Assembly: GCF_013167455.1 (NCBI RefSeq) | Contig: NZ_CP038328.1 | Source: Escherichia coli O157:H7 | Lineage (GTDB): Bacteria > Pseudomonadota > Gammaproteobacteria > Enterobacterales > Enterobacteriaceae | Direction: 5' to 3' (one strand) | Length of the DNA stretch: 64,000 bases | Part shown: piece by piece, positions 1 through 64,000 of the stretch | Position numbering within the stretch: the first letter of the stretch is position 1 | Layout of the letters: every line of letters begins with the position of its first letter | Program-made: the position numbers and the translations under genes | Notes under the pieces: generated by a model | Seen by the model: only the letters and a program-made list of their open reading frames with translations | The model's database searches: none | What the model was told of the DNA's origin: nothing

Positions 1-1
1 G

Positions 2-763
2 GCTATCGTATTGATTGTGCGTTCGTTTATTTATGAACCGTTCCAGATTCCGTCAGGTTCGATGATGCCGACTCTGTTAATCGGTGATTTTATTCTGGTA
101 GAGAAGTTTGCTTATGGCATTAAAGATCCTATCTACCAGAAAACGCTGATCGAAACCGGTCATCCGAAACGCGGCGATATCGTGGTCTTTAAATATCCGG
201 AAGATCCAAAGCTTGATTATATCAAGCGCGCGGTGGGTTTACCGGGCGATAAAGTCACTTACGATCCGGTCTCAAAAGAGCTGACGATTCAACCGGGATG
301 CAGTTCCGGCCAGGCGTGTGAAAACGCGCTGCCGGTCACCTACTCAAACGTGGAACCGAGCGATTTCGTTCAGACCTTCTCACGCCGTAATGGTGGGGAA
401 GCGACCAGCGGATTCTTTGAAGTGCCGAAAAACGAAACCAAAGAAAATGGAATTCGTCTTTCCGAGCGTAAAGAGACACTGGGTGATGTGACGCACCGCA
501 TTCTGACAGTGCCGATTGCGCAGGATCAGGTGGGGATGTATTACCAGCAGCCAGGGCAACAACTGGCAACCTGGATTGTTCCTCCGGGACAATACTTCAT
601 GATGGGCGACAACCGCGACAACAGCGCGGACAGCCGTTACTGGGGCTTTGTGCCTGAAGCGAATCTGGTCGGTCGGGCAACGGCTATCTGGATGAGCTTC
701 GATAAGCAAGAAGGCGAATGGCCGACAGGTGTGCGCTTAAGTCGCATTGGCGGCATCCATTAA
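2..763 (+). CDS. lepB: Signal peptidase I, C-terminal part (5' end lies outside the window)
   Basis: Open frame from the window edge; catalytic-domain sequence recognised as LepB; followed by rnc-era as in the lepB-rnc-era operon. Confidence 0.9.
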   Translation, partial: AIVLIVRSFIYEPFQIPSGSMMPTLLIGDFILVEKFAYGIKDPIYQKTLIETGHPKRGDIVVFKYPEDPKLDYIKRAVGLPGDKVTYDPVSKELTIQPGCSSGQACENALPVTYSNVEPSDFVQTFSRRNGGEATSGFFEVPKNETKENGIRLSERKETLGDVTHRILTVPIAQDQVGMYYQQPGQQLATWIVPPGQYFMMGDNRDNSADSRYWGFVPEANLVGRATAIWMSFDKQEGEWPTGVRLSRIGGIH

Positions 764-776
764 TAGCTCATCTTCG

Positions 777-815
777 TTCACGTTGTCGCCGTTATGGCGA
801 CAACGTGAATTATTT
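777..815 (+). terminator. Hairpin after lepB (13-bp perfect inverted repeat TTCACGTTGTCGCC / GGCGACAACGTGAA, then a T-rich tail)
   Basis: Inverted repeat read directly in the sequence, immediately 3' of the lepB stop. Confidence 0.55.
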
Positions 816-904
816 ATGAGATAAATCTCCCGTGGCTAACGACATCCCCCGTCGTTGTGTATAGAATATTCCCCCGAAGTTTAAGGTTGGCACCTCCAGG
901 TTGC

Positions 905-1005
905 CACGGCACACGAAACAGCGTTGGTCCCCATATACCGCTAAACTGAAACTGCAGCGAAGCAGTTAGCAGAGCCATGTATATCAGGTCTGTTTCGTGT
1001 GCTGA
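905..1005 (+). promoter_or_regulatory. rnc leader stem-loop (rncO-like RNase III autoregulatory structure)
   Basis: Long-range inverted repeat GCACACGAAACAGC (about 909-922) with CTGTTTCGTGTGC (about 989-1002) in the rnc 5' UTR; RNase III is known to cleave its own leader. Confidence 0.55.
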
Positions 1006-2618
<1,613 letters not shown>

Positions 2619-2629
2619 GAGTAACTCCG

Positions 2630-3358
2630 ATGGAAGGCTGGCAGCGCGCATTTGTCCTGCATAGTCGCCCGTGGAGCGAAACCAGCCTGATGCTGGACGT
2701 CTTCACGGAGGAATCGGGTCGCGTGCGTCTGGTTGCCAAAGGCGCACGCTCTAAACGCTCTACCCTGAAAGGTGCATTACAGCCTTTCACCCCTCTCTTG
2801 CTACGTTTTGGCGGGCGTGGCGAAGTCAAAACGCTGCGCAGTGCTGAAGCTGTCTCGCTGGCGCTGCCATTAAGCGGTATCACGCTTTACAGCGGTCTGT
2901 ACATCAACGAACTTCTCTCCCGCGTACTGGAATACGAGACGCGCTTCTCTGAACTCTTTTTCGATTACTTGCACTGCATTCAGTCTCTTGCAGGGGTCAC
3001 TGGTACGCCAGAACCCGCGCTGCGCCGCTTTGAACTGGCACTGCTCGGGCATCTGGGTTATGGCGTCAATTTTACCCATTGTGCGGGTAGCGGCGAGCCG
3101 GTAGATGACACCATGACGTATCGTTATCGCGAAGAAAAAGGGTTTATCGCAAGCGTCGTTATCGACAATAAAACGTTCACCGGAAGGCAGTTAAAAGCGT
3201 TAAACGCACGGGAATTTCCTGACGCAGACACACTGCGCGCCGCGAAACGCTTTACCCGCATGGCGCTTAAGCCGTATCTTGGCGGTAAACCTTTAAAGAG
3301 CAGGGAACTGTTCCGGCAATTTATGCCTAAGCGAACGGTGAAAACACATTATGAATGA
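2630..3358 (+). CDS. recO: DNA repair protein RecO
   Basis: 242-aa ORF recognised as RecO; position after era. Confidence 0.94.
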
Positions 3359-3369
3359 TGAGGATTGTC

Positions 3370-4101
3370 ATGGCTGAATTACTGTTAGGCGTCAACATTG
3401 ACCATATCGCTACGCTGCGCAACGCGCGCGGTACCGCTTACCCGGATCCGGTGCAGGCCGCGTTTATTGCCGAGCAGGCGGGGGCGGACGGCATTACCGT
3501 GCATTTACGTGAAGATCGCCGCCACATTACTGACCGCGATGTGCGCATCCTGCGTCAGACGCTGGATACCCGCATGAATCTGGAGATGGCGGTGACCGAA
3601 GAGATGCTGGCGATCGCGGTTGAGACGAAGCCGCATTTTTGCTGCCTGGTACCAGAAAAGCGTCAGGAAGTAACAACCGAAGGCGGCCTGGACGTTGCAG
3701 GGCAGCGTGACAAAATGCGCGATGCCTGCAAACGTCTGGCGGATGCCGGGATTCAGGTTTCTCTGTTTATCGACGCCGATGAAGAGCAGATCAAAGCTGC
3801 GGCAGAGGTTGGCGCACCGTTTATCGAGATCCACACCGGTTGCTATGCTGATGCCAAAACTGACGCCGAACAGGCGCAAGAGCTGGCGCGTATCGCCAAA
3901 GCCGCGACCTTTGCCGCTAGTCTCGGTTTGAAAGTTAACGCCGGACACGGTCTGACCTATCACAACGTAAAAGCCATTGCCGCCATCCCTGAGATGCACG
4001 AACTGAATATCGGTCATGCCATTATTGGTCGTGCAGTGATGACCGGACTGAAAGATGCGGTGGCAGAAATGAAGCGCCTGATGCTGGAAGCGCGTGGCTA
4101 A
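3370..4101 (+). CDS. pdxJ: Pyridoxine 5'-phosphate synthase
   Basis: 243-aa product from the internal ATG ([21 protein letters not shown]); the longest ORF starts at 3355. Confidence 0.93.
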
Positions 4102-4481
4102 TGGCAATATTAGGTTTAGGCACGGATATCGTAGAGATCGCTCGCATAGAAGCAGTGATCGCCCGATCCGGTGAGCGCCTGGCACGCCGCGTATTAAGCG
4201 ATAACGAATGGGAAATTTGGAAAACGCACCACCAGCCGGTGCGTTTTCTGGCGAAACGCTTTGCCGTAAAAGAAGCCGCAGCAAAAGCGTTTGGCACCGG
4301 GATCCGCAATGGTCTGGCGTTTAATCAGTTTGAAGTATTTAACGATGAGCTTGGTAAGCCACGGCTGCGACTGTGGGGCGAGGCATTAAAACTGGCGGAA
4401 AAGCTGGGCGTTGCAAATATGCATGTGACGCTGGCCGATGAGCGCCACTATGCTTGTGCCACGGTAATTATTGAAAGTTAA
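4101..4481 (+). CDS. acpS: Holo-[acyl-carrier-protein] synthase
   Basis: 126-aa ORF whose start overlaps the pdxJ stop by 1 nt; sequence recognised as AcpS. Confidence 0.95.
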
Positions 4482-4504
4482 AAATAATACCGTTCTCTTT
4501 ATAA

Positions 4505-4580
4505 AGTAAAACCCCCGAACTGGTAAGGAACGGGGGTTTTACTTTTTAACTTTAATTTTGTGCAGCACACGATTCCAACG
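4505..4580 (-). ncRNA. ohsC: Candidate OhsC antitoxin sRNA, divergent from shoB
   Basis: Minus-strand CATAAT -10 element at 4587-4592; the transcript would contain the 19-nt element at 4560-4578 and end at the 4508-4547 terminator; known shoB/ohsC layout. Confidence 0.45.
4508..4547. terminator. Bidirectional rho-independent terminator (AAAACCCCCG / CGGGGGTTTT with T-runs on both sides)
   Basis: Perfect 10-bp stem read in the sequence; serves acpS on + and the candidate ohsC transcript on -. Confidence 0.7.
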
Positions 4581-4902
4581 AAAATGATTATGGATCAATT
4601 TCGTTGACCTGTACAAGCAACTTGCAATCTCTGACATAAAAAACGCGAGCCTTTACGAAGAAATCGACATTGATGAAAAGATTAACGTGACCGCTTTTTG
4701 ATAAGTACATTAAAATCGGTTTCGTTATTGGCAATTTTGCTGTGCTTTACACCATGCCACTGAATTCCCCCATTGAAACGAGTGGTGTCGTCAAAGCTCT
4801 GGTGTGGAGTGCAGCACTCGATTCCAATAACTCGCACGTTCAGTTTTGGGGAGATGTAAGGGCTAATCTGAACGGCTGCATTCCTTGTTTAAGGAAAAAC
4901 GA

Positions 4903-4983
4903 ATGACTGATTGCCGATACCTGATTAAACGGGTCATCAAAATCATCATTGCTGTTTTACAGCTGATCCTTCTGTTCTTATAA
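4903..4983 (+). CDS. shoB: Type I toxin ShoB (26-aa hydrophobic peptide MTDCRYLIKRVIKIIIAVLQLILLFL)
   Basis: ORF below the 60-aa track cutoff, read by hand; AAGGA Shine-Dalgarno 7 nt upstream; peptide recognised as ShoB; lies between acpS and yfhL as in K-12. Confidence 0.8.
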   Translation: MTDCRYLIKRVIKIIIAVLQLILLFL

Positions 4984-5005
4984 CACAAGGAAACGTACTT
5001 AAGGT

Positions 5006-5035
5006 GCGTCCGGTGAACCAATCGGACGCGCCTTT
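5006..5035 (+). terminator. Hairpin after shoB (GCGTCCG / CGGACGC)
   Basis: 7-bp inverted repeat 23 nt after the shoB stop. Confidence 0.45.
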
Positions 5036-5176
5036 AATAACTATAAATAAGTGTCTGGGCAGATACTATATAAATTAACTTAGTGAATTATTATGCTAAT
5101 GTCATCAATTAAATAAATATAATGGCGTTAAGGCTTCCCAGTAAAATAATTAATACTCTACTTCCAGAGTAGAATA

Positions 5177-5473
<297 letters not shown>

Positions 5474-5492
5474 TTATACGCGCATTCTTTAC

Positions 5493-6341
5493 TCAGACCA
5501 GTTTTTTCACCAGCGCTTCACTATGACGAATACGTTCTGGTGCCAGTTCCAGATCCTGCTGAATCAGCGCAATGAACAGCAAATCCGTTAACATTCCCTG
5601 CGCGTGACAAGCAGAGATTGAAGCACTGTTTGTCGCTTGTTCTTCGGCAATGGTATACAGGCAATGAGAAGCACGCTGTTGCAGGGCATTGGGAGTAAAG
5701 CCGGTAATCGCCAGCACTTTTCCGCCCACTCGCAGCATCTCATCTGCCGCCAGGTTTAACTCGCGTCGTACACCGGTGTAAGAAATGGCTAATAACAGAT
5801 CGTCAGGGGACGACGCCTGTACGGTAGCGAGTAGCGCATGCATATCGCGCACTGCGGCAGCATTGAAGCCAATCTTCATCAGCTTCCAGGCAAAGTTTTG
5901 CGCCACCAGACCCGAAGCGCCAATACCGGTCAGAATTATCCGCCGCGCAGAGCGCAACATTGTTACGCATTCATGCAGTTTCTCTTCACTATTAACGTTT
6001 AGCGTTGCGTACATAGCGGCAGTATTTTCTTTAATCAGTTTTTCGCCGACCAGCCGTAACGGATCATCACCGCGGATTTGGTTATGAATGGGCACTGAGG
6101 GCGATTCCGGCTGGCTTGCCAGCGCTTCACTCAACGCCAACTTAAGCGCCGGAAAACCTTTATAGCCGAGTTTTTGCGCGAACTTCACGACGCTGGACTG
6201 ACTGACTCCGGCTTCGTTGGCCAGTTGCTGAGAGCTTAAATGGCGCGCCGTATCAGGTTGTAGCAGCAGATAATCCGCCAGTTTTTTATCACTCTGGGCA
6301 AGCCCCTGGTAACGCTGACGGATACGAAGTAAGCCGTTCAT
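5493..6341 (-). CDS. yfhH: RpiR/SIS-family transcriptional regulator
   Basis: 282-aa product from the internal ATG with an AGGAAAG Shine-Dalgarno; N-terminal HTH and C-terminal SIS-like region. Confidence 0.88.
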   Translation of the reverse strand: MNGLLRIRQRYQGLAQSDKKLADYLLLQPDTARHLSSQQLANEAGVSQSSVVKFAQKLGYKGFPALKLALSEALASQPESPSVPIHNQIRGDDPLRLVGEKLIKENTAAMYATLNVNSEEKLHECVTMLRSARRIILTGIGASGLVAQNFAWKLMKIGFNAAAVRDMHALLATVQASSPDDLLLAISYTGVRRELNLAADEMLRVGGKVLAITGFTPNALQQRASHCLYTIAEEQATNSASISACHAQGMLTDLLFIALIQQDLELAPERIRHSEALVKKLV

Positions 6342-6549
6342 ATCTTTCCTCGCGATGAAATAGTGGCGACAACAGGCAATATGAGACACACGCGAGTGAA
6401 TTTTATATTCCATTGCCGCTAATTGCCATGAATTAAAAATTCCAGTTAGCCATGATGCGGTCGATTGTTGCCGGAAAAGTGATGATCTATCTGTTAGGCT
6501 ATGTAGTAGCGAAAATTAATCAGGATGTTTCAGTCCAGAGGAGTATGGT

Positions 6550-7185
6550 TTGGCAACTCACGAGCGTCGTGTGGTGTTTTTTGACTTAGATGGAACATTG
6601 CATCAGCAGGATATGTTCGGCAGTTTTCTGCGCTATTTACTGCGTCGCCAACCGCTGAATGCGTTACTTGTCCTGCCGTTGTTGCCGATTATAGCCATTG
6701 CGTTATTGATAAAAGGTCGTGCGGCACGCTGGCCGATGAGTCTGCTTCTGTGGGGATGCACCTTTGGTCACAGCGAAGCACGTTTACAGGCGTTGCAGGC
6801 CGATTTCGTACGCTGGTTTCGTGACAATGTTACCGCCTTTCCGCTGGTTCAGGAGCGATTAACCACCTACCTGTTAAGTTCCGATGCTGATATCTGGTTG
6901 ATTACCGGTTCTCCACAGCCGCTGGTTGAAGCGGTCTATTTCGATACACCCTGGCTGCCGCGGGTGAATCTTATCGCCAGCCAAATTCAGCGTGGCTATG
7001 GTGGTTGGGTATTGACGATGCGTTGCCTCGGGCATGAAAAGGTCGCGCAACTGGAGCGCAAAATCGGCACGCCGCTGCGGCTGTACAGTGGCTATAGCGA
7101 CAGTAATCAGGACAACCCGCTGCTTTACTTTTGCCAGCATCGCTGGCGAGTAACCCCGCGCGGTGAACTCCAGCAACTGGAATAG
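6550..7185 (+). CDS. pgpC: Phosphatidylglycerophosphatase C
   Basis: 211-aa ORF with a TTG start and GGAG 8 nt upstream; HAD-like DLDGTL motif. Confidence 0.88.
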   Translation: MATHERRVVFFDLDGTLHQQDMFGSFLRYLLRRQPLNALLVLPLLPIIAIALLIKGRAARWPMSLLLWGCTFGHSEARLQALQADFVRWFRDNVTAFPLVQERLTTYLLSSDADIWLITGSPQPLVEAVYFDTPWLPRVNLIASQIQRGYGGWVLTMRCLGHEKVAQLERKIGTPLRLYSGYSDSNQDNPLLYFCQHRWRVTPRGELQQLE

Positions 7186-7197
7186 AGTAAAGCATAG

Positions 7198-9299
<2,102 letters not shown>

Positions 9300-9464
9300 T
9301 TAGTTAATTCTCTGTGTCGTGCGCGTCCCAGCTTGAAAAAATGTAATAATAGTGAAAGGTTTACTCATAAATGAGCGGCATTTTGCGTAAACCTGCGCCA
9401 GATGGCAACTTATTACAGCCATTGGCGGCACGCGTTGCTAATTCACGATGGTGATTTTATTTCC

Positions 9465-9480
9465 ACGCAAACGGTTTCGT
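9465..9480 (+). promoter_or_regulatory. PurR operator (ACGCAAACGGTTTCGT) in the purL leader
   Basis: 16-bp near-palindrome matching the PurR box consensus ACGCAAACGTTTTCTT, about 75 nt upstream of the purL start. Confidence 0.6.
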
Positions 9481-9555
9481 CAGCGCATCAGATTCTTTAT
9501 AATGACGCCCGTTTCCCCCCTTGGGTACACCGAAAGCTTAGAAGACGAGAGACTT

Positions 9556-12500
9556 ATGATGGAAATTCTGCGTGGTTCGCCTGCACTGTCGGCATTCCGA
9601 ATCAACAAACTGCTGGCACGTTTTCAGGCTGCCAGGCTCCCGGTTCACAATATTTACGCCGAGTATGTCCATTTTGCTGACCTCAATGCGCCGTTAAACG
9701 ATGATGAGCACGCACAACTTGAACGCCTGCTGAAATATGGCCCGGCACTCGCCAGCCACGCCCCGCAAGGCAAACTCCTGCTGGTGACCCCGCGTCCTGG
9801 CACCATCTCTCCCTGGTCTTCGAAAGCGACCGATATTGCTCATAACTGCGGGCTACAACAGGTAAACCGCCTTGAGCGCGGCGTTGCTTACTATATAGAA
9901 GCCGGTACGCTGACCAATGAACAATGGCAGCAGGTTACCGCTGAACTGCACGACCGCATGATGGAAACGGTCTTTTTTGCTTTAGATGATGCAGAGCAGT
10001 TGTTTGCCCACCATCAACCGACTCCGGTTACCAGCGTTGATTTGCTGGGGCAGGGCCGTCAGGCGCTGATCGACGCTAACCTGCGTCTTGGCCTGGCTCT
10101 GGCGGAAGATGAAATTGACTATCTGCAGGATGCTTTCACAAAGCTTGGTCGTAACCCGAACGACATCGAGCTGTATATGTTCGCTCAGGCGAACTCTGAG
10201 CACTGCCGCCACAAAATTTTTAATGCCGACTGGATTATCGACGGTGAACAGCAGCCGAAATCGCTGTTCAAGATGATCAAAAATACTTTCGAAACCACGC
10301 CAGATCACGTTCTCTCTGCTTATAAAGATAACGCCGCCGTAATGGAAGGTTCTGAAGTGGGCCGCTACTTTGCTGACCACGAAACGGGCCGCTACGATTT
10401 CCATCAGGAACCGGCGCATATTCTGATGAAAGTCGAAACTCACAACCACCCGACGGCGATTTCTCCGTGGCCGGGCGCGGCGACCGGTTCCGGCGGTGAA
10501 ATCCGCGATGAAGGTGCCACCGGGCGCGGCGCGAAGCCGAAAGCGGGTTTGGTTGGTTTCTCCGTTTCCAACCTGCGAATTCCTGGCTTCGAACAGCCGT
10601 GGGAAGAAGATTTCGGTAAGCCTGAGCGCATTGTCACCGCGCTGGACATCATGACCGAAGGCCCGCTGGGCGGCGCGGCGTTTAACAACGAATTTGGTCG
10701 TCCGGCACTGAATGGCTACTTCCGTACTTATGAAGAAAAAGTGAACAGCCACAACGGCGAAGAGCTGCGCGGTTATCACAAACCGATCATGCTGGCGGGC
10801 GGGATCGGCAACATTCGCGCCGATCACGTACAAAAAGGCGAGATCAACGTCGGTGCGAAACTGGTCGTTCTCGGCGGCCCGGCAATGAACATCGGTCTTG
10901 GCGGCGGAGCGGCGTCTTCCATGGCGTCAGGTCAGTCTGATGCCGACCTCGACTTTGCTTCCGTACAGCGCGACAACCCGGAGATGGAGCGTCGCTGCCA
11001 GGAAGTGATCGACCGTTGCTGGCAGCTTGGTGATGCCAACCCAATCCTGTTTATCCACGACGTCGGCGCTGGCGGTCTTTCTAACGCGATGCCGGAACTG
11101 GTGAGCGACGGCGGGCGCGGCGGTAAATTTGAACTGCGCGATATTCTAAGCGACGAACCGGGCATGAGCCCGCTGGAAATCTGGTGTAACGAATCCCAGG
11201 AACGCTACGTGCTGGCGGTTGCTGCCGATCAATTACCGCTGTTTGACGAACTGTGTAAGCGTGAGCGCGCACCCTACGCGGTGATTGGTGAAGCGACCGA
11301 AGAACTGCATCTTTCTCTGCACGATCGTCATTTTGATAATCAGCCGATCGATCTGCCGCTGGACGTCCTGCTTGGTAAAACGCCGAAGATGACCCGCGAT
11401 GTACAAACGCTGAAAGCGAAGGGCGATGCGCTGGTCCGTGAAGGGATCACCATTGCAGACGCGGTGAAACGCGTACTGCATCTGCCGACCGTGGCGGAGA
11501 AAACTTTCCTGGTGACCATCGGTGACCGCAGCGTAACCGGCATGGTGGCGCGCGATCAGATGGTGGGGCCGTGGCAGGTGCCGGTCGCTAACTGCGCGGT
11601 CACTACCGCCAGCCTCGACAGCTACTACGGTGAAGCGATGGCGATTGGCGAGCGTGCGCCGGTTGCGCTGCTGGATTTCGCCGCCTCTGCCCGTCTGGCG
11701 GTCGGTGAAGCGTTAACCAATATTGCCGCAACACAGATTGGCGATATCAAACGCATTAAACTTTCCGCCAACTGGATGGCGGCGGCAGGCCACCCTGGTG
11801 AAGATGCGGGCCTGTATGAAGCCGTTAAAGCCGTGGGCGAAGAGCTTTGTCCGGCGCTGGGCCTGACGATCCCGGTGGGTAAAGACTCTATGTCGATGAA
11901 AACCCGCTGGCAGGAAGGTAACGAAGAGCGCGAAATGACGTCGCCGCTGTCGCTGGTGATTTCTGCATTTGCCCGCGTGGAAGATGTACGTCACACCATC
12001 ACGCCGCAGCTTTCTACCGAAGATAACGCACTGCTGCTGATTGATTTGGGCAAAGGCAATAACGCGCTGGGCGCAACGGCGCTGGCGCAGGTTTATCGTC
12101 AGCTTGGCGACAAACCGGCAGATGTACGCGATGTCGCGCAACTGAAAGGCTTCTATGACGCGATTCAGGCGCTGGTTGCACAGCGTAAGTTGCTGGCGTA
12201 TCACGACCGCTCTGATGGCGGTCTGCTGGTAACGCTGGCGGAAATGGCCTTTGCTGGTCATTGCGGCATTGACGCGGATATCGCCACTCTGGGTGACGAT
12301 CGCCTGGCGGCGTTGTTTAACGAAGAACTGGGTGCGGTCATTCAGGTTCGTGCCGCTGACCGTGAAGCGGTCGAGTCCGTACTGGCACAGCATGGGCTTG
12401 CTGATTGCGTCCATTATGTTGGGCAGGCGGTTTCCGGTGACCGTTTTGTGATTACCGCCAACGGGCAGACTGTATTCAGCGAAAGCCGCACTACGTTGCG

Positions 12501-13443
12501 TGTCTGGTGGGCAGAAACTACCTGGCAGATGCAGCGCCTGCGTGACAACCCGGAGTGTGCCGATCAGGAGCATCAGGCGAAATCAAACGACGCCGATCCG
12601 GGCCTGAATGTGAAACTGTCGTTTGATATCAACGAAGATGTGGCAGCACCGTATATTGCCACTGGCGCACGTCCGAAAGTTGCTGTGCTGCGTGAGCAGG
12701 GCGTGAACTCGCATGTTGAAATGGCGGCAGCTTTCCACCGTGCAGGCTTCGATGCTATCGACGTGCATATGAGCGACCTGCTGGCTGGACGCACGGGCCT
12801 GGAGGATTTCCACGCCCTGGTCGCGTGCGGTGGTTTCTCCTACGGTGATGTGCTGGGTGCCGGTGAAGGTTGGGCGAAGTCTATCCTGTTCAATGACCGT
12901 GTACGCGATGAGTTTGCAACCTTCTTCCACCGTCCGCAAACGCTGGCGCTGGGGGTATGTAACGGTTGCCAGATGATGTCTAATCTGCGTGAACTGATCC
13001 CAGGTAGTGAGTTGTGGCCACGTTTTGTGCGCAATACCTCCGATCGCTTTGAAGCGCGTTTCAGCTTGGTTGAAGTGACCCAAAGCCCGTCGCTGCTGTT
13101 GCAGGGGATGGTGGGCTCGCAAATGCCGATTGCTGTCTCTCATGGTGAAGGGCGCGTGGAAGTGCGTGATGCGGCGCATCTGGCGGCACTGGAAAGCAAA
13201 GGGCTGGTGGCACTGCGCTATGTCGATAACTTCGGCAAAGTCACTGAAACCTACCCGGCTAACCCGAACGGTTCTCCGAACGGTATTACGGCGGTCACGA
13301 CTGAAAGCGGTCGAGTCACCATTATGATGCCGCACCCGGAACGTGTTTTCCGTACTGTCAGCAACTCCTGGCATCCTGAAAACTGGGGCGAGGATGGCCC
13401 ATGGATGCGCATTTTCCGCAATGCACGTAAGCAGTTGGGGTAA
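9556..13443 (+). CDS. purL: Phosphoribosylformylglycinamidine synthase
   Basis: 1295-aa product from the internal ATG ([14 protein letters not shown]); the longest ORF begins at 9448. Confidence 0.96.
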
Positions 13444-13466
13444 GCCGTCAAACTCATTGGTTTTGC

Positions 13467-13498
13467 AGCCCGGATGAGGCATTCACGCCGCATCCGGC
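13467..13498. repeat. REP-like palindromic element
   Basis: GCCCGGATGAGGCATTCACGCCGCATCCGGC, the same motif family seen at 31177 and 49762. Confidence 0.5.
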
Positions 13499-13520
13499 AT
13501 TAAATACAACCGCTATTATA

Positions 13521-13546
13521 AGCTCCCAACTTCGGGAGCTTTTTTG
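13521..13546 (+). terminator. purL rho-independent terminator (AGCTCCC / GGGAGCT plus a T6 run)
   Basis: Hairpin and U-tract read in the sequence. Confidence 0.7.
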
Positions 13547-13579
13547 TGTCTGTAAATCACGACAATGGGTGGTTTACCG

Positions 13580-13660
13580 TGTCGCTTTCTGGCGACACTT
13601 AAATGATTGATTTTATTGTAATCTAATAAGTTTTTCTTAAGTTGTCTCTTTTTAGCGACA
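13580..13660 (+). promoter_or_regulatory. Two GlrR-type activator sites (TGTCGC-N6-GCGACA at 13580-13597; TGTCTC-N6-GCGACA at 13643-13660)
   Basis: Two palindromes upstream of the sigma-54 promoter of glmY; GlrR is the known activator of glmY. Confidence 0.55.
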
Positions 13661-13749
13661 CAGTGGCTGATTTACATTCAAATAGCGGGGAAGCCATAAA
13701 CCCCTCAAAGCAACGTATAATCAGTACGTTACCAAACTATTTTCTTTAT

Positions 13750-13765
13750 TGGCACAGTTACTGCA
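13750..13765 (+). promoter_or_regulatory. Sigma-54 promoter (TGGCAC-N5-CTGCA) for glmY
   Basis: -24 GG and -12 GC elements with the correct spacing, ending about 12 nt upstream of the glmY 5' end. Confidence 0.6.
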
Positions 13766-13776
13766 TAATAGTAATC

Positions 13777-13960
13777 AGTGGCTCATTCACCGACTTATGT
13801 CAGCCCCTTCGGGACGTGCTACATAAAATTCGAATGACGCACAACAAGGTGCCTGCCGTCCAACTTCTGATATCAGCGTAGCTATATCAACCATCGGGCG
13901 AAACGTCGAGTTAGGCACCGCCTTATTCCATAACAAAGCCGGGTAATTCCCGGCTTTGTT
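13777..13960 (+). ncRNA. glmY: GlmY small RNA
   Basis: Sequence AGTGGCTCATTCACCGACTTATGTCAGCCCCTTCGGGACG... recognised as GlmY; ends in the hairpin AAAGCCGGG/CCCGGCTTT plus U-tract; about 184 nt. Confidence 0.85.
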
Positions 13961-14018
13961 GTATCTGAACTTCCCCTCGGTTAGCATCAGGCTATTCGCG
14001 TCTGACGAGAGTAACACC

Positions 14019-15446
14019 TTGAAACGCTGGCCCGTTTTTCCCCGCTCATTACGACAACTGGTAATGCTGGCATTTTTGCTGATTCTGCTGCCCCTGTTGG
14101 TGCTGGCATGGCAAGCCTGGCAAAGCCTGAATGCGCTTAGCGACCAGGCGGCGCTGGTCAACCGCACCACGCTTATCGATGCCCGGCGCAGCGAAGCAAT
14201 GACCAACGCGGCGCTGGAGATGGAGCGTAGCTACCGTCAGTATTGCGTGCTGGATGACCCTACGCTTGCGAAGGTTTATCAAAGCCAGCGCAAGCGTTAC
14301 AGCGAAATGCTCGATGCCCACGCAGGCGTACTGCCAGACGATAAACTTTACCAGGCATTGCGTCAGGACTTGAACAATCTGGCCCAACTTCAGTGCAACA
14401 ACAGTGGTCCCGATGCTGCTGCTGCCGCGCGTCTGGAAGCCTTTGCCAGTGCCAATACCGAAATGGTACAGGCCACGCGCACAGTAGTGTTCTCTCGTGG
14501 GCAGCAACTTCAGCGTGAAATCGCCGAACGTGGGCAATATTTTGGTTGGCAATCGCTGGTGCTATTTCTGGTGAGTCTGGTAATGGTACTGCTTTTCACG
14601 CGGATGATTATCGGGCCGGTGAAAAATATTGAACGGATGATCAATCGGTTGGGGGAAGGGCGTTCTCTGGGCAATAGCGTTTCGTTCAGTGGACCGAGCG
14701 AGTTACGCTCGGTTGGGCAACGTATTCTTTGGTTAAGTGAGCGCCTGTCATGGCTGGAATCCCAACGCCATCAATTTTTAAGACATTTATCTCATGAATT
14801 AAAAACGCCACTGGCGAGTATGCGCGAGGGCACTGAATTACTGGCTGATCAGGTTGTCGGGCCGCTTACGCCAGAGCAAAAAGAGGTGGTGAGCATTCTT
14901 GATAGCAGCAGCCGCAATTTGCAAAAACTGATCGAACAACTGCTTGATTACAACCGTAAACAGGCGGACAGTGCGGTGGAACTAGATAATGTTGAGTTAG
15001 CACCGCTGGTGGAGACAGTAGTTTCTGCTCATAGCCTGCCCGCACGGGCTAAAATGATGCATACCGACGTCGATCTCAAAGCAACAGCTTGCCTGGCGGA
15101 GCCAATGCTGCTGATGAGCGTACTGGATAATCTTTACTCCAATGCGGTGCACTACGGGGCTGAATCCGGTAACATTTGCCTTCGCAGCAGTTTACATGGT
15201 GCGCGGGTTTATATTGATGTCATCAATACAGGCACGCCCATTCCGCAAGAGGAACGCGCCATGATCTTCGAACCCTTTTTTCAGGGAAGCCACCAGCGAA
15301 AAGGGGCGGTGAAGGGCAGCGGTCTGGGATTAAGCATTGCCAGGGATTGTATTCGCCGTATGCAAGGGGAACTGTATCTGGTCGACGAGAGCGGGCAAGA
15401 CGTTTGTTTCCGCATTGAATTACCGTCGTCGAAAAACACGAAATAA
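14019..15446 (+). CDS. glrK: Sensor histidine kinase GlrK
   Basis: 475-aa product from a TTG start; transmembrane N-terminus, H-box HELKTPL and an ATPase domain. Confidence 0.88.
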   Translation: MKRWPVFPRSLRQLVMLAFLLILLPLLVLAWQAWQSLNALSDQAALVNRTTLIDARRSEAMTNAALEMERSYRQYCVLDDPTLAKVYQSQRKRYSEMLDAHAGVLPDDKLYQALRQDLNNLAQLQCNNSGPDAAAAARLEAFASANTEMVQATRTVVFSRGQQLQREIAERGQYFGWQSLVLFLVSLVMVLLFTRMIIGPVKNIERMINRLGEGRSLGNSVSFSGPSELRSVGQRILWLSERLSWLESQRHQFLRHLSHELKTPLASMREGTELLADQVVGPLTPEQKEVVSILDSSSRNLQKLIEQLLDYNRKQADSAVELDNVELAPLVETVVSAHSLPARAKMMHTDVDLKATACLAEPMLLMSVLDNLYSNAVHYGAESGNICLRSSLHGARVYIDVINTGTPIPQEERAMIFEPFFQGSHQRKGAVKGSGLGLSIARDCIRRMQGELYLVDESGQDVCFRIELPSSKNTK

Positions 15447-15610
15447 TGCTAACAGCCTATCCCATCAGGCTATTTTATTTGTCAGTTCGGCCCCGGGCAG
15501 TGCTCGAAATCCTCACGTACGACATGTACGCTCCGGTTTCTCCGCGCTGTCCATGTCCAAACTGTCTGCAACAATTACGCCCACTGGGATAGGCTTTAAG
15601 TCTGGTGAAT

Positions 15611-16324
15611 ATGCGACACATTTTTCAACGATTATTGCCCCGACGGCTGTGGCTGGCAGGGCTGCCATGTCTGGCATTGCTAGGTTGCGTGCAGAATCAC
15701 AATAAGCCAGCCATTGATACGCCAGCAGAAGAAAAAATTCCGGTTTATCAACTGGCTGACTATCTTTCTACTGAATGTAGCGACATCTGGGCGCTGCAAG
15801 GTAAATCAACCGAAACCAATCCGCTTTACTGGCTGCGGGCGATGGATTGTGCTGATCGTTTAATGCCTGCGCAGTCGCGTCAGCAAGCTCGCCAATATGA
15901 CGACGGCAGCTGGCAAAATACCTTTAAACAAGGGATTTTGCTCGCCGACGCCAAAATTACGCCATATGAGCGCCGCCAGCTGGTCGCGCGTATTGAAGCG
16001 TTAAGTACCGAGATCCCGGCACAGGTTCGCCCACTGTATCAACTCTGGCGCGACGGTCAGGCGCTGCAACTGCAACTGGCGGAAGAGCGCCAACGCTACA
16101 GTAAACTCCAGCAGTCCAGCGACAGCGAGCTGGATACATTGCGCCAGCAACATCACGTTCTACAGCAGCAACTGGAACTCACCACCCGCAAGCTGGAAAA
16201 CCTGACTGATATTGAACGCCAGCTCTCGACCCGCAAACCGGCTGGAAATTTCTCGCCGGATACGCCACACGAGAGTGAAAAGCCCGCGCCATCCACCCAT
16301 GAGGTCACTCCTGATGAGCCATAA
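15611..16324 (+). CDS. qseG: Two-component-system accessory lipoprotein QseG (YfhG)
   Basis: 237-aa product with a lipobox-like LLGC signal and a Q-rich coiled C-terminus; sits between glrK and glrR. Confidence 0.85.
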   Translation: MRHIFQRLLPRRLWLAGLPCLALLGCVQNHNKPAIDTPAEEKIPVYQLADYLSTECSDIWALQGKSTETNPLYWLRAMDCADRLMPAQSRQQARQYDDGSWQNTFKQGILLADAKITPYERRQLVARIEALSTEIPAQVRPLYQLWRDGQALQLQLAEERQRYSKLQQSSDSELDTLRQQHHVLQQQLELTTRKLENLTDIERQLSTRKPAGNFSPDTPHESEKPAPSTHEVTPDEP

Positions 16325-17648
16325 ACCTGCGCATTTATTATTGGTCGATGACGATCCGGGATTGCTGAAACTGCTTGGCCTGCGCCTGACCAGCGAAGGC
16401 TACAGCGTGGTCACGGCGGAAAGTGGCGCTGAAGGATTACGGGTACTGAATCGCGAAAAAGTAGATTTAGTCATCAGCGACCTGCGGATGGATGAAATGG
16501 ACGGTATGCAGCTGTTTGCTGAAATCCAGAAAGTGCAGCCGGGAATGCCGGTAATTATTCTTACCGCGCATGGTTCTATTCCCGATGCCGTTGCTGCAAC
16601 ACAGCAGGGCGTTTTTAGTTTCCTCACCAAGCCTGTTGATAAAGACGCGCTATATCAGGCAATTGATGATGCGCTGGAACAATCCGCGCCAGCCACCGAC
16701 GAACGCTGGCGCGAGGCGATTGTCACCCGCAGCCCGCTGATGCTGCGTTTGCTGGAACAGGCGCGGCTGGTGGCGCAATCAGACGTCAGCGTTTTGATTA
16801 ATGGCCAGAGCGGCACCGGGAAAGAGATTTTCGCCCAGGCTATCCACAACGCCAGCCCGCGCAATAGCAAACCATTTATTGCTATTAACTGTGGTGCATT
16901 GCCTGAGCAATTGCTGGAGTCGGAGCTGTTTGGTCATGCGCGTGGCGCGTTTACTGGCGCTGTCAGCAATCGCGAAGGTTTATTCCAGGCGGCGGAAGGC
17001 GGAACGCTATTTCTCGATGAGATTGGCGATATGCCTGCGCCGTTGCAGGTCAAACTGTTGCGCGTGTTGCAGGAGCGTAAAGTGCGCCCGCTGGGCAGTA
17101 ACCGCGATATTGATATCAATGTGCGGATTATTTCTGCCACTCACCGTGATCTGCCAAAAGCGATGGCGCGCGGGGAATTCCGCGAAGATCTCTATTACCG
17201 CCTCAACGTTGTCAGCCTGAAAATTCCGGCACTGGCGGAGCGCACAGAAGACATTCCGCTACTGGCAAATCACCTGTTGCGCCAGGCGGCAGAGCGACAT
17301 AAACCGTTTGTCCGCGCGTTTTCCACCGATGCGATGAAACGCCTGATGACCGCGAGCTGGCCGGGTAATGTGCGCCAGTTGGTCAACGTGATTGAACAGT
17401 GCGTGGCGCTGACCTCATCTCCGGTGATTAGCGATGCATTAGTAGAGCAGGCGCTGGAGGGTGAAAATACGGCGCTGCCAACCTTTGTTGAGGCACGTAA
17501 TCAGTTTGAACTCAACTATTTGCGTAAGCTGCTGCAAATTACCAAAGGCAACGTCACCCACGCGGCGAGAATGGCGGGGCGCAACCGGACAGAATTTTAT
17601 AAACTGCTTTCCCGACACGAGCTGGATGCAAACGATTTCAAGGAATGA
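16314..17648 (+). CDS. glrR: Sigma-54-dependent response regulator GlrR
   Basis: 444-aa product from the internal ATG ([14 protein letters not shown]); receiver domain, AAA+ GAFTGA motif and C-terminal HTH. Confidence 0.92.
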
Positions 17649-17672
17649 ATTGGCGTTATGTGTTACGTTTAG

Positions 17673-18047
<375 letters not shown>

Positions 18048-18059
18048 ACCGCGTCAAGG

Positions 18060-18085
18060 GTTGCCGGATGTTTCCATCCGGCAAC
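18060..18085. terminator. Hairpin between convergent glnB and hmp (GTTGCCGGATG / CATCCGGCAAC)
   Basis: 11-bp perfect stem; weak U-tract. Confidence 0.5.
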
Positions 18086-18091
18086 ATCAAA

Positions 18092-19282
18092 TCACAGCAC
18101 CTTATGCGGGCCAAAGCATTCGTAATGAATGTTTTCCTGCTTCACGCCCAGATCCACTAACTGTTTCGCGGCAAACTGCATGAAGCCAACCGGGCCGCAG
18201 AGATAGAACTGCATTGTCGGATCGCTGAACGCACCTTCCAGTTTGCTCAAATCCATCAGACCTTCGCTATCAAACTGACCTTTAGCGCGATCGGCTTCGC
18301 TCGGCTGACGATACCAGGTGTGCGCGGTAAAGCGCGGCAGTGACTGCCCCAGTTCCTTAACTTCATCGGCAAAGGCGTGAACATCGCCATTTTCTGCCGC
18401 ATGGAACCAGTTCACTTGTGCTGTGTGGCCTGCTTTTGCCAGCGTGTCGAGCATTGCCAGCATTGGCGTTTGACCAACACCGGCAGAGATTAACGTCACT
18501 GGTGTGTCATCTGCGACAGCCATAAAGAAATCACCTGCCGGAGCGACCAGTTTCACGACATCGCCAACATTGGCGTGATTGTGCAACCAGTTGGATACCT
18601 GCCCACCCTCTTCGCGTTTCACCGCAATACGATAGCCTTTGCCATCCGGTTTGCGAGTCAAAGAGTACTGACGAATTTCCTGATGCGGGAAACCTTCCGG
18701 CTTCAGCCAGACGCCGAGATATTGCCCCGGACGGTATTCTGCCACTGCGCCACCGTCGACCGGCTCCAGTTCGAAGCTGGTGATAAGCGCGCTGCGAGGT
18801 GTTTTAGCCACAATGCGGAAATCGCGAGTACCTTCCCAGCCACCGGCTTTGCTGGCGTTTTCGTTATAGATTTCCGCCTCGCGATTGATAAATACATTAG
18901 CCAGTACACCATAGGCTTTACCCCACGCGTCCAGCACTTCCTGCCCCGGGCTGAACATTTCGTCCAGCGTTGCCAACAGGTGTTCACCGACGATGTTGTA
19001 CTGTTCCGGTTTGATCTGGAAACTGGTGTGCTTCTGCGCGATTTTTTCTACCGCTGGCAGCAGCGCAGGCAGGTTTTCAATATTACTGGCGTAGGCGGCA
19101 ATAGCGTTAAACAGGGCTTCACGTTGATCGCCATTACGCTGGTTACTCATGTTAAAAATTTCTTTGAGTTCTGGGTTATGAGTAAACATACGGTCGTAGA
19201 AATGGGCGGTTAACTTTGGCCCCGTTTCCACCAGTAAAGGGATGGTGGCTTTTACTGTAGCGATGGTTTGAGCGTCAAGCAT
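18092..19282 (-). CDS. hmp: Flavohaemoglobin (nitric oxide dioxygenase)
   Basis: 396-aa product from the internal ATG ([13 protein letters not shown]); globin and FAD/NAD reductase domains. Confidence 0.93.
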
Positions 19283-19300
19283 ATGGTCTTCCTTTTTTTG

Positions 19301-19331
19301 CATCTTAATTGATGTATCTCAAATGCATCTT
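19301..19331 (-). promoter_or_regulatory. NsrR operator (with an FNR-like half-site) over the hmp promoter
   Basis: Minus-strand AAGATGCATTTGAGATACATCAATTAAGATG, 19-49 nt upstream of the hmp start; matches the NsrR inverted-repeat motif. Confidence 0.55.
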
Positions 19332-19478
19332 ATAAAAAATAGCCCTGCAATGTAAATGGTTCTTTGGTGTTTTTCAGAAAGAATGTGATGAAGTGAAAAA
19401 TTTGCATCACAAACCTGAAAAGAAATCCGTTTCCGGTTGCAAGCTCTTTATTCTCCAAAGCCTTGCGTAGCCTGAAGG

Positions 19479-19494
19479 TAATCGTTTGCGTAAA
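19479..19494 (+). promoter_or_regulatory. PurR box-like site upstream of glyA (TAATCGTTTGCGTAAA)
   Basis: Matches the reverse-complement core of the PurR consensus; glyA is a known PurR regulon member. Confidence 0.45.
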
Positions 19495-19609
19495 TTCCTT
19501 TGTCAAGACCTGTTATCGCACAATGATTCGGTTATACTGTTCGCCGTTGTCCAACAGGACCGCCTATAAAGGCCAAAAATTTTATTGTTAGCTGAGTCAG
19601 GAGATGCGG

Positions 19610-20863
19610 ATGTTAAAGCGTGAAATGAACATTGCCGATTATGATGCCGAACTGTGGCAGGCTATGGAGCAGGAAAAAGTACGTCAGGAAGAGCACATCG
19701 AACTGATCGCCTCCGAAAACTACACCAGCCCGCGCGTAATGCAGGCGCAGGGTTCTCAGCTGACCAACAAATATGCTGAAGGTTATCCGGGCAAACGCTA
19801 CTACGGTGGTTGCGAGTATGTTGATATCGTTGAACAACTGGCGATCGATCGTGCGAAAGAACTGTTCGGCGCTGACTACGCTAACGTCCAGCCGCACTCC
19901 GGCTCCCAGGCTAACTTTGCGGTCTACACCGCGCTGCTGGAACCAGGTGATACCGTTCTGGGTATGAACCTGGCGCATGGCGGTCACCTGACTCACGGTT
20001 CTCCGGTTAACTTCTCCGGTAAACTGTACAACATTGTTCCTTACGGTATTGATGCTACCGGTCATATCGACTACGCCGATCTGGAAAAACAAGCCAAAGA
20101 ACACAAACCGAAAATGATTATCGGTGGCTTCTCTGCATATTCCGGCGTGGTGGACTGGGCGAAAATGCGTGAAATCGCTGACAGCATCGGCGCTTACCTG
20201 TTCGTTGATATGGCGCACGTTGCGGGCCTGGTTGCTGCTGGCGTCTACCCGAACCCGGTTCCTCATGCTCACGTTGTTACTACCACCACTCACAAAACCC
20301 TGGCGGGTCCGCGCGGCGGTCTGATCCTGGCGAAAGGTGGTAGCGAAGAGCTGTACAAAAAACTGAACTCTGCCGTTTTCCCTGGTGGTCAGGGCGGTCC
20401 GTTGATGCACGTAATCGCCGGTAAAGCGGTTGCTCTGAAAGAAGCGATGGAGCCTGAGTTCAAAACTTACCAGCAGCAGGTCGCTAAAAACGCTAAAGCG
20501 ATGGTAGAAGTGTTCCTGGAACGCGGCTACAAAGTGGTTTCCGGCGGTACTGATAACCATCTGTTCCTGGTTGATCTGGTCGATAAAAACCTGACCGGTA
20601 AAGAAGCAGACGCCGCTCTGGGCCGTGCTAACATCACCGTCAACAAAAACAGCGTACCGAACGATCCGAAGAGCCCGTTTGTGACCTCCGGTATTCGCGT
20701 GGGTACTCCGGCAATTACGCGTCGCGGCTTCAAAGAAGTAGAAGCGAAAGAACTGGCTGGCTGGATGTGTGACGTGCTGGACAGCATCAATGATGAAGCC
20801 GTTATCGAGCGCATCAAAGGTAAAGTTCTCGACATCTGCGCACGTTACCCGGTTTACGCATAA
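19610..20863 (+). CDS. glyA: Serine hydroxymethyltransferase
   Basis: 417-aa product; AGGAG Shine-Dalgarno; sequence recognised as GlyA. Confidence 0.96.
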
Positions 20864-20883
20864 GCGAAACGGTTAATCTGTTG

Positions 20884-20912
20884 AAAAAGGCTTCCTTCGG
20901 GAAGCCTTTCTA
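20884..20912. terminator. Bidirectional terminator between glyA and yphH (AAAGGCTTCC / GGAAGCCTTT)
   Basis: 10-bp perfect stem with a TTCG loop. Confidence 0.65.
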
Positions 20913-20925
20913 CGTTATCGCGCCA

Positions 20926-22119
20926 TCAAATCTGTCGTAACTGCGTCTCAACATACAAATAGCCAATTCCCAGCACCTGTTGTGCGCGGCTTAATTGCCC
21001 GAAGCCAATTTGCGTCGCTTTCACGCTCGGTCCTTCGTCGCGGTCGAACGGGTTAAATCCTGTCTGGCGAATAATAGTATTAAGCCAGTGCTCACCAAAG
21101 GCACAACTGCGACCGTACAACCAAATCTGATTAATATTGAGGATGTTGAGGAAGTTATACAGACTCAAACCAATGGCATTGGCAGAGCGATCAACCCAGC
21201 TGGTGATCCACGGTTCTCCACTTTGCCAGGCAGCGATTAACTGCGCTGTAGTCAGTTTTTCAGGATCAAGCTGAGTATTAACCGGTTGTGATTTTAGCCA
21301 TACCCGCGCCTGTTTTTTTAATGCACTTAACGAGGCGACGGTTTCCAGGCAGCCGTAACGTCCACAGTCGCAGACGACGCCATCCGGATTAACGATGGTG
21401 TGACCAATCTGTCCGCTACCATACAAACTGCCGCGATAAATTTGCTCGTTAATCACGAACGACGAGCCAATGCCGTAATCAACGTTGATCACGCAGAAAT
21501 CCCGTTCCTGCGAATTATTTTGCCATTTTTCCGCCAGCGCCAGCATCACGCAGTCATTATCGACCATCACCCGAATGCCCAGCTTCTCTTCCAGCAGATA
21601 CTTCACCTCAACCGGCGTTGTCCACGGCGCTTGCGGCATGGTTTGCGACACTCCAGTCACTGGATCAACCTGACCGTGGATTGCCAGCGCCAGATTGATG
21701 GTGCGGTCCGGCCACAATTTACGGTGGCGATGCCAGCATTTTTCGATTTCGGACAGCAGCGCCTGCGGCGTCGGTGCATCAATCTGTAAATACTCAAATT
21801 CACCTTTCGGACTTAAACAAGCATTAGCAACCTGACACTCAATACTGGTGGGCGTCACGTTCAGACACAGCGTCCAGTCACCTTCCGGCGCAATCAGCCA
21901 TGTACCGCTACTATGCCCGCGCGTCTGGCTTTCATCGTCGATATTCACCACCCGTTTTTCGCTTTCCAGTTCCTGCAAAATATTACTGACTGCCGGAATC
22001 GAAATTTGCGCCAGCCGGGCCAGCGTTGATTTATTGGCGCGCTTTTGCCGGTACAGCAGTTCCAGAATCACGCATTTGTTATGGTGGCGAATCTGTTGAT
22101 TGTTAATGCAGGCTCTCAT
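20926..22119 (-). CDS. yphH: ROK (NagC/XylR)-family transcriptional regulator
   Basis: About 397 aa; N-terminal HTH, ROK glycine motifs and a CxCGxxGCxE zinc motif; start may instead be 22125. Confidence 0.85.
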   Translation of the reverse strand: MRACINNQQIRHHNKCVILELLYRQKRANKSTLARLAQISIPAVSNILQELESEKRVVNIDDESQTRGHSSGTWLIAPEGDWTLCLNVTPTSIECQVANACLSPKGEFEYLQIDAPTPQALLSEIEKCWHRHRKLWPDRTINLALAIHGQVDPVTGVSQTMPQAPWTTPVEVKYLLEEKLGIRVMVDNDCVMLALAEKWQNNSQERDFCVINVDYGIGSSFVINEQIYRGSLYGSGQIGHTIVNPDGVVCDCGRYGCLETVASLSALKKQARVWLKSQPVNTQLDPEKLTTAQLIAAWQSGEPWITSWVDRSANAIGLSLYNFLNILNINQIWLYGRSCAFGEHWLNTIIRQTGFNPFDRDEGPSVKATQIGFGQLSRAQQVLGIGYLYVETQLRQI

Positions 22120-22143
22120 CTTCACTAAACCTTGTTTAGTTAA

Positions 22144-25100
22144 TTGCGTGATTATTCCGCGAAAACATTGCCAGATTGTTCAATACACTGCCACAAATCT
22201 TTTAATTCAGTATGTCTTGTTAATATTGAGGGCACCATGACTCCAGTAAAAGTGTGGCAAGAGCGCGTTGAGATCCCGACCTATGAAACCGGGCCGCAGG
22301 ATATACATCCCATGTTCCTGGAAAATCGCGTTTATCAGGGATCGTCCGGCGCGGTTTATCCCTACGGCGTGACCGATACGCTGAGCGAGCAGAAAACCCT
22401 GAAATCCTGGCAGGCGGTGTGGCTGGAAAACGACTACATCAAAGTGATGATCCTGCCGGAATTGGGCGGTCGGGTGCATCGCGCATGGGATAAAGTGAAA
22501 CAGCGCGATTTTGTCTATCACAATGAAGTCATTAAACCTGCGCTGGTGGGGCTGCTGGGACCGTGGATCTCCGGCGGGATTGAGTTTAACTGGCCGCAAC
22601 ACCATCGCCCGACCACCTTTATGCCCGTTGATTTCACCCTCGAAGCCCATGAAGACGGCGCACAGACGGTGTGGGTAGGCGAAACGGAGCCGATGCATGG
22701 TTTACAGGTGATGACAGGTTTCACCCTGCGCCCTGACCGGGCGGCGCTGGAAATCGCCAGCCGCGTCTATAACGGCAACGCCACGCCGCGTCATTTCTTG
22801 TGGTGGGCCAACCCGGCAGTGAAAGGGGGTGAAGGGCATCAGAGCGTCTTTCCGCCGGATGTAACGGCGGTGTTTGATCACGGCAAACGGGCCGTCTCCG
22901 CTTTCCCTATCGCCACCGGCACTTACTACAAAGTGGACTACTCCGCTGGAGTGGACATTTCTCGCTATAAAAATGTGCCCGTTCCAACCTCATATATGGC
23001 TGAAAAATCACAGTACGATTTTGTTGGCGCGTGGTGTCACGATGAAGATGGCGGTTTGCTACACGTTGCCAACCACCATATTGCGCCAGGTAAAAAGCAG
23101 TGGAGCTGGGGACACAGTGAATTTGGCCAGGCGTGGGATAAGAGCCTAACTGATAATAACGGCCCGTATATCGAACTGATGACCGGTATTTTTGCCGATA
23201 ACCAGCCTGATTTTACCCGGCTTGATGCTTACGAAGAGAAGCGTTTTGAGCAGTTTTTCCTGCCTTACCATTCTCTGGGCATGGTGCAAAACGCCTCCCG
23301 CGATGCGGTAATCAAACTCCAGCGTAGTGAGCGGGGGATTGAGTGGGGGCTGTATGCCATCTCTCCGTTGAACGGATACCGCCTGGCGATCCGCGAAATC
23401 GGCAAATGCGACGCGTTGCTCGATGATGCCGTGGCCCTGACACCAGCGACCGCCATCCAGGGCGTGTTACACGGTATCAATCCTGAAAGACTGACCATTG
23501 AGCTCTCTGATGCCGACGGCAATATTGTACTGAGTTATCAGGAACATCAGCCGCAAGAGTTGCCGTTGCCGGACGTCGCCAAAGCGCCACTGTCAGCACA
23601 AGACATTACCAGTACAGATGAAGCCTGGTTTATCGGTCAGCATCTGGAGCAATATCATCACGCCAGCCGTTCACCGTTCGATTACTACCTGCGCGGCGTG
23701 GCGCTGGATCCGCTGGATTACCGCTGTAATCTGGCGCTGGCGATGCTGGAGTATAACCGCGCAGATTTCCCGCAAGCGGTGGCGTATGCCACTCAGGCTC
23801 TGAAACGCGCACATGCGCTGAACAAAAATCCGCAGTGCGGACAGGCGAGTTTGATTCGCGCCAGTGCTTACGAACGTCAGGGACAATATCAACAAGCCGA
23901 AGAGGATTTCTGGCGTGCGGTCTGGAGCGGCAACAGTAAAGCCGGAGGCTATTATGGTCTGGCACGACTGGCGGCGCGTAATGGTAACTTCGACGCGGGT
24001 CTGGATTTTTGCCAACAAAGTCTTCGCGCCTGCCCAATCAATCAGGAAGTGCTTTGCCTGCATAATCTGCTGCTGGTGTTAAGTGGTCGTCAGGACAACG
24101 CGCGTTTGCAGCGCGAGAAACTGCTGCGCGATTATCCGCTGAACGCCACTCTGTGGTGCCTGAACTGGTTCGATGGTCGTAGCGAATCATCTCTCGCGCA
24201 GTGGCGCGGTCTGTGTCAGGGACGCGACGTTAACGCCCTGATGACCGCCGGGCAACTGATTAACTGGGGAATGCCCACCCTCGCGGCAGAGATGCTGAAT
24301 GCACTGGACTGCCAGCGCACGCTGCCGCTTTACCTGCAAGCCAGCTTGCTGCCGAAAGCCGAACGTGGCGAACTGGTCGCAAAAGCCATTGATGTCTTCC
24401 CGCAGTTTGTCCGTTTCCCGAATACGCTGGAAGAAGTGGCGGCGCTGGAGAGTATTGAAGAGTGCTGGTTTGCTCGCCATTTACTGGCCTGCTTCTACTA
24501 CAACAAACGTAGCTACAACGAAGCCATTGCCTTATGGCAACGTTGCGTAGAGATGTCGCCGGAGTTTGCCGACGGCTGGCGCGGGTTAGCGATCCATGCG
24601 TGGAATAAGCAACACGATTATGAGCTGGCCGCGCGTTATCTTGATAATGCTTATCAGCTTGCGCCGCAGGATGCACGTCTGCTTTTCGAACGGGATTTGC
24701 TTGATAAGCTAAGTGGAACCACACCGGAGAAACGACTGGCGCGTCTGGAAAATAATCTGGAAATTGCGCTGAAACGCGACGACATGACCGCAGAACTGCT
24801 CAATTTGTGGCATCTCACGGGGCAGGCAGACAAAGCGGCGGACATTCTCGCCACGCGCAAATTCCACCCGTGGGAAGGCGGGGAAGGGAAGGTCACCAGT
24901 CAGTTTATCCTCAACCAGTTATTACGCGCCTGGCAGCATCTTGATGCCAGAGAGCCGCAGCAGGCCAGCGAACTGCTTCATGCCGCGCTGCATTATCCGG
25001 AGAATTTAAGCGAAGGCCGTTTACCGGGGCAAACTGATAACGACATCTGGTTCTGGCAGGCGATATGCGCCAAAGCCCAGGGCGATGAAACTGAAGCGAC

Positions 25101-25518
25101 GCGCTGTTTACATCTGGCGGCGACCGGCGATCGCACCATTAACATCCACAGCTATTACAACGATCAGCCGGTTGATTACCTCTTCTGGCAAGGAATGGCG
25201 CTGCGATTACTGGGCGAACAACACACCGCACAGCAACTGTTTAGTGAAATGAAACAGTGGGCGCAAGAGATGGCGAAAACCAGTATCGAAGCGGATTTCT
25301 TTGCCGTCTCGCAGCCTGACTTGTTGTCGCTGTATGGCGATTTACAACAGCAGCATAAAGAAAAATGCCTGATGGTGGCGATGCTGGCGGCCGCGGGATT
25401 AGGCGAGATTGCGCAATACGAATCTGCTCGCGCTGAATTGACGGCGATTAATCCGGCCTGGCCGAAAGCGGCATTATTCACCACCGTGATGCCTTTTATT
25501 TTTAACTACGTTCACTAA
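22144..25518 (+). CDS. yphG: Large protein of unknown function (DUF5107-like N-terminus, TPR-like C-terminus)
   Basis: 1124-aa longest ORF; an internal ATG at 22237 with a GAGGG Shine-Dalgarno is the better-supported start. Confidence 0.8.
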   Translation: MRDYSAKTLPDCSIHCHKSFNSVCLVNIEGTMTPVKVWQERVEIPTYETGPQDIHPMFLENRVYQGSSGAVYPYGVTDTLSEQKTLKSWQAVWLENDYIKVMILPELGGRVHRAWDKVKQRDFVYHNEVIKPALVGLLGPWISGGIEFNWPQHHRPTTFMPVDFTLEAHEDGAQTVWVGETEPMHGLQVMTGFTLRPDRAALEIASRVYNGNATPRHFLWWANPAVKGGEGHQSVFPPDVTAVFDHGKRAVSAFPIATGTYYKVDYSAGVDISRYKNVPVPTSYMAEKSQYDFVGAWCHDEDGGLLHVANHHIAPGKKQWSWGHSEFGQAWDKSLTDNNGPYIELMTGIFADNQPDFTRLDAYEEKRFEQFFLPYHSLGMVQNASRDAVIKLQRSERGIEWGLYAISPLNGYRLAIREIGKCDALLDDAVALTPATAIQGVLHGINPERLTIELSDADGNIVLSYQEHQPQELPLPDVAKAPLSAQDITSTDEAWFIGQHLEQYHHASRSPFDYYLRGVALDPLDYRCNLALAMLEYNRADFPQAVAYATQALKRAHALNKNPQCGQASLIRASAYERQGQYQQAEEDFWRAVWSGNSKAGGYYGLARLAARNGNFDAGLDFCQQSLRACPINQEVLCLHNLLLVLSGRQDNARLQREKLLRDYPLNATLWCLNWFDGRSESSLAQWRGLCQGRDVNALMTAGQLINWGMPTLAAEMLNALDCQRTLPLYLQASLLPKAERGELVAKAIDVFPQFVRFPNTLEEVAALESIEECWFARHLLACFYYNKRSYNEAIALWQRCVEMSPEFADGWRGLAIHAWNKQHDYELAARYLDNAYQLAPQDARLLFERDLLDKLSGTTPEKRLARLENNLEIALKRDDMTAELLNLWHLTGQADKAADILATRKFHPWEGGEGKVTSQFILNQLLRAWQHLDAREPQQASELLHAALHYPENLSEGRLPGQTDNDIWFWQAICAKAQGDETEATRCLHLAATGDRTINIHSYYNDQPVDYLFWQGMALRLLGEQHTAQQLFSEMKQWAQEMAKTSIEADFFAVSQPDLLSLYGDLQQQHKEKCLMVAMLAAAGLGEIAQYESARAELTAINPAWPKAALFTTVMPFIFNYVH

Positions 25519-25614
25519 ACCCTATTAACTGTAATATTTGAGCGGCACGCGCTGCCGCTCATCACAAAATAATTAGAATAAGCCGTTGTTAATAAAAACC
25601 CTACAGGAGGCTCT

Positions 25615-39547: not shown

Positions 39548-39737
39548 CTGTAGATCTCCCATAAGCATAATTGATAAGAATAGCTAAAGTTTGCTCAGGG
39601 AAATGGCGAAGGGAATGCTAATCATCAGAAATGTTGGCAAGCGTCACAGAATTTTTCTCATCTTAAACTGTCCTGACCAGTGGATTAGCATGTCTTAAGG
39701 TGATTTTGTGAATGATTATCGTGCTAGAGATCATGGG

Positions 39738-40592
39738 TTAGTTCTGCGGATTCAACGCGCTAAGGATAAAGTTCACCATCTGTTCGCGATAAACGTCGCC
39801 GTGACGATCGGAAAAAGCATCAATGTGTTCGCCATCCGGGATTAGGATCAACCGTTTTGGCTCTTTTGCCAGGCTATACAACTTTTCGCTGTGCTGCCAT
39901 GGGATAACGTGATCAGCTTTACCGTGAATGAGTAAAAGCGGGATCGGGCTGACGCTGGCGATATAATTTTCGCCGCTGTAACTCTCATCAAGTAAGTAGC
40001 CACTGCCGGGGATCATCTGGTTGGCGATGGTTGCATAAGAGGCAAATGTGGAGTCGAGGATCACTGCACGTATGCCTTCACGATCACCCTGACCAATAAC
40101 AGCAAGAATATTCGCCCCGCCAATACTCTGCCCGAACAGCACCAGCCGTTGTGGGTTTACATCACTGCGATGGCGCACCACATTGATGGCGCTTTGCGTA
40201 TCGTCCAGCAATCCGGCCTGGGACGGCGTGCCTTTTGATTTACCAAACCCGCGATAATCAAACATAAAAACGTTGAAATTACGCTCGGGTAACCAACTGA
40301 CCAGCGGCCAGTGGGCGGACATATTTCCGGCATTGCCGTGAGCATGAATGATGGTTGCGATGGCGTTGTCAGCAGGGCCCGTCGAAGAAGGAATAAACCA
40401 GCCTTGCAGACGAGTACCGTCCTTAGCCGTAAATTCGACGGATTCCGCCGACCAGGGGTCGGGACCGTAAATTTTATCGTCAGGATAATAGAAGAAGTTG
40501 ATGGCAACGCGCGGCACTAAATAAACGCAGAAGGCAACAACAAAGAGAATAAACAGAATTTTGGGAACGCGTTTGTTCACTGGCAGTGCCAT
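39738..40592 (-). CDS. yfhR: Alpha/beta-hydrolase-fold protein
   Basis: About 284 aa; N-terminal membrane anchor and GQSIGG nucleophile elbow. Confidence 0.85.
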   Translation of the reverse strand: MALPVNKRVPKILFILFVVAFCVYLVPRVAINFFYYPDDKIYGPDPWSAESVEFTAKDGTRLQGWFIPSSTGPADNAIATIIHAHGNAGNMSAHWPLVSWLPERNFNVFMFDYRGFGKSKGTPSQAGLLDDTQSAINVVRHRSDVNPQRLVLFGQSIGGANILAVIGQGDREGIRAVILDSTFASYATIANQMIPGSGYLLDESYSGENYIASVSPIPLLLIHGKADHVIPWQHSEKLYSLAKEPKRLILIPDGEHIDAFSDRHGDVYREQMVNFILSALNPQN

Positions 40593-40736
40593 AACCTTTC
40601 CTTGCGACTTCTTTATCATCCATTAATCGGGGAAAGATGGTGGGAGAGTGACGAAAGAAAGTAAAGCGGTGAGGAAGTATTTCGGAATAGCGCCTGAAAG
40701 GCGAGGGCGGGTGAGTGATATCACCCGCCTGAGTCA

Positions 40737-41540
40737 TTAACGCTTCAGAGCGTCGCTTAACTCGTCACGCATGTTCGCCAGCATGGCTTTAACAACACGC
40801 GGGTTACCAGCAACGATGTTACCGGTCAGCATATAGTTATGACCACCGGTGAAGTCGCTGACGATGCCGCCCGCTTCACGAACAAGCAGCTCGCCTGCAG
40901 CGAAGTCCCACGGGCGCAGACCGATTTCAAAGAAACCGTCAACACGACCCGCAGCGACGTAAGCCAGATCCAGCGCCGCAGAACCGGTACGACGGAAGTC
41001 TGCACATTCGTTGAACAGTTTGCCGACGATGTTGATGTAGGTAGTGGCGTACTGTTTTGCTTTGAACGGGAAGCCGGTCGCCAGAATAGTACCGTCGAGA
41101 TCGCGAGCGGTGCTGCCGCGCAGACGGTAGCCGTTCAGCTGTGCGCCCTGACCGCGAGTGGCGGTGAACAGTTCGTTACGCATAGGATCGTATACCACAG
41201 CAACTTCGGTGCGGCCTTTGATACGAACGGCGATAGATACCGCGAAGTGCGGCAGACGTTTGATAAAGTTGGTAGTGCCATCCAGTGGATCGATAACCCA
41301 TTGAACATCCTGATCAGTACCTTCAAGTTCACCGCTTTCTTCGGTGATGATGGTGTGCTGTGGGTAAGATTTACGAATCGTGTCGATAATCACCGCTTCG
41401 GCAGCTTTATCTACGTTGGTCACGAAGTCGTTACTGCCTTTCTGGCTCGCTTCTACAGCGTCCGGGGTTTCATAGTTTTTGGCAATCAAATTACCCGCCT
41501 TGCGCGCTGCGCGCACGGCGATGTTCAGCATCGGATGCAT
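40737..41540 (-). CDS. suhB: Inositol monophosphatase family protein
   Basis: 267 aa; recognised SuhB sequence with the WVIDPLDGT motif. Confidence 0.95.
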   Translation of the reverse strand: MHPMLNIAVRAARKAGNLIAKNYETPDAVEASQKGSNDFVTNVDKAAEAVIIDTIRKSYPQHTIITEESGELEGTDQDVQWVIDPLDGTTNFIKRLPHFAVSIAVRIKGRTEVAVVYDPMRNELFTATRGQGAQLNGYRLRGSTARDLDGTILATGFPFKAKQYATTYINIVGKLFNECADFRRTGSAALDLAYVAAGRVDGFFEIGLRPWDFAAGELLVREAGGIVSDFTGGHNYMLTGNIVAGNPRVVKAMLANMRDELSDALKR

Positions 41541-41658
41541 CGGTCTCTCTCACTGGATGTTAAAGAACGGGAAAACGGCGCAGAGTATAGCAGCGAGATC
41601 GGCATCTGTCTTCGTTTTATGATAAGATGCGCGAATAATCTTTAGACGAAGAAAGACA

Positions 41659-42396
41659 ATGCTGCAAAATATTCGAATTGTGCTGGTGGAGACGTCACAC
41701 ACCGGCAATATGGGTTCTGTTGCCCGTGCCATGAAAACAATGGGATTAACCAATCTGTGGCTGGTTAATCCACTGGTGAAACCTGACTCCCAGGCGATTG
41801 CCCTGGCGGCGGGGGCCAGCGATGTGATTGGTAATGCTCACATCGTCGATATGCTCGACGAAGCGTTAGCCGGTTGTAGCCTGGTGGTGGGCACCAGCGC
41901 ACGTTCCCGCACGCTGCCGTGGCCGATGCTCGACCCGCGCGAATGCGGTCTGAAAAGCGTTGCTGAAGCGGCAAATACCCCGGTGGCGCTGGTGTTTGGT
42001 CGCGAACGTGTCGGCCTGACCAATGAAGAGTTGCAGAAGTGTCATTATCATGTCGCGATTGCCGCTAACCCTGAATACAGCTCGCTGAACCTGGCGATGG
42101 CGGTTCAGGTTATTGCCTATGAAGTGCGTATGGCCTGGCTGGCAACTCAGGAAAATGGCGAGCAGGTCGAGCATGAAGAGACGCCGTATCCGCTGGTCGA
42201 TGATCTGGAGCGTTTTTATGGTCATCTGGAACAAACGCTGCTGGCAACCGGTTTTATCCGTGAAAACCATCCGGGGCAGGTGATGAATAAATTGCGCCGT
42301 CTGTTTACCCGTGCGCGCCCGGAAAGCCAGGAATTGAATATCCTGCGCGGGATTCTGGCTTCTATAGAGCAGCAGAATAAAGGTAATAAGGCCTGA
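41659..42396 (+). CDS. trmJ: tRNA (cytidine/uridine-2'-O)-methyltransferase
   Basis: 245-aa ORF, SpoU-family methyltransferase. Confidence 0.92.
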
Positions 42397-42423
42397 GGGC
42401 TAAGCCAGATAAGTGCACGGACG

Positions 42424-42470
42424 GTCCCCTCGCCCCTTCGGGGAGAGGGTTAGGGTGAGGGGAACAGGCC
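42424..42470. repeat. GC-rich palindromic repeat-like element (BoxC/RIP-like)
   Basis: TCCCCTCGCCCCTTCGGGGAGAGGGTTAGGGTGAGGGGAA in the trmJ-iscR spacer. Confidence 0.3.
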
Positions 42471-42586
42471 TGCGCTAATGCGAATAATTGCCCTCAACCC
42501 GCCCATGGTCTGGAAGGATAACAGGTACAAACGCCACGATAAAAAAATGGCACTGAAGGTTAAATACCCGACTAAATCAGTCAAGT

Positions 42587-42645
42587 AAATAGTTGACCAA
42601 TTTACTCGGGAATGTCAGACTTGACCCTGCTATGCAATACCCCCA
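42587..42645 (+). promoter_or_regulatory. iscR promoter region with IscR autoregulatory sites
   Basis: AAATAGTTGACCAATTTACTCGGGAATG resembles the IscR type 1 site; overlaps a TTGACC -35-like element. Confidence 0.5.
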
Positions 42646-42696
42646 CTTTTACAATAAAAAACCCCGGGCAGGGGCGAGTTTGAGGTGAAGTAAGAC

Positions 42697-43185
42697 ATGA
42701 GACTGACATCTAAAGGGCGCTATGCCGTGACCGCAATGCTTGACGTTGCGCTCAACTCTGAAGCGGGCCCGGTACCGTTGGCTGATATTTCCGAACGTCA
42801 GGGAATTTCCCTTTCTTATCTGGAACAACTGTTTTCTCGTCTGCGTAAAAATGGTCTGGTTTCCAGCGTACGTGGACCAGGCGGTGGTTATCTGTTAGGC
42901 AAAGATGCCAGCAGCATCGCCGTTGGCGAAGTGATTAGCGCCGTTGACGAATCTGTAGATGCCACCCGTTGTCAGGGTAAAGGCGGCTGCCAGGGCGGCG
43001 ATAAATGCCTGACCCACGCGCTGTGGCGTGATTTGAGCGACCGTCTTACCGGTTTTCTCAATAACATTACTTTAGGCGAACTGGTTAACAACCAGGAAGT
43101 GCTGGATGTGTCTGGTCGTCAGCATACTCACGACGCGCCACGCACCCGCACACAAGACGCGATCGACGTTAAGTTACGCGCTTAA
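42697..43185 (+). CDS. iscR: Fe-S cluster regulator IscR
   Basis: 162 aa; Rrf2-family HTH and the CxxxxxCxxxxxC cluster ligands. Confidence 0.96.
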
Positions 43186-43296
43186 TAAAAAGTATTCAGA
43201 ATCAGGCCGGGGCGTATCGCGCTCCGTAAACACGGTCGTACATCCAGCCGGTAGCCTGGTTCCTTGCATTGAGTGATGTACGGAGTTTATAGAGCA

Positions 43297-44511
43297 ATGA
43301 AATTACCGATTTATCTCGACTACTCCGCAACCACGCCGGTGGACCCGCGTGTTGCCGAGAAAATGATGCAGTTTATGACGATGGACGGAACCTTTGGTAA
43401 CCCGGCCTCCCGTTCTCACCGTTTCGGCTGGCAGGCTGAAGAAGCGGTAGATATCGCCCGTAATCAGATTGCCGATCTGGTCGGCGCTGATCCGCGTGAA
43501 ATCGTCTTTACCTCTGGTGCAACCGAGTCTGACAACCTGGCGATCAAAGGTGCAGCCAACTTTTATCAGAAAAAAGGCAAGCACATAATCACCAGCAAAA
43601 CCGAACACAAAGCGGTATTGGATACCTGCCGTCAGCTGGAGCGCGAAGGTTTCGAAGTCACCTACCTCGCACCGCAGCGTAACGGTATTATCGACCTGAA
43701 AGAACTCGAAGCAGCGATGCGTGACGACACCATCCTTGTTTCTATCATGCACGTAAATAACGAAATCGGCGTGGTGCAGGATATCGCGGCTATCGGCGAA
43801 ATGTGCCGTGCTCGTGGCATTATCTATCACGTTGATGCAACCCAGAGCGTGGGCAAACTGCCTATCGACCTGAGCCAGTTGAAAGTTGACCTGATGTCTT
43901 TCTCCGGTCACAAAATCTATGGCCCGAAAGGTATCGGTGCGCTGTATGTGCGTCGTAAACCGCGCGTACGCATCGAAGCGCAAATGCACGGCGGCGGTCA
44001 CGAGCGCGGTATGCGTTCCGGCACTCTGCCTGTTCACCAGATCGTCGGAATGGGCGAAGCCTATCGCATCGCAAAAGAAGAGATGGCGACCGAGATGGAA
44101 CGTCTGCGCGGCCTGCGTAACCGTCTGTGGAACGGCATCAAAGATATCGAAGAAGTTTACCTGAACGGTGACCTGGAACACGGTGCGCCGAACATTCTCA
44201 ACGTCAGCTTCAACTACGTTGAAGGTGAGTCGCTGATTATGGCGCTGAAAGATCTCGCGGTTTCTTCCGGTTCCGCCTGTACGTCAGCAAGCCTCGAACC
44301 GTCCTACGTGCTGCGCGCGCTGGGGCTGAACGACGAGCTGGCACATAGCTCTATCCGTTTCTCTTTAGGTCGTTTTACTACTGAAGAAGAGATCGACTAC
44401 ACCATCGAGTTAGTTCGTAAATCCATCGGTCGTCTGCGTGACCTTTCTCCGCTGTGGGAAATGTACAAGCAGGGCGTGGATCTGAACAGCATCGAATGGG
44501 CTCATCATTAA
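43297..44511 (+). CDS. iscS: Cysteine desulfurase
   Basis: 404-aa product from the internal ATG ([14 protein letters not shown]); PLP lysine [12 protein letters not shown] and SSGSACTS active site. Confidence 0.96.
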
Positions 44512-44538
44512 TCGGTATCGGAATCAGGAGAATTTATA

Positions 44539-44925
44539 ATGGCTTACAGCGAAAAAGTTATCGACCATTACGAGAATCCGCGTAACGTGGGTTCCTTTGA
44601 CAACAACGACGAGAACGTCGGCAGCGGCATGGTGGGTGCACCGGCCTGTGGCGACGTAATGAAGTTGCAGATTAAAGTCAACGATGAAGGTATCATTGAA
44701 GACGCGCGTTTTAAAACTTACGGCTGCGGTTCTGCTATCGCTTCCAGCTCCCTGGTCACCGAATGGGTGAAAGGGAAGTCTCTCGACGAAGCGCAGGCTA
44801 TCAAAAACACCGATATTGCTGAAGAACTTGAACTGCCGCCGGTGAAAATTCACTGTTCTATTCTGGCAGAAGACGCGATCAAAGCCGCCATTGCGGACTA
44901 TAAAAGCAAACGTGAAGCAAAATAA
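44539..44925 (+). CDS. iscU: Fe-S cluster scaffold protein
   Basis: 128 aa; conserved cysteines and the LPPVK motif. Confidence 0.96.
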   Translation: MAYSEKVIDHYENPRNVGSFDNNDENVGSGMVGAPACGDVMKLQIKVNDEGIIEDARFKTYGCGSAIASSSLVTEWVKGKSLDEAQAIKNTDIAEELELPPVKIHCSILAEDAIKAAIADYKSKREAK

Positions 44926-44941
44926 GAGTTGAGGTTTGGTT

Positions 44942-45265
44942 ATGTCGATTACACTTAGCGACAGTGCAGCAGCGCGAGTAAATACCTTTCTGGCTAACCG
45001 TGGCAAAGGGTTTGGCCTACGTCTGGGCGTGAGAACCTCCGGATGTTCAGGTATGGCTTATGTACTGGAATTTGTTGACGAACCGACGCCGGAAGACATC
45101 GTGTTTGAAGACAAAGGCGTGAAAGTCGTGGTCGATGGCAAAAGCCTGCAATTTCTGGACGGTACGCAGCTGGACTTCGTAAAAGAAGGCCTGAACGAAG
45201 GGTTTAAATTCACCAACCCGAACGTTAAAGATGAGTGTGGTTGCGGCGAAAGCTTCCACGTTTGA
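44942..45265 (+). CDS. iscA: Fe-S cluster insertion protein (A-type carrier)
   Basis: 107-aa product ([13 protein letters not shown]) with the C-terminal CGCGESF motif. Confidence 0.95.
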
Positions 45266-45360
45266 TGCGCATACCGATAACCCCACCGTGGTCGCCTGCG
45301 CGTGGGGGTTGTTTTACCTGATTCGCCGTTATCGCGGCGGATCGCAGCCCTGAGAATGTT

Positions 45361-45876
45361 ATGGATTACTTCACCCTCTTTGGCTTGCCTGCCCGTTATC
45401 AACTCGATACCCAGGCGCTGAGCCTGCGTTTTCAGGATCTACAACGTCAGTATCATCCTGATAAATTCGCCAGCGGAAGCCAGGCGGAACAACTCGCCGC
45501 CGTACAGCAATCTGCAACCATTAATCAGGCCTGGCAAACGCTGCGTCATCCGTTAATGCGCGCGGAATATTTGCTTTCTTTGCACGGCTTTGATCTCGCC
45601 AGCGAGCAGCATACTGTGCGCGACACCGCGTTCCTGATGGAACAGTTGGAGCTGCGCGAAGAGCTGGACGAGATCGAACAGGCGAAAGATGAAGCGCGGC
45701 TGGAAAGCTTTATCAAACGTGTGAAAAAGATGTTTGATACCCGCCATCAGTTGATGGTTGAACAGTTAGACAACGAGACCTGGGACGCGGCGGCGGATAC
45801 CGTGCGTAAGCTGCGTTTTCTCGATAAACTGCGAAGCAGTGCCGAACAACTCGAAGAAAAACTGCTCGATTTTTAA
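45361..45876 (+). CDS. hscB: Co-chaperone HscB
   Basis: 171 aa; J-domain HPD motif. Confidence 0.95.
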
Positions 45877-45892
45877 TTTCTGGAAGCTAAAC

Positions 45893-47743
45893 ATGGCCTT
45901 ATTACAAATTAGTGAACCTGGTTTGAGTGCTGCGCCGCATCAGCGTCGTCTGGCGGCCGGTATTGACCTGGGCACAACCAACTCGCTGGTGGCGACAGTG
46001 CGCAGCGGTCAGGCCGAAACGTTAGCCGACCATGAAGGCCGTCACCTGCTGCCATCTGTTGTTCACTATCAACAGCAAGGGCATTCGGTGGGTTATGACG
46101 CGCGTACTAATGCAGCGCTCGATACCGCCAACACAATTAGTTCTGTTAAACGCCTGATGGGACGCTCGCTGGCTGATATCCAGCAACGCTATCCGCATCT
46201 GCCTTATCAATTCCAGGCCAGCGAAAACGGCCTGCCGATGATTGAAACGGCGGCGGGGCTGCTGAACCCGGTGCGCGTTTCTGCGGACATCCTCAAAGCA
46301 CTGGCGGCGCGGGCAACTGAAGCCCTGGCAGGCGAGCTGGATGGTGTAGTTATCACCGTTCCGGCGTACTTTGACGATGCCCAGCGTCAGGGCACCAAAG
46401 ACGCGGCGCGTCTGGCGGGCCTTCACGTCCTGCGCTTACTTAACGAACCGACCGCTGCGGCTATCGCCTACGGGCTGGATTCCGGTCAGGAAGGCGTGAT
46501 CGCCGTTTATGACCTCGGTGGCGGGACGTTTGATATTTCCATTCTGCGCTTAAGTCGCGGCGTGTTTGAAGTGCTGGCAACCGGCGGTGATTCCGCGCTC
46601 GGCGGCGATGATTTCGACCATCTGCTGGCGGATTACATTCGCGAGCAGGCGGGCATTCCTGATCGTAGCGATAACCGCGTTCAGCGTGAACTGCTGGATG
46701 CCGCCATTGCAGCCAAAATCGCGCTGAGCGATGCGGACTCCGTGACCGTTAACGTTGCGGGCTGGCAGGGCGAAATCAGCCGTGAACAATTCAATGAACT
46801 GATCGCGCCACTGGTAAAACGAACCTTATTGGCTTGTCGTCGCGCGCTGAAAGACGCGGGTGTAGAAGCTGATGAAGTGCTGGAAGTGGTGATGGTGGGC
46901 GGTTCTACTCGCGTGCCGCTGGTGCGTGAACGGGTAGGCGAATTTTTCGGTCGTCCACCGCTGACTTCCATCGACCCGGATAAAGTCGTCGCTATTGGCG
47001 CGGCGATTCAGGCGGATATTCTGGTGGGTAACAAGCCAGACAGCGAAATGCTGTTGCTTGATGTGATCCCACTGTCGCTGGGCCTCGAAACGATGGGCGG
47101 CCTGGTGGAGAAAGTGATTCCGCGTAATACCACTATTCCAGTGGCCCGCGCTCAGGATTTCACCACCTTTAAAGATGGTCAGACGGCGATGTCTATCCAT
47201 GTAATGCAGGGTGAGCGCGAACTGGTGCAGGACTGCCGCTCACTGGCGCGTTTTGCGCTGCGTGGTATTCCGGCGCTACCGGCTGGCGGTGCGCATATTC
47301 GCGTGACGTTCCAGGTCGATGCCGACGGTCTTTTGAGCGTGACGGCGATGGAGAAATCCACCGGCGTTGAGGCGTCTATTCAGGTCAAACCGTCTTACGG
47401 TCTGACCGATAGCGAAATCGCTTCGATGATCAAAGACTCAATGAGCTATGCCGAGCAGGACGTAAAAGCCCGAATGCTGGCAGAACAAAAAGTAGAAGCG
47501 GCGCGTGTGCTGGAAAGTCTGCACGGCGCGCTGGCTGCTGATGCCGCGCTGTTAAGCGCCGCAGAACGTCAGGTCATTGACGATGCTGCCGCTCACCTGA
47601 GTGAAGTGGCGCAGGGCGATGACGTTGACGCCATCGAACAAGCGATTAAAAACGTAGACAAACAAACCCAGGATTTCGCCGCTCGCCGCATGGACCAGTC
47701 GGTTCGTCGTGCGCTGAAAGGCCATTCCGTGGACGAGGTTTAA
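45893..47743 (+). CDS. hscA: Chaperone HscA (Hsp70 family)
   Basis: 616-aa product from the internal ATG ([10 protein letters not shown]); Hsp70 motifs. Confidence 0.96.
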
Positions 47744-47744
47744 T

Positions 47745-48080
47745 ATGCCAAAGATTGTTATTTTGCCTCATCAGGATCTCTGCCCTGATGGCGCTGTTCT
47801 GGAAGCTAATAGCGGTGAAACCATTCTCGACGCAGCTCTGCGTAACGGTATCGAGATTGAACACGCCTGTGAAAAATCCTGTGCTTGCACCACCTGCCAC
47901 TGCATCGTTCGTGAAGGTTTTGACTCGCTTCCAGAAAGCTCAGAGCAGGAAGACGACATGCTGGACAAAGCCTGGGGACTGGAGCCGGAAAGCCGTTTAA
48001 GCTGCCAGGCGCGCGTCACCGACGAAGATTTAGTGGTCGAAATCCCGCGTTACACGATCAACCATGCGCGTGAGCATTAA
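47745..48080 (+). CDS. fdx: [2Fe-2S] ferredoxin
   Basis: 111 aa; adrenodoxin-type Cys motif. Confidence 0.95.
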
Positions 48081-48091
48081 CAGAGGTTAGT

Positions 48092-48292
48092 ATGGGACTT
48101 AAGTGGACCGATAGCCGCGAAATTGGCGAAGCACTGTACGATGCGTATCCCGATCTTGATCCGAAAACGGTTCGATTCACCGATATGCATCAGTGGATTT
48201 GCGATCTGGAAGATTTCGACGACGACCCGCAGGCATCCAACGAGAAAATCCTCGAAGCGATTTTGTTAGTCTGGCTGGACGAGGCCGAATAA
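48092..48292 (+). CDS. iscX: Fe-S assembly protein IscX
   Basis: 66-aa acidic protein downstream of fdx. Confidence 0.93.
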
Positions 48293-48469
48293 TTTCCGCG
48301 TCATGCTTCACGCCGCAGATGCGTTGGCTGCGCTCGTTCACCCCAGTCACATAGTTATCTATGCTCCTGGGGCTTCACTCACTTGCCGCCTTCCTGCAAC
48401 GCGAATCATTTAGCGGAAAAATCCTGGGGCTGCCAACTGGCGGCCCTTTTACAAAGAAGGATAACTAAA

Positions 48470-49753
48470 ATGACAGAAGCGATGAAGATTACCCTCTCTA
48501 CCCAACCTGCCGACGCGCGCTGGGGAGAAAAAGCAACTTACAGCATTAATAATGACGGCATTACCCTGCATTTGAACGGGGCAGACGATCTGGGGCTGAT
48601 CCAGCGTGCGGCGCGCAAGATTGACGGTCTGGGCATCAAGCATGTTCAGTTAAGCGGTGAAGGCTGGGATGCGGATCGATGCTGGGCATTCTGGCAAGGT
48701 TACAAAGCCCCGAAAGGCACGCGTAAAGTGGAGTGGCCGGATCTGGACGATGCCCAGCGCCAGGAACTGGATAACCGCCTGATGATCATCGACTGGGTGC
48801 GTGACACCATCAACGCACCGGCAGAAGAATTGGGACCATCGCAACTGGCACAGCGTGCTGTTGATCTGATCAGCAACGTCGCGAGCGATCGTGTGACTTA
48901 TCGGATCACCAAAGGCGAAGATCTGCGTGAGCAAGGTTATATGGGGCTGCACACCGTCGGACGCGGTTCAGAACGTTCTCCGGTATTGCTGGCGCTGGAT
49001 TACAACCCAACTGGCGATAAAGAAGCGCCAGTGTACGCGTGCCTGGTAGGTAAAGGTATCACTTTTGACTCCGGCGGCTACAGCATCAAACAGACTGCGT
49101 TTATGGACTCGATGAAGTCGGACATGGGCGGCGCGGCAACGGTTACCGGGGCGCTGGCATTTGCCATTACGCGCGGACTGAACAAGCGCGTGAAGCTGTT
49201 CCTCTGCTGTGCGGATAACCTGATTAGCGGCAATGCGTTCAAGCTGGGCGATATCATCACTTATCGCAACGGTAAAAAAGTTGAAGTGATGAACACTGAT
49301 GCCGAAGGGCGCCTGGTGCTTGCCGATGGTCTGATTGATGCCAGTGCGCAGAAACCGGAAATGATCATTGATGCGGCGACCCTCACCGGGGCGGCGAAAA
49401 CTGCGCTGGGTAATGATTATCACGCGCTGTTCAGTTTTGACGATGCGCTTGCCGGTCGTTTGCTGGCGAGTGCCTCACAAGAGAACGAACCATTCTGGCG
49501 TCTGCCGCTGGCGGAATTCCACCGCAGCCAGCTGCCGTCTAACTTTGCCGAACTGAACAATACCGGAAGCGCGGCGTATCCGGCAGGCGCGAGCACGGCA
49601 GCGGGCTTCCTGTCGCACTTTGTTGAGAACTATCAGCAAGGCTGGCTGCATATCGACTGCTCGGCGACTTACCGTAAAGCGCCGGTTGAACAGTGGTCTG
49701 CGGGTGCTACGGGACTTGGTGTGCGCACGATTGCTAATCTGTTAACGGCGTAA
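48470..49753 (+). CDS. pepB: Peptidase B (M17 aminopeptidase)
   Basis: 427-aa product from the internal ATG ([11 protein letters not shown]) with an AAGGA Shine-Dalgarno; NTDAEGRL motif. Confidence 0.9.
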
Positions 49754-49761
49754 ACTAATAT

Positions 49762-49860
<99 letters not shown>

Positions 49861-49895
49861 CTTGTGCCCCGAACGTTGAATGAATTGTGGTTCTT

Positions 49896-50672
49896 ATGTC
49901 CGAAACAAAAAATGAACTTGAAGACCTGCTGGAAAAAGCAGCAACCGAACCGGCGCACCGCCCGGCCTTTTTCCGTACTCTACTGGAATCCACCGTCTGG
50001 GTGCCTGGTACGGCGGCGCAGGGCGAGGCTGTGGTTGAAGATAGCGCGCTTGATTTACAGCACTGGGAAAAAGAAGACGGCACCAGCGTCATTCCTTTTT
50101 TTACCTCGTTAGAAGCACTTCAACAGGCGGTTGAAGACGAACAGGCATTTGTCGTAATGCCCGTTCGCACATTGTTTGAGATGACCCTTGGCGAAACGCT
50201 CTTCCTTAATGCCAAACTGCCGACCGGTAAAGAATTTATGCCGCGTGAAATCAGTTTGTTGATTGGTGAAGAGGGAAATCCGCTGAGCAGCCAGGAAATC
50301 CTGGAAGGCGGTGAATCGCTGATATTATCGGAAGTCGCAGAGCCGCCAGCACAAATGATTGATTCACTCACCACCTTATTTAAAACCATTAAGCCTGTGA
50401 AGCGTGCTTTTATTTGTTCAATTAAAGAGAACGAAGAGGCACAGCCTAATTTACTTATTGGCATTGAAGCCGATGGTGATATCGAAGAAATTATTCAGGT
50501 GGCGGGAAGTGTAGCGACCGATACATTACCTGGCGATGAACCAATCGATATTTGTCAGGTGAAAAAAGGGGAAAAAGGAATTAGCCACTTTATTACCGAA
50601 CATATTGCGCCATTCTATGAACGTCGCTGGGGTGGTTTTTTGCGTGACTTTAAACAGAATCGGATAATCTAA
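49896..50672 (+). CDS. sseB: SseB family protein
   Basis: 258-aa product from the internal ATG (MSETKNELEDLLEKA). Confidence 0.88.
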   Translation: MSETKNELEDLLEKAATEPAHRPAFFRTLLESTVWVPGTAAQGEAVVEDSALDLQHWEKEDGTSVIPFFTSLEALQQAVEDEQAFVVMPVRTLFEMTLGETLFLNAKLPTGKEFMPREISLLIGEEGNPLSSQEILEGGESLILSEVAEPPAQMIDSLTTLFKTIKPVKRAFICSIKENEEAQPNLLIGIEADGDIEEIIQVAGSVATDTLPGDEPIDICQVKKGEKGISHFITEHIAPFYERRWGGFLRDFKQNRII

Positions 50673-50675
50673 AAT

Positions 50676-50990
50676 ATGCCGCCCCAAAGGGCGGCATTCG
50701 GGCTTACCTGCTGCTCTGAAGGTTGTTAATCACCAGTAAATTGTCGCCGGAGAGACTCCGGTTATTATTTACCTCGGTTAACAGCGCACCAGAAACAATA
50801 AGTACGATACAGAAGCACCGTATCTTCATTGTGCGGTCCATGCGAAGACCGCATCACGACAGCACCACTGGCGATATTGCCGCGATAGCAAGCACTGTGG
50901 GGTGCCTGTATTTACGGTCATGGAACATTCTTTCCTAAAGCCAGCGCCCGTTTGCGAGACGGCGAAAAGGGCCATTAAGAATAATACTCT
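50676..50990 (-). ncRNA. ryfA: ryfA-like transcript (a short mRNA annotated as an sRNA); 5' end uncertain
   Basis: Minus-strand rho-independent terminator at 50676-50697 (ATGCCGCCC/GGGCGGCAT then a U-rich tail); position between sseB and sseA matches ryfA. Confidence 0.45.
50704..50829 (-). CDS. Candidate small hydrophobic protein inside the ryfA transcript (41 aa, MKIRCFCIVLIVSGALLTEVNNNRSLSGDNLLVINNLQSSR; TimP-like toxin candidate)
   Basis: ORF below the track cutoff, read by hand on the minus strand; stop lies 7 nt before the terminator hairpin; alternative in-frame start at 50841; no strong Shine-Dalgarno. Confidence 0.3.
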   Translation of the reverse strand: MKIRCFCIVLIVSGALLTEVNNNRSLSGDNLLVINNLQSSR

Positions 50991-51049
50991 CATGTTTGAA
51001 TAATTACTCTGTTTATTATCTTGGCACAGCCAGGCATAAAAGAGAGTAT

Positions 51050-51155
51050 TTCAACACTGTGGGGTGCCTGCGTTGCTCCGGCAACACAAGTCAACCTGCT
51101 GGAAAGGCCGCGAACCAGACCAGCAATAAAAAACCGCCAAATTCGGCGGTTTTTT
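51050..51155 (+). ncRNA. Candidate divergent antisense sRNA (TimR-like)
   Basis: Contains CACTGTGGGGTGCCTG (51056-51071), the same 16-mer found at 50894-50909; ends at the plus-strand terminator 51127-51155; weak TTGGCA-N17-GAGTAT promoter at 51021-51049. Confidence 0.25.
51127..51155. terminator. Bidirectional rho-independent terminator (AAAAACCGCC / GGCGGTTTTT)
   Basis: Hairpin flanked by A/T runs on both sides, directly 3' of sseA. Confidence 0.65.
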
Positions 51156-51171
51156 ATTGCCTGTAAAAAGC

Positions 51172-52017
51172 TTATTTCAATGGCTCAACCGGTAAATCTG
51201 CCCGCGCGCCCCATTCACTCCATGCGCCGTCGTACAGTTTCACGTTTGGCACATCCAGCGTCGCGAGTGCCAACAAAACCACGGCTGCTGTTACACCAGA
51301 GCCGCAGCTGACGATAATTGGTTTGTCATAGCTGACGCCGCGACCAAAAAATATCGCATCCAGTTCATCGGTCGTTTTTAGTTCGCCTTCGCGCACCAGT
51401 TCCGTCCACGGAACGTTCAATGCACCGGGAATATGTCCGCGACGTAAACCTGGGCGAGGTTCATCAACTTCTGCGTTAAAACGTGCAGCCGGGCGGGCAT
51501 CAATAATTTGCGCCGTATTTTCATGGCTTGCCAATAACACATCGGTTACTTTCACCACTGCTTCAGGATTAAACGCGGCGTTAAACTCTCCTTCCGGCAG
51601 CTCTACTGCACCTTCTTCTAACAACAGATCATCGCGCTGCCAGCCTGCAAGTCCACCCCCCAGAATCGACACTTTCTCTACACCAAAGGTGCGCAGCATC
51701 CACCATGCTCGTGGGGCTGAGAAAAGATTACCTTCGTCATAGACAATCAGGTGCTTATCCTGGTTAACGCCTAATTCACGCATCGCCACGGCGAACGTTT
51801 CCGGGCGCGGCAGCATGTGCGGAAGCGGGGAAGTGTGATCAGAAAGCGCTTCGATATCAAAAAACACTGCGCCGGGAATATGTCCATTCAGATACTCCTG
51901 AGCAACGTTACGATCTTCCTGTCCAGGCGACGCCATGCGGGCATCGATAATCTGAATTTCCGGGTCATCAATATGTTCGGCGAGCCAGTCGGCTCCTACA
52001 AACCATGTCGTGGACAT
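51172..52017 (-). CDS. sseA: 3-mercaptopyruvate sulfurtransferase
   Basis: 281-aa product from the internal ATG (MSTTWFVGADW); tandem rhodanese domains with the CGSGVTA active-site loop. Confidence 0.9.
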   Translation of the reverse strand: MSTTWFVGADWLAEHIDDPEIQIIDARMASPGQEDRNVAQEYLNGHIPGAVFFDIEALSDHTSPLPHMLPRPETFAVAMRELGVNQDKHLIVYDEGNLFSAPRAWWMLRTFGVEKVSILGGGLAGWQRDDLLLEEGAVELPEGEFNAAFNPEAVVKVTDVLLASHENTAQIIDARPAARFNAEVDEPRPGLRRGHIPGALNVPWTELVREGELKTTDELDAIFFGRGVSYDKPIIVSCGSGVTAAVVLLALATLDVPNVKLYDGAWSEWGARADLPVEPLK

Positions 52018-52223
52018 AGGCATCTCCATTTTTGCCGGGGTTAGGCTAAATTGTCGGATGTTTAGTGAAAAGCGACAAGCAAAAGAGGCTGATTTGGCTG
52101 TCTGAGCCACAATTCTCACTAAAATTCGGATTGTATGGGCGTGATACTGAATTACATAACGTAAATTCTCACGCATAATAATTATTCGACGTTGCTAACG
52201 GGCCATTGTGGCAGGGATGAAAA

Positions 52224-55200
52224 ATGAAAAAGTTACGCGTAGCCGCCTGCATGCTAATGCTGGCGCTGGCAGGGTGCGACAACAACGATAACGCGCCAAC
52301 AGCGGTGAAAAAAGATGCGCCTTCTGAAGTTACTAAAGCGGCCTCTTCAGAAAACGCGAGTTCAGCAAAACTCTCCGCGCCAGAGCGACAAAAACTGGCC
52401 CAACAGAGTGCCGGTAAGGCGCTGACATTGCTGGATCTCTCTGAAGTCCAACTTGATGGTGCAGCCACGCTGGTGCTGACGTTCTCCATCCCTCTCGACC
52501 CGGATCAGGATTTCTCACGCGTTATTCATGTCGTCGATAAAAAAAGCGGCAAAGTGGATGGTGCCTGGGAGCTATCAGATAATCTTAAAGAGCTGCGTTT
52601 ACGCCACCTCGAACCGAAACGTGATTTGATCGTTACAATTGGCAAGGAGGTCAAAGCACTCAACAACGCAACCTTCAGTAAAGATTACGAAAAAACTATA
52701 ACTACCCGCGACATCCAACCCAGTGTCGGTTTTGCCAGCCGTGGTTCGCTGCTGCCTGGTAAAGTCGTTGAAGGGCTGCCGGTAATGGCGCTCAACGTTA
52801 ATAATGTCGATGTTAACTTCTTCCGCGTTAAGCCAGAATCTCTGCCAGCATTCATTAGCCAATGGGAATACCGCAATTCGCTGGCGAACTGGCAGTCAGA
52901 CAAACTGCTGCAGATGGCGGATCTGGTCTACACCGGACGGTTTGATCTCAATCCTGCGCGTAACACCCGTGAAAAATTATTGCTGCCGCTGGGCGATATC
53001 AAACCGCTTCAGCAGGCGGGCGTGTATCTGGCTGTGATGAATCAGGCTGGACGTTACGATTACAGTAATCCCGCGACGCTGTTTACGTTAAGTGATATCG
53101 GCGTTTCAGCTCACCGTTATCACAATCGTCTGGATATCTTTACCCAAAGTCTGGAAAACGGCGCGGCCCAGCAAGGAATTGAAGTCTCTTTATTAAATGA
53201 GAAAGGGCAGACTCTGACTCAGGCAACCAGTGACGCTCAGGGGCATGTGCAGCTGGAAAATGATAAAAACGCCGCATTATTGCTGGCACGTAAAGACGGT
53301 CAGACAACGCTACTCGATTTAAAACTTCCGGCGCTGGACTTAGCAGAATTTAACATTGCTGGCGCGCCAGGCTATAGCAAACAGTTTTTCATGTTTGGCC
53401 CGCGCGATCTTTATCGCCCGGGTGAAACGGTAATCCTCAATGGTTTGCTGCGTGATGCAGACGGTAAAGCGTTGCCCAATCAACCCATCAAGTTAGACGT
53501 GATTAAACCCGATGGGCAGGTACTCAGGAGCGTCGTTAGTCAGCCGGAAAATGGCCTCTACCACTTTACCTGGCCACTCGATAGCAATGCGGCAACCGGT
53601 ATGTGGCATATTCGCGCTAACACGGGCGATAACCAGTATCGGATGTGGGATTTCCACGTCGAAGATTTTATGCCAGAGCGTATGGCGCTGAATCTGACCG
53701 GTGAGAAAACCCCGCTTACGCCGAATGATGAAGTGAAATTCTCCGTGGTGGGATACTACCTGTACGGTGCGCCTGCTAATGGTAATACTTTGCAAGGGCA
53801 ACTTTTCCTGCGCCCACTGCGTGAGGCTGTGTCAGCCTTACCTGGTTTTGAATTCGGCGATATAGCTGCCGAAAACCTTTCCCGCACGCTGGATGAAGTT
53901 CAGTTGACGCTGGATGATAAAGGGCGCGGCGAAGTTTCTACAGAAAGCCAGTGGAAGGAAACGCATTCCCCATTGCAGGTTATTTTCCAGGGCAGTTTGC
54001 TGGAATCGGGCGGTCGCCCGGTGACGCGCCGCGCTGAGCAGGCTATCTGGCCTGCCGATGCATTGCCGGGGATCCGTCCGCAGTTCGCCTCGAAATCGGT
54101 TTACGATTATCGCACTGACAGCACGGTGAAACAGCCCATTGTTGATGAAGGCAGTAACGCCGCTTTTGACATCGTTTATAGCGATGCGCAAGGCGTGAAA
54201 AAAGCCGTGTCGGGCTTGCAGGTGCGCCTGATTCGCGAACGCCGCGATTACTACTGGAACTGGTCAGAAGATGAAGGCTGGCAATCACAGTTTGATCAAA
54301 AAGATCTGATTGAAAATGAACAAACTCTGGATCTGAAAGCGGACGAAACCGGCAAGGTCAGTTTCCCGGTAGAGTGGGGCGCTTATCGTCTGGAAGTCAA
54401 AGCGCCGAATGAAGCGGTCAGTAGTGTTCGTTTTTGGGCTGGCTATAGCTGGCAGGATAATAGCGACGGTAGCGGCGCAGTGCGACCCGACCGTGTCACG
54501 CTGAAACTGGATAAAGCCGGTTATCGCCCTGGCGATACCATTAAGTTGCATATCGCCGCGCCAACGGCGGGTAAAGGTTATGCGATGGTCGAGTCCAGTG
54601 AAGGGCCGCTGTGGTGGCAAGAGATTGATGTTCCGGCTCAAGGGCTGGATCTGACGATTCCGGTCGATAAAACCTGGAATCGTCATGATCTTTATTTGAG
54701 TACGCTGGTGGTGCGTCCTGGCGATAAATCTCGCTCCGCGACGCCAAAACGCGCGGTTGGTGTGTTGCATCTGCCGCTTGGTGATGAAAACCGTCGCCTC
54801 GATCTGGCGCTGGAAACACCAGCAAAAATGCGTCCCAATCAACCATTAACCGTGAAAATTAAAGCCAGCACTAAAAATGGCGAGAAGCCTAAACAGGTGA
54901 ATGTGCTGGTGTCTGCCGTTGATAGTGGTGTGCTGAATATTACTGACTACGTCACGCCAGATCCGTGGCAGGCGTTCTTTGGTCAGAAACGCTATGGCGC
55001 AGACATTTACGATATTTACGGTCAGGTTATTGAAGGTCAGGGGCGTCTGGCAGCTCTGCGTTTCGGTGGCGATGGTGATGAGCTGAAACGTGGTGGTAAA
55101 CCGCCGGTCAATCACGTCAATATTGTCGCGCAGCAGGCGCTGCCGGTAACGCTCAACGAACAGGGCGAAGGCTCGGTTACACTGCCGATTGGCGATTTTA

Positions 55201-57185
55201 ACGGTGAATTGCGCGTCATGGCGCAAGCCTGGACGGCAGATGAATTCGGTAGCAACGAAAGCAAAGTGATAGTTGCCGCACCGGTGATTGCTGAACTGAA
55301 CATGCCGCGCTTTATGGCGAGTGGCGATAACTCGCGTCTGACGCTGGATATCACTAATCTTACCGATAAACCGCAAAAACTGAACGTTGCCCTGACCGCC
55401 AGTGGTTTGCTTGAACTGGTCAGCGATTCACCCGCAGCCGTTGAATTAGCGCCAGGTGTGCGTACTACGCTGTTTATCCCGGTGCGAGCATTGCCGGGTT
55501 ATGGCGATGGAGAAATTCAGGCCACCATTAGCGGGTTAGCGTTACCGGGTGAAACCGTTGCCGATCAGCATAAGCAGTGGAAAATCGGCGTCCGTCCGGC
55601 GTTCCCGGCACAAACGGTTAATTACGGTACGGCGTTACAGCCTGGTGAGACATGGGCGATTCCGGCGGATGGATTGCAAAACTTCTCGCCTGTTACGCTG
55701 GAAGGGCAATTGTTGTTGAGCGGCAAACCACCGCTGAACATCGCACGTTATATCAAAGAGTTAAAAGCGTATCCGTACGGCTGTCTTGAGCAAACCGCCA
55801 GCGGCCTGTTCCCGTCACTTTATACCAACGCAGCCCAACTGCAGGCGTTGGGCATCAAAGGCGACAGTGATGAGAAACGCCGTGCATCGGTCGATATCGG
55901 CATTTCCCGTTTGCTGCAAATGCAACGTGATAACGGCGGCTTTGCGCTGTGGGATAAAAACGGTGACGAAGAGTACTGGCTGACGGCTTACGTGATGGAT
56001 TTCCTGGTCCGCGCAGGCGAACAGGGTTACAGCGTGCCGACAGACGCCATTAACCGGGGTAATGAGCGTCTGCTGCGCTATTTACAAGATCCGGGCATGA
56101 TGTCGATCCCGTACGCGGATAATCTCAAAGCCAGTAAATTCGCCGTACAGTCTTACGCTGCGCTGGTGTTGGCCCGTCAGCAAAAGGCTCCGCTGGGTGC
56201 GCTGCGTGAAATCTGGGAGCATCGTGCAGATGCCGCTTCTGGTTTACCGCTGCTGCAACTTGGCGTTGCGCTGAAAACCATGGGTGATGCGACGCGTGAT
56301 GAAGAAGCGATTGCGCTGGCGCTAAAAACGCCGCGTAATAGTGATGAGCGGATATGGCTGGGTGATTACGGTAGTCCACTGCGCGACAACGCGTTGATGC
56401 TCTCCTTGCTGGAAGAGAACAAACTGCTACCCGATGAGCAGTACTCCCTGCTGAACACACTTTCGCAGCAGGCGTTTGGTGAACGCTGGCTATCGACGCA
56501 GGAAAGTAACGCGTTGTTCCTGGCTGCCCGTACGATTCAGGATTTACCAGGTAAATGGCAGGCGCAAACCTCTTTCTCAGCTGAGCCGCTGACAGGCGAG
56601 AAAGCGCAAAACAGCAATCTGAATAGCGATCAACTTGCCACCTTGCAGGTGACCAACAGTGGCGAGCAGCCGTTATGGCTGCGTGTGGATGCCAGCGGTT
56701 ATCCGCAATCCGCACCTTTACCGGCGAACAATGTGCTGCAAATTGAGCGTCATATTCTTGGTACTGATGGTAAGAGCAAATCGCTGGACTCGTTACGTAG
56801 CGGCGATCTGGTGCTGGTCTGGTTGCAGGTAAAAGCTAGTAACAGCGTGCCGGATGCGTTAGTCGTGGATCTGCTGCCTGCGGGTCTGGAACTGGAAAAC
56901 CAGAATCTGGCGAACGGTAGCGCCAGCCTGGAGCAAAGTGGTGGCGAAGTGCAGAACTTACTGAACCAGATGCAGCAGGCGAGTATTAAGCACATTGAGT
57001 TCCGTGACGATCGCTTTGTGGCGGCGGTTGCCGTTGATGAATACCAACCGGTAACGCTGGTGTATCTGGCGCGGGCGGTGACGCCGGGAACGTATCAGGT
57101 ACCGCAACCGATGGTGGAATCAATGTATGTTCCCCAATGGCGGGCGACCGGCGCGGCTGAAGATTTGCTGATTGTCAGACCGTAA
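52224..57185 (+). CDS. yfhM: Alpha-2-macroglobulin family lipoprotein
   Basis: 1653 aa; lipobox LALAGC; thioester motif CLEQ. Confidence 0.95.
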   Translation: MKKLRVAACMLMLALAGCDNNDNAPTAVKKDAPSEVTKAASSENASSAKLSAPERQKLAQQSAGKALTLLDLSEVQLDGAATLVLTFSIPLDPDQDFSRVIHVVDKKSGKVDGAWELSDNLKELRLRHLEPKRDLIVTIGKEVKALNNATFSKDYEKTITTRDIQPSVGFASRGSLLPGKVVEGLPVMALNVNNVDVNFFRVKPESLPAFISQWEYRNSLANWQSDKLLQMADLVYTGRFDLNPARNTREKLLLPLGDIKPLQQAGVYLAVMNQAGRYDYSNPATLFTLSDIGVSAHRYHNRLDIFTQSLENGAAQQGIEVSLLNEKGQTLTQATSDAQGHVQLENDKNAALLLARKDGQTTLLDLKLPALDLAEFNIAGAPGYSKQFFMFGPRDLYRPGETVILNGLLRDADGKALPNQPIKLDVIKPDGQVLRSVVSQPENGLYHFTWPLDSNAATGMWHIRANTGDNQYRMWDFHVEDFMPERMALNLTGEKTPLTPNDEVKFSVVGYYLYGAPANGNTLQGQLFLRPLREAVSALPGFEFGDIAAENLSRTLDEVQLTLDDKGRGEVSTESQWKETHSPLQVIFQGSLLESGGRPVTRRAEQAIWPADALPGIRPQFASKSVYDYRTDSTVKQPIVDEGSNAAFDIVYSDAQGVKKAVSGLQVRLIRERRDYYWNWSEDEGWQSQFDQKDLIENEQTLDLKADETGKVSFPVEWGAYRLEVKAPNEAVSSVRFWAGYSWQDNSDGSGAVRPDRVTLKLDKAGYRPGDTIKLHIAAPTAGKGYAMVESSEGPLWWQEIDVPAQGLDLTIPVDKTWNRHDLYLSTLVVRPGDKSRSATPKRAVGVLHLPLGDENRRLDLALETPAKMRPNQPLTVKIKASTKNGEKPKQVNVLVSAVDSGVLNITDYVTPDPWQAFFGQKRYGADIYDIYGQVIEGQGRLAALRFGGDGDELKRGGKPPVNHVNIVAQQALPVTLNEQGEGSVTLPIGDFNGELRVMAQAWTADEFGSNESKVIVAAPVIAELNMPRFMASGDNSRLTLDITNLTDKPQKLNVALTASGLLELVSDSPAAVELAPGVRTTLFIPVRALPGYGDGEIQATISGLALPGETVADQHKQWKIGVRPAFPAQTVNYGTALQPGETWAIPADGLQNFSPVTLEGQLLLSGKPPLNIARYIKELKAYPYGCLEQTASGLFPSLYTNAAQLQALGIKGDSDEKRRASVDIGISRLLQMQRDNGGFALWDKNGDEEYWLTAYVMDFLVRAGEQGYSVPTDAINRGNERLLRYLQDPGMMSIPYADNLKASKFAVQSYAALVLARQQKAPLGALREIWEHRADAASGLPLLQLGVALKTMGDATRDEEAIALALKTPRNSDERIWLGDYGSPLRDNALMLSLLEENKLLPDEQYSLLNTLSQQAFGERWLSTQESNALFLAARTIQDLPGKWQAQTSFSAEPLTGEKAQNSNLNSDQLATLQVTNSGEQPLWLRVDASGYPQSAPLPANNVLQIERHILGTDGKSKSLDSLRSGDLVLVWLQVKASNSVPDALVVDLLPAGLELENQNLANGSASLEQSGGEVQNLLNQMQQASIKHIEFRDDRFVAAVAVDEYQPVTLVYLARAVTPGTYQVPQPMVESMYVPQWRATGAAEDLLIVRP

Positions 57186-59498
57186 ATGCCTCGCTTGTTA
57201 ACCAAACGCGGCTGCTGGATAACGCTGGCAGCTGCGCCATTTCTCCTTTTTCTTGCAGCGTGGGGAGCAGATAAACTCTGGCCTCTACCGCTGCATGAAG
57301 TCAATCCCGCACGAGTGGTCGTGGCGCAGGATGGTACGCCGCTCTGGCGCTTCGCCGATGCTGACGGCATCTGGCGTTATCCTGTAACAATCGAAGATGT
57401 TTCTCCACGTTACCTTGAAGCGCTGATCAATTATGAAGATCGCTGGTTCTGGAAGCATCCTGGGGTGAATCCATTCTCGGTGGCGCGCGCAGCATGGCAA
57501 GATCTCACTTCGGGACGGGTTATTTCCGGTGGCAGCACGCTCACTATGCAGGTTGCTCGTCTGCTTGATCCTCACCCCAAAACATTTGGCGGCAAAATTC
57601 GCCAGCTCTGGCGCGCGTTGCAACTGGAATGGCATCTGTCTAAGCGTGAAATTCTGACCTTGTATCTTAACCGCGCTCCGTTTGGCGGTACGTTGCAGGG
57701 GATCGGTGCGGCAAGTTGGGCTTATCTCGGAAAGTCGCCTGCGAATTTAAGCTATTCCGAGGCGGCAATGCTGGCGGTTTTGCCGCAAGCGCCCAGCCGT
57801 CTTCGCCCGGATCGTTGGCCGGAGCGTGCCGAAGTCGCGCGTAATAAAGTGCTCGAACGGATGGCCGTGCAAGGTGTGTGGTCCCGTGAGCAGGTAAAAG
57901 AGTCAAGGGAAGAACCCATCTGGCTGGCACCCCGACAAATGCCGCAACTGGCACCGCTGTTTTCGCGCATGATGCTCGGTAAAAGCAAAAGCGACAAAAT
58001 CGTTACTACGCTGGATGCCGGTCTTCAACGACGTCTGGAAGAACTGGCGCAAAACTGGAAAGGACGATTACCACCGCGCAGCTCACTGGCGATGATCGTG
58101 GTTGATCATACCGATATGCGTGTTCGCGGCTGGGTGGGTTCGGTTGATCTCAACGATGATTCACGCTTTGGTCATGTTGATATGGTCAATGCGATCCGAT
58201 CGCCAGGATCGGTGCTCAAACCGTTTGTTTACGGTCTGGCGCTGGATGAAGGATTGATCCACCCGGCATCACTGCTGCAAGACGTCCCCCGGCGTACCGG
58301 TGATTACCGACCTGGCAACTTTGACAGCGGTTTTCATGGCCCGATCAGCATGAGCGAGGCGCTGGTGCGCTCGCTGAATTTACCTGCTGTGCAGGTGCTG
58401 GAAGCCTATGGACCGAAACGGTTTGCGGCAAAGTTACGCAATGTTGGATTGCCGTTATATTTGCCCAACGGTGCTGCGCCGAATCTTTCGCTCATTCTCG
58501 GCGGCGCTGGTGCGAAACTGGAAGATATGGCGGCAGCGTATACCGCGTTTGCTCGCCACGGCAAGGCAGGCAAATTGCGCTTACAGCCTGACGATCCGCT
58601 GCTTGAACGGCCTTTAATGTCGTCGGGAGCGGCGTGGATCATTCGCCGGATTATGGCTGATGAAGCGCTACCCTTGCCGGATGGTGCCTTGCCGCGCGTC
58701 GCCCCACTGGCATGGAAAACGGGCACCAGCTATGGCTATCGTGACGCCTGGGCGATTGGGGTTAACGCTCGCTATGTCATTGGGATCTGGACTGGCAGAC
58801 CGGACGGCACGCCCGTTGTTGGTCAGTTTGGTTTTGCCAGCGCCGTACCATTGTTGAATCAGGTCAATAATATCTTACTGTCGCGCAGTGCTAATCTGCC
58901 GGAAGACCCGCGCCCGAACTCAGTCACTCGTGGCGTTATTTGCTGGCCGGGCGGACAGTCTTTGCCGGAAGGTGACGGTAACTGTCGCCGCCGCCTGGCA
59001 ACCTGGCTGCTGGACGGGAGTCAGCCGCCAACTCTATTACTGCCGGAGCAGGAAGGCATTAATGGCATTCGTTTCCCCATCTGGCTGGATGAAAATGGCA
59101 AACGTGTTGCCGCTGATTGCCCGCAAGCGCGACAAGAAATGATAAATGTCTGGCCGCTACCGCTGGAACCCTGGTTGCCCGCATCAGAACGTCGCGCTGT
59201 GCGCTTACCACCGGCCTCGACAATTTGCCCGCCATACGGTCACGATGCCCAGCTCCCGCTGCAGCTGACAGGCGTTCGCGATGGCGAGATTATTAAACGT
59301 TTACCGGGCGCAGCGGAAGCGACTTTGCCGTTGCAATCAAGTGGAGGGGCAGGTGAACGCTGGTGGTTTCTGAATGGCGAACCGTTAACTGAACGCGGGC
59401 GCAACGTGACCCTGCATTTGACGGATAAAGGTGATTATCAATTGCTGGTGATGGATGACGTAGGGCAAATCGCGTCAGTACATTTTTCATTTCAGTGA
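57186..59498 (+). CDS. pbpC: Penicillin-binding protein 1C
   Basis: 770 aa; ATG directly abuts the yfhM stop; glycosyltransferase and transpeptidase motifs. Confidence 0.95.
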   Translation: MPRLLTKRGCWITLAAAPFLLFLAAWGADKLWPLPLHEVNPARVVVAQDGTPLWRFADADGIWRYPVTIEDVSPRYLEALINYEDRWFWKHPGVNPFSVARAAWQDLTSGRVISGGSTLTMQVARLLDPHPKTFGGKIRQLWRALQLEWHLSKREILTLYLNRAPFGGTLQGIGAASWAYLGKSPANLSYSEAAMLAVLPQAPSRLRPDRWPERAEVARNKVLERMAVQGVWSREQVKESREEPIWLAPRQMPQLAPLFSRMMLGKSKSDKIVTTLDAGLQRRLEELAQNWKGRLPPRSSLAMIVVDHTDMRVRGWVGSVDLNDDSRFGHVDMVNAIRSPGSVLKPFVYGLALDEGLIHPASLLQDVPRRTGDYRPGNFDSGFHGPISMSEALVRSLNLPAVQVLEAYGPKRFAAKLRNVGLPLYLPNGAAPNLSLILGGAGAKLEDMAAAYTAFARHGKAGKLRLQPDDPLLERPLMSSGAAWIIRRIMADEALPLPDGALPRVAPLAWKTGTSYGYRDAWAIGVNARYVIGIWTGRPDGTPVVGQFGFASAVPLLNQVNNILLSRSANLPEDPRPNSVTRGVICWPGGQSLPEGDGNCRRRLATWLLDGSQPPTLLLPEQEGINGIRFPIWLDENGKRVAADCPQARQEMINVWPLPLEPWLPASERRAVRLPPASTICPPYGHDAQLPLQLTGVRDGEIIKRLPGAAEATLPLQSSGGAGERWWFLNGEPLTERGRNVTLHLTDKGDYQLLVMDDVGQIASVHFSFQ

Positions 59499-59592
59499 AA
59501 TATACAAAATATTTATTAATCTAATTATGGTATTTATATTTGGAATGCATTAATAATTTAATAATCTCACGTTTTTTTAAACGACTAATTAT

Positions 59593-59606
59593 TTGATTGT
59601 TATCAG
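59593..59606 (+). promoter_or_regulatory. FNR-like site (TTGAT-TGTT-ATCAG) upstream of the molybdoenzyme operon
   Basis: 9 of 10 matches to the FNR consensus TTGAT-N4-ATCAA, in the AT-rich leader 56 nt upstream of the start. Confidence 0.4.
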
Positions 59607-59661
59607 CATTGTTCTCGAATAAATACGTGAATATTTATTTTTTCATTTTCGGGAACGCAAG

Positions 59662-64000: not shown

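What the first reader, a model, noticed from the sequence alone, without database searches (positions are those of the whole stretch)
905..1005. Long-range stem in the rnc leader
A 13-14-nt inverted repeat with arms separated by about 65 nt lies in the rnc 5' UTR; RNase III is known to cleave its own leader. Separately, a 13-bp perfect hairpin (777-815) terminates lepB.
Basis: partly seen in the sequence, partly recalled or inferred. Interest (0 to 1): 0.2.

Follow-up and report, generated by a model that had tools for sequence, protein, structure and literature searches.

The report
Known rncO autoregulatory stem of rnc
The inverted repeat is the base of the long hairpin (stem-loop II of rncO) in the E. 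coli RNase III mRNA leader.

Summary
Arms 909-921 and 990-1002 are a perfect 13-nt inverted repeat, 68 nt apart. On the + strand RNA it extends to a 15-bp helix (907-921/990-1004) that closes a 98-nt irregular hairpin.

The window is E. coli lepB-rnc-era-recO-pdxJ. Region 876-1090 is a full-length match to Rfam RF00552 (rncO) at 258.7 bits, against a threshold of 43. The repeat is the basal helix of rncO stem-loop II.

Published work shows that RNase III cuts this hairpin in its own 5' UTR. The cut exposes the rnc-era mRNA to RNase E-dependent decay, which gives negative autoregulation.

In 99 distinct Enterobacterales leaders the helix is almost invariant, with compensatory changes at two pairs. 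The upper part of stem II is lineage-specific: 70 species have a short hairpin of 46-58 nt and 29 have a long one of 76-122 nt.

The lepB hairpin is also real: 14 perfect bp at 777-790/796-809, terminator-like, and kept in position in 97 of 103 species.

Verdict: already known, low interest.

The parts
11..763 (+). 3' part of lepB (signal peptidase I); the true start lies upstream of the window
   Evidence: ORF list; annotated as lepB in E. coli genomes
776..810 (+). lepB terminator-like hairpin: 14 perfect bp at 777-790/796-809, then a T-rich tail TATTTATG at 811-818
   Evidence: A strong hairpin (median -22.5 kcal/mol) sits just after the lepB stop in 97 of 103 species. The stem sequences differ but a common AAUUAUUU-like tail follows
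839..867 (+). rnc promoter-like site: -35 ACGACA at 839-844 and -10 TAGAAT at 862-867
   Evidence: Promoter scan. TAACGACA and TATAGAAT are conserved across genera in alignment A2. The position fits a transcription start near 876
876..1090 (+). rncO element, full-length Rfam RF00552 match, running from the 5' end of the rnc mRNA into the first 55 nt of the coding region
   Evidence: 258.7 bits against a gathering score of 43, model positions 1-214 of 214. The 5' UTR is given as 160 nt in PMC10037077, which places the transcription start at 1036-160 = 876
888..906 (+). rncO stem-loop I, a small 7-bp hairpin
   Evidence: Rfam consensus structure and MFE fold. Six of 7 pairs show double compensatory changes across 99 leaders
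907..1004 (+). rncO stem-loop II, a 98-nt irregular hairpin and the RNase III substrate
   Evidence: MFE -41.2 kcal/mol, z = -5.4; Rfam structure; literature
909..921 (+). 5' arm of the flagged perfect inverted repeat (basal helix of stem II)
   Evidence: near-invariant in 99 Enterobacterales leaders
990..1002 (+). 3' arm of the flagged perfect inverted repeat (basal helix of stem II)
   Evidence: Covariation at 920/991 (C-G 54, A-U 32, G-C 2) and at 908/1003 (G-U 67, A-U 18, U-A 5)
1036..1716 (+). rnc coding sequence (RNase III, 226 aa)
   Evidence: ORF list; annotated as rnc
1056..1075 (+). rncO stem-loop III, an 8-bp hairpin inside the rnc coding region
   Evidence: Rfam consensus structure aligned to the window
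1713..2618 (+). era, co-transcribed with rnc and co-regulated by leader cleavage; its start overlaps the rnc stop (ATGA)
   Evidence: ORF list; annotation; PMC8708148

Best explanation
The inverted repeat forms the 15-bp basal helix of stem-loop II of rncO, the post-transcriptional operator in the 160-nt 5' UTR of the E. coli rnc-era-recO mRNA.

The mechanism comes from the literature and was not tested here. While intact, the structured 5' end protects the message. RNase III, the product of the first gene, binds and cuts the long irregular hairpin. The cut removes the 5' structure and leaves a monophosphorylated, unstructured 5' end. RNase E then degrades the mRNA rapidly, which lowers the synthesis of RNase III and Era. 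When abundant substrates such as rRNA precursors titrate the enzyme, less leader is cut and expression rises.

Separately, the 14-bp hairpin at 777-809 most likely acts as the intrinsic terminator or 3'-end stabiliser of the lepA-lepB transcript. That would leave rnc to be transcribed from its own promoter at 839-867.
For: - Shown here: a perfect 13-nt repeat, far above chance, with 0.06 expected per window.
- Full-length Rfam rncO hit at 258.7 bits against a threshold of 43, on the + strand only; the reverse strand scores 22.7 bits, below threshold.
- The fold gives stem I at 888-906 and stem II at 907-1004, z = -5.4.
- The locus is present in 5425 of 5426 complete E. coli genomes, between lepB and rnc. 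It differs from K-12 at only 2 leader positions.
- In 99 distinct leaders from other Enterobacterales, 91.8% of cells are paired, against 36-41% when the partner column is slid.
- Compensatory changes occur at 920/991 and 908/1003. G-U pairs (908/1003, 924/987, 927/984) are only valid on the + strand RNA.
- All 12 genera tested pass the rncO gathering score, at 68-231 bits.
- From the literature: RNase III cleaves its own 5' UTR hairpin and RNase E-dependent decay follows (PMC3867540; PMC5371410; PMC10037077; PMC8708148; PMC3997798). These papers cite Bardwell 1989 and Matsunaga 1996.
Against: - Nothing contradicts the explanation.
- No cleavage data exist for this exact allele (C941/G974, where K-12 has G/A).
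- I could not retrieve the exact cut positions, because the primary papers and the supplementary tables are not held.
- Single-sequence folding does not tell the strands apart: the minus strand folds at -42.7 kcal/mol.
- RNAalifold on the gappy alignment recovered only 7 of the 15 basal pairs.
- About 10% of species carry a mismatch at single basal pairs, for example C-U at 920/991.
- For the lepB hairpin, the U-tract is interrupted (5 T in 8) and I found no experimental 3'-end data.
Confidence: 0.97

Rival explanations
1. The repeat is a chance inverted repeat with no function.
For: None beyond the fact that short inverted repeats do occur by chance.
Against: Only 0.06 such repeats are expected per 64 kb in shuffles. 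The fold has z = -5.4. Both arms are conserved, with compensatory changes, in 99 distinct leaders from many genera. The region matches a curated covariance model at 258.7 bits.
Confidence: 0.005
2. The repeat is a DNA-level palindrome, that is, an operator for a dimeric DNA-binding protein controlling rnc transcription, rather than an RNA structure.
For: The arm sequences are conserved beyond what pairing alone needs: 7 of the 20 lower stem II pairs scored (6 of the 15 basal-helix pairs) never vary. The minus strand folds equally well in a single sequence.
Against: The arm spacing varies from 16 to 92 nt between species, which does not fit a fixed dimer site. The site lies downstream of the transcription start. 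G-U pairs that would be C-A on the other strand or in DNA are maintained. The CM scores 258.7 bits on the + strand and 22.7 on the - strand. Reviews state that no transcriptional control is apparent (PMC3867540).
Confidence: 0.01
3. Stem II is a transcription attenuator or terminator that stops read-through from lepB or causes premature termination of rnc transcripts.
For: It is a very stable hairpin in a leader region.
Against: No U-tract follows it: GAAUUGUUGACG comes after 1004. The terminator scan finds only the 776-810 hairpin. The literature assigns regulation to mRNA stability.
Confidence: 0.01

Closest known systems
rncO (Rfam RF00552), the E. coli rnc leader post-transcriptional operator (Bardwell et al. 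1989; Matsunaga, Simons & Simons 1996)
   Same: This is that element: same locus, full-length CM match, same three stem-loops, and a sequence that differs from K-12 at 2 of 160 leader positions.
   Different: The only difference is an allele, C941/G974 here against G941/A974 in K-12. It shifts the register of a 3-bp helix in the upper stem and changes the predicted stability by only 0.3 kcal/mol.
RNase III site in the rpsO-pnp leader (pnp autoregulation)
   Same: RNase III cuts a hairpin in the 5' leader and this starts decay of the downstream message (PMC5371410; PMC8708148).
   Different: It is a different gene. The autoregulator there is PNPase acting after the RNase III cut, not RNase III itself. 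There is no sequence relationship.
rne 5' UTR hairpin (RNase E autoregulation)
   Same: A ribonuclease senses a stem-loop in its own 5' UTR and lowers its own mRNA level (PMC3997798).
   Different: The enzyme is RNase E, which recognises a stem-loop and cleaves single-stranded RNA. It does not cut a double-stranded helix.
Phage T7 R1.1-type RNase III processing signals
   Same: An irregular hairpin of about two helical turns with an internal loop serves as an RNase III substrate. The short enterobacterial form of stem II (15 bp, a 2x2 loop, then 4-5 bp) is of similar size.
   Different: T7 signals process polycistronic mRNAs and often stabilise the products. rncO cleavage destabilises the message.

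Membership tests
rncO (Rfam RF00552) | Covariance-model score at or above the curated gathering score (43 bits) | tested here: met
   258.7 bits, E = 6.5e-62, model positions 1-214 of 214, window 876-1090 on the + strand
rncO (Rfam RF00552) | Located in the 5' leader directly upstream of, and running into, the rnc (RNase III) coding sequence | tested here: met
   The rnc ATG is at 1036. The ORF encodes RNase III and the region is annotated rnc in 5425 E. coli genomes
rncO (Rfam RF00552) | Three-domain architecture: small stem-loop I, long irregular stem-loop II, stem-loop III in the coding region | tested here: met
   Stem I at 888-906, stem II at 907-1004, stem III at 1056-1075, from the CM alignment and the MFE fold. 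Pairing of stem I and basal stem II is supported in 99 leaders
rncO (Rfam RF00552) | Stem II is cleaved by RNase III | not testable with these tools
   Reported for K-12 in the literature, including in vivo primer extension on UTR nucleotides 1-129 (PMC10037077; PMC3867540). This allele differs at 2 upper-stem positions
rncO (Rfam RF00552) | Cleavage destabilises the rnc-era mRNA, giving negative autoregulation | not testable with these tools
   Literature only
Intrinsic (Rho-independent) terminator, for the lepB hairpin | G+C-rich hairpin just downstream of the stop codon | tested here: met
   Hairpin at 776-810, 14 perfect bp, -25.6 kcal/mol, starting 13 nt after the lepB stop. The position is conserved in 97 of 103 species although the sequences differ
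Intrinsic (Rho-independent) terminator, for the lepB hairpin | Uninterrupted U-tract directly 3' of the stem | tested here: inconclusive
   The tail is UAUUUAUG, 5 U in 8 and interrupted. It passes the simple scan. A similar AAUUAUUU tail follows in most species
Intrinsic (Rho-independent) terminator, for the lepB hairpin | Transcripts end there in vivo | not testable with these tools
   I found no 3'-end data in the held literature

The most novel reading that the evidence does not exclude
The conserved unit of rncO stem II across Enterobacterales may be only a roughly 46-52-nt hairpin: the flagged 15-bp basal helix, a 2x2 internal loop, a 4-5-bp helix and a small loop. On this reading the 50-75-nt upper extension seen in Escherichia, Salmonella, Citrobacter and Klebsiella/Raoultella is a lineage-specific insertion that is dispensable for autoregulation. 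The near-invariant sequence of the basal helix, and not only its pairing, would then reflect sequence-specific recognition. That could be RNase III reactivity boxes, or the RNase E entry site created after the cut. The evidence shows the long/short split and the sequence invariance. Whether cleavage and regulation work the same way in the short form is untested, and the split may already be implicit in the Rfam family.
Probability: 0.35. Interest if true: 0.25.

Novelty: already known. Interest (0 to 1): 0.08.

Why it matters
It matters mainly as a calibration point. A reader working from raw sequence recovered a classic, experimentally characterised regulatory RNA, the RNase III autoregulatory operator rncO, and placed it correctly. 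No new biology follows for E. coli.

The comparative by-product is that the flagged helix is the invariant core of the element, while the upper hairpin varies from absent to about 75 nt of extra sequence. This could guide the design of minimal substrates or cross-species tests of RNase III autoregulation.

Tried and rejected
- I tried to read the primary papers (Matsunaga 1996 PMC1369450; Bardwell 1989 PMC401487; Court 2013 PMC6311387; Hauk 2023). None is held.
- The Altuvia 2018 supplementary tables that list the rnc leader sites are not held. Gordon 2017 Table S1 has no entry in the rnc leader coordinates. The exact cut positions could therefore not be placed on the window.
- RNAalifold on the 99-sequence alignment recovered only 7 basal pairs, because the long and short forms make the alignment gappy. 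I relied instead on explicit pair counting with slide and shuffle controls.
- Folding the minus strand gives an equally stable hairpin, so single-sequence energy cannot assign the strand. Strand assignment rests on the CM score asymmetry, the G-U pairs and the gene context.
- The reverse-strand rncO hit (22.7 bits) and the mir-2001 hit on the lepB hairpin (20.1 bits against 74) are below threshold and are artefacts of hairpin symmetry.
- The mechanical ORFs overlapping the leader (857-949 on +, 814-1092 on -) were not pursued. The first starts upstream of the transcription start, and neither has any support.
- A literature search for the lepB terminator found nothing relevant.

Full report
**Observation.** The window begins inside lepB (ORF to 763). 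It continues with rnc (1036-1716), era (1713-2618), recO and pdxJ. The 361 bases around the finding are 100% identical to several E. coli chromosomes. They are present in 5425 of 5426 complete E. coli genomes, where they are annotated lepB and rnc. MG1655 has the same gene order.

The repeat finder reports exactly two inverted repeats in 740-1060:
- 909-921/990-1002: 13 nt, perfect, 68 nt apart.
- 777-790/796-809: 14 nt, perfect, with a 5-nt loop.

The whole window holds four perfect inverted repeats of at least 13 nt with a spacer of at most 100 nt. One hundred dinucleotide shuffles gave a mean of 0.06.

**Identity.** A scan against Rfam gives a full-length hit to RF00552 (rncO) at 876-1090 on the + strand. 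It scores 258.7 bits against a gathering score of 43, E = 6.5e-62, and covers model positions 1-214 of 214 (repeated). The reverse-strand hit (22.7 bits) is below threshold and reflects the symmetry of a long helix.

In the CM alignment and the MFE fold the leader has three elements:
- stem-loop I at 888-906;
- a 98-nt irregular stem-loop II at 907-1004;
- an 8-bp stem-loop III at 1056-1075, inside the coding region.

The flagged repeat is the core of the 15-bp basal helix of stem II (907-921/990-1004). Stem II alone folds at -41.2 kcal/mol, against -23.7 +/- 3.2 for shuffles (z = -5.4).

A sigma-70-like promoter (ACGACA at 839-844 and TAGAAT at 862-867) sits just upstream. PMC10037077 gives the rnc 5' UTR as nucleotides 1-160. 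That puts the transcription start at 876, which is also where the Rfam model begins.

**Mechanism (from the literature, not tested here).**
- PMC3867540 states that Ec-RNase III expression is controlled post-transcriptionally. [quoted passage not shown] RNase E recognises that end and the mRNA decays rapidly. Titration of the enzyme by rRNA precursors relieves the autoregulation.
- PMC5371410, PMC3997798 and PMC8708148 say the same, citing Bardwell et al. 1989 and Matsunaga et al. 1996.
- PMC10037077 used UTR nucleotides 1-129 (window 876-1004, that is stems I and II) as an in vivo RNase III reporter. It measured cleavage of the stem-loop by primer extension.

I could not retrieve the exact cut positions.

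**Comparative test.** One DNA-pattern scan of the species-representative genome collection, using the start of the rnc coding sequence, returned 120 loci, of which 117 are true rnc. I aligned 99 distinct leaders (A2).

Counting the pairs of stem I and lower stem II gave these results:
- 91.8% of cells are paired, against 36-41% when the 3' partner is slid by 1-3 columns. No shuffle out of 500 reached the observed value.
- Stem I has double compensatory changes in 6 of 7 pairs.
- The basal helix of stem II is almost invariant in sequence (7 of the 20 lower stem II pairs never vary, 6 of them in the 15-bp basal helix).
- Pair 920/991 switches between C-G (54), A-U (32) and G-C (2).
- Pair 908/1003 switches between G-U (67), A-U (18) and U-A (5).
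- The maintained G-U pairs are valid only on the + strand RNA. This argues against a DNA palindrome or a minus-strand RNA, which single-sequence folding cannot exclude.

Twelve genera, from Salmonella to Erwinia, Pantoea, Edwardsiella and Serratia, all pass the rncO gathering score at 68-231 bits.

RNAalifold on the gappy alignment recovers only 7 basal pairs.

**What varies.** The distance between the basal arms falls into two groups:
- 16-28 nt in 70 species. This gives a short stem II of 46-58 nt, mostly 46-52 nt: the 15-bp helix, a 2x2 internal loop, 4-5 bp and a loop.
- 46-92 nt in 29 species: Escherichia, Salmonella, Citrobacter and Klebsiella/Raoultella types.

Within E. coli, this window differs from K-12 at 941 (C for G) and 974 (G for A). 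In the fold these two positions face each other. C941-G974 pair in the window, while in K-12 a 3-bp helix shifts register, at a cost of only 0.3 kcal/mol.

Exact 66-mer counts in complete genomes are as follows:

| Allele (941, 974) | Genomes |
|---|---|
| C, G | 720 |
| G, A | 1947 |
| G, G | 1526 |
| C, A | 75 |

The non-pairing C,A combination is about five-fold rarer than independence predicts. Clonal sampling could produce the same pattern.

**lepB hairpin.** Hairpin 776-810 (-25.6 kcal/mol) starts 13 nt after the lepB stop and is followed by UAUUUAUG. It is the only terminator-like site in 700-1100. In 97 of 103 species a strong hairpin (median -22.5 kcal/mol) occupies the same position. 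The stem sequences are quite different but an AAUUAUUU-like tail follows. This conserved-structure, variable-sequence pattern supports a terminator or a 3'-end stabiliser. The U-tract is interrupted, and I found no experimental 3'-end data.

**Verdict.** The element is the already-characterised rncO operator. The novelty rating is 'already known' and interest is low. The only mildly new point is the long/short split of stem II around an invariant basal helix.

Noticed in passing
window 941 and 974 (upper part of rncO stem II): The window differs from K-12 MG1655 at two positions that face each other in the fold: C941-G974 here, G941/A974 with a one-base register shift in K-12. Exact 66-mer counts in complete E. 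coli genomes are C,G 720; G,A 1947; G,G 1526; C,A 75. The non-pairing combination is depleted, but clonal structure could explain this.
   Followed up: yes
window 922-989, compared with loci L002-L121: The upper part of rncO stem II is lineage-specific. The distance between the basal arms is 16-28 nt in 70 species (a short hairpin) and 46-92 nt in 29 species (Escherichia, Salmonella, Citrobacter, Klebsiella/Raoultella types). All forms still pass the Rfam rncO threshold.
   Followed up: yes
window 838-856: A 6-bp inverted repeat, AACGAC (838-843) and GTCGTT (851-856) with a 7-nt spacer, overlaps the -35 region of the rnc promoter. TAACGACA...GTCGTTG is conserved in most Enterobacteriaceae leaders in alignment A2, but the right arm is broken in a few species. 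It could be a protein site or simply promoter conservation.
   Followed up: partly
window 1713-1716: The rnc stop and the era start overlap (ATGA). This fits translational coupling and co-regulation of era by the leader cleavage.
   Followed up: no
window 51123-51160: A perfect 13-bp hairpin flanked by an A-run and a T-run (AATAAAAAACCGCCAAATTCGGCGGTTTTTTATTG). It looks like an ordinary bidirectional intrinsic terminator, lying just upstream of ryfA (50671-50975, minus strand) and just downstream of the stop of a minus-strand ORF at 51172-52176.
   Followed up: partly
window 4503-4579 (-), 13777-13924 (+), 43186-43295 (+), 50671-50975 (-): There are other Rfam matches above gathering score in the window: ohsC (the shoB antitoxin sRNA, which also contains a perfect 13-nt inverted repeat at 4503/4533), GlmY, the iscRS stability element, and ryfA. 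All are known E. coli elements.
   Followed up: no
loci L062, L016, L017, L026 (upstream of lepA-lepB in other genera): Rfam AsrC (antisense RNA of rseC mRNA, RF02746) matches at 151-323 bits in Raoultella, Shimwellia, Pantoea and Erwinia loci fetched for the rnc comparison. This reflects the conserved rseC-lepA neighbourhood.
   Followed up: no

Follow-up and report, generated by a model that had tools for sequence, protein, structure and literature searches.

The shoB/ohsC type I toxin-antitoxin locus of Escherichia coli O157:H7, its direct repeat, and two putative co-adapted versions of the RNA-pairing core

The window analysed here, a stretch of 64,000 nucleotides from Escherichia coli O157:H7, carries in the spacer between acpS and yfhL two small genes, one for a hydrophobic peptide and the other for a short RNA on the opposite strand (Table 1). 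The gene order read from the ORF list and the annotation, pdxJ-acpS-ohsC(-)-shoB(+)-yfhL(-)-yfhH(-), is that of E. coli K-12, with ohsC and shoB divergent and non-overlapping. An initial annotation of this DNA had proposed a 26-residue hydrophobic ORF with a good Shine-Dalgarno sequence in the acpS-yfhL spacer, and such an ORF does occupy 4903-4983, with AAGGAA at 4891-4896, 6 nt 5′ of its ATG; in the ORF list it is contained as the ATG-internal part of a TTG-start ORF at 4885-4983. The peptide is identical to the product of K-12 b4687 and to WP_000128776.1. Profile searches of Pfam and NCBIfam with the 26 residues returned no family at E <= 1, apparently since so short a protein has no usable HMM, and because no model in either collection matches the peptide, its assignment to ShoB rests on exact sequence identity.

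Table 1. Features of the shoB/ohsC locus and its surroundings, in window coordinates.
Feature	Position	Strand	Description
pdxJ	ends 4101		gene order within 4000-5600
acpS	4101-4481	+	flanks the spacer
acpS-yfhL spacer	695 nt		houses ohsC and shoB
Near-palindromic hairpin	4499-4549	.	inverted repeat I1, 19-nt arms, 95% complementary
ohsC gene	4501-4579	-	OhsC antitoxin sRNA, 77-79 nt; 5′ end G4579, 3′ end past the terminator hairpin
OhsC pairing element, repeat copy 1	4560-4578	-	GTGCAGCACACGATTCCAA; OhsC nt 2-20, read as UUGGAAUCGUGUGCUGCAC
ohsC promoter	4587-4616	-	-35 TTGTAC 4616-4611, -10 CATAAT 4592-4587; 7 nt to +1 at 4579; promoter scan
shoB promoter	4687-4716	+	-35 GTGACC 4687-4692, -10 TAAAAT 4711-4716; promoter scan
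shoB primary transcript	4724-5040	+	~317 nt, 179-nt 5′ UTR; +1 inferred at G4724
5′ clamp arm, shoB mRNA nt 1-31	4724-4754	+	predicted pairing with nt 77-108; MFE and consensus folds
OhsC target, repeat copy 2	4809-4827	+	GTGCAGCACTCGATTCCAA; shoB mRNA nt 86-104, ends 75 nt 5′ of the start codon
Anti-SD/SD hairpin	4881-4896	+	UUCCUU 4881-4886 (nt 158-163) with AAGGAA 4891-4896 (nt 168-173)
shoB CDS	4903-4983	+	26-residue hydrophobic toxin plus stop, ATG 4903 to TAA 4983; product MTDCRYLIKRVIKIIIAVLQLILLFL
shoB 3′ stem-loop, terminator-like	5001-5034	+	inverted repeat I2 and folds, then UUUAAUAA
yfhL	5177-5437	-	then yfhH (-)

That a shoB/ohsC type I toxin-antitoxin locus lies here, as the initial annotation had claimed, is borne out by three independent records: RefSeq/PGAP describes the 81-nt CDS, in an O157:H7 genome matching at 100%, as ‘type I toxin-antitoxin system toxin ShoB’ (WP_000128776.1), the annotation of K-12 MG1655 places shoB (b4687) and the ncRNA ohsC (b4608) in the same spacer and the same arrangement, and the Rfam family RF02495 matches the minus strand. 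To judge from the sequence, the ORF at 4903-4983 and the minus-strand RNA at 4501-4579 are almost certainly the shoB/ohsC pair of E. coli. The pair has been on record since 2005-2008, and its recovery here is the correct rediscovery of a known and annotated locus, one that demonstrates that a 26-codon gene and an unannotated sRNA are recoverable from raw sequence with almost exact coordinates. For the full explanation developed below, which joins the shoB/ohsC identity, OhsC pairing, a 5′ clamp with a standby site and a pairing core in two versions, our rough probability is 0.9. The segment 4400-5200 is 100% identical to the corresponding region of many E. coli O157:H7 chromosomes in a complete-genome search, and 5,425 out of the 5,426 complete E. 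coli genomes contain it, in every case on the chromosome; homologues of ShoB are mainly limited to E. coli and Shigella (PMC2887945).

The Rfam model ohsC_RNA (RF02495) aligns along its whole length (model positions 1-77 of 77) with 4503-4579 of the minus strand, at an E-value of 5.7e-17 and a score of 101.3 bits where the gathering score is 50, while K-12 ohsC (b4608, 2700520-2700598) transfers by pairwise alignment to 4501-4579; the initial annotation, in placing a minus-strand OhsC over 4505-4580, had thus been essentially exact. The RNA folds with a 15-bp terminator stem (z = -4.1), and the hairpin at 4499-4549, as its sequence suggests, can act as a terminator for acpS on the plus strand and for ohsC on the minus strand. 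Because this hairpin is nearly palindromic, a second, sub-threshold ohsC_RNA match of 34.9 bits appears on the plus strand, an artefact that has also been described by others (PMC11264685). Thr_leader, His_leader and other Rfam families that hit the ohsC terminator were rejected, as all of these matches fall below their gathering scores and are due to the hairpin and its U-run. A terminator scan of 4400-5200 found nothing, because the loops or tails of both hairpins fall outside the scan rules, and the terminators of shoB and ohsC were assigned instead from inverted repeats and folds. In the consensus fold of the shoB 3′ stem-loop, pairs 282:307, 286:303, 290:299 and 291:298 vary on one side only. 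OhsC is an RNA that has been detected experimentally in K-12 (PMC5668327), and a literature search for its expression in O157:H7 yielded a reference-list mention only.

The two promoters are divergent and about 145 nt apart. The hexamers of the shoB promoter are identical to those in a published survey, where they are conserved at 99.9% and 99.6% (PMC11264685), and in 2,212 E. coli assemblies the ohsC -10 hexamer CATAAT is found in 100%, the -35 hexamer TTGTAC being a minority variant at 33.1% (PMC11264685). The start of the shoB transcript is put at G4724 because the start regions of shoB and ohsC are inverted copies of one another (-10 hexamer, 7 nt, GTT; inverted repeat I6), and the resulting RNA of about 317 nt agrees with the published full-length form of ~320 nt (PMC5397157). 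Besides this form, a 5′-processed one of ~280 nt exists, and only the latter is translated (PMC5397157, PMC5668327): with a translational fusion, beta-galactosidase activity was obtained from the processed form only (PMC5397157). As summarised in PMC5668327 and PMC5397157, overproduction of ShoB depolarises the membrane, and for the K-12 allele the same two papers, citing Fozo et al. 2008, describe its overproduction as toxic and this toxicity as abolished by expression of OhsC. The functional experiments cited here concern the K-12 allele throughout, the exception being ohsC of strain EDL933, which was cloned as a chimera scaffold (PMC3919570). Both shoB and ohsC are said to be regulated by CpxR, and two CpxR boxes are predicted in the shoB-ohsC region (PMC9600279, PMC11264685).

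What connects the two genes is a 19-nt element at 4560-4578 that, exactly as first noticed in the initial annotation, recurs with one mismatch at 4809-4827; it has only these two matches with three or fewer mismatches on both strands of the 64 kb, against a chance expectation of 0.01, and none of 100 dinucleotide shuffles reached two matches. The copies differ once, at position 10 (A versus T). Because the repeat in the DNA is direct and the genes are transcribed divergently, the two RNAs are complementary, the reasoning by which an antisense partner had originally been proposed being sound, and 18 of the 19 RNA positions pair. In the predicted duplex, 9 bp flank a U.U mismatch on either side, with a dG of -30.8 kcal/mol. 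A 19-nt complementarity between the OhsC 5′ end and the shoB 5′ UTR has been published (PMC3919570), and we consider it near-certain from the sequence that OhsC would pair with the shoB 5′ UTR at 4809-4827. A third ‘copy’, 68% identical, at 4742-4760 overlaps the clamp arm discussed below and was not accepted as a member of the repeat, since, being in direct orientation, it is unable to pair with the target.

A sceptic might put the repeat down to chance or to a relic duplication and take the minus-strand ‘RNA’ for the acpS terminator read in reverse, with no antitoxin present; the near-palindromic terminator does, after all, give the weak plus-strand ohsC match of 34.9 bits as well. Yet the 101-bit match is full-length, includes the non-palindromic 5′ half of the RNA and occurs on the minus strand only, a conserved ohsC promoter stands at the right distance, the repeat is far above chance and its copies have undergone compensatory evolution, and OhsC has been detected experimentally in K-12 (PMC5668327). 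This explanation is effectively refuted.

The O157:H7 locus shares with K-12 shoB/ohsC (b4687/b4608; also ryfB/ryfC) its position in the spacer, the divergent layout, the identical 26-residue ShoB, the OhsC terminator and nearly the whole shoB 5′ UTR, and the 19-nt element is placed alike in both RNAs. The promoter hexamers are the same too, except for the ohsC -35, which is TTGTAC in the window and TTGTAA in K-12. The pairing element, in contrast, differs between the two strains at seven of its 19 positions in both copies, and so do three bases of the shoB mRNA (nt 8-10). K-12 has GTGCAGCATGCACCCTCAA in both the ohsC-side and the shoB-side copy (type A), which gives a perfect 19-bp duplex of -38.0 kcal/mol, whereas the window has GTGCAGCACACGATTCCAA on the ohsC side and GTGCAGCACTCGATTCCAA on the shoB side (type B), with 18 of 19 positions paired, the central U.U and the weaker duplex given above. 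In the alignment of the two strains, both copies have changed at the same seven positions (9, 10 and 12-16) and have acquired the same new base at six of them, a coincidence whose joint probability by chance is, in a rough calculation, ~1e-7. The shoB-side copy is embedded in otherwise almost invariant sequence, and 10 of the 14 differences between the K-12 and O157 mRNAs fall within the 28 nt of clamp and target, out of 317 nt (P = 2e-8).

Neither version is rare. Type B was found at the ohsC site in 1,696 and at the shoB site in 1,694 of the 5,426 complete genomes (~31%), and type A accounts for most of the remaining ones (~68%), with 3,664 records that matched at 90-95% identity. Sampling was extended to 73 metagenome contigs, retrieved through the OhsC terminator, and to four representatives of Escherichia species, retrieved with a 22-mer of the shoB UTR; the scan of the genome collection with this 22-mer yielded four Escherichia loci, and its two matches in Chitinophaga and Peptoclostridium were dismissed as chance on account of their unrelated context. 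The E. albertii locus, where the ohsC side is absent, was left out of the comparison of OhsC with shoB. Among the ~70 metagenome loci in which both patches are readable no A/B recombinant occurred, all being A/A-like or B/B. Minor discrepancies between the two copies at positions 9, 11 and 13 always have C on the ohsC side and T on the shoB side, which corresponds to a wobble pair between G of OhsC and U of shoB, and locus L006 has C at position 9 in both copies. The sole discrepancy that is not a wobble is the U.U of type B, present in 30 of 30 type-B metagenome loci and in all type-B genomes inspected.

The predicted duplex energies follow the same division. Variants of type A range from -35.6 to -37.6 kcal/mol, close to the -38.0 kcal/mol of the cognate duplex, and the cross-type combinations are weak, at -16.6 kcal/mol for OhsC-A with shoB-B and -18.4 kcal/mol for OhsC-B with shoB-A; the U.U mismatch costs about 7 kcal/mol. 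These comparisons suggest that the specificity of pairing is determined by 8 core nt within the 19-nt element, a core of which E. coli would have two co-adapted versions, the window carrying version B, and that the single mismatch of type B is a fixed feature of one of two putatively co-adapted alleles, not noise. We lean, by a small margin, towards the view that these amount to two mutually non-cross-reacting specificity classes of shoB/ohsC, which would have arisen by a concerted replacement at seven positions in both RNAs, accompanied by matching changes at mRNA nt 8 and 10. The variable patch would then be a two-allele lock and key rather than noise, and the comparison provides what the 2024 E. 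coli survey had left open, a check of pairing potential. The central U.U of type B may, for its part, tune repression or cleavage by RNase III.

Parallel changes in two repeat copies could also be produced by short-tract gene conversion, with no selection for pairing. The copies are only 249 nt apart and do recombine, given that at least 16 genomes have a single-copy deletion junction, and the seven changed positions form one contiguous block. On the other hand, the core is flanked by just 8 nt and 3 nt of homology, and the A/T difference at position 10, which is stably kept, would be erased by conversion. Nor does conversion account for the co-variation of nt 8 and 10 in the shoB mRNA, outside the repeat, or for the fact that all tolerated discrepancies but one are in the G.U-compatible direction. 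As a substitute for selection, conversion is improbable in our estimation; the two could nevertheless act together, conversion being the means and selection the filter.

The changes at the 5′ end of the mRNA acquire a meaning in the predicted structure of the transcript. The 317-nt shoB mRNA folds with -115.4 kcal/mol (z = -6.8 relative to shuffles), and the MFE fold as well as the consensus of 23 haplotypes joins nt 1-8 to nt 101-108 and nt 15-31 to nt 77-93. Because the 5′ end of the mRNA is paired in this way with nt 77-93 and 101-108, the OhsC target at nt 86-104 is predicted to be buried. Variation within the first 26 nt is confined to nt 8-10, which face the variable core of the target: type B has G-C at clamp pair 8:101 and A-U at pair 10:100, whereas type A has A-U or G.U at the former and G-C at the latter. 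Counted over the 23 haplotypes, 8:101 is GU in nine, AU in eight and GC in six, and 10:100 is GC in 17 and AU in six, a covariation that represents essentially one A/B lineage split, with changes on both sides in one pair only and with a structure derived from the same sequences. Constraint folding puts the cost of opening the OhsC target at 19.9 kcal/mol in the full-length O157 mRNA and at 7.3 kcal/mol once the 5′ 40 nt are removed, the corresponding values for K-12 being 16.1 and 6.9 kcal/mol. This prediction fits the published inactivity of the 320-nt form, and on the strength of the folds a cis-acting clamp that is freed by 5′ processing is, in our judgement, probable.

The ribosome-binding site behaves differently in the models. 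The six pairs of the anti-SD/SD hairpin are invariant in nearly all of the 23 haplotypes, the shoB AUG pairs with codons further inside the ORF in the MFE and consensus folds, and the energy needed to open the ribosome-binding site is 7.5-10 kcal/mol at every 5′ truncation; the truncated mRNA has no dominant fold, the frequency of its MFE structure being 0.0002. In silico, shoB would accordingly resemble mRNAs of the standby class, with a ribosome-binding site predicted to be closed regardless of processing and a target predicted to be first occluded and then exposed. That the freed site is a standby or loading site blocked by OhsC, with cleavage by RNase III as a second layer, is a further step, to which we would give even odds on these models.

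Two systems studied by experiment have the same outline. In zorO/orzO of E. coli O157:H7, as in shoB/ohsC, a divergent sRNA pairs through its 5′-terminal 18-19 nt far 5′ of a sequestered ribosome-binding site (PMC3919570, PMC5397157), the 5′ UTR has a similar length of ~175-180 nt, and 5′ processing exposes the target of the sRNA (the ‘EAP’ region) and thereby activates translation (PMC5397157), a course of events that the in-silico picture of shoB matches. The zorO toxin differs in having 29 residues and lies at another locus, no sequence similarity being claimed, and the evidence for its mechanism comes from probing, in vitro translation and rnc mutants, whereas that of shoB is predicted. 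Similarly, tisB/istR-1 has a divergent sRNA, pairing by the sRNA 5′ end, a closed ribosome-binding site, and an inactive primary along with an active 5′-processed transcript (PMC7708055); the tisB target is located ~100 nt 5′ of the closed ribosome-binding site (PMC7708055), and IstR-1 competes with standby ribosomes and induces cleavage by RNase III (Darfeuille et al. 2007; PMC7708055). The toxin families differ, and tisB is under LexA/SOS control in place of the CpxR control reported for shoB/ohsC (PMC9600279, PMC11264685). A standby site together with a pseudoknot has been demonstrated experimentally for tisB only, the standby site of shoB being a predicted one.

Sequence and annotation show a sigma-70 promoter for the ~317-nt shoB mRNA on the plus strand, with the 26-codon ORF for the membrane-depolarising ShoB, and a divergent promoter on the minus strand for the 77-79-nt OhsC, whose nt 2-20 are complementary to nt 86-104 of shoB. 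In the primary transcript the first ~31 nt would fold onto nt 77-108 and bury the OhsC target, and the Shine-Dalgarno sequence and the AUG would be held in separate local helices. Loss of ~40 nt from the 5′ end would open the upstream site and leave the ribosome-binding site closed. By analogy with tisB and zorO, the opened site would most likely be a ribosome standby or loading site, and OhsC, by occupying it, would block translation and mark the duplex for RNase III.

Alternatively, OhsC might act chiefly by forming a substrate for RNase III and so lead to destruction of the shoB mRNA; where the target lies, in a standby site or elsewhere, would then not matter for translation. RNase III cleavage sites have in fact been mapped in vivo inside the putative shoB/OhsC duplex region of MG1655 (PMC6212723), and decay that is triggered by OrzO and dependent on RNase III is documented for the zorO analogue (PMC5397157). 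Repression of zorO and tisB nevertheless persists without RNase III, the sRNA also blocking the standby site (PMC5397157), and the predicted layout of shoB, with its sequestered ribosome-binding site, its target ~75 nt further 5′ and its 5′ clamp, matches that of zorO and tisB. The U.U mismatch, moreover, would weaken a 19-bp substrate of RNase III, and yet it is fixed in ~1,700 genomes. Decay as the main function of OhsC strikes us as rather unlikely; RNase III decay and the blocking of a standby site are not mutually exclusive.

A different way for an upstream target to control shoB would be translational coupling of the kind known from hok/mok, in which OhsC would block a leader ORF, running from GTG 4742 to TGA 4904-4906, whose stop overlaps the shoB start (ATGA). 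In 23 of 23 haplotypes no stop codon interrupts the leader frame between the mRNA 5′ end and the ATGA overlap, and this frame includes the OhsC target. An open frame of 60 codons has, however, a chance expectation of ~5%, neither GTG 4742 nor ATG 4754 is preceded by a Shine-Dalgarno sequence, the leader start sits within the predicted clamp helix, and most substitutions in the leader alter the encoded residue (M>I, P>S, L>Q, W>R, K>T/N, CTL>LDS), with no sign of constraint at the protein level. We think coupling through a leader peptide very improbable.

If there are two such specificity classes, the shoB target would be under a triple constraint, having to match OhsC, to match the 5′ clamp and to retain the presumed standby function, and the natural variation between types A and B would constitute compensatory-mutation evidence for the predicted clamp/standby model, giving to a 5′ clamp of the tisB/zorO kind in shoB support from covariation with concrete coordinates. 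What is added here to a well-understood class of systems is modestly new and comprises the two putatively co-adapted alleles, the fixed U.U, the covariation of the clamp and deletions mediated by the repeat. Deletions of the latter kind were scored from matches in which the junction aligned over 66 of 66 positions, and on this basis the DNA between the repeats is missing from at least 16 complete genomes, their junction being a single copy of the element. The repeat is thus also a recurrent deletion site and, as both promoters are removed together, it provides a safe way of losing the module.

A deletion across the locus's own pairing element is visible in E. coli SK6988, where the junction (locus L084, positions 560-660, equivalent to window 4560-4827) consists of one copy of the 19-nt element and joins the left flank of ohsC to the right flank of shoB. 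The 248 nt that lie between the repeats are missing, and with them the 5' end of OhsC, the promoters of both genes and the predicted 5' clamp of shoB, the first 31 nt of the mRNA. The same 66-nt junction is matched perfectly by SK6988 and at least 15 other complete genomes, which include enterotoxigenic (ETEC) O6:H16 strains and the mouse strain M8, among others, and the shoB site is matched partially, and no more than that, in about 54 genomes. A separate deletion occurs in the metagenome contig QZLQ01000519.1 (locus L033), in the region equivalent to window ~4755-5010, and removes the shoB mRNA from about nt 31 through its terminator but retains ohsC and both promoters intact, leaving an antitoxin-only locus of a kind mentioned in PMC11264685. 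An IS1-like element was also observed inside the stretch matching window 4400-5200 in E. coli strain 1613 (NZ_CP082835.1 3442326-3443902, match H1).

Within the pairing patch, the single mismatch of the repeat (window 4569 and 4818) becomes a U.U in the OhsC/shoB RNA duplex, which is fixed in every locus read of type B, the form of the patch found in the window. No repair at shoB U95 was seen among these type-B loci, and mending that position carries no obvious structural cost; in type-B OhsC, a small 5' hairpin includes a base pair between the mismatch U and A19.

An inverted repeat links the start region of ohsC with that of shoB, and the two share a common layout (a -10 element, 7 nt, then G+1 TT); it is from this mirroring of the ohsC start region that the +1 of shoB is deduced. 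The repeat suggests that the two divergent promoters arose by inverted duplication. The ohsC -35 differs by allele, reading TTGTAC in type B (window 4610-4616), whereas K-12, of type A, has TTGTAA, and according to PMC11264685 this hexamer shares sequence with CB2, the second of the proposed CpxR sites; the reported CpxR control of ohsC may therefore differ in type-B strains.

Features of the ohsC/shoB start regions and of the shoB leader
Feature	Window position	Strand	Size	Remarks
Inverted repeat of ohsC and shoB start regions	4577-4589 and 4714-4726		13 nt	85%
Open frame upstream of shoB	4742-4906	+	54 codons	GTG start; TGA overlaps shoB ATG (ATGA)

The leader frame, which encloses the OhsC target, has no stop between the shoB mRNA 5' end and the TGA that closes it, and is open in all 23 shoB haplotypes. 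It is nonetheless probably not coding, judging from its lack of a Shine-Dalgarno sequence and from substitutions that are mostly non-synonymous. In shoB itself, A4966C (Ile22Leu, giving LQLLLLFL) occurs together with the synonymous C4972T in codon 24 in 17 of 30 type-B metagenome loci; codon 22 is Ile in the window and in other O157 genomes.

Follow-up and report, generated by a model that had tools for sequence, protein, structure and literature searches.

The glmY locus of Escherichia coli O157:H7 and its predicted sigma-54/sigma-70, GlrR/QseF and IHF control elements

The region downstream of purL in the 64,000-nucleotide stretch of DNA analyzed here (the window) is almost certainly the canonical E. 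coli glmY locus in its O157:H7 allele, with complete sigma-54/sigma-70/GlrR/IHF control and RapZ-decoy function. Nothing in the sequence argues against this reading. This analysis shows the identity of the locus, its coordinates, its motifs and their statistics, the fold of the RNA, and conservation both across and within species; the binding of proteins, the use of the promoters, the processing and the decoy mechanism acting on RapZ come from the literature. The glmY module has already been described in full, and this allele changes nothing in the published picture. The initial annotation had called the region a textbook sRNA module and a good anchor, which is how we see it too: all parts are published, and the value of the locus is mainly as an anchor and quality check that establishes the window as DNA of the E. 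coli O157:H7 type. Missing from that annotation were a sigma-70 -10 element that overlaps the sigma-54 promoter, both IHF sites and the processing to a 148-nt form, all of them published as parts of the module (PMC3045617, PMC4152352).

At 100% identity to NZ_AP018488.1, the window is of E. coli O157:H7 type; it corresponds to K-12 positions of about 2.64-2.70 Mb in reverse complement. Positions 13440-14030 are 100% identical to E. coli O157:H7 strain PV15-279. NCBIfam profiles and RefSeq annotation gave the gene order purL-glmY-qseE/glrK-qseG-glrR/qseF-glnB, confirming the proposed placement of glmY between purL and glrK. This synteny, with purL upstream and glrK/qseE-qseG-glrR/qseF directly downstream of glmY, has been described as conserved (PMC3045617). 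The neighboring features are as follows.

9556-13443, plus strand: purL, phosphoribosylformylglycinamidine synthase (NCBIfam NF003672, 2275 bits; RefSeq purL, 3888 nt, the end of which aligns to 13443)
13468-13524, plus strand: REP-type palindromic element between purL and its terminator (naRNA4, REP-derived, 24.4 bits, sub-threshold)
13520-13545, plus strand: purL intrinsic terminator, a hairpin with T-run (8-pair stem at 13520-13541, then TTTTGTGT; terminator scan)
14019-15446, plus strand: qseE/glrK sensor kinase with a TTG start (RefSeq CDS mapping; histidine-kinase family matches)
15605-16324, plus strand: qseG (yfhG), lipoprotein and QseE cofactor (NCBIfam NF007997, 360 bits)
16311-17648, plus strand: glrR/qseF, sigma-54-dependent response regulator that binds the three activator sites described below (NCBIfam NF011695 GlrR, 982.7 bits; the profile begins at ORF residue 34)

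The REP element, whose naRNA4 score compares with a gathering score of 59.5, lies outside the glmY module and defines its left edge; it is 17 nt longer than its K-12 equivalent.

A whole-window Rfam scan matched GlmY_tke1 (RF00128) to 13777-13924 on the plus strand with 147.1 bits (E=8e-33, gathering score 33) across the full model (positions 1-163 of 163). The annotated K-12 glmY (b4441, 184 nt) aligned to 13777-13960 with 183 of 184 positions identical and a single mismatch. Together, these results bear out the glmY identity given in the initial annotation, which had named the Rfam search beforehand as its check; the alignment to b4441 likewise shows its ends, 13777 and 13960, to be right for the primary transcript. 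Three features describe the RNA.

13777-13960, plus strand: glmY primary transcript, 184 nt (K-12 b4441 alignment and Rfam RF00128)
13777-13924, plus strand: processed active form of GlmY, 148 nt (extent from Rfam, length from PMC4152352)
13932-13960, plus strand: glmY intrinsic terminator (GC core GCCGGG/CCCGGC at 13938-13954, then TTTGTTGT; predicted 12-pair hairpin)

Both lengths, 184 nt for the primary and 148 nt for the processed RNA, are published (PMC4152352), and the 3' processing from 184 to 148 nt yields the active, RapZ-binding form (PMC4152352, PMC7073468). The Rfam match ends at +148 (13924), consistent with the processed 3' end described in PMC4152352, and the remaining 13925-13960, beyond the model and within the b4441 annotation, comprises a linker and the terminator hairpin. 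A permissive Rfam scan of both strands of 13400-14100 returned only GlmY and the sub-threshold REP-derived match. Two mechanically called ORFs over glmY (13642-13881, plus strand; 13787-14206, minus strand) were set aside, as they overlap a structured, conserved non-coding RNA and have no RefSeq annotation.

The paralogue GlmZ (RF00083), or a GlmZ-like base-pairing sRNA in place of the decoy GlmY, has to be considered as the identity of this RNA, given that both families belong to clan CL00011 and share a similar fold (PMC4152352), with stem-loops arranged in a similar way and RapZ-binding mimicry in common. GlmZ in Yersinia and Salmonella also has the same sigma-54/GlrR/IHF promoter design (PMC3045617). 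Unlike GlmY, GlmZ has a region that pairs with glmS and undergoes cleavage by RapZ/RNase E, and in E. coli it is expressed from a sigma-70-only promoter at a different locus (PMC4152352). We regard a GlmZ identity as next to impossible here: the GlmY model won the clan competition and the lower-scoring, overlapping GlmZ match was discarded, the locus is that of purL/qseE and not hemY/aslA (PMC4152352), and all but one position agrees with K-12 glmY.

The predicted fold of GlmY has a minimum free energy of -64.2 kcal/mol (z = -5.5), and none of 200 shuffled sequences was as stable. For comparison across species, homologous loci were fetched using a pattern wholly inside the RNA, which avoids circularity on the upstream region. 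The search gave 120 matches, of which 9 from outside the Enterobacterales (e.g., Chloroflexales, Paenibacillus and Prevotellaceae) were dropped as chance, roughly a dozen chance matches having been expected beforehand; the final set comprised 109 Enterobacterales species with at least 300 nt of upstream sequence. An RNAalifold consensus of 97 distinct GlmY sequences reproduced the stem-loops of the single-sequence fold, and 7 of its 31 pairs showed compensatory changes. Because several invariant helix columns in this alignment were imposed by the search pattern, independent covariation evidence comes from the variable helices only.

In the single-sequence fold the last 29 nt of glmY form a 12-pair hairpin followed by a T-run, and the 3' end of this terminator coincides with the annotated 3' end of K-12 glmY. 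The generic promoter/terminator scan that found the purL terminator missed this one, likely as its maximal stem absorbs the T-run. The terminator bears on whether glmY might mainly be the 5' leader of a glmY-qseE-qseG-qseF(-glnB) operon, in which sigma-54 read-through would let the two-component system regulate itself. From the glmY 3' end at 13960 it is only 58 nt to the qseE start at 14019 on the same strand, and glmY-qseE-qseG-qseF is reported to be one operon in Proteus mirabilis (PMC8745638). Against this, the strong hairpin and T-run close glmY, inclusion of the entire glmY locus in a K-12 fusion did not raise qseE expression, and virtually no read-through was seen by RT-PCR (PMC6075780). 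The K-12 sequence corresponding to 13777-14030, through the qseE start codon, is identical except for base 13830, and qseE has its own weak promoter with a transcription start 25 bp before the start codon (PMC6075780), or about 13994 in the window. A leader function in O157 is thus very unlikely, and glmY is better read as an independent sRNA gene. By eye, a possible qseE -10 element (TAGCAT, 13982-13987) and -35 element (TTGTAT, 13959-13964) can be seen, and on this reading the candidate -35 would fall inside the T-run of the glmY terminator.

The region upstream of 13777 contains four predicted promoter and IHF elements.

13750-13765, plus strand: sigma-54 promoter TGGCAC-N5-CTGCA (TGGCACAGTTACTGCA), with GG at -26/-25 and GC at -14/-13 relative to 13777
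13764-13769, plus strand: CATAAT, sigma-70 -10 element overlapping the -12 element (read from the sequence; characterized as a -10 in PMC3045617)
13600-13612, minus strand: IHF consensus site between the second and third activator sites, AATCAATCATTTA (-177 to -165; WATCARNNNNTTR match; strong footprint peak)
13719-13731, plus strand: IHF consensus site between the third activator site and the promoter, AATCAGTACGTTA (-58 to -46; WATCARNNNNTTR match; moderate footprint peak)

A K-12 glmY with a sigma-54/sigma-70 promoter was reportedly described by Reichenbach in 2009, a study cited in Gopel 2011. The present element, found where the initial annotation had placed it, spans -27 to -12 and has one mismatch to the consensus TGGCAC-N5-TTGCA / TTGCW. 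Matches of this quality are not above chance on their own, with 1 found in 64 kb against 1.94 expected; what gives the motif weight is that it keeps a constant distance to the RNA 5' end and is conserved across species. A GG-N10-GC pattern with the GG at -27 to -25 was present in 108 of the 109 species, whereas CATAAT was present in 46, consistent with the overlapping sigma-70 promoter being, as published, confined to a subset of genera.

These counts also bear on the possibility that the TGGCAC-N5-CTGCA match is fortuitous and that glmY is driven by the CATAAT sigma-70 promoter only. Nearly two one-mismatch matches are expected per window, as stated above, and a good -10 hexamer overlaps the one found. 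However, the match keeps its offset in far more species than have CATAAT, the activator gene glrR lies in the same locus with three matches to its binding site upstream of glmY, and dependence on RpoN, GlrR and IHF has been published for the identical K-12 promoter (PMC3045617). A purely sigma-70-driven glmY is therefore exceedingly improbable. The overlapping sigma-70 promoter's function in K-12 is likewise published (PMC3045617). A search for a sigma-70 -35 element with at least 4 of 6 matches found none, and a generic promoter scan of the locus reported no sigma-70 promoter.

The two predicted IHF sites flank the third activator site, an arrangement as in PMC3045617, where Gopel et al. found IHF and 'IHF site 1' to be essential for the glmY sigma-54 promoter. 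Exact IHF consensus at the 13600-13612 site was conserved in 73 of 109 species. As a separate observation, the WATCARNNNNTTR consensus has 14 occurrences in the window; dinucleotide shuffles give an expectation of 3.7, and not one of 100 shuffles contained as many as 14.

Upstream of the promoter lie three predicted activator-binding sites (ABS), numbered from the purL side.

13547-13564, unstranded: ABS1, predicted GlrR/QseF site TGTCTGTAAATCACGACA (-230 to -213; exact TGTC-N10-GACA; footprint peak)
13580-13597, unstranded: ABS2, predicted GlrR/QseF site TGTCGCTTTCTGGCGACA (-197 to -180; exact TGTC-N10-GACA)
13643-13660, unstranded: ABS3, predicted GlrR/QseF site TGTCTCTTTTTAGCGACA (-134 to -117; exact TGTC-N10-GACA)

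The two palindromes reported by the initial annotation correspond to ABS2 and ABS3. Its remark that a third site was not obvious does not hold, as ABS1 matches exactly; it starts 2 nt past the T-run of the purL terminator and ends 16 nt before the range that the annotation covered (13580-13960). TGTC-N10-GACA has exactly three exact matches in the 64-kb window (0.77 expected), all upstream of glmY and within 114 bp of each other; the rough chance probability of two further sites falling within 120 bp of one is about 4e-6. The start-to-start spacings are 33 bp (ABS1-ABS2) and 63 bp (ABS2-ABS3), close to three and six helical turns, so that all three sites would be expected to lie on one face of the helix. 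Allowing one mismatch, the window contained 16 matches against 20.6 expected and no credible fourth GlrR site. The sole extra one-mismatch match nearby, at 13356-13373 inside purL, was judged to be chance.

Previously, GlrR was shown to bind three motifs of this kind at a distance of more than 100 bp upstream of K-12 glmY (PMC3045617, PMC4152352), and EMSA data on GlrR/QseF binding cover these positions with K-12 (PMC3045617) and EHEC (PMC3903284) fragments. ABS2 is reported to be essential for sigma-54 promoter activity in K-12 and ABS1 to be dispensable (PMC3045617); the K-12 reporter fusions, from -238 to +22, just include a site at -230 (PMC3045617).

Among the 109 species, ABS1 was exact in 85 and had at most one mismatch in 101; the corresponding numbers were 95 and 106 for ABS2 and 28 and 97 for ABS3. 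The ABS1-ABS2 spacing was 31-33 bp throughout (33 bp in 66 species) and the ABS2-ABS3 spacing was 63 bp in 103 species. A MAFFT-based footprint peaked at the six ABS half-sites, the upstream IHF site and the -24/-12 elements, and also at the ATCA/TTA cores of the downstream IHF site. An enhancer with only two functional-looking GlrR sites, the third being degenerate or lost, would fit the two sites visible inside 13580-13960 and the reported dispensability of ABS1 (PMC3045617). This is refuted by the exact motif at 13547-13564, which is identical in K-12, matches exactly in most species and keeps the 33-bp distance to ABS2 most often seen, leaving a two-site enhancer extremely unlikely.

It is ABS3, not ABS1, that departs most from TGTC-N10-GACA across the species set, usually at the fourth base of the left half-site, and Escherichia belongs to the minority of species with three perfect sites. 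Edwardsiella hoshinae is the only one of the 109 loci that has neither GG-N10-GC at the expected offset nor a recognizable TGTC-N10-GACA; its glmY may have a different promoter type. The glmY promoter region of Escherichia albertii NBRC 107761 (TGGCATGCTTTCTGCA) differs markedly from that of E. coli, with one mismatch each in ABS1 and ABS2 and no ABS3 at one mismatch or fewer. The GlmY RNA of this strain is nearly identical to that of E. coli.

Comparison to K-12 showed the activator sites (ABS1, ABS2 and ABS3 each), the IHF cores, the -24/-12 elements, CATAAT, the terminator and the flanking genes all to be identical. In addition to the longer REP element, the differences are a T (K-12, C) at -4 (13773), a T (K-12, A) at +54 (13830), which is the single mismatch within the RNA, and about 12 spacer substitutions in 13576-13632 and 13688-13700. 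The A at 13830 was found in K-12 and strain 10R, and the window and the other E. coli alleles examined have T; across species this position, which lies within an internal loop, is T in nearly all and C in a few. The A of the K-12 reference allele looks like the derived state.

The glmY region was present in 5,425 of 5,426 complete E. coli genomes, one genome having no match and one having two copies. Over the 230-bp control region (13547-13776), 343 of the 5,425 genomes were at least 99% identical to the window allele, 3,228 were 95-99% identical and 1,854 were 90-95% identical; for core DNA of E. coli, this is an unusual degree of polymorphism. Seven divergent alleles carried substitutions in the N10 spacers of ABS1 and ABS2, in 13601-13632 of the ABS2-ABS3 spacer, in 13688-13711 and at position -4 (13773), which is tri-allelic (T, C or G) among them. 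All TGTC/GACA half-sites, both IHF cores, TGGCAC, CTGCA and CATAAT were invariant in the seven alleles, and their GlmY RNA differed at three positions at most. This pattern is as expected if the functional elements are under purifying selection and the spacer drifts freely.

These strain-specific spacer polymorphisms may have regulatory meaning. A close published counterpart of the window allele is the glmY region of EHEC 86-24 (Gruber & Sperandio 2014, PMC3903284), which is of the same pathotype and has QseF sites and overlapping sigma-54/sigma-70 promoters. QseB is reported to bind the EHEC glmY regulatory region at a site whose sequence differs from K-12 (PMC3903284, PMC6075780). The differences between K-12 and O157 form clusters at 13603-13632 and 13688-13700, no more than candidate positions for this QseB site. 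Tentatively, the spacer could serve strain-specific tuning of the enhancer, the O157-type allele perhaps carrying an extra input such as this QseB site, although we consider this rather doubtful. If true, it would couple glmY to QseBC signaling in EHEC and not in K-12. The idea of a QseB input has partly been raised already (PMC3903284, PMC6075780), and the new part would be the mapping of that input to specific SNPs.

Taken as a canonical glmY locus, the module would work as follows. Transcription of glmY from 13777 would be driven by two perfectly overlapping promoters, as characterized for K-12 together with three GlrR sites and two IHF sites (Gopel 2011, PMC3045617). The sigma-54 promoter at 13750-13765 would be activated at a distance by phosphorylated GlrR/QseF bound at the sites at -230, -197 and -134, with IHF-induced bending at the sites flanking ABS3 allowing the activator to reach the polymerase. 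In published work, QseE/GlrK, helped by the lipoprotein QseG, phosphorylates QseF/GlrR (PMC6075780), and at glmY the sigma-54 holoenzyme is activated by phosphorylated QseF on the activator sites together with bending by IHF (PMC3045617, PMC3903284). CATAAT at 13764-13769 would provide a weak constitutive sigma-70 promoter, which is known to give basal expression and to be partly occluded by bound sigma-54 holoenzyme (PMC3045617, PMC3903284).

The 184-nt transcript would end at the 13932-13960 terminator and be trimmed to the 148-nt form at 13777-13924, which would mimic the sRNA GlmZ and sequester the RNase E adaptor RapZ. GlmZ would then escape cleavage and pair with glmS mRNA, raising GlcN6P synthase, in line with the published decoy mechanism in which GlmY sequesters RapZ, GlmZ is spared from RNase E and glmS is activated (PMC4152352). 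RapZ free of GlcN6P would stimulate QseE/QseF and so close a feedback loop; RapZ has been described as a GlcN6P sensor that stimulates QseE/QseF in its ligand-free state, with GlmY binding to RapZ feeding back negatively (PMC7073468). This makes glmY the entry point of a circuit for GlcN6P and cell-envelope homeostasis (QseE/QseF to GlmY to RapZ to GlmZ to glmS). In EHEC the GlmY/GlmZ pair would also tune LEE4/LEE5 and espFu. This role of glmY as a modulator of LEE and EspFu is published: in EHEC 86-24, GlmY and GlmZ are reported to control LEE4/LEE5 and espFu, promoting EspFu translation and destabilizing the LEE4/LEE5 mRNAs (PMC3903284).

Feature lists of the PGAP-annotated RefSeq E. coli records that were examined do not contain glmY; the curated K-12 record alone lists it. 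Omission of the GlmY sRNA is systematic across RefSeq E. coli genomes, an annotation gap and not gene loss. Other Rfam matches above threshold in the window were ryfA (50671-50975, minus strand, 323 bits), the rncO leader (876-1090, plus strand, 259 bits), the iscRS stability element (43186-43295, plus strand, 128 bits) and the antitoxin sRNA ohsC (4503-4579, minus strand, 101 bits), all as would be expected in this chromosomal region of E. coli.

Follow-up and report, generated by a model that had tools for sequence, protein, structure and literature searches.

A palindromic element between glrK and qseG

The window analyzed here is a 64,000-nt stretch of the Escherichia coli O157:H7 contig NZ_CP038328.1, in which glrK (qseE) is followed by a spacer, qseG and glrR. 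GlmY lies upstream of this spacer, at 13777-13924. Over positions 15200-15900, the sequence matches strain PV15-279 with 100% identity. The initial annotation had pointed to three structures in the spacer: a hairpin with a T-run right after the glrK stop codon, an inverted copy of the hairpin's left arm just before qseG, and a separate palindrome. We found all three, and mapped them together with the surrounding features as follows.

15444..15446, + strand: glrK (qseE) stop codon TAA; overlaps an ATG by its final A (TAATG), as read from the sequence
15446..15592, + strand: 48-codon open reading frame (ORF); starts at the ATG that overlaps the glrK stop and ends with a TAG in the right arm
15450..15452, no strand: left TAA copy of the 3-bp target-site duplication; filled site compared with the empty site AATAATGCTAAGTCTGGTG in relative L081
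15453..15596, no strand: palindromic repeat element of 144 nt, very probably an RSA-like MITE; bounds from alignment with the pheM-pheS copy, the empty site and the 54-copy family alignment
15453..15464, no strand: left terminal inverted arm CAGCCTATCCCA, 12 nt; inverted-repeat search and compensatory changes in the family
15454..15480, + strand: small hairpin AGCCT/AGGCT with an 8-nt loop, plus T-run; left arm plus the family-invariant CAGGCTATTTTA motif
15515..15581, + strand: sub-threshold similarity to RF02228 (Xanthomonas sRNA sX9); 31.4 bits against a gathering score of 44
15516..15530, + strand: apical hairpin CGTAC-N5-GTACG; stem near-invariant across the family, loop variable
15585..15596, no strand: right terminal inverted arm TGGGATAGGCTT, 12 nt; inverted-repeat search and compensatory changes in the family
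15597..15599, no strand: right TAA copy of the target-site duplication; empty-site comparison and family flank count
15604..15613, + strand: qseG ribosome-binding region; GGTGA at 15604-15608 and ATG at 15611-15613, 15 nt past the element end

The hairpin directly after the glrK stop is formed by AGCCT (15454-15458) and AGGCT (15467-15471), with ATTTTATTT (15472-15480) behind it. Its left arm does recur in inverted form before qseG: the sequence AGCCTATCCCA (15454-15464) has a perfect 11-nt reverse complement at 15585-15595. The inverted arms extend to 16 nt at 88% (15449-15464 and 15585-15600). As terminal inverted repeats they comprise 12-nt arms, 11 nt of which are perfectly complementary, and the ends of the element read GAGCCTGKCCCAT...ATGGGMCAGGCTC. 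The palindrome at 15516-15530 has the sequence reported for it, CGTAC-GACAT-GTACG. The hairpin, the arms and the apex palindrome are parts of one 144-nt element, and the arms are its terminal inverted repeats. The qseG ribosome-binding region downstream is conserved in Salmonella and Citrobacter.

Other repeats occur elsewhere in the window. REP-like palindromes are found at 13465-13498, 31173-31206 and 49762-49795, with 1-4 mismatches to the REP consensus; the one at 13465-13498 directly follows purL and overlaps a weak naRNA4 match. An ERIC-like core at 48335-48378 contains both ERIC primer sites with 3 mismatches each.

The element was inserted at a TAA trinucleotide

We compared the glrK-qseG junction of O157:H7 with the junctions of related bacteria. 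The two genes are annotated 1 nt apart in Salmonella enterica, 23 nt apart in Citrobacter koseri and 2 nt apart in Citrobacter sp. NCU1. A relative with 84% nucleotide identity (QseG 78% identical) has a gap of 17 nt, and the two genes overlap in a close Escherichia relative represented by locus L081 (90.7% nucleotide identity). This last relative has an empty site with a single TAA (...AATAATGCTAAGTCTGGTGAATATG..., core AATAATGCTAAGTCTGGTG). The O157 junction without 15453-15599 would read ...GCTAAGTCTGG..., and the filled site in O157 reads ...AATAATGC, TAA, the 144-nt element (CAGCC...AGGCTT), TAA and GTCTGGTGAATATG. The insertion thus consists of the 144-nt element plus a duplicated TAA, adding 147 nt. 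Escherichia sp. E4930 (92.3% nucleotide identity) carries the element, and the insertion therefore predates the diversification of E. coli.

The duplication is a property of the family to which the element belongs. Among 54 aligned family copies, 12 carry TAA on both sides or TTA on both sides when the flanks are read strictly at the alignment columns; chance would give well under one. Further copies show a TAA or TTA duplication with a 1-nt offset. The terminal inverted repeats, the duplicated target, the empty site, the small size and a copy number that differs between genomes are hallmarks of a MITE. We searched 152 plasmid records for a transposase or an autonomous partner with matching ends and found none; the sole plasmid match to the ends only is a copy truncated by IS26.

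These comparisons point to the following history. The element was most likely inserted in an ancestor that E. coli shares with one or more cryptic Escherichia lineages. Its target was the TAA located 4 nt after the glrK stop codon, at a junction where the two genes were then adjacent or overlapping, and this TAA was duplicated on insertion with a gain of 147 nt. The family spreads at such TAA/TTA sites, presumably by means of a transposase acting in trans.

The element belongs to a dispersed repeat family

A blastn search with the 158-nt spacer found matches in 5425 of 5426 complete E. coli genomes, at a median of 5 places per genome (range 1-8) and at 6 places each in K-12 MG1655, C600 and ER1709. 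Matches to the element span 143-148 nt, and the element is fixed in E. coli. Another copy is located between the pheM leader and pheS, and the inverted arms mark both limits of its similarity to the spacer.

We scanned one genome per species with a gapped pattern of 23 bases (CAGGCTATTTTA, 12-22 bases, GGGCAGTGCTC). The scan returned 73 loci across many genera, including Yersinia, Serratia, Erwinia, Pantoea, Edwardsiella, Klebsiella, Citrobacter, Buttiauxella, Rahnella and Ewingella, as well as several Escherichia species and others. The family alignment used throughout this work is composed of 54 short-form copies. It has a core of ~120 nt that is near-invariant from Escherichia to Yersinia, Edwardsiella and Erwinia, with terminal arms that are more variable. 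In a long form of the repeat, GGGCAGTGCTCAC is followed by ~60 nt of additional sequence that forms small hairpins of its own; this form is found at loci L005, L024, L039, L044, L046, L053, L063, L069 and L070. Pantoea brenneri (L023 2506-2694; L021) has two cores arranged head to tail and 124 nt apart, forming a tandem dimer in which a short junction hairpin is common to both cores.

Copies of the element are also present on 146 plasmid records. A copy with 92.6% identity to the consensus is carried by many conjugative or large plasmids of Klebsiella, Citrobacter and Enterobacter (hits H46-H85; for example, NZ_CP026234.1 191560-191708), where it overlaps the annotated end of an RND efflux permease gene. 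The record that supplied locus L001 (NZ_CP090612.1) is labeled 'plasmid' pDCE7-1, is 420 kb long and has the core chromosomal genes thrS-infC-rpmI-rplT-pheMST. Another record, NZ_BPQU01000174.1 (L030, 234 bp), is labeled Methylobacterium mesophilicum. Its sequence and that of the Escherichia ucpA-cysP copy, flanks included, are identical, probably through contamination of that assembly.

Relative to flanking genes, 19 copies are co-oriented between tandem genes and 16 are anti-oriented between tandem genes; 9 lie between convergent genes and 4 between divergent genes. The family is without strand bias and avoids promoter regions. Most copies separate genes that are co-transcribed, and many occupy a narrow gap between cistrons of a single operon. 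Typical intercistronic sites are entC-entE, sufB-sufC, ubiH-ubiI, cysG-cysD, flgH-flgI, hemE-nfi, ucpA-cysP, glnA-glnL and the region upstream of hisG, and the stop codon of the upstream gene is often the flanking TAA of the copy. Serratia was ruled out as a carrier of the same spacer, its copies being located between flgH and flgI. Some Escherichia have a copy in the glnA-glnL spacer, the GlnZ sRNA region (L016 11383-11527, L036 1236-1380). We rejected the element as a part of the K-12 GlnZ sRNA: the K-12 glnA-glnL spacer (L089 1929-2122) has a REP instead. The glnA 3'UTR is known to vary from strain to strain (bioRxiv 10.1101/2022.07.25.501400), and the glnA-glnL copies add to this variation.

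Taken together, the empty site, the duplicated TAA and the dispersed copies lead us to conclude with considerable confidence that the spacer is a 144-nt non-coding, MITE-like mobile palindromic repeat, RSA-like, that was inserted between glrK and qseG and is tolerated there.

The fold is conserved across the family

Folding the region 15440-15615, which the initial annotation had put forward as a check, produced a single long hairpin (-59.3 kcal/mol, z -4.5). The element itself (15454-15598) folds at -57.7 kcal/mol (z -6.0), and 0 of 200 shuffled sequences fold as well; the opposite strand of the same segment reaches -65.9 kcal/mol (z -7.5). Taken singly, the two small hairpins are unremarkable. 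The AGCCT/AGGCT hairpin has an energy of -6.0 kcal/mol (z -1.2), equaled by 28 of 200 shuffles, and the CGTAC-N5-GTACG hairpin has an energy of -5.0 kcal/mol (z -0.8). The whole fold is far beyond chance.

We projected a 39-pair hairpin onto the 54-copy alignment. Its partners are paired in 90.7% of cases, versus 30-41% when they are slid by 1-3 columns, and it contains 160 double-sided changes, versus 37-63 in the slid controls. The observed pairing measures were reached by none of 500 shuffles. Compensatory changes occur at 11 of 11 pairs in the terminal helix, which is present in most of the copies, and at 4 of 4 pairs of an inner helix. For example, one pair is GC in 25 copies and AU in 24, and the next is AU in 23, CG in 17 and GC in 11.

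Two further interpretations of this conservation were rejected. A strand preference pointing to RNA is not found: both strands fold equally across the family (mean energy -62.6 vs -63.8 kcal/mol, p 0.18), and orientation relative to genes is random. The pairs called by RNAalifold include many G-U and few A-C because they were chosen on one strand. Compensatory evolution in situ was also rejected, with only 1 double change kept within orthologous sets; the compensation seen in the family is mainly between non-orthologous copies. Within orthologous sets, core changes affect 37 of 1400 paired positions and 103 of 1559 unpaired positions, in comparisons that are not independent of each other. Our reading is that the fold matters when new copies arise, with mild constraint in place, and that this is no proof of a host function. 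The conservation of the ~120-nt core across distant genera, together with the slower change of paired positions, hints at constraint beyond selfish spread.

Transcript ends and termination

The qseEGF genes form one weakly expressed operon whose single sigma-70 promoter is located 25 bp ahead of qseE; for the qseE-qseG region, the authors of that description put forward an additional, internal promoter as a hypothesis only (PMC6075780). The initial annotation had suggested that the spacer could attenuate or process the glrK-qseG-glrR message. The structure behind this suggestion is real and lies within the operon, but nothing supports a dedicated attenuator. Mapping of 3' ends had also been proposed, and public Term-seq and Rho tables list none in the K-12 spacer (26895xx-26896xx), a result that has low power and limited weight because the operon is weakly expressed (PMC7815308). 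In the same data, no Term-seq 3'-end flank in K-12 contains CAGGCTATTTTA, including at + oriented copies (PMC7815308).

We weighed these results against the explanation that the hairpin and T-run after glrK are a dedicated intrinsic terminator or attenuator that partly stops transcription before qseG. A terminator-like site is indeed called at 15454-15471, followed by ATTTTATTTG, and the T-run is invariant across the family. However, the stem, with 5 bp closing an 8-nt loop, folds at -6 kcal/mol (z -1.2) and so falls short of the stable G+C-rich stem of an intrinsic terminator, and it competes with a long-range pairing of about -58 kcal/mol. No K-12 3' end contains the motif, as noted above, and the motif is inherited by every copy, including those transcribed in the opposite direction. 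The scan for terminator-like sites called 8 in 5 kb, compared to 6.3 expected, and shows no enrichment over shuffled sequence. The hairpin with its T-run is the conserved left end of every family copy and is weak, and we consider a dedicated attenuator very unlikely.

The copy upstream of pheS is associated with an RNA end. A Term-seq 3' end at 1798987(-), classified as 'orphan' and Rho-independent, is located 45 nt upstream of pheS (PMC7815308, Supplementary file 1). Its flank reads ...AGCCTGATGGGATAGGCTCT up to the end and AAGTCC beyond it, so that the end coincides exactly with the final nucleotide of the pheS copy's terminal arm (L001 2999-3144). A discrete RNA end is therefore produced at the hairpin base of one family member, a result that fits either an exonuclease stop or U-less termination. 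By extension from the pheS copy, an effect of the glrK-qseG spacer on mRNA ends or processing is conceivable.

This result bears on the explanation that the element has been exapted as RNA, with its hairpin serving as an exonuclease barrier or an RNase cleavage site that sets the stability ratio of qseE versus qseG-qseF. The position of the stable pheS-copy end, exactly at the hairpin base, argues for such a role, as do the slower paired positions within orthologous sets and the report that ERIC elements in Yersinia change the expression of neighboring genes through RNA hairpins (PMC2267715). Exaptation is also compatible with a mobile origin. On the other hand, the K-12 spacer has no listed 3' end or Rho region, orientation to transcription in the family is random (19 vs 16), and relatives manage without the element. 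We regard exaptation as a possibility worth keeping in mind but on balance unlikely.

An ORF bridges the insertion

The ATG at 15446, which overlaps the glrK stop codon, begins a 48-codon ORF that passes through the entire element and closes with the TAG at 15590-15592, 18 nt short of the qseG ATG and in the same frame as qseG. The annotation of the empty-site relative uses this ATG as the start of qseG. We examined 8 Escherichia variants, and in 7 of them the ORF remains uninterrupted over 41-50 codons; one of these 7 has a 1-nt deletion that moves it into another open frame. In the eighth variant, E. coli STO_Bone2 (NZ_CP054161.1, L083 121-290), the TAG in the right arm is mutated and the ORF reads into qseG, covering at least 93 codons in the stretch examined. 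A 55-residue N-terminal extension of QseG is predicted for STO_Bone2 and is possible.

These observations raise the prospect of a translational relay, in which ribosomes restart at the ATG at 15446, translate the 48 codons, melt the hairpin and so keep glrK and qseG coupled. Because the insertion is 147 nt long, exactly 49 codons, the ORF shares its frame with qseG, and in the Escherichia variants it is open over its usual length or, in one case, fused to qseG. Across the 54 family copies, 48 have no stop codon in frame 0 of the + orientation and 35 have none in frame 2, and the reverse frames are closed in nearly all copies. Yet the frame used at glrK-qseG (+1) is open in just 9 of 54 copies, the ATG is preceded by no Shine-Dalgarno sequence, and strain SNPs are few, giving little power to detect selection. 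Neither the ORF peptide nor the spacer coordinates are among the entries listed in one small-ORF supplement (bioRxiv 10.1101/2021.07.02.450978). A putative relay from glrK to qseG is possible but unsupported, and we consider it improbable.

Likely role of the element and broader implications

We propose that the element now most likely persists as a tolerated hairpin within the qseEGF mRNA. It would be co-transcribed with the qseEGF message and would form a hairpin of about -58 kcal/mol. Such a hairpin would loop the insert out, leaving the glrK stop codon ~20 nt from the qseG ribosome-binding site, and its base could stall 3'-to-5' exonucleases, as may occur at the pheS sister copy. The element would then be a tolerated selfish insertion, probably near neutral, with at most a modest and unselected effect on the qseE:qseG ratio. 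An effect on qseG expression is plausible but unproven, and nothing shows the element to be a purpose-built regulator or an evolved attenuator.

A broader reading is that the family represents a conserved structured nucleic-acid module, with the fold as its functional unit, that has been co-opted at glrK-qseG in the Escherichia lineage, including EHEC. This reading is motivated by the near-invariant core, the preservation of stems by compensation and the distant likeness to sX9 (see below). The fold might then serve in mobilization as a single strand, or it might be a portable module that forms 3' ends or stabilizes transcripts in host mRNAs. At glrK-qseG, the module would uncouple the lipoprotein QseG from the kinase QseE, or re-couple them through the in-frame bridging ORF. 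We consider this broader reading speculative and rather doubtful. Co-option, if it has occurred, would make the element a compact case of a mobile palindrome rewiring expression within a virulence-linked operon.

Recognition of the element as a tolerated mobile repeat has consequences for annotation and for experiments. It removes a false lead: the hairpin, the T-run and the inverted copy are the anatomy of a repeat and not a bespoke regulatory spacer. It also sets E. coli (O157:H7 included) apart from Salmonella, Citrobacter and the closest relatives of E. coli: between the kinase gene and qseG, which encodes the limiting lipoprotein, E. coli has 147 additional, strongly folding nucleotides. 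For this reason, results on qseG expression in one species may not hold in another. A deletion or fusion that disrupts the spacer may alter mRNA folding.

Comparison with known repeats and RNA families

We compared the element to the RNA families in Rfam, and no family reaches threshold in the spacer. The closest similarity is to RF02228 (sX9), which scores 31.4 bits at the spacer and 25.6-38.7 bits at 7 other copies, on the same strand, relative to a gathering score of 44; none of 17 loci is reported at the RF02228 gathering threshold. The alignment places the right half of the element against the full 76-position model, with ~72% identity over the first 46 positions. Matching segments in other copies are L050 2958-3032, L040 800-866, L008 1549-1615, L033 2043-2110, L012 286-362, L025 1489-1565 and L001 3062-3127. 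sX9 is a 75-nt Xanthomonas RNA that is visible on Northern blots (PMC3300014), and counts of all copies rank it among the most often annotated sRNA families (PMC9029176), which is what one would expect of a repeat. It differs from the element in extent, sX9 being a 75-nt RNA and the matching segment being half of a 144-nt DNA repeat. The alignment suggests a possible distant kinship of sX9 with this repeat family, which we take as a lead and not as membership.

The likeness to sX9 also raises the question whether the spacer contains a small RNA gene of its own or an internal promoter that drives qseG-glrR. The similarity to a Xanthomonas sRNA favors the former, but every sX9 score is under the gathering score. 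No sigma-70-like site is found on the + strand of 15447-15610, and copies that sit inside operons in either orientation are a poor fit to a gene with its own promoter. We consider both an sRNA gene and an internal promoter extremely improbable.

Among known intergenic repeats, REP/BIME elements resemble ours in being extragenic palindromes inside operons, and REPs protect upstream mRNA from 3' exonucleases. They are unlike the element in their size (~35-40 bp), in their number (hundreds per genome) and in being without terminal inverted repeats and target duplication. Membership in REP/BIME was rejected, with a best local match to the REP consensus of 7 of 34 bases, and Box C gave no match to the element. 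ERIC/IRU repeats (127 bp) are more alike: they are of similar size, form a long imperfect palindrome, are transcribed within intergenic regions in both orientations and fold into RNA hairpins. ERIC/IRU membership was nevertheless rejected, as the best local matches to the ERIC core primers are 6-9 of 22 bases. The copy number in E. coli is also different, about 5-6 for the element versus about 20 for ERIC.

A 3-bp TWA target duplication is characteristic of Tourist/PIF-Harbinger MITEs and of bacterial IS5-family subgroups. The element has in common with Tourist/PIF-Harbinger-type MITEs its terminal repeats, TAA/TTA duplication, small size, many copies and empty site. It departs from them in that its whole interior is conserved and palindromic, and not the ends alone.

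The closest correspondence is to RSA, a repeat name from the Blattner-era annotation, which the K-12 GenBank annotation lists with a length of 150/151 bp and 6 occurrences (PMC5172473, Table 1) and which is also named BEE95 (Bachellier & Hofnung 1996, cited in PMC3751351). The literature we found on RSA/BEE95 gives the name, length and copy number, with no sequence or coordinates; searches of papers for the conserved motifs of the element found nothing relevant, and NC_000913.3 has no annotated feature in the spacer. RSA is a unit of ~150 bp with 6 copies in K-12 that is dispersed, intergenic and enterobacterial, and the same is true of the element. We know of no difference between the two, which are likened here by description and not base by base. 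From the length, copy number and description, we infer that the element is almost certainly one of the six K-12 RSA repeats. The element at glrK-qseG is in this sense essentially already known as a repeat.

Follow-up and report, generated by a model that had tools for sequence, protein, structure and literature searches.

The hmp–glyA control region of an Escherichia coli genome is in its reference state, with the published NsrR, FNR and PurR sites intact

Introduction

The hmp promoter is the main nitric oxide (NO)-responsive switch of enteric bacteria and is widely used as an NO biosensor (e.g. PMC6195910); its divergent neighbour, glyA, supplies one-carbon units. A site of the same sequence as the NsrR operator considered here lies under a ChIP-seq peak in the CFT073 NsrR study, which thus reports in vivo occupancy by NsrR on the identical sequence; its PatSer ln P is -18.22, where the threshold is -14.28 (PMC5320621 Table 4). 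The same study lists an 11-mer, AAGATGCAAAA, as a possible NsrR motif with a low PatSer score of 5.0 (PMC5320621 Table 2). In addition, HmpA synthesis is repressed by the sigma-S-dependent small RNA SdsN137 (reviewed in PMC8139620, PMC9262595).

The role of FNR at hmp has been approached through binding-site prediction, occupancy and expression. The sequence TTGAGATACATCAA is listed for glyA/hmp with a PatSer score of 14.39 and an ln P of -12.89, above the threshold of the authors' FNR matrix (PMC3688515 supplement file 6). No FNR ChIP-seq peak was found at the hmp site, which is one of 124 'silent' predicted sites; at the same time, hmp is FNR-repressed in E. coli expression data and derepressed in fnr mutants, and the authors deem direct control probable (PMC3688515). 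In Salmonella grown anaerobically, hmpA-lacZ synthesis rose 216-fold when fnr was deleted (PMC3212961).

Two MetR sites, with the consensus TGAAnnTnnTTCA, have been described in the hmp–glyA region (PMC5002191), and MetR together with homocysteine activates glyA and represses hmp (PMC5002191, PMC4239095). Comparative genomics likewise places both genes in the Enterobacterales MetR regulon (PMC4239095). At metE, a strong and a weak MetR site are centred at -63 and -41, 22 bp apart (PMC5002191). Finally, glyA carries a PurR ChIP-chip peak over the same motif as is found here, with a log2 ratio of 2.08 when adenine is supplied and 1.13 when it is not (PMC3159470 Table 1).

Here, we describe the region between hmp and glyA within a 64-kb stretch of E. 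coli DNA (hereafter the window, meaning the whole of the DNA that was analysed), for which an original prediction had proposed overlapping regulator sites. The sequence identities, positions, matrix scores and conservation are our own results, and the occupancy and regulatory effects are taken from the literature.

Results

The region is the exact non-coding gap of 327 bp (19283–19609) between the hmp ATG at 19282 (minus strand) and the glyA ATG at 19610 (plus strand). The hmp coding sequence (18092–19282, minus strand; K-12 b2552) encodes an NO-inducible flavohaemoglobin of 396 aa, which matched the NCBIfam equivalog model NF009805 at 629 bits (cut-off 432), and the glyA coding sequence (19610–20863, plus strand; K-12 b2551) encodes a serine hydroxymethyltransferase of 417 aa, which matched NF000586 at 677 bits (cut-off 335). 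Both genes named in the original prediction of a divergent hmp–glyA control region were thereby confirmed, and its coordinates were exact. The order of neighbouring genes (glrR, glnB, hmp, glyA, yphH, yphG) is the E. coli K-12 arrangement, and we consider it almost certain that this is the canonical divergent hmp–glyA regulatory region of E. coli.

The 327-bp spacer is 100% identical to that of K-12 MG1655, and it was found in 5425 of 5426 complete E. coli genomes, in a single copy each and at an identity of at least 99% in 5384. The genome is that of a strain other than K-12: identity to K-12 is only 97.7–98.9% over the flanking 8 kb, and the flanking genes diverge from it by 1–2%. Over 3757 aligned bases around the spacer there were 41 differences from K-12, distributed across the 3' end of glrR (8), glnB (8), hmp (6) and glyA (19), with none in the intergenic region. 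Given the third-codon-position divergence of hmp and glyA (2.7%), 8.8 differences would have been expected in the 327 bp; the observation of none (Poisson P = 1.5e-4) indicates that the spacer is under purifying selection. By our own arithmetic, the hmp rate alone leads to an expectation of about 3.3 spacer differences (P about 0.04). The region had been put forward as a useful place to check regulatory integrity in this strain, and on that count the spacer is intact: since it agrees with K-12 MG1655 base for base, nothing in it is aberrant.

Matches to regulator motifs in such a region might simply be chance similarities in AT-rich promoter DNA, in which case the region would not be unusually rich in regulator sites. 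As this explanation would predict, scanning the window with the FNR, MetR and PurR consensus sequences, with up to 3 mismatches allowed, gave counts near the shuffled expectation, and ordinary sequence holds about 0.5 NsrR half-site matches of 6 bits or more per 130 bp. Because the consensus scans ran so near to chance, leave-one-out matrices and conservation were used instead. The NsrR matrix was rebuilt from the 25 other distinct sites of PMC5320621 Table 4 with hmp excluded (training-site range 12.2–31.8 bits), and the PurR matrix was built from the 27 other motifs of PMC3159470 with glyA excluded.

With the first of these matrices, the 11-1-11 NsrR operator TTGATGTATCTCAAATGCATCTT (19309–19331), which is identical to the published hmp site, scored 18.6 bits. 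This was the top score of 128,000 positions (both strands of the 64-kb window), ahead of a runner-up at 13.3 bits, and it was attained by 0.25% of intergenic shuffles (P = 0.0025). As an inverted repeat the operator is weak, with 7 of 11 positions symmetric, and a repeat search of the region at seed 6 reported no inverted repeat, the NsrR dyad included; the dyad is too imperfect, and a search by symmetry alone therefore misses the operator. Its two halves are unequal: the half over the -10 hexamer (19321–19331) scored 15.75 bits and the half nearer the hmp ATG (19309–19319) 3.3 bits. The operator overlaps the predicted hmp -10 hexamer (TAAGAT, 19332–19327 when read on the minus strand). The placement of an NsrR-type inverted repeat over the hmp -10 region in the original prediction was thus borne out, by a strong matrix score in spite of weak symmetry.

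The PurR operator AGGTAATCGTTTGCGT (19476–19491) lies 119–134 nt upstream of the glyA start codon; its sequence is that of the published glyA motif, and it scored 21.0 bits. This was the second-highest PurR score in the window, level with that of the purL operator (9465–9480, 21.1 bits), which is itself in the training set, and it was attained by none of 2000 shuffles. The operator agrees with the palindromic form ACGNAAACGTTTGCNT at 12 of the 14 specified bases and has the central CG. What had been predicted as a merely box-like PurR sequence upstream of glyA is present there as described and, going by the ChIP-chip data of PMC3159470, is an experimentally bound operator. The matrix scanning that had been suggested as a check placed the NsrR site first and the PurR site second in the window for their respective matrices.

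To set these sites in a wider context, one genome per species was scanned with the conserved first 38 bases of glyA. This yielded 120 loci, 89 of which had a divergent hmp upstream of glyA, with spacers of 238–540 bp. The comparison set (n = 90) comprises these 89 Enterobacterales loci and the window; the species are related and the counts drawn from them are not independent. An NsrR site was found in 90 of 90 regions (16.4–32.0 bits, median 27.7), typically 16–44 nt from the hmp ATG and, in three regions, at 72–79 nt. A PurR box was also present in all 90 (12.3–24.0 bits), mostly 110–152 nt upstream of the glyA ATG and, in three regions, at 185–323 nt; its core, AATCGTTTGCGT, is nearly invariant.

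Conservation was expressed as the fraction of sequences that share the base of the window in a MAFFT alignment of the 90 regions. It was 1.00 for the hmp -35 hexamer, 0.96 for the hmp -10 hexamer, 0.94 for the strong NsrR half, 0.90 for the PurR box, 0.92 for the glyA -10 hexamer TATACT and 0.94 for the last 24 nt of the glyA leader, and 0.76 and 0.78 for the two MetR blocks, A and B, described below. The annotated sites were thus conserved at 0.76–1.00, against 0.50 for the 187 unassigned positions. The E. albertii spacer differs from that of the window at 35 positions, none of which falls in a core site; two differences within site boundaries lie in the N5 spacer of MetR site A and at the first flanking base of MetR site B.

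Taken together, these data make chance similarity a very remote explanation of the matches. Fewer than 3 per 100,000 positions of the window score as high with the full NsrR and PurR matrices, both sites recur at matching positions in every region compared, the sites are far better conserved than the DNA between them, and published ChIP data record their occupancy (PMC5320621, PMC3159470).

A second NsrR-type element, the single 11-mer AAGATGCAAAA listed in PMC5320621 Table 2, lies in the hmp leader (19296–19306, minus strand) and scored 7.8 bits with the half-site matrix. It forms part of a 9-nt direct repeat, TGCATCTTA, found at 19299–19307 and 19324–19332. Its conservation is 0.41 and it is restricted to Escherichia; half-site-like NsrR matches number 3–10 per 130 bp in the orthologous AT-rich regions. 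Its function is doubtful. The idea that it partly compensates for the weak NsrR palindrome is speculative, since half-site matches are common in the orthologous AT-rich regions and 19296–19306 is poorly conserved.

The half of the NsrR operator nearer the hmp ATG is also part of an FNR box, TTGATGTATCTCAA (19309–19322), which matches TTGAT-N4-ATCAA at 9 of 10 bases and is a published predicted site. The box consists of the weak NsrR half and three further bases. An FNR-like element had been predicted within the NsrR repeat, and one is indeed there; the prediction had spoken of a half-site only, whereas the element is a full 14-bp box. One-mismatch FNR boxes number six in the 64-kb window versus 2.2 expected by shuffling, a marginal excess given that 2 of 100 shuffles reach six.

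Across the 90 regions, an FNR match of at least 9 of 10 in the register of the NsrR operator was found in nine, the window included. The others are those of E. albertii, a second E. coli, another Escherichia species (10 of 10), four Citrobacter and Salmonella enterica subsp. diarizonae; matches in the remaining regions were 3–8 of 10. In Klebsiella, Enterobacter, Serratia, Yersinia, Pectobacterium and others, the NsrR palindrome is near-perfect and the FNR match at that position is 3–7 of 10. Over the 90 regions, the FNR match count was negatively correlated with the NsrR score of the same half-site (Spearman -0.75), although the relatedness of the species means that the P value cannot be taken as a true probability. 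The mean NsrR score of this half-site is about 14 bits, dropping to about 8 where the FNR box overlies it. In E. coli the half scores 3.3 bits, and the hmp operator as a whole ranks second from last among the 90 as an NsrR match. The two types of half-site are exemplified by TTGATGTATCT in E. coli and AAGTTGTATTT in Klebsiella and Enterobacter. A single base illustrates the trade: the C at 19318 costs 4.8 bits of NsrR score and is also the sole FNR mismatch, and the Escherichia species with the 10 of 10 match has an A at the equivalent position, giving a perfect FNR box.

These observations bear on two readings of the box. In the first, to which we give rather less than even confidence, the FNR box would be a recent overlay, confined to Escherichia, Citrobacter and Salmonella, on one half of an ancient Enterobacterales NsrR operator, acquired at a cost to NsrR recognition. 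Gain of the box appears to weaken the NsrR half-site, an evolutionary reading that is mildly new. In the second, which we regard as unlikely, the box would not be a working operator, having arisen incidentally from the AT-rich NsrR palindrome, with FNR acting on hmp indirectly, for example through nitrite/NO metabolism and NsrR. The missing FNR ChIP-seq peak (PMC3688515) would fit such a by-product, as would the frequency of one-mismatch boxes in the window, only about 2.7 times chance, and the lack of the box in most Enterobacterales that keep the NsrR site. Nevertheless, the site scores above the threshold set for the published FNR matrix, and the authors of that study placed hmp in the direct regulon (PMC3688515). 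Moreover, NsrR bound to the overlapping site could mask an FNR ChIP signal. In the Escherichia, Citrobacter and Salmonella clade, the base changes that give rise to the box reduce the score of the NsrR half, and drift alone is unlikely to yield matches of 9–10 of 10. Binding of FNR to the hmp site in vitro, as reportedly observed by Cruz-Ramos in 2002, also speaks against a by-product.

The position of the composite operator relative to transcription depends on probable promoter elements and on the FNR site itself. The hmp promoter is read as a -35 hexamer TTTACA (19351–19356, minus strand), found by promoter scan, with no base shared by fewer than 95% of the 90 sequences (the mean of 1.00 being rounded), and a -10 hexamer TAAGAT (19327–19332, minus strand; alternatively TATAAG, 19334–19329), a probable assignment from the promoter scan and conservation. 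These hexamers, together with an FNR site reportedly centred at +5.5 by Cruz-Ramos et al. in 2002, would put the hmp start near 19320 and the NsrR operator at about -11 to +12 relative to it. The transcription starts of both hmp and glyA, and thus all site positions relative to them, are inferred in this way. A probable hmp Shine-Dalgarno sequence, AGGAAG (19288–19293, minus strand), was read from the sequence 5 nt before the ATG.

On the other side of the region, TATACT (19533–19538, plus strand; TACACT in more distant genera) is the probable glyA -10 hexamer, as judged by its conservation, with the glyA start presumed at about 19545, and the conserved end of the glyA leader (19586–19609, plus strand) includes the Shine-Dalgarno sequence AGGAG (19599–19603), its value of 0.94 being drawn from 90 species. 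Two further conserved blocks, CAAAGCCTTG (19456–19465; 0.84, against 0.50 elsewhere) and TTGTCAAGACCTG (19500–19512; 0.82), appear mildly new and have no place in the best explanation of the region. The second contains a TTGACA-like hexamer that lies 27 bp from the conserved -10, which is not the spacing of a standard -35. This hexamer, TTGTCA (19500–19505), was considered as the glyA -35 and rejected: the -10 that would partner it, AATGAT, is not conserved, and the conserved TATACT is 27 bp away. An Rfam scan of 18900–20000 at E values up to 1 returned one meaningless miRNA match of 17 bits and no known RNA element, and folding of the two mRNA leaders gave z-scores of 0.3 and 1.0 against shuffles, with no stable or riboswitch-like structure.

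Between the two promoters lie two candidate MetR sites. Site A, proximal to hmp (GTGAAAAATTTGCAT, 19393–19407), matches ATGAA-N5-TTCAT at 8 of 10 bases, and site B, proximal to glyA (CTGAAAAGAAATCCG, 19415–19429), is a weaker match with a TGAA core that is about 90% conserved. Their TGAA cores begin at 19394 and 19416, 22 bp apart. MetR with homocysteine is said, from work by Membrillo-Hernandez in 1998, to activate glyA and repress hmp. The original prediction had named sites that each match published E. coli sequences; it gave no coordinates for them and left these two central MetR sites unplaced.

Within the intergenic region, TGAAAAATTTGCA (19394–19406), in site A, is the sole match to TGAA-N5-TTCA with at most one mismatch in the 8 bases. 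Site B (TGAA-N5-ATCC) matches 6 of 8, a quality that occurs in the window at the chance rate. At the quality of site A, the 8-base form occurs 27 times in the window versus 27.6 expected and the 15-bp form 32 times versus 29.8. Motif matching by itself cannot establish these as MetR sites, and their proposed placement draws on conservation together with secondary citations. Site A is kept as (A/G)TGAA-N5-(T/C)GCAT across several Enterobacterales families; in most genera it reads ATGAA-N5-TGCAT, which matches the 15-bp MetR motif at 9 of 10 bases, with a second TGAA exactly 22 bp on.

The central TGAA blocks (19393–19429) might instead be the target of a different factor, or be upstream elements of the promoters, with the published MetR sites elsewhere in the region. 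The poor dyad of site B and the lack of enrichment of MetR consensus matches in the window are in keeping with this, yet we think it improbable in view of the uniqueness of site A within the intergenic region, its 9 of 10 match to the 15-bp motif in most species, a strong/weak spacing of 22 bp that copies metE (PMC5002191) and the inclusion of both hmp and glyA in the Enterobacterales MetR regulon by comparative genomics (PMC4239095).

Discussion

The control region described here is already known and is in its reference state, with the published NsrR, FNR and PurR sites intact. A mechanism may be proposed for it by combining the positions above with the literature. A sigma-70 hmp promoter (-35 TTTACA, -10 TAAGAT, start near 19320) would be covered by the composite operator from about -11 to +12. 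When NO is absent, NsrR, an Rrf2-family repressor carrying a [4Fe-4S] cluster, would bind the 11-1-11 repeat and block RNA polymerase; NO would damage the cluster and release the repression of hmp. The operator half proximal to the hmp ATG would double as the FNR box, through which FNR, a member of the CRP/FNR family, could repress the same promoter under anoxia, and FNR would likewise be inactivated by NO. In the centre of the region, MetR, a LysR-type regulator, would occupy two sites 22 bp apart and, with homocysteine, activate glyA; depletion of homocysteine, for example by nitrosation, would favour hmp through binding at the hmp-proximal MetR site. Just upstream of the glyA promoter, PurR, a LacI-family regulator, when bound to hypoxanthine or guanine would exert a modest repression from its 16-bp operator.

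With the operators intact, control by NO, oxygen, purines and homocysteine should work in this strain as it does in K-12. If the FNR box is indeed an overlay on the NsrR operator, NsrR would have a looser hold on hmp in E. coli, and two NO-sensitive Fe-S repressors would compete for one site. Such competition could explain the absent FNR ChIP signal, and the Escherichia-specific half-site at 19296–19306 might partly compensate for the weaker NsrR palindrome. Current understanding of the region is unchanged by these results; they add a modest evolutionary footnote, namely that the NsrR site is universal, that the FNR overlay is restricted by lineage and that two conserved blocks have no factor assigned to them.

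In Klebsiella, Enterobacter, Serratia, Yersinia and Pectobacterium, as here, hmp and glyA are divergent, the NsrR operator and the PurR box are present, and so are the -35 hexamer of hmp and the -10 hexamer of glyA. The region differs from those of these genera in its NsrR palindrome, which in them is near-perfect (median 27.7 bits versus 18.6 here) and has no FNR box in register. The hmp–glyA tandem MetR sites of earlier work (Lorenz and Stauffer 1995, 1996; Membrillo-Hernandez et al. 1998) would correspond here to two dyads related to TGAA-N5-TTCA, placed by sequence. Candidate sites A and B form the same pair of a strong and a weak dyad 22 bp apart as the tandem sites of metE–metR, though they are unusually far from the probable glyA start, at about -120 to -150. 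The glyA PurR operator is that of E. coli as published (Steiert et al. 1990, 1992; PMC3159470), with the same AGGTAATCGTTTGCGT at the same distance from glyA and no difference. Finally, the composite NsrR/FNR operator is identical in sequence to that of K-12 hmp (Bodenmiller and Spiro 2006; Cruz-Ramos et al. 2002; Partridge et al. 2009; PMC5320621), lying in the same position over the -10 hexamer and the probable start and including the same FNR box, TTGAGATACATCAA.

PurR boxes across the window

Scanning with a PurR matrix rebuilt from published sites identified the purL operator, ACGAAACCGTTTGCGT, on the minus strand at 9465–9480 (21.1 bits), a box identical in sequence to the purL motif in Table 1 of PMC3159470. 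It lies just upstream of purL, the long reading frame of which spans 9448–13443. A PurR-like box, TTGAAATCGTTTGCAT, was also found on the minus strand at 17626–17641 (14.0 bits), within the 3' end of glrR and 68–83 nt upstream of the glnB ATG. He et al. reportedly described glnB as a PurR target in 1993. The gene was missed by a PurR ChIP-chip study (PMC3159470). Taken together, the purL operator, glnB and glyA therefore place three PurR-regulon promoters in the window. Shortly past a reading frame ending at 63483, a further PurR-like box on the minus strand, ACGAAAGCGTTGGCGC (63521–63536), scored 15.3 bits.

Conserved sequence beside the PurR box and in the glyA leader

On either side of the PurR box of glyA are the blocks CAAAGCCTTG (19456–19465) and TTGTCAAGACCTG (19500–19512), with a conservation of 0.82–0.84 across Enterobacterales. 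The glyA leader ends in a 24-nt segment, TGTTAGCTGAGTCAGGAGATGCGG (19586–19609), in which no base is kept in fewer than 80% of 90 species and 19 bases reach 95% or more. This conservation exceeds what a Shine-Dalgarno sequence alone would need. Searches of this segment for RNA structure and for Rfam matches found none, and the segment could be the target of a protein or a small RNA.

Further NsrR and FNR matches

The second and third best matches to the NsrR matrix in the window, at 59531–59553 (13.3 bits) and 9271–9293 (12.8 bits), scored barely above the weakest training site, and neither is among the published NsrR sites in the lists compared. Both are intergenic: the former lies between a reading frame that ends at 59498 and one that starts at 59662, the latter upstream of purL. 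Closer to hmp, an 11-mer resembling an NsrR half-site, AAGAACCATTT (19354–19364, minus strand, 8.0 bits), is conserved in Enterobacteriaceae and overlaps the hmp -35 hexamer; its conservation may simply be that of the promoter. Inside purL, TTGCTGCCGATCAA (11219–11232) is a predicted FNR site from the supplement of PMC3688515, where it corresponds to the 'silent' predicted site TTGATCGGCAGCAA described as 'Within purL'.

Comparison with other E. coli

Natural variants of the hmp promoter and leader were seen when E. coli loci L122 and L123 were compared. A record labelled UTI89 carries G>A at 19325 within the strong NsrR half, giving AAATACATCTT, a form that also occurs in Citrobacter, while the T-run of the hmp leader (19292–19299) has one T more in both this record and strain MCJCHV-1.

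The window comes from a non-K-12 E. coli. Against MG1655, the flanking genes within 17117–24982 are 97.7–98.9% identical, whereas the three intergenic regions of the aligned stretch (glrR-glnB, glnB-hmp and hmp-glyA) show 0 differences. The region 3' of glyA was compared between window positions 20864–20925 and 4058–4254 of the K-12 locus (L001). In K-12, a REP/BIME element of ~135 bp separates the glyA stop codon from the terminator hairpin; the window strain is without this element, such that 148 bp in K-12 correspond to 13 bp here (20874–20886), and the terminator hairpin itself, AAGGCTTCCTTCGGGAAGCCTTTCT, is retained.

Follow-up and report, generated by a model that had tools for sequence, protein, structure and literature searches.

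Translation starts of the divergent genes yphH and yphG of Escherichia coli O157:H7 and a conserved candidate operator of YphH between them

Introduction

At the divergent nagE–nagB region, the regulator NagC acts via two operators and a DNA loop. The operators of NagC and Mlc are quasi-palindromes spanning -11 to +11, and TT/AA at ±5,6 are their only invariant positions (PMC4288165). YphH is the third E. coli ROK repressor and is uncharacterised; it shares the ROK family with NagC and Mlc, whereas its linker motif is divergent (RG, not GR) and it forms a long branch of its own (PMC4288165). The setting is the same as for NagC and Mlc, a sugar-uptake/catabolism cluster with the regulator gene alongside.

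A second familiar case concerns annotation. In the generic longest-ORF misannotation, an in-frame upstream TTG without a Shine–Dalgarno (SD) sequence stretches the ORF into intergenic DNA, and the real start is a conserved, SD-led ATG. The yphG gene, divergent from yphH, has the same arrangement.

We analysed a stretch of 64,000 nucleotides from E. coli O157:H7 (assembly GCF_013167455.1, contig NZ_CP038328.1), hereafter called the window. We are highly confident in a joint explanation of the yphH–yphG junction, in which yphG starts at ATG 22237, yphH starts at ATG 22119, the 117 bp between them are non-coding and regulatory, and a 23-bp quasi-palindrome (O1) together with the adjoining TTGCGTGA block is most likely a YphH site.

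Results and discussion

Layout of the junction

The longest ORF of yphH (20926–22125, minus strand) opens with GTG and has 399 codons for amino acids, and that of yphG (22144–25518, plus strand) opens with TTG and encodes 1124 aa. A sequence-only reading had noted that these ORFs leave a gap of only about 18–24 bp, and this is correct: the gap is 18 bp (22126–22143), or 24 bp when yphH is counted from ATG 22119. It had preferred the ATG at 22237 preceded by GAGGG, and a regulatory region of about 117 bp. This ATG (22237–22239) is in frame with the long yphG ORF, as its codon 32. The region 22120–22236 is 117 bp long, and the same gap is present in MG1655 (NC_000913.3). The conclusion on the starts holds. 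The argument that so short a gap could not accommodate two promoters does not compel in itself, because promoters may sit within the adjacent gene.

According to RefSeq/PGAP and the MG1655 annotation, yphH extends over 20926–22119 (minus strand, ATG 22119–22117, 397 aa, ROK-family NagC-like putative regulator), as the earlier reading implied, and yphG extends over 22237–25518 (plus strand, 1093 aa). The K-12 reference entries, b2550 (NP_417045.4, 397 aa) for yphH and b2549 (NP_417044.4, 1093 aa) for yphG, have the same starts with no difference. The preferred starts are thus already known, and the start ambiguity is an ordinary one because the conserved ATGs are already used in the current reference annotation. 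The gene names given by the earlier reading agree with the RefSeq labels in 5,425 of 5,426 complete E. coli genomes. The RefSeq products are a ROK family protein (yphH) and a DUF5107 domain-containing protein (yphG). The Pfam domains are ROK plus an N-terminal wHTH in YphH, and DUF5107 at residues 39–325 plus TPR repeats in YphG. K-12 and the window have the same intergenic sequence, and the intergenic length is 109–119 bp across orthologous loci from Aeromonas to E. coli.

The quasi-palindrome O1 and the adjoining block

The candidate YphH operator O1 (TTCACTAAAC-CTT-GTTTAGTTAA, 22121–22143, plus strand) abuts the yphH ATG, and its centre is located 105 bp upstream of the yphG ATG. The two arms are complementary at 9 of 10 positions (inverted repeat I4). 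O1 is directly followed by TTGCGTGA (22144–22151, plus strand), a non-coding motif that is near-invariant in the alignment of 18 intergenic regions and whose first three bases are the TTG opening the longest yphG ORF. CGTGA of this block is also retained in Photobacterium. The alignment shows O1 conserved across Enterobacterales and Aeromonas, and a position weight matrix (PWM) built from non-Escherichia sites scores O1 at 27.3, versus at most 16.1 when the 64-kb window is shuffled. The 117-bp gap holds a conserved, apparently undescribed motif resembling a regulator-binding site.

Two other readings of this DNA were rejected. Inverted repeat I1 (22066–22077 and 22142–22153) was considered as RNA pairing or a second operator, and was discarded because orthologues do not conserve the K-C-V-I encoded by its arm within yphH. 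A CRP site over TGCGTGA is unsupported, with about 6 of 22 consensus positions present in E. coli as counted by eye. Photobacterium has a better CRP-like match, CGTGA-N5-TCACA.

The yph motif is a quasi-palindrome of the same span as the NagC/Mlc operators (23 bp, -11 to +11). In contrast to the invariant TT/AA of those operators, it has TA at -6,-5 and TA at +5,+6. Therefore it is not a NagC or Mlc site, and is at most the site of another ROK regulator. The position is also different from that of NagC/Mlc sites: the strong yph site is found about 64 bp 5' of the predicted transcription start and not over the promoter, and a second copy, O2, is weak.

Further copies of the motif

The PWM applied to the 64 kb gave exactly two outstanding matches, at 22121 and 25511. 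The second strong copy, OF (TTCACTAAACCCTATTAACTGTA, 25511–25533, plus strand), is the top match in the window with a score of 31.9, and is also the sole match to the cross-species consensus at three or fewer mismatches, where 0.01 are expected. OF runs over the stop codon of yphG and is centred 93 bp upstream of the ATG (25615) of yphF, which encodes an ABC-transporter binding protein. Enterobacter BIGb0383, Enterobacter R1 and Budvicia have counterparts of OF, and in Enterobacter ENT03 and Citrobacter FP75 extra copies precede a GPH-type transporter gene. The motif thus stands at the regulator gene yphH and at potential sugar target genes (yphF and the GPH-type transporter gene), as would be required of a ROK operator.

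The weak copy O2 (TTCAGTATGTCTTGTTAATATTG, 22206–22228, plus strand; direct repeats D1 and D2) lies 85 bp from O1 and is uncertain. Its PWM score is only 4.4, within the top 2.6e-4 of window positions, and PWM matches at its place (-30 to -32 from the ATG) are in the top five in nine relatives. The O1/O2 pair resembles the operator pair used by NagC at nagE–nagB.

The 23-bp motif is probably the operator of YphH, as judged from its sequence and distribution. It is possible, if rather unlikely, that the motif is the site of another factor, or that it is conserved through its overlap with the yphH ribosome-binding region or as a leader RNA hairpin. The palindrome does overlap the yphH SD, and Photobacterium retains the motif upstream of yphG with no adjacent yphH. 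However, the copies at the yphG stop upstream of yphF and upstream of the transporter gene lie where no leftward gene starts, and an explanation purely by the yphH ribosome-binding site or leader is therefore ruled out. The half-sites also drift without compensatory changes. The cluster has no regulator gene other than yphH, and the motif lies next to yphH in 18 loci from at least nine genera.

Candidate promoter elements

The hexamer TACACT (22184–22189, plus strand) is a candidate -10 element of yphG, with a predicted transcription start near 22196. It matches TATAAT at 4 of 6 positions, including A2 and T6. At the corresponding offset of 63–68 from the O1 start, TAnnnT is found in 14 of 18 orthologous regions and CAnAnT in the other four. 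The yphF and transporter contexts show the same offset, and a -10-like hexamer of either form stands at the fixed offset from the motif in 20 of 24 contexts; the background frequency is 0.025 per position. The candidate -10 hexamer of yphF, TAGAAT (25574–25579, plus strand), has the same offset from OF as TACACT has from O1, and a yphF transcription start is predicted near 25586.

The -35 regions of both yphG and yphF are poor. In the case of yphG, the sequences GAAAAC/AAAACA at the expected spacing of 16–18 bp match TTGACA at 1–3 of 6 positions, and from this activator dependence, or a weak or cryptic promoter, would follow. A strict sigma-70 consensus scan, run together with a terminator consensus scan, reported no promoter in the yphG or yphF upstream region, TACACT included. 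For the GC-rich DNA upstream of yphF, a sigma-54 promoter was considered and rejected because the GG-to-GC spacing is wrong. The Rfam scan of 21800–25800 gave no credible match, and the folding of the putative yphG leader is not significant (z-score -0.9).

According to the mechanism proposed here, YphH would bind O1 and the adjoining TTGCGTGA upstream of the predicted yphG start, and the weak sigma-70 type -10 TACACT, at its fixed distance from O1, would drive yphG. The same operator/-10 module would precede yphF. The rigid spacing, at about -64 from the predicted start, suggests a phase-dependent contact with RNA polymerase, that is, activation or anti-activation and not simple occlusion; any assignment of the sign of regulation, positive or negative, is provisional. 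YphH may also control its own gene through O1, because O1 covers the yphH ribosome-binding region and 5' leader DNA.

Start of yphH

The yphH ATG is kept in 16 of 17 orthologous loci, and Budvicia aquatica has GTG at that position. The SD-like AAGG (22130–22133, minus strand; anti-SD duplex -3.3 kcal/mol) is replaced by GGAG in most other genera, and this CCTT/CTCC column is conserved in the intergenic alignment. The alternative GTG (22123–22125, minus strand) would add two codons and is probably not the start. A start of E. coli yphH at this GTG (399 aa, MKMRAC...), or the use of both codons, is improbable. In favour of the GTG are its frame, its occurrence in E. coli and E. albertii, and the same AAGG on its 5' side; but it is missing from all other orthologues, and the spacer from AAGG is merely about 2 nt, versus about 8 nt for ATG 22119. 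Moreover, in Enterobacter R1 a stop codon lies directly 5' of the ATG, and the ATG is the codon used by the reference annotation. The N-terminal peptide expected is (M)KMRACINNQQIR for the GTG-22125 form, and MRACINNQQIR for the ATG-22119 form.

Start of yphG

With an SD-led start defined by a complement of the 16S rRNA 3' end 4–10 nt 5' of the start codon, ATG 22237 is such a start: GAGGG (22228–22232, plus strand) precedes it with a 4-nt spacer and an anti-SD duplex of -6.1 kcal/mol. GAGGG or GGAGA is kept at this position in the alignment of 18 intergenic regions, and each of the 20 related loci compared has an ATG at the corresponding place. Among the 120 matches listed, which include Proteobacteria as well as Bacteroidales, Prevotella, Chitinophaga, Flavitalea and Treponema records, nearly all full-length homologues start with M and 0–5 residues before VKVW/VKAW...IPTYE. 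When the query includes the extension, only 88% of it is covered even by database proteins of 100% identity; therefore the matches start at the ATG. Counted by codon position, substitutions 3' of the ATG show a third-position bias (7/4/28, 9/7/36, 12/3/42, 14/7/39), and those 5' of it show no periodicity (6/4/3, 7/10/6, 9/11/5). The homologue N-termini, the broken upstream frame, the codon bias and the SD all agree with ATG 22237, the better start according to the earlier reading.

The apparent N-terminal extension (22144–22236, plus strand, 93 nt) is a non-coding 5' region that holds the candidate promoter and operator elements. Among the matches listed, no homologue aligns with it, and it has no Pfam match. 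Neither TTG 22144 (+1.0 kcal/mol) nor TTG 22168 (+0.1 kcal/mol) has an SD. TTG 22144 is replaced by TAG in Enterobacter R1, and the extension carries 1-nt indels in Enterobacter BIGb0383 and ENT03. As to the upstream frame, Enterobacter R1 and ENT03 offer no start codon in it, the BIGb0383 indel shifts it, and stop codons located 9–39 nt upstream close it in Budvicia, Rahnella, Citrobacter, Aeromonas and Photobacterium. Polymorphism within E. coli is uninformative on the frame because almost all E. coli genomes share at least 99% identity in this region.

Translation of yphG wholly or partly from TTG 22144, giving 1124 aa with a 31-residue extension and divergent promoters inside the neighbouring coding sequences, is hardly credible: the frame is open from 22144, as it is in E. 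albertii and Enterobacteriaceae RIT691, which both retain the TTG, and was deposited at 1124 aa in an older annotation (EFI89599.1), but the lack of an SD, the TAG and the frame-breaking indels, the absence of codon periodicity and of the extension in the listed homologues stand against it, and the TTG is accounted for by the invariant TTGCGTGA. We consider that yphG is translated from ATG 22237 and yphH from ATG 22119, and that the longer ORFs from TTG 22144 and GTG 22125 would have arisen by chance, because no intervening stop codon happens to occur. The 1124-aa form persists only in older deposits such as EFI89599.1 (at least one genome).

The literature on YphH, YphG and the yph operon yielded family assignments only, with no targets and no start-site data found. 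The TetRP, Cappable-seq and SMRT-Cappable-seq supplements, in a possibly incomplete form, listed neither gene and gave no coordinate within the region. Both genes are probably silent in laboratory media.

Conclusions

The start result confirms the 1124-aa yphG model as an over-extension, and the 1093-aa model is preferable for users of older deposits. The locus differs from the generic longest-ORF misannotation in one respect: the spurious TTG is itself kept in some relatives, because it is part of the regulatory motif TTGCGTGA. Start-codon conservation taken alone would therefore mislead here, which is a small lesson on method.

The candidate YphH operator and the promoter layout offer a testable handle on the regulation of the yph sugar-utilisation cluster. 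The chances are about even that an undescribed module, consisting of the TTCACTAAACnnnGTTAACTGTA consensus, the conserved TGA-containing block and a -10 element exactly 63 bp from the start of the motif, serves yphG, yphF and, in other genera, a GPH-type sugar transporter gene, and that it represents the YphH operator and regulon. If this reading is true, YphH, the last ROK transcription factor of E. coli that is still uncharacterised, would have its operator and regulon defined.

Start codons of yphH and yphG

In the mechanical ORF list, the longest yphH ORF (20926..22125, minus strand, 399 aa) starts from GTG and the longest yphG ORF (22144..25518, plus strand, 1124 aa) starts from TTG. The two are separated by only 18 bp (22126-22143), confirming the near-abutting arrangement described in the sequence-only reading, which preferred a yphG start at ATG 22237 and an intergenic region of about 117 bp. 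ATG 22237 corresponds to codon 32 in the long ORF, and the SD sequence GAGGG (22228-22232, plus strand) lies 4 nt upstream. According to RefSeq/PGAP for one O157:H7 strain and one K-12 derivative, and to the curated annotation of MG1655 (NC_000913.3), yphH starts at the ATG equivalent to 22119 (397 aa) and yphG at the ATG equivalent to 22237 (1093 aa). Thus, the preferred starts are already known as the reference annotation, and the interval between the two ATGs (22120-22236) is 117 bp in both annotation and sequence. The intergenic sequence of K-12 is identical to that of the window. The exact 1124-aa K-12 sequence is still deposited as EFI89599.1 (E. coli MS 196-1, 'tetratricopeptide repeat protein'). 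It belongs to a cluster with 18,305 members, of which 15 are listed, 13 of them with 1093 aa. A comparable longest-ORF artefact is observed at glyA (19604-19612), where the ORF list gives 419 aa from ATG 19604 (MRMLKREMN...) and RefSeq gives 417 aa from 19610 (MLKREMN...).

The 601 bases around the junction show 100% identity to an O157:H7 chromosome, and all but one of 5,426 complete E. coli genomes (5,425) match them at 95% identity or more; variation at the junction among E. coli genomes is too low to inform on the reading frame. With a 181-bp junction query, strain AR62.2 (NZ_CP189379.1) and about 15 other genomes give two separated matches or partial ones, which suggests that an insertion or a rearrangement has occurred in the intergenic region or close to it.

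Comparative tests support the start of yphG at ATG 22237. When residues 1-252 of the long form were used as the query, 100%-identical proteins covered just 88% of it, indicating that the database matches begin at this ATG. Nearly all the full-length proteins among 120 listed homologues, including records from Bacteroidales, Prevotella, Chitinophaga, Flavitalea and Treponema, begin with Met and 0-5 residues followed by the VKVW/VKAW...IPTYE block. In the short form, DUF5107 (Pfam) begins at residue 39, and a Pfam search of the 31-residue extension gave no match. Across 20 related loci from a one-genome-per-species scan, the frame upstream of the yphG ATG is not kept. Upstream start codons are lacking in Enterobacter sp. 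R1 and ENT03, and R1 has TAG at the position of TTG 22144; the frame is shifted in Enterobacter sp. BIGb0383, and stops are located 9-39 nt upstream in Budvicia, Rahnella, Citrobacter, Aeromonas and Photobacterium. In four relatives with YphG 90-95% identical, differences in the first 300 coding nt fall mainly at the third codon position (7/4/28, 9/7/36, 12/3/42 and 14/7/39). The 93 nt upstream are 75-89% identical, similar to the coding sequence, yet their pattern is non-coding, with no codon periodicity and with 1-nt indels. The SD pairing energies with the 16S rRNA 3' end are +1.0, +0.1 and -6.1 kcal/mol for TTG 22144, TTG 22168 and ATG 22237, respectively. In the accessible literature, no experimental transcription-start, ribosome-profiling or N-terminal data on yphG or yphH were found.

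The divergent layout is conserved in Enterobacterales and Aeromonas, and the ATG-to-ATG distance is kept at 109-119 bp across orthologous loci. In the intergenic alignment, TTG 22144 forms the first three bases of the nearly invariant block TTGCGTGA (22144-22151). The TTG is therefore kept in some relatives as part of a regulatory element, and not as a start codon. The putative yphG leader contains a three-codon mini-ORF (22212-22223, ATG TCT TGT TAA), out of frame with yphG and without SD; it is retained in the closest Enterobacter relatives, is absent from Cedecea, Citrobacter and Aeromonas, and is probably meaningless. Folding of this leader gave no significant structure, and an Rfam search at the yph locus found no family.

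For yphH, ATG 22119 is kept in 16 of 17 orthologous loci (GTG in Budvicia aquatica), and the N-terminus in close relatives is M-R/K-A-C-I-N-N-Q-Q. GTG 22125 is confined to E. coli and E. albertii, and in Enterobacter R1 a stop codon is located immediately upstream of the ATG. The spacing from the AAGG/GGAG SD-like sequence is about 8 nt to the ATG and only about 2 nt to the GTG. Initiation at the GTG in E. coli is unlikely but formally conceivable; the two-codon difference is of little consequence.

A conserved motif with a candidate promoter

An inverted-repeat search detected a 23-bp quasi-palindrome, O1 (TTCACTAAAC-CTT-GTTTAGTTAA, 22121-22143), adjoining the yphH ATG. The motif is conserved at every yphH-containing locus. 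A weight matrix built from non-Escherichia copies only gave exactly two outstanding matches in the 64 kb, 22121-22143 (27.3) and 25511-25533 (31.9); the top score over 20 shuffles was 16.1. The latter, OF, was also the sole match to the cross-species consensus with up to 3 mismatches (0.01 expected). OF overlaps the yphG stop codon, and its centre precedes the yphF ATG by 93 bp. Enterobacter BIGb0383, Enterobacter R1 and Budvicia have homologous copies at the equivalent position. A weak third copy, O2 (22206-22228, score 4.4), 85 bp from O1 and just before the yphG SD, is uncertain.

Further copies are located on the minus strand in Enterobacter ENT03 (L009, about 870-1010) and Citrobacter FP75 (L016, about 1010-1150), preceding a membrane-transporter gene downstream of yphH, with a -10-like hexamer at the usual offset. 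Read from its sequence, the transporter looks GPH/MelB-like, which suggests that the transporter of the regulon varies between genera. In Photobacterium, yphG is preceded at the equivalent distance by a more symmetric motif (TTACTAA-N6-TTAGTAA), with no adjacent yphH. In P. indicum (L022, 2384-2406), CGTGA and TACAAT accompany this motif at their usual offsets, with no adjacent ROK gene. The P. indicum yphG homologue lies downstream of co-directional genes (482-2167); their translations, inspected by eye, resemble an N-acylglucosamine-2-epimerase-like protein and a sugar isomerase of the cupin type.

In every context, a -10-like hexamer is found at offset 63-68 (62-67 in one), counted from the motif's first base. 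Four orthologues have CAnAnT and most contexts have TAnnnT, for which the background frequency in the compared regions is 0.025 per position. The candidates are TACACT (22184-22189) for yphG and TAGAAT (25574-25579) for yphF. Because the spacing is fixed across non-orthologous promoters, the pairing of motif and hexamer argues for a functional module of operator and promoter. Relative to the predicted transcription start, which for yphG is near 22196, the centre of the motif would be located about 64 bp upstream. The candidate promoters have poor -35 regions, and a strict consensus scan of the yphG and yphF upstream regions reported no promoter; these features fit a promoter that is weak or depends on a factor, and a cluster silent in laboratory conditions.

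Between OF and TAGAAT, a perfect GC-rich hairpin, GAGCGGCAcgcgcTGCCGCTC, is present at 25540-25562. In Enterobacter BIGb0383 and R1 the stem (GAGCGGC/GCCGCTC) is retained and the loops differ; in Budvicia the stem is missing. With no T-run after the stem, it is not a classic terminator. Just upstream of OF, a terminator-like hairpin with a T-run (25470-25503) in the last yphG codons may be fortuitous (one match versus 0.7 expected by chance).

YphH as the candidate regulator

YphH, with ROK and N-terminal winged-helix domains (Pfam), is the sole regulator encoded in the yph cluster. It has been described as E. coli's third ROK repressor, uncharacterised, with an atypical linker and a long branch of its own (PMC4288165). 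The NagC and Mlc sites are quasi-palindromes from -11 to +11 with invariant TT/AA at +/-5,6 (PMC4288165). The yph motif shares this geometry, whereas it has TA/TA at +/-5,6; therefore it is a site of neither NagC nor Mlc, and would represent a distinct specificity. We infer that YphH binds the 23-bp motif as its operator. YphH might repress as a roadblock on its own leader or by O1-O2 looping, or might activate from about -64. No paper on YphH targets or yph regulation was found. The candidate YphH operator-promoter module is the only element here that may merit follow-up; if the motif is the YphH operator, O1 and OF would define a yphH-yphG-yphF(EDCB) regulon.

Follow-up and report, generated by a model that had tools for sequence, protein, structure and literature searches.

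What is the GC-rich repeat that lies between trmJ and iscR in Escherichia coli O157:H7, and does it act on either of the two genes? We addressed this question in a 64-kb stretch of DNA (the window), which contains suhB (- strand, 40737-41540), trmJ (+ strand, 41659-42396), iscR (+ strand, 42697-43185), and iscS in this region. The trmJ gene was taken from the list of open reading frames (245 aa) and carries this name in the annotations of Sakai, K-12, and other genomes. The trmJ-iscR spacer is 300 bp long and 100% identical to that of O157:H7 genomes, and a 3-kb stretch of the locus differs from Sakai at 1 of 3001 positions. Within 42424-42470, the initial annotation had quoted a GC-rich 40-mer, which occupies 42425-42464 on the + strand and begins 29 nt past the trmJ stop codon (42394-42396). 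The distance from the 40-mer to the first conserved IscR-site block (about 42562) is 100 nt, in agreement with the annotated position about 100 bp upstream of the IscR sites.

The core of the element is tripartite and is not a simple palindrome. It is a 36-mer, CCCTCGCCCCTTCGGGGAGAGGGTTAGGGTGAGGGG (42427-42462, + strand), which we assigned to the type A mm class of the BoxC / PIT / TMECO family from a reading of the sequence and from published tables. The core starts with a C-block, CCCTCGCCCC (42427-42436, + strand), followed by the loop TTC, and continues with a G-block, GGGGAGAGGG (42440-42449, + strand), followed by the loop TTA. A second G-block, GGGTGAGGGG (42453-42462, + strand), closes the type-A core. 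Either G-block can pair with the C-block, and both pairings occur in the predicted folds. The 23-mer GGGAGAGGGTTAGGGTGAGGGGA is expected 0.00 times in the shuffled window. The DNA folding energy of the 58-nt segment is ordinary (z = -1.05), as 25 of 200 dinucleotide shuffles fold equally well. The RNA fold reaches -27 kcal/mol over 58 nt, and with flanks it is moderately unusual (106 nt, -48.6 kcal/mol, z = -3.08). Because the DNA hairpin is not significant against dinucleotide shuffles, we do not rest the case for the element on folding energy: it stands beyond chance by its sequence and not by its DNA folding energy.

This sequence has been described before. A full-text literature search with GGGTTAGGGTGAGGGG led to Holder et al. 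2015 (PMC4666352), where the same sequence is the "TMECO" intrastrand triplex motif. According to that paper, the motif was first named BoxC (Bergler et al. 1992) and was rediscovered as the PIT (potential intrastrand triplex) element (Hoyne et al. 2000). The TMECO pattern consists of C-rich, complementary G-rich, and mirror G-rich blocks of 9-10 nt each with short loops between them; type A has TTA in loop 2, and "mm" denotes a single mismatched triplet (PMC4666352). The window copy shares the C/G/G blocks, the TTA second loop, and one mismatched triplet (CTCGCCCC versus GGGGAGAG), and its 36-mer differs by one loop-1 base from K-12 TMECO 7, 11, and 15 (Table 1 of PMC4666352). The same paper counts 23 TMECO in K-12 (Table 1) and 11 in Sakai. 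In its Table S8, the identical 36-mer is Sakai TMECO no. 29 (NC_002695.1, 3383021-3383056), and the entries adjoining no. 29 are more than 400 kb distant. In NC_002695.2, the 36-mer is located at 3383156-3383191, between iscR (ECs_3397) and trmJ (ECs_3398). As the identical 36-mer is TMECO no. 29 in the trmJ-iscR spacer of Sakai, with its neighboring entries so far away, the window copy is already catalogued. Both the element and this particular copy are therefore already known.

The family is dispersed through the genome. We built a profile HMM (nhmmer) from 13 copies at other loci (gcvP-ygfF, recA-recX of O145:H28, barA-gudD, hrpB-mrcB, fepB-entC, alx-sstT, lldD-trmL, tauD-hemB, adk-hemH, fabI-ycjD, frlR-yhfS, zntA-tusA, and yjdP-phnP), leaving the window copy out. 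In the 64-kb window, this HMM matches 42412-42527 alone (E = 4.5e-28), and this copy is intergenic, between trmJ and iscR. In a genome-wide search, a 96-nt query around the element matched at a median of 17 places in each E. coli genome and at 13 places in O157 strains, and the element was multi-copy in every E. coli genome searched. The outcome that would have refuted the initial annotation, a motif unique in the genome and not conserved, was thus not obtained. The type A mm match, the HMM score, and the copy number together bear out the first reading of the element as a BoxC-type dispersed repeat. Bachellier et al. 1999 is reportedly a further source on this repeat family. No Rfam family represents the element: Antizyme_FSE alone overlaps it, on the opposite strand, at 18.4 bits where the threshold is 40 (E = 1.2), a chance hit. 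Elsewhere in the window, Rfam matches above the gathering score are the ryfA sRNA (50671-50975, - strand), the GlmY sRNA (13777-13924, + strand), the rncO leader (876-1090, + strand), and the ohsC antitoxin RNA (4503-4579, - strand).

The repeat is longer than the 40 nt reported, with family similarity running from 42412 to about 42517-42527. Alignment with six composite copies at other loci shows that the window copy is itself a composite (about 42412-42519), in which a 28-nt linker joins an intact type-A unit to an inverted type-B unit that has decayed. The left flank, AGTGCACGGACGGTC (42412-42426, + strand), is defined by the family alignments (consensus G.GCAC.GAC.GTC), and the HMM match starts at 42412. 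The linker, AACAGGCCTGCGCTAATGCGAATAATTG (42463-42490, + strand), is likewise defined by alignments and has high posterior probability in the HMM alignment. Its pattern across composites is AACAGGCC.GC.C....GCGAA.A.TT., and the linker is common to the composites at gcvP-ygfF, recA-recX, barA-gudD, fepB-entC, and alx-sstT. The type-B arm (42491-42519, + strand) was identified by aligning it to intact composites of K-12 and to the alleles of O26:H11 and L009, and has low posterior probability in the HMM alignment. This arm keeps CCCTCAACCCGCCC (42491-42504) and the loop CTGGAAGG (42510-42517), its pairing blocks are destroyed, and it is no longer a functional TM. O26:H11 and L009 represent a second BoxC allele subtype, which differs at 4 cassette positions and shows identical decay of the B arm. 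Since the decay is present in both BoxC allele subtypes, it is not recent.

Such anatomy is in line with published descriptions of the family. A/B inverted pairs are described in both PMC4666352 and PMC5100583, and palindromic TM pairs are often partly deleted (Holder et al., PMC4666352). Like other family members, the window copy is intergenic, belongs to a multi-copy set, is paired with an inverted type-B unit, and lies at a strain-variable locus; it differs in the decay of its type-B partner arm, and in nothing essential. The definition of TMECO covers a motif of 34-37 nt, whereas our alignments extend the similarity to the left flank, the 28-nt linker, and possibly outer motifs. The sequence past 42520 was also considered as a relic of the right end of the element, and we dropped this candidate, as the similarity is too weak.

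The outer motifs bear on how the composite may have arrived. One explanation is that it is the core of a MITE-like, non-autonomous transposable element of ~175 bp that inserted past trmJ and supplied the present stop codon. Composites have an outer left motif in common, ATGA.AA, which precedes the GTGCAC flank by about 20 nt, and a matching right motif, T.TCAGCAA, is found in three of six composites; the window has TGAGGGCTAA at the equivalent position, starting at the trmJ stop codon. At recA-recX, O145:H28 and K-12 show a presence/absence difference of +174 bp, and the Klebsiella occupant of the same place after trmJ is a different subtype, type B. However, these outer inverted motifs are weak, short, and imperfect, there is no clean target-site duplication at recA-recX or trmJ-iscR, and no transposase is linked to the family. 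Holder et al. (PMC4666352) found no association with transposons, phages, or plasmids, and most TMECO copies were at the same loci across 56 strains. We therefore consider the transposable-element origin unlikely.

The recA-recX spacer is 242 bp long in O145:H28 RM12581 (L005:1480-1721), where it contains a BoxC composite with a decayed B arm, and 68 bp long in K-12. Expression of recX depends partly on read-through from recA. Given this read-through, the BoxC composite in the recA-recX spacer could matter for recX.

At trmJ-iscR, the composite occupies a slot that varies among E. coli strains. We aligned four alleles (the window, K-12, CRE1493, and 675SK2), and this alignment delimits a variable cassette of 126 bp (42394-42519, + strand), which is here the BoxC composite. 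The cassette starts at the trmJ stop codon TGA (42394-42396), directly after the last sense codon common to all alleles. TrmJ is consequently 245 aa long in BoxC alleles (...KGNKA*) and 246 aa long in BIME alleles (...KGNKAE*), with the K-12-type trmJ ending in ...AAGGCC GAA TAA. The alternative cassettes contain 1, 2, or 3 BIME (REP Y + Z2-like) units, about 98, 189, and 280 bp in length. Three tandem REP-pair (BIME) units are present in the K-12 allele (spacer 451 bp), two in the CRE1493 allele (360 bp), and one in the 675SK2 allele (269 bp).

The full spacer with the BoxC allele was found in 1432 of 5426 complete E. coli genomes (about 26%), and in the remaining about 74% of genomes the spacer match starts only at position 121-124. 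Allele types were read from 60 genomes taken at even steps through the ranking, which is neither a random sample nor a census: 17 had the BoxC cassette, 22 one BIME unit, 11 two units, 9 three units, and 1 a deletion. The spans covered by a synthetic query joining the trmJ end to the promoter were 356 bp (BoxC), 328/329, 419, and 510 bp, each being 230 bp plus the cassette length. This junction query always matched in two pieces, so that 0 of the 59 E. coli genomes in the sample whose locus is intact had an empty slot. Holder et al. (PMC4666352) reported far more rearrangement between strains at TMECO loci than at control sites in intergenic DNA, and the polymorphism of the slot fits this published rearrangement.

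The two kinds of occupants resemble each other in some respects. REP/BIME-2 elements are, like BoxC, GC-rich imperfect palindromes just past a stop codon and a source of intergenic polymorphism, and they lie in exactly this slot in about 74% of E. coli genomes. The two nevertheless belong to unrelated sequence families, and BIMEs are tandemly amplifiable, with 1-3 units at trmJ-iscR. REPs have a mobilizing enzyme family (RAYT), stabilize mRNA, and bind gyrase and IHF, whereas BoxC is not known to have a mobilizer or an mRNA-stabilizing or gyrase/IHF-binding activity. RIP elements are derivatives of REP/BIME and need an IHF site between REPs. The element had also been called RIP-type, which is incorrect, as the REP consensus is absent from 42394-42519 and REP/BIME units belong to the alternative spacer alleles. 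A pattern search for the REP consensus GCC(G/T)GATGCG(G/A)CG(C/T), with inverted pairs expected and 1 mismatch allowed, gave 5 sites in the window and 0 within 42394-42519, and we rejected a REP, BIME, or RIP identity for the element. The exact REP consensus GCCGGATGCGGCGT occurs at 13485-13498, 31193-31206, and 49762-49775, so REPs are near, though the trmJ-iscR slot of the window is without any.

The same slot was compared in other genera. A scan of species-representative genomes with the IscR-site 20-mer AGTTGACCAATTTACTCGGG (42591-42610) gave 23 Enterobacterales loci, each from another species with the exact 20-mer upstream of iscR. Escherichia, Salmonella, and Citrobacter were represented by 0 of these 23 loci, though the 20-mer is exact in E. 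coli spacers; this may reflect a gap in the collection. An IscR-based search for relatives of Escherichia returned E. coli-level loci only, with trmJ 96-99.9% identical. Buttiauxella, Cedecea, Pantoea, Mixta, and one Trabulsiella strain have a repeat-free minimal spacer of 134-150 bp. In a second Trabulsiella strain and in an Enterobacter, the slot contains REP-like hairpins. In K. oxytoca and K. michiganensis, it is occupied, in the orientation seen in E. coli, by a type-B BoxC whose linker is similar, as pairwise alignment clearly shows. The type-B BoxC of K. spallanzanii is partly deleted. When applied to other genera, the type-A-trained HMM detected a single copy at E < 1e-3, in Buttiauxella, and did not pick up the type-B copies of Klebsiella. 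The repeats in Klebsiella, Trabulsiella, and Enterobacter, set against the repeat-free genera, lead us to conclude that the slot is repeatedly occupied and that a repeat there is not universally required.

Two further observations were made in these genomes. Buttiauxella izardii (L028) contains type-A and type-B-like BoxC at 13877-13952 and 4948-4980, within about 10 kb of its isc locus, and its own trmJ-iscR spacer is repeat-free; the family is thus present in this genus and absent from the slot. In Pantoea and Mixta, the spacers (L023, L026, L027, L030, L031, L035, and L040) contain 2-3 tandem IscR-site-like units directly past trmJ, each unit being TAAATAGTTGA...TTAC..GGT, whereas E. coli has two different sites there.

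The initial annotation further proposed that the element could insulate or terminate trmJ transcription. The element resembles an intrinsic terminator in being a GC-rich stem-loop downstream of a stop codon, but it has no U-tract past the hairpin, the sequence following the stem being AACAGGCCTGCGC. A scan of 42300-42750 found no terminator-like site on the + strand between trmJ and iscR. According to the summary of Hoyne & Maher 2002 given in PMC4666352, PIT elements have neither promoter nor terminator activity and leave RNA polymerase unaffected. We therefore rejected the intrinsic terminator as an identity for the element, as no U-rich tract directly follows its hairpin and the + strand scan was negative, and neither the proposed termination nor the proposed insulation of trmJ transcription is supported. 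About 74% of genomes are without the element at this site, while the promoter-proximal DNA of iscR is identical in the four aligned alleles. Holder et al. (PMC4666352) reported that the function and distance of neighboring genes are unbiased for TMECO. A literature search for newer functions of BoxC and for Rudd's intergenic repeats found nothing relevant.

The slot could still serve as a functional position for 3'-end hairpins, in which BoxC and BIME are interchangeable modules kept by selection and the stem-loop protects trmJ mRNA against exonucleases that act 3'-to-5', or reduces read-through into iscR. Both occupants are strong hairpins, as the RNA folding energies given above indicate for BoxC, and REP elements are known to stabilize upstream mRNA. 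Because no empty slot was found among the 59 genomes and BoxC or REP-like hairpins recur in Klebsiella, Trabulsiella, and Enterobacter, some stable stem-loop past trmJ may be under selection. However, in five genera, and in one Trabulsiella strain, a minimal spacer without any repeat is sufficient, the hairpin has no U-tract, and the summary in PMC4666352 reports PIT elements to be without terminator activity. History accounts equally well for the missing empty allele, through a single old insertion that was later replaced and that no mechanism could excise precisely, and the 60 genomes were spread by rank and not drawn at random. Selection for a hairpin in this slot is, in our judgment, quite improbable.

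The region between the cassette and iscR shows no corresponding variation. A stretch of 177 bp (42520-42696, + strand) is identical in the four aligned alleles and lies outside the repeat. Within it are two IscR-type sites (about 42562-42590 and 42587-42613) and the iscR leader; the naming of these as IscR sites follows Giel et al. 2006. Downstream of iscR, in the iscR-iscS spacer, Rfam identifies a full-length iscRS "iscR stability element" (RF01517, 127.8 bits, 43186-43295).

The structural chemistry of the core raises one more explanation, namely that a G-quadruplex, an intrastrand triplex, or a hairpin in the core acts as a DNA-structure switch that modulates PiscR in carrier lineages. A regex scan of both strands for canonical G-quadruplex motifs (four runs of at least 3 G, loops 1-7) found GGGGAGAGGGTTAGGGTGAGGGG (42440-42462, + strand), the sole such motif on either strand in the 64 kb. 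This tract contains the 21-mer GGGAGAGGGTTAGGGTGAGGG, which Kaplan et al. 2016 (PMC5100583) named HPG1 and described as a G-quadruplex/hairpin/duplex switch in vitro. The window element resembles HPG1 in having the identical 21-mer and the conserved C-rich 5' flank, in its 3'-UTR-proximal intergenic position, and in the HPG2-like unit paired with it on the opposite strand. For the family consensus as single-stranded DNA, a purine-motif intrastrand triplex was demonstrated by CD and NMR (PMC4666352). Kaplan et al. (PMC5100583) also linked the HPG1 motif computationally (GOMo) to GO terms for iron-sulfur clusters; given this link and the G-quadruplex/hairpin switch in vitro, a role near iscR may exist.

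Several observations stand against such a switch. In ViennaRNA calculations, the G-quadruplex of the 42440-42462 tract has an energy of -12.6 kcal/mol; for the core as single-stranded DNA, the G-quadruplex is only marginally ahead of the hairpin (-13.5 versus -12.5 kcal/mol), and it is not favored for the core as RNA. The triplex was detected neither in duplex DNA nor in vivo by DMS footprinting, and no bias in gene class or distance was found (Holder et al., PMC4666352). The GO association is a motif-scan statistic on K-12, the genome used in PMC5100583, which has no copy at trmJ-iscR, and the regulatory role put forward for HPG1 is a proposal. In addition, the element is missing here from about three quarters of E. 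coli genomes, and the iscR promoter does not differ among the four aligned alleles. We thus regard a DNA-structure switch acting on PiscR as extremely improbable.

Taken together, we believe with good confidence that the element is a BoxC copy, a decayed A/B composite, in a hypervariable slot after trmJ, and that it is most likely a passenger without a dedicated role for iscR. The analysis shows that the copy belongs to the family and is a composite, that its presence varies among strains, that the iscR promoter region does not change with it, and that it has no intrinsic-terminator signature. The slot, starting at the trmJ stop codon, is filled according to lineage by the BoxC composite or by 1-3 BIME units. 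If transcribed, the element would form the 3' tail of trmJ mRNA and can fold there into a strong stem-loop. It should be functionally neutral for iscR, and any effect at the RNA level would not go beyond protecting the 3' end of trmJ in the manner of a REP. Turnover of the slot may be driven by replication or repair problems at triplex-, G-quadruplex-, or hairpin-forming DNA, as hypothesized by Holder et al. (PMC4666352). The main demonstrated consequence of the element is local sequence instability, with allelic turnover of the spacer.

A far more speculative idea, which we consider very improbable, is that the BoxC and BIME cassettes are not neutral alternatives but lineage-specific modules, which would control the amount of trmJ transcription or DNA-structure stress arriving at the iscRSUA promoter, with the BoxC hairpin, G-quadruplex, or triplex as a conditional roadblock. 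If this were true, the repeat in the slot would make Fe-S cluster homeostasis in O157 and B1-type strains different from that in K-12-type strains.

As a passenger, the element as it stands matters little: the family, its structural chemistry, and its instability between strains are published, and this copy is in a public table. It is relevant in practice that experiments on iscR regulation in K-12 use a spacer with three BIME units, whereas O157:H7 and about one quarter of E. coli genomes have the BoxC composite and a TrmJ that is one residue shorter. The slot is a clear natural case of two unrelated repeat families replacing each other and, as it recurs in Klebsiella, it could be a test bed for repeat turnover.

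Follow-up and report, generated by a model that had tools for sequence, protein, structure and literature searches.

A conserved stem-loop with a U-rich tail in the iscA-hscB spacer of Escherichia coli: a candidate 3' boundary element of iscRSUA

How the expression of iscRSUA is set apart from that of hscBA-fdx-iscX within a single run of genes, and whether the long spacer between iscA and hscB takes part in this separation, is the question raised by the isc locus of Escherichia coli. The locus was analyzed within a 64,000-nt stretch of E. coli O157:H7 DNA (contig NZ_CP038328.1 of assembly GCF_013167455.1), which is referred to here as the window. In the window, iscR, iscS, iscU, and iscA and then hscB, hscA, fdx, and iscX follow one another on the + strand in the same layout as in the K-12 annotation, where the operon lies on the minus strand and a position is obtained as 2704828 minus the window position. 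Junctions within the operon measure 1-27 nt except at iscR-iscS and at iscA-hscB, the latter being an untranslated spacer of 95 nt (45266-45360, + strand) that extends from the iscA stop codon (TGA, 45263-45265) to the hscB ATG (45361-45363). Two long structured spacers divide the operon into iscR, iscSUA, and hscBA-fdx-iscX, and the iscA-hscB spacer is the second of them. A weak Shine-Dalgarno-like UGAGA at 45351-45355, part of a YNGAGA motif that is kept ahead of the hscB ATG in relatives, presumably serves as a weak hscB ribosome-binding site.

The first long spacer, between iscR and iscS, contains the iscRS stability element (Rfam RF01517; 43186-43295, 127.8 bits), while the iscA-hscB spacer gave no Rfam match even at E values up to 10. 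The split between iscRSUA and hscBA-fdx-iscX is already known from databases and recent work: the two segments are separate operons in EcoCyc-derived operon tables, and Prevost et al. (2025) describe an isc operon of three parts, in which hscBA-fdx-iscX appears as a transcript from an hscB promoter. A search of the accessible literature returned no description of a hairpin between iscA and hscB. If such a hairpin attenuates transcription or protects an RNA end, it would help to set the ratio of IscS, IscU, and IscA to HscB, HscA, Fdx, and IscX, and would fill a gap in the three-part view of the isc operon, in which only the iscR-iscS member of the two structured spacers has been characterized. 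The gain would be incremental, as the element is of a familiar kind, the operon has been heavily studied, and the expected effect is small.

The spacer carries ACCCCAC (45280-45286), then GTGGGGG (45302-45308), and directly after it TTGTTTT (45309-45315). A sequence-only reading of this DNA had recognized these elements as a hairpin within the 95-nt spacer; its coordinates were right, and the comparative evidence given below makes the hairpin real and clearly non-random. The arms as written in that reading are not perfectly complementary here because of an extra G at 45308. The structure, termed hairpin 1, occupies 45281-45307 on the + strand, with a 5' arm at 45281-45291, a loop at 45292-45295, and a 3' arm at 45296-45307 in which C45301 is bulged (CCCCACCGUGG/UCGC/CUGCG-C-GUGGGG, -17.4 kcal/mol). 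In the window and K-12 alleles, the stem comprises 11-13 bp with 8-9 G-C pairs and a stability of -17 to -19 kcal/mol, in keeping with the stem length of approximately 5-14 bp expected of terminators. The U-rich tail GUUGUUUUA at 45308-45316 on the + strand, which reads UUUGUUUUA in K-12 and most relatives, is the site at which a 3' end would be expected if the hairpin terminates transcription. The U tract directly 3' of the stem is UUUGUUUU in the K-12 type (7/8), and GUUGUUUU in the window represents a weakened form of it.

Judged on the window sequence alone, hairpin 1 stands modestly above chance. In single-sequence tests its z score was -2.0 to -2.8, with 2-5 of 200 shuffles equally stable, and in a local-window structure test z was -1.3. 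The hairpin was not among the predictions of a consensus terminator scan of the window. It forms in the RNA that is present when the U tract is transcribed (fold of 45266-45316), and it is replaced by a competing helix in the minimum-energy fold of the whole spacer of the window allele.

Much stronger evidence comes from the comparison of related sequences. The comparative set consisted of 80 loci retrieved by an IscA search, a set from which Salmonella and Klebsiella are absent. When 26 distinct sequences from Enterobacteriaceae and Erwiniaceae were aligned, standard pairs filled 90.9% of the cells of hairpin 1, compared with 34-55% in a control in which the pairing partners were slid by 1-3 columns. 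Changes on both sides of the pair were observed at 8 of the 13 pairs among these sequences, and the covariation score was matched by none of 500 column shuffles. The stem core CCCCA...UGGGG is kept in Enterobacteriaceae, Tatumella, and Rosenbergiella, while the inner stem and the loop vary freely and the spacing between the arms ranges from 4 to about 17 nt. Furthermore, T makes up 67% of the nine bases 3' of the stem and 23% of the remainder of the same spacers (27 distinct sequences). By this comparative evidence, hairpin 1 is a real, evolutionarily conserved RNA stem-loop.

Structure at this junction is not confined to sequences related to hairpin 1. The iscA-hscB spacer measures 43-162 nt across Enterobacterales and about 2-27 nt in Pasteurellaceae, several Methylophilaceae, and other lineages. 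Among 58 Enterobacterales spacers, the mean local-structure z score was -2.9 and 79% of the spacers fell below -2, including ones of unrelated sequence; stable hairpins unrelated to hairpin 1 occupy the same site in Pantoea, Mixta, Serratia, Yersinia, Dickeya, Pectobacterium, Edwardsiella, Providencia, and Brenneria. A discriminant for terminators, of the d'Aubenton-Carafa type, was also applied to these sequences; its zero threshold is approximate because the formula was combined with modern energy parameters. With this reservation, the scores lay mostly between -12 and +29 in Enterobacteriaceae and Erwiniaceae, and at -14 or lower in all Yersiniaceae, Pectobacteriaceae, Hafniaceae, Budviciaceae, and Morganellaceae. 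The distribution by family therefore indicates that a hairpin is general, whereas a hairpin joined to a U tract is particular to two families. The hairpin retained without a U tract in Yersiniaceae, Pectobacteriaceae, and Hafniaceae suggests that the ancestral role was something other than termination.

In unrelated lineages, a hairpin followed by a T run after iscA was found in Tolumonas, in a betaproteobacterial metagenome-assembled genome, and in Photobacterium (loci L054, L059, L063, L070, and L072, which include Methylovorus), the T run of Methylovorus being only short. Terminator-like hairpins were found in none of the lineages with short iscA-hscB junctions (about 2-27 nt), including Pasteurellaceae. 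This distribution suggests that a boundary element at the iscA-hscB junction was gained repeatedly and independently.

Within E. coli, the spacer differs between K-12 and the window at a single base, position 45308 on the + strand, which is G in the window and T in K-12, in E. albertii, and in nearly all related genera. The G is considered the derived state because T is common to E. albertii and the other genera. Among 5426 complete E. coli genomes, the exact 51-nt region is of the K-12 type in 5025 (93%) and of the window type in 301, so that G45308 is a minority allele, found mainly in O157:H7-like genomes. In K-12, T45308 yields a perfect outer stem (AACCCCAC/GUGGGGUU) and the tail UUUGUUUUA, and the minimum-energy fold of the whole spacer places hairpin 1 and a second hairpin (described below) side by side. 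With G45308, the U tract is interrupted and the outer A-U pairs are lost. On the discriminant with its approximate zero threshold, the K-12 allele scores +9.9 and the window allele -24.4, which is below the threshold. The substitution is thus predicted to weaken further whatever intrinsic termination the hairpin provides.

The second hairpin lies within the same spacer and had gone unmentioned in the sequence-only reading. Hairpin 2 (45319-45344, + strand) consists of an 11-bp stem (45319-45329 paired with 45334-45344) closed by a UAUC loop, with a stability of -16.4 kcal/mol and a z score of -4.3. Compared with E. coli, E. albertii shows full compensation at one pair (C-G to U-A) and, in addition, three single changes that preserve pairing; in Citrobacter sp. 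R56, this position is taken by a hairpin whose sequence differs. Among the sequences compared, hairpin 2 is limited to Escherichia and one Citrobacter; most other genera do not have it, and their spacers are about 20 nt shorter. An open reading frame of 18 codons also runs through this region, beginning with an ATG at 45265 that overlaps the iscA stop codon (TGATG), spanning hairpin 1 and its U tract, and ending at a TGA at 45321. This frame is probably spurious, because E. albertii carries a frameshift in it and Citrobacter lacks the ATG, and a leader-peptide attenuator acting through it was ruled out on the same grounds.

Several other candidate identities for the element were considered and rejected. 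The helix 45305-45312/45344-45351, which resembles an anti-terminator and appears in the whole-spacer fold of the window allele, was no better than shuffles in 32 species (mean z -0.28; K-12 z +0.37). No type-2 IscR site was found at up to 3 mismatches to a 26-bp consensus, and the spacing of the arms is variable. A REP/BIME or other dispersed repeat is excluded, since the 295 nt around the spacer, which match an O157:H7 chromosome with 100% identity, occur in one place per genome in 5425 of the 5426 complete E. coli genomes and the window holds no second copy of the motif. A known RNA family was likewise rejected, RF01517 being matched only in the iscR-iscS spacer. Elsewhere in the window, two Rfam families are matched below threshold in the iscX-pepB spacer (48294-48418, minus strand), namely V_AS5 (44.9 bits, E 1.8e-7) and CssrA. 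On visual inspection, this spacer (…CACCCCAGTCAC…CTCCTGGGG…) resembles an ERIC/IRU enterobacterial repeat.

Published transcription data bear on whether RNA ends at hairpin 1 and on how much transcription crosses it. The curated Term-seq tables of Adams et al. (2021), which cover three conditions, are without a 3' end both at K-12 26595xx and within the isc genes; as none was called anywhere in the isc operon, the negative is a weak one. The same study reports a Rho termination region on the K-12 minus strand centered at 2659283 (Rho score 1.9, p 1e-5), which corresponds at the low resolution of its 800-nt windows to position 45545 on the + strand, inside hscB. Read counts upstream and downstream of this region (800 nt each) were 214 and 104 in untreated cells, and 293 and 270 in the presence of bicyclomycin (Adams et al. 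2021). The downstream/upstream ratio thus rises from 0.49 to 0.92 with the inhibitor, as measured in K-12 in LB over 800-nt windows with low counts. Because the approximately 2-fold drop in RNA across the iscA-hscB junction is mostly gone with bicyclomycin, it appears largely Rho-dependent in LB-grown K-12. By arithmetic on these counts, intrinsic termination under these conditions would have a share of roughly 0-25%, barring compensation by an internal promoter.

Two features of the early hscB sequence can be recorded beside the Rho region. The coding RNA at about 45360-45560 is C-rich and G-poor, with a GC skew down to -0.29. In addition, a terminator-like hairpin at 45549-45566, TCCGTTAATGCGCGCGGA followed by ATATTTGCTT, adjoins the center of the Rho region.

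The downstream genes also follow the regulation of the upstream ones. Under mild pressure, all eight isc genes rise together, 10-15-fold. In an iscR mutant of Yersinia pseudotuberculosis, the rise is 13-22-fold for iscSUA and about 10-fold for hscB, hscA, fdx, and iscX. Since hscBA-fdx-iscX are co-regulated with iscRSUA, transcription from the iscR promoter must cross the spacer, and any termination there is partial or leaky. Dar and Sorek (2018) found iscRSUA to be without differential decay under their conditions.

Taken together, these observations favor hairpin 1 and its U-rich tail as a 3' boundary element of iscRSUA, namely a weak, leaky intrinsic terminator that may also block 3' exonucleases, a reading that is given a probability of about 0.55. 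Once the U tract (45308-45316) has been transcribed, the stem at 45281-45307 would form and a minority of transcripts would be released, as at a Rho-independent attenuator. The same stem may shield the 3' end of iscRSUA RNA from 3'-to-5' exonucleases, and this would hold both for ends produced by termination at the hairpin and for ends trimmed back from downstream Rho ends or cleavages. Readthrough by most polymerases would keep hscBA-fdx-iscX under the iscR promoter. The structured, untranslated 95-nt spacer is further proposed to break translational coupling, which, together with the weak hscB ribosome-binding site, could leave the C-rich early hscB RNA open to Rho; access of Rho to early hscB would then account for most of the approximately 2-fold step-down in K-12.

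What the data show of this proposal is the structure, its covariation, the conservation of the U tract, the allele frequencies, and the published co-regulation and bicyclomycin effect; release of RNA polymerase at the U tract, protection from exonucleases, and a causal link of the spacer to Rho loading are inferred. With respect to the role of a decay barrier, the position also agrees, as a stable conserved hairpin stands at a boundary where upstream and downstream reads are in a ratio of about 2:1 in untreated K-12. The weak points of termination as the activity of hairpin 1 are the bulged stem, the G that interrupts the U tract, the sub-threshold score of the window allele, and the competing helix in the whole-spacer fold. 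The suggestion of the sequence-only reading that the hairpin is a partial terminator or processing site uncoupling iscRSUA from hscBA-fdx-iscX consequently holds in part. The anatomy of stem and U-rich tail, its conservation, the recurrence of hairpins at the same junction in unrelated lineages, and the separation of the two modules in databases and recent work speak for it, but the drop in RNA looks mainly Rho-dependent, the genes remain co-regulated, and the U tract is weaker in the window allele.

The main competing explanation is an element of RNA stability or processing alone that brings about no termination, in which the hairpin is a barrier to 3'-to-5' exonucleases and preserves iscRSUA after Rho termination in hscB or after RNase E cleavage in the U-rich linker; the 5' end newly created on the hscB segment would, in this model, be shielded by hairpin 2. 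Such an element is rather unlikely, although several observations agree with it: Serratia, Yersinia, Dickeya, Pectobacterium, Edwardsiella, and Providencia have stable hairpins without a U tract in this spacer, the K-12 step-down is sensitive to bicyclomycin, the linker between hairpins 1 and 2 is U-rich and single-stranded, and conserved protective hairpins without a U tract form a recognized class (Dar and Sorek 2018). An exonuclease barrier needs no U-rich tail, however, and the tail is kept specifically in Enterobacteriaceae and Erwiniaceae. That the Term-seq table of Adams et al. (2021) lists no 3' end at the hairpin weighs against this model to the same degree, and differential decay of iscRSUA was not seen by Dar and Sorek (2018) in their conditions. 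That the inverted repeat arose by chance and has no function is highly improbable: the single-sequence statistics are weak (z -1.3 to -2.8), yet covariation, conservation of the U tract, the recurrence of unrelated hairpins at the same junction, and the identity of the 51-nt region in 5025 of 5426 E. coli genomes all stand against it.

A different role is raised by the hscB start site used by Prevost et al. (2025), who cite Lelivelt and Kawula (1995) for it. Its position can be derived indirectly from an RNA fragment of +486 to +685 relative to the hscB promoter, in which RyhB protects fragment positions 92-99 and 40-52 (Prevost et al. 2025). RyhB contains UUGCUUCCAG, the complement of which, CUGGAAGC, lies at 45880-45887, with a near-complement at about 45831-45839; equating CUGGAAGC with fragment positions 92-99 places the start of the fragment at 45789 and the +1 at 45304 on the + strand (K-12 2659524), within the 3' arm of hairpin 1. 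RNA beginning at this base folds into an extended 5'-terminal stem-loop (-22.5 to -26.4 kcal/mol, z -2.9 to -3.6) in which its first nucleotides are base-paired and hairpin 2 is enclosed. The inverted repeat could be a promoter or 5'-untranslated element of an independent hscBA-fdx-iscX transcript; it would overlap the hscB promoter and start site, and its 3' arm and hairpin 2 would form a 5'-terminal stem-loop stabilizing hscB mRNA. The reported +1, the fold of the RNA that starts there, and the separate hscBA-fdx-iscX unit in EcoCyc are in favor of this role, but it is considered distinctly unlikely. Neither a consensus scan nor inspection by eye revealed sigma-70-like -10 and -35 elements upstream of 45304, and a sigma-70 promoter for this position was rejected because the scan gave no match. 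The compensatory changes in the stem of hairpin 1 speak for RNA pairing, and not a promoter, as the target of selection; the spacing of the arms (4 to about 17 nt) is too variable for a DNA-binding site of fixed geometry; no conservation is seen in the pairing between the 3' arm and the sequence downstream (mean z -0.28); and the downstream genes track regulation at the iscR promoter. The base at 45304 would mark either an unusual promoter or a stop of the 1995 primer extension in a GC-rich stem, that is, a possible reverse-transcriptase artifact. The long-cited hscB promoter is therefore in doubt, given a start inside hairpin 1 and no recognizable promoter upstream. In a further variant, hairpin 1 would be a conditional attenuator at which cold shock, or RNA chaperones of the Csp family able to melt terminator stems, would increase readthrough and thereby produce the cold induction of hscBA reported by Lelivelt and Kawula (1995); the end at 45304 would then be a reverse-transcriptase stop or boundary artifact, and G45308 a natural up-mutation for hscBA-fdx-iscX. 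This variant is regarded as improbable, and the searchable literature contained nothing relevant that links cold induction of hscBA with antitermination. The preferred reading of hairpin 1 as a weak, leaky terminator at the 3' boundary of iscRSUA can be set beside several better-known arrangements.

Leaky internal intrinsic terminators are present in E. coli operons, examples being the rplL-rpoB attenuator and T1 of rpsU-dnaG-rpoD. Hairpin 1 shares with these attenuators an intercistronic position and a GC-rich stem followed by a U-rich tract, an arrangement in which partial readthrough lowers the expression of the downstream genes while they retain the upstream promoter. Unlike in those cases, termination at hairpin 1 is only predicted; its U tract is interrupted, its stem is bulged, and the bicyclomycin data assign most of the step-down to Rho. 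A second parallel involves terminators in the metY-nusA-infB-rbfA-pnp region, which are Rho-independent, sensitive to Csp proteins, and located upstream of cold-induced genes. The hscBA genes downstream of hairpin 1 are likewise reported to be cold-induced, so that both systems place an internal hairpin ahead of such genes; unlike for the metY-nusA-infB-rbfA-pnp terminators, the searchable literature has no link of Csp proteins or temperature to hairpin 1.

Within the isc operon itself, the iscRS element (RF01517) is comparable in being a structured intercistronic spacer that separates the expression of operon segments, although hairpin 1 differs from it in both sequence and structure. The iscRS element acts by differential decay induced by RyhB, whereas the iscA-hscB spacer has no known small-RNA site; the pairing of RyhB is instead at the hscA ribosome-binding site (Prevost et al. 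2025). Finally, hairpin 1 resembles the REP sequence of malE-malF, the stem-loop of the puf operon, and the class described by Dar and Sorek (2018) in that the upstream segment of a polycistronic RNA has, at its 3' edge, a stem-loop that is both stable and conserved. It is not a REP element, because it occurs as a single copy per genome, and whereas protective hairpins of this class are typically without a U tract, hairpin 1 is accompanied by a conserved one in Enterobacteriaceae.

Follow-up and report, generated by a model that had tools for sequence, protein, structure and literature searches.

The sseB-sseA interval of Escherichia coli O157:H7 very probably carries an allele of the enterobacterial timPR type I toxin-antitoxin locus

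Introduction

In Salmonella, timP encodes a 38-aa inner-membrane peptide, TimP, whose overproduction leads to leakage and death (PMC7667032). The timP mRNA is abundant but scarcely translated unless timR is deleted, and compensatory mutants together with in vitro translation demonstrated that the TimR RNA pairs with the timP leader and blocks its translation (PMC7667032). The Shine-Dalgarno sequence (SD) of timP lies in SL4 of the leader, and the mRNA is translated only if SL1 and SL3 form a 7-bp pseudoknot, which TimR disrupts by binding to SL2 (PMC11228461). The SD is freed by a second long-range pairing, which joins site 2 to the 5' arm of SL4 (PMC13000454). A divergent, complementary and terminator-ended sRNA was reported upstream of timP in every enterobacterium analysed by Andresen 2020 (PMC7667032), where the ryfA gene of E. 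coli K-12 was named "timP (formerly ryfA)".

The ryfA genes of Escherichia and Shigella carry a five-nucleotide "variable region" occurring in four versions, TGTTT, CGCGT, CCCCC and CACCC, and the G+C-rich "ryfA1-like" versions, including the CACCC found in the present sequence, were linked to enteropathogens (Fris 2017, PMC5333039). RNA-seq of S. dysenteriae detected divergent transcripts of ~100 nt upstream of each ryfA gene, and RyfB1 lowers RyfA1 and not RyfA2 (PMC5333039). TimR was also detected on Northern blots in UPEC CFT073 and APEC CH138 (PMC13188913).

The sequence analysed here, termed the window, is a stretch of 64,000 nt of E. coli O157:H7 DNA. An initial annotation of the window, made from the sequence alone, had proposed a second type I toxin-antitoxin module resembling TimP/TimR between sseB and sseA. 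In this study, the proposed module was compared with the published systems and with homologous loci from other species.

Materials and Methods

Homologous loci were obtained by scanning the SL4 pattern GCGGTCNNNGCANNGACCGCAC over a collection holding one genome per species, and a match was kept if nhmmer matched ryfA in it. At least 15 real loci were present among the matches listed, while the rest were mostly chance matches in G+C-rich genomes. The kept loci among the matches listed came from Escherichia (three), Citrobacter (two), Superficieibacter (one), Rahnella (three), Erwinia (one) and Yersinia (five). SL4 and part of the ATG at +135 are invariant by construction of the search pattern. 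Leader positions were counted from a predicted timP +1 at 50975, where the match to the Rfam model begins. The Salmonella locus was compared by its published description, with Citrobacter DNA as the nearest proxy.

Results and Discussion

Genomic Setting and Identity of the Locus

The stretch from 50640 to 51200 (561 nt) displayed 99.8% identity to O157:H7 chromosomes. Its neighbour genes were pepB, sseB, sseA and yfhM, and the ryfA interval was bounded by the stop codons of sseB (50672) and sseA (51172). A nucleotide search matched 5425 E. coli genomes, and timP was annotated at the same position among the matches listed. In the O157:H7, K-12-type and other E. coli RefSeq records examined, the 126-nt coding sequence in this interval is timP, encoding the "small toxic inner membrane protein TimP".

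The sseB-sseA interval can be assigned with high confidence to timPR, the type I toxin-antitoxin locus of enterobacteria, as its O157:H7 ("ryfA1-like", CACCC) allele. The TimP/TimR-like type I module proposed in the initial annotation was supported by the RefSeq timP entry, the protein family NF040796, the literature and the covariation of the 16-mer repeat over 14 loci. It was also fairly called the second such module of the window, as ohsC is located at 4503-4579 on the minus strand. The locus is already described and annotated in RefSeq, so that the proposal is a correct rediscovery and not a new find. The locus, the peptide, the antitoxin RNA, the pairing site and the allele-specific "variable region" have all been published (Andresen 2020, PMC7667032; Eleftheraki 2024 and 2026; and, for the CACCC allele and RyfB1, Fris 2017, PMC5333039). 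Its value as a discovery is limited; it shows a sequence-only reader recovering a real type I module together with the right relatives.

The timP mRNA and the TimP Peptide

The following features of the timP transcript were identified:

50671-50975, minus strand: timP mRNA (ryfA RNA), ~305 nt, by match to Rfam RF00126
50676-50697, minus strand: timP intrinsic terminator, by terminator scan and as terminal hairpin of the Rfam model
50704-50829, minus strand: TimP coding sequence, 41 aa plus stop, MKIRCFCIVLIVSGALLTEVNNNRSLSGDNLLVINNLQSSR, by RefSeq identity and NCBIfam NF040796

RF00126 matched the window end to end (model positions 1-296 of 296) with 323.2 bits, the gathering score being 80, and an equal match was obtained in O157:H7 and K-12-type records. 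The terminator hairpin comprises nine pairs, seven of them G-C, followed by a T-rich tail, and adjoins the convergent sseB stop. These two features bear out the terminator-delimited minus-strand transcript of the initial annotation. The hairpin starts 6-7 nt past the stop codon of the open reading frame (50704-50706), in agreement with the 7 nt given there. No timP promoter was flagged by a simple promoter scan.

The annotation had further described a hydrophobic peptide of 41 aa, or of 45 aa from an upstream in-frame ATG, and both frames were confirmed, with starts at 50829 and 50841 (the 45-aa frame covers 50704-50841, minus strand). The 41-aa translation was identical to RefSeq WP_001356414.1 and matched NF040796 (toxic_TimP) over profile positions 1-40 of 40 with 88.6 bits (cut-off, 45). 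It consists of a basic N-terminus (MKIR), a hydrophobic core, CFCIVLIVSGALL, and a polar tail, and residues 5-17 have a mean Kyte-Doolittle hydropathy of 2.86. A word-indexed protein search with this peptide found dozens of Escherichia and Shigella clusters named TimP; the clusters reached were almost only from these two genera, and Salmonella was not reached by this search.

The 45-aa form was described for CFT073 by Bessaiah 2021. As the main start it was rejected on three grounds: the 45-aa form matched NF040796 only from residue 5 on, the RefSeq start is the downstream one, and the upstream in-frame ATG (+135) was found in only 12 of 17 loci among the matches listed; Rahnella, Erwinia and Y. 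similis lack it. All 17 homologous loci among the matches listed had the ATG at +147, followed by an open reading frame of 38-42 aa.

The TimR RNA and Its Promoter

Upstream of timP, on the opposite strand, two further features were predicted:

51021-51049, plus strand: predicted sigma-70 promoter of timR, with boxes conserved by position
51055-51155, plus strand: timR (homologue of RyfB1/STnc2070), predicted antitoxin sRNA of ~100 nt, by fold and conservation

The timR gene lies ~80 nt upstream of timP. In the predicted RNA, the 5' seed (51055-51070) is followed by two internal stem-loops, and an intrinsic terminator closes the molecule. The plus-strand terminator that had been proposed to end at 51155 was recovered as a strong hairpin at 51123-51160, with arms at 51123-51141 and 51142-51160 and a T run at 51150-51155; timR and sseA share it back to back. 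A simple terminator scan missed it, probably because the stem continues in A/U pairs that take up the T run. The fold of timR had a free energy of -40 kcal/mol (z = -3.84). No Rfam family covers 51055-51155 on the plus strand.

In an alignment of timR from 13 homologues among the matches listed, the 5' end was variable, the body and the terminator were conserved, and five pairs carried compensatory changes. Every intact locus had the same conserved body after the upstream copy of the repeat, reading GCGUURC ... GCUGGAAAGGCCGC ... CCAGC, and then the terminator.

The promoter boxes are TTGGCA (-35, 51021-51026) and GAGTAT (-10, 51044-51049), separated by a 17-nt spacer. Thirteen loci among the matches listed had, at the same position, CTTGAC(A), ~17-18 nt, a -10-like hexamer (mostly NANTAT), 6-7 nt and then the seed. 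The promoter of the window was not flagged by the simple scan because its -10 box matches at only three of six positions. This placement of the promoter predicts a start at about 51055-51057, and therefore a seed at the extreme 5' end of the RNA.

Covariation Between TimR and the timP Leader

The pairing site was located in the leader as follows:

50893-50908, minus strand: predicted TimR-binding site in the timP 5'UTR, +68 to +83, by exact repeat and covariation

The 16-mer pair noticed in the initial annotation is real and exact, with CACTGTGGGGTGCCTG at 50893-50908 and at 51055-51070; only the coordinates given there had to be corrected, the true position being one base to the left. Because the repeat is direct on the plus strand, a rightward RNA starting at about 51055 carries the exact complement of timP +68 to +83. 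The predicted site corresponds to the 5' arm and loop of SL2 and includes the CACCC "variable region". The 5' end of TimR formed 16 of 16 Watson-Crick pairs with it. The cognate seed duplex had a predicted energy of -36.7 kcal/mol, compared with -15.1 and -13.5 kcal/mol for TimR types B and C, and with -9.2 kcal/mol for SL2 alone. The full-length timP-TimR duplex scored -71.5 kcal/mol against -65.9 ± 4.8 kcal/mol for shuffles, a comparison that ignores intramolecular structure and is therefore uninformative; the exact runs and their covariation were analysed instead.

The other loci, 16 in number, span Escherichia, Citrobacter, Superficieibacter, Rahnella, Erwinia and Yersinia. In 11 of these 16 among the matches listed, a complementary run of 16-21 bp was found at the same two positions (timP +64 to +87, and 64-99 nt upstream of timP), and two further Escherichia loci had the same run broken by mismatches. 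The seed sequence varied among species and among E. coli alleles, both copies changing together. In an alignment of the window with 13 loci from five genera among the matches listed, 96.1% of the cells of the intermolecular helix were paired, compared with 28-46% when the helix was slid by one to three columns; for each locus the helix register with the best complementarity was used, a choice that somewhat inflates the percentage, and this register was constant relative to the conserved flanks. Ten of 20 pairs, with 46 cells in all, were changed on both sides, and none of 500 shuffles equalled the observed covariation score. Loss of the 16-mer in related genomes had been named beforehand as an observation that would speak against the module; the pairing was instead conserved, with covariation over 14 loci.

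It could be argued that the repeat arose by chance or is the remnant of a duplication and has no pairing function. The region between the two copies, which contains the promoter, shows signs of local duplication and symmetry, and the locus does duplicate, as two timR copies are present in K-12-type loci. A chance origin disagrees with the shuffled sequences, none of 100 of which gave the three matches observed at two or fewer mismatches (0.05 expected). A duplication remnant disagrees with the flanks, which differ, the identity being limited to the pairing stretch. A repeat without function would not explain why both copies change in concert across species and E. coli alleles, nor the compensatory mutagenesis that proved the pairing in Salmonella (PMC7667032). 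This reading was rejected on the covariation, and we give it practically no weight. The repeat is thus taken as the TimR-timP pairing site.

Leader Structure and the Predicted Translation Switch

The structural elements of the leader that correspond to the Salmonella switch were located as follows:

50940-50946, minus strand: pseudoknot site 1, CGCUGGC, +30 to +36, in SL1, pairing with site 3
50914-50919, minus strand: site 2, GACCGU, +57 to +62, read from the sequence
50866-50872, minus strand: pseudoknot site 3, GCCAGUG, +104 to +110, at the top of SL3, pairing with site 1
50833-50852, minus strand: SL4, GCGGUCUUCGCAUGGACCGC, +124 to +143, consensus helix of the Rfam model

Among the matches listed, the SL2 helix CAGGCAC/GUGCUUG was 96.9% paired over 14 sequences, and the seven pairs of the SL1-SL3 pseudoknot were 100% paired in 14 sequences, three of them with compensatory changes. 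Site 2 can pair with GCGGUC in the 5' arm of SL4 (+124 to +129) through five Watson-Crick pairs and one G-U pair; its C59, C60, G61 and T62 were invariant in the alignment, which is evidence of conservation only. The SL4 helix GCGGUCU/GGACCGC has seven pairs and contains the SD GGA (50837-50839), 7 nt upstream of the AUG (50827-50829). SL4 was 100% paired and invariant, which carries no covariation information since SL4 served as the search pattern.

As far as can be read from the leader, all sequence-level features of the published Salmonella timP switch are present in the O157:H7 allele. By homology with Salmonella, TimR repression, membrane insertion and toxicity would be expected of this allele as well. 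In such a model, the timP SD would be locked in SL4, as in Salmonella, and its release would require the 7-bp SL1-SL3 pseudoknot as well as pairing between site 2 and the SL4 5' arm. Bound TimR would open SL2, destabilise the pseudoknot and block initiation, so that TimP would be produced only at low TimR. The peptide would then insert into the inner membrane through an uncleaved, signal-like N-terminus and, when abundant, may render the membrane leaky.

The 24-Codon Upstream ORF

A second small frame precedes that of TimP in the leader:

50854-50928, minus strand: 24-codon upstream ORF (uORF), +48 to +122, sharing the frame of the 41-aa ORF (+48 versus +147)

The initial annotation had proposed this uORF as a competitor of the 41-aa ORF. 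The frame exists at that position, is in frame with timP and contains the repeat, and to this extent the description was accurate. A translated uORF, either as a real product or as a mok-like leader that is blocked by TimR and drives timP translation, would also be in line with a AGGAAAGA run 4 nt upstream of its ATG, with its sharing of the timP frame and spanning of the TimR site, and with a 24-codon frame that is open to the same UGA in most homologues. The proposed role does not agree with the homologues themselves. In five of 14 intact homologues among the matches listed (Citrobacter sp., Erwinia and three Yersinia), TCG, AAT or AGT stands in place of the ATG, and in E. whittamii the frame ends after five codons at an in-frame TAG, which two type C alleles of E. 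coli share. The residues encoded over the TimR site shift radically (YRHPTV, CRCFTA, RRHVSV, RRRNPV), tracking the pairing and not a peptide.

The SD-like GGAAAG of the uORF forms the 3' arm of the lower stem of SL1, its shared stop sits in structurally constrained sequence, and it had no NCBIfam match. In Salmonella, timP translation is independent of a uORF, mutation of the AUG at +53 to +55 having had no effect (PMC11228461). Structural constraints on SL3 and SL4 offer the simplest explanation for a frame that stays open even where the start codon is missing. We therefore consider translation of the uORF highly improbable, and a functional part for it in the module was not supported.

Coupling through a leader ORF of the hok/mok type was also considered and was rejected, the start being missing in the five homologues named above and the frame being truncated in another. 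Variable columns by codon position numbered 15/14/18 for TimP and 16/16/13 for the uORF, counts that are saturated at such divergence.

By position, the uORF AUG tested in Salmonella (+53 to +55) matches the AUG at +55 of the window (50921) and not the one at 50928. From the AUG at +55, a frame of 31 codons runs to a UGA that overlaps the timP AUG. The start of this frame is not conserved either: the K-12 type has GTG at this codon, E. whittamii has GCG, and Yersinia, Erwinia and two of three Rahnella have ACG, while R. bonaserana has ATG.

Toxin mRNA or Regulatory RNA

The studies of UPEC, APEC and Shigella place the ryfA phenotypes on the RNA, independent of the ORF. Phenotypes of a ryfA deletion in UPEC were fully complemented by three ORF-disrupted alleles (Bessaiah 2021). 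From Shigella ryfA1 no protein was detected, and overproduction of RyfA1 removed ompC mRNA (Fris 2017, PMC5333039). Loss of timR in APEC had minimal effect, and the same APEC paper of 2026 stated that a toxic peptide from E. coli ryfA "remains to be determined". In the E. coli and Shigella ryfA literature, we found no demonstration that the TimP of E. coli is produced or toxic. These reports would fit an E. coli RyfA that is purely a non-coding regulatory RNA, in which the TimP ORF is a silent relic and TimR (RyfB) is an sRNA controlling another sRNA.

Such a relic is difficult to reconcile with the conservation of the locus. The ORF starts at +147 and is 38-42 aa long in 17 of 17 loci from six genera among the matches listed, although its C-terminal half diverges freely, and it passes a curated protein model (NF040796). 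The leader retains elements that sequester the SD and elements that release it, with covariation, and retention of such SD control is sensible only if translation matters. Moreover, the Salmonella orthologue is translated, toxic and lethal to E. coli hosts (PMC7667032, PMC13000454). Native TimP is undetectable in wild-type Salmonella too, unless timR is deleted (PMC7667032), and the negative protein results in E. coli and Shigella are thus expected with TimR present, as in wild-type Salmonella. We regard a purely non-coding RyfA as improbable and keep the reading of timP as a translated toxin gene.

The negative peptide results are also compatible with a dual-function RNA. It is conceivable, although we consider it rather doubtful, that O157-type RyfA acts in both ways, its SL2 loop (CACCC) serving in addition as a seed on other mRNAs, as for RyfA1 and ompC in Shigella, and TimR acting as antitoxin and sponge. 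If this were true, each of the three co-varying seed types of E. coli would be a distinct regulatory "address", and their divergence more than neutral drift.

Comparison with Known Systems

The timP/TimR locus of Salmonella Typhimurium shares with the window the RNA family RF00126, the protein family NF040796 and the position of sseB at the terminator side, as well as the SD in SL4, the SL1-SL3 pseudoknot and the pairing between sites 2 and 4. The ORF starts at +147 in the window and at +145 in Salmonella, and the 5' end of the divergent sRNA pairs with SL2 over 16 nt and 18 nt, respectively. TimP has 41 aa in the window compared with 38 aa in Salmonella, and the C-terminal half differs, by the published description. 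The Citrobacter TimP (38 aa, ...LHA|D...) fits that description, whereas the E. coli peptide reads ...LLTEVNNN.... Unlike in Salmonella, no gene like STM2534 is located between timR and sseA in the window, and the seed sequence differs as well.

The RyfA1/RyfB1 pair of Shigella dysenteriae shares with the window the "ryfA1-like" CACCC and a divergent transcript of ~100 nt pairing across the variable region. In S. dysenteriae the module occurs twice in tandem, as ryfA1/ryfB1 and ryfA2/ryfB2, and in the window it occurs once. The Shigella RNAs were interpreted as riboregulators, and no peptide was found (Fris 2017, PMC5333039).

The ryfA locus of E. coli K-12 is found at the same position between sseB and sseA and encodes a 41-aa TimP with two residue differences, while its DNA is only ~86% identical to the window. 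Its seed belongs to type B (TGTTT), with GCAGGTGTTTCACAGCG in timP and GCTGTGAAGCACCTGC in TimR. The K-12 spacer exceeds that of the window by 318 nt and contains the IS128 RNA as well as an additional, non-cognate timR copy of type C.

The divergent-antisense signature that the initial annotation had likened to shoB/ohsC holds as a likeness of architecture. The systems shoB/ohsC (itself part of the window), tisB/istR-1 and zorO/orzO share with timPR a small hydrophobic toxin ORF, a long structured leader and a nearby divergent, non-overlapping antitoxin sRNA with 16-20 nt of complementarity, but they have no sequence or family relationship with it. The toxin mRNAs of those systems need nuclease processing or a standby site, whereas timP reportedly switches through its structure only, without processing.

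Allele frequency and seed types in E. coli

The timP/timR allele of the window is a minority form in E. coli. A spacer with at least 99% identity to that of the window was present in about 310 of the 5425 complete E. coli genomes, while 4819 matched it at 80-90% identity only. The variable region of ryfA was itself described previously (Fris 2017, PMC5333039). The seed, shared by the timP leader and the 5' end of TimR (window 50893-50908 and 51055-51070), fell into at least three types among the E. coli loci compared (L001, L002 and L124-L129).

Seed types of the E. coli loci
Type A, CACCC, carried by the window
Type B, TGTTT, K-12 type
Type C, CGCGT

In the comparison of seed types across the E. 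coli loci, each timP was complementary to its cognate TimR over 16-20 bp, whereas non-cognate combinations reached 8-12 Watson-Crick pairs at most and their duplexes were weaker by 10-23 kcal/mol.

Two-module and rearranged loci

The spacer was 318 nt longer in K-12-type loci (L002, and also L003, L128 and L129).

Features of the K-12-type spacer (coordinates of L002, region 1860-2340)
About 1913-2014, proximal, non-cognate timR copy, type C
1967-2175, minus strand, IS128 RNA (Rfam)
Ahead of the cognate timR, repeated copy of the initial ~20 nt of timP
2234-2339, cognate timR, type B

Another E. coli locus, L124, contained two complete modules with seed types A and B, and a fragment of sseB between them. 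Judged from its sequence, the K-12-type spacer appears to be what is left of a locus that had two modules.

In three genomes, Citrobacter amalonaticus (L080), Yersinia aleksiciae (L116) and Y. similis (L071), the first ~65 nt of timP were missing, and the body and terminator of TimR stood in their place as the reverse complement. The junction was traced by hand in C. amalonaticus only, where it was located at the seed. Such a structure is what a deletion between the two direct copies of the seed would be expected to produce. This deletion would eliminate both promoters and SL1, the first stem-loop of the timP leader, and would leave the TimP ORF intact. The module may be prone to self-deletion through the complementarity of its own antitoxin.

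Spacer between the predicted timP and timR starts

The two predicted starts are separated by 79 nt (window 50976-51054). This spacer contained an inverted repeat (50983-50998 with 51035-51050), which places one GAGTAT box on either strand, and a tandem duplication, GAATAAT(A/T)ACTCT. It spanned 78-80 nt in Escherichia; in Rahnella, Yersinia and Erwinia it was shorter, at 63-71 nt. Since the CTTGACA box of the shorter spacers reads TTGTCA on the opposite strand, the two -35 boxes may overlap there.

Rfam coverage

No Rfam family covered TimR in the Rfam scan (window 51055-51160, plus strand; 51119-51197, minus strand). The nearby matches, AgrB, rimP leader, RNAI and IS128 3' part, were all sub-threshold, the last falling over the terminator common to TimR and sseA. 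The alignment of 13 TimR homologues (A4) could serve as the basis for a TimR family. Elsewhere in the window, four matches were above the Rfam threshold.

RNA features of the window (Rfam)
876-1090, rncO
4503-4579, ohsC, antitoxin of shoB
13777-13924, GlmY
43186-43295, iscRS stability element

A partial, REP-like naRNA4 match was also observed between pepB and sseB (49748-49792).

Second upstream ORF

The timP leader contained a second upstream ORF in a different frame.

Upstream ORF
50826-50921, minus strand, 31 codons, AUG at +55

Its UGA overlaps the timP start (AUGA), a classic coupling arrangement. The +55 AUG was retained in only some Escherichia, Citrobacter and Superficieibacter loci and in that of R. 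bonaserana. The Salmonella uORF at the equivalent position was dispensable (PMC11228461).
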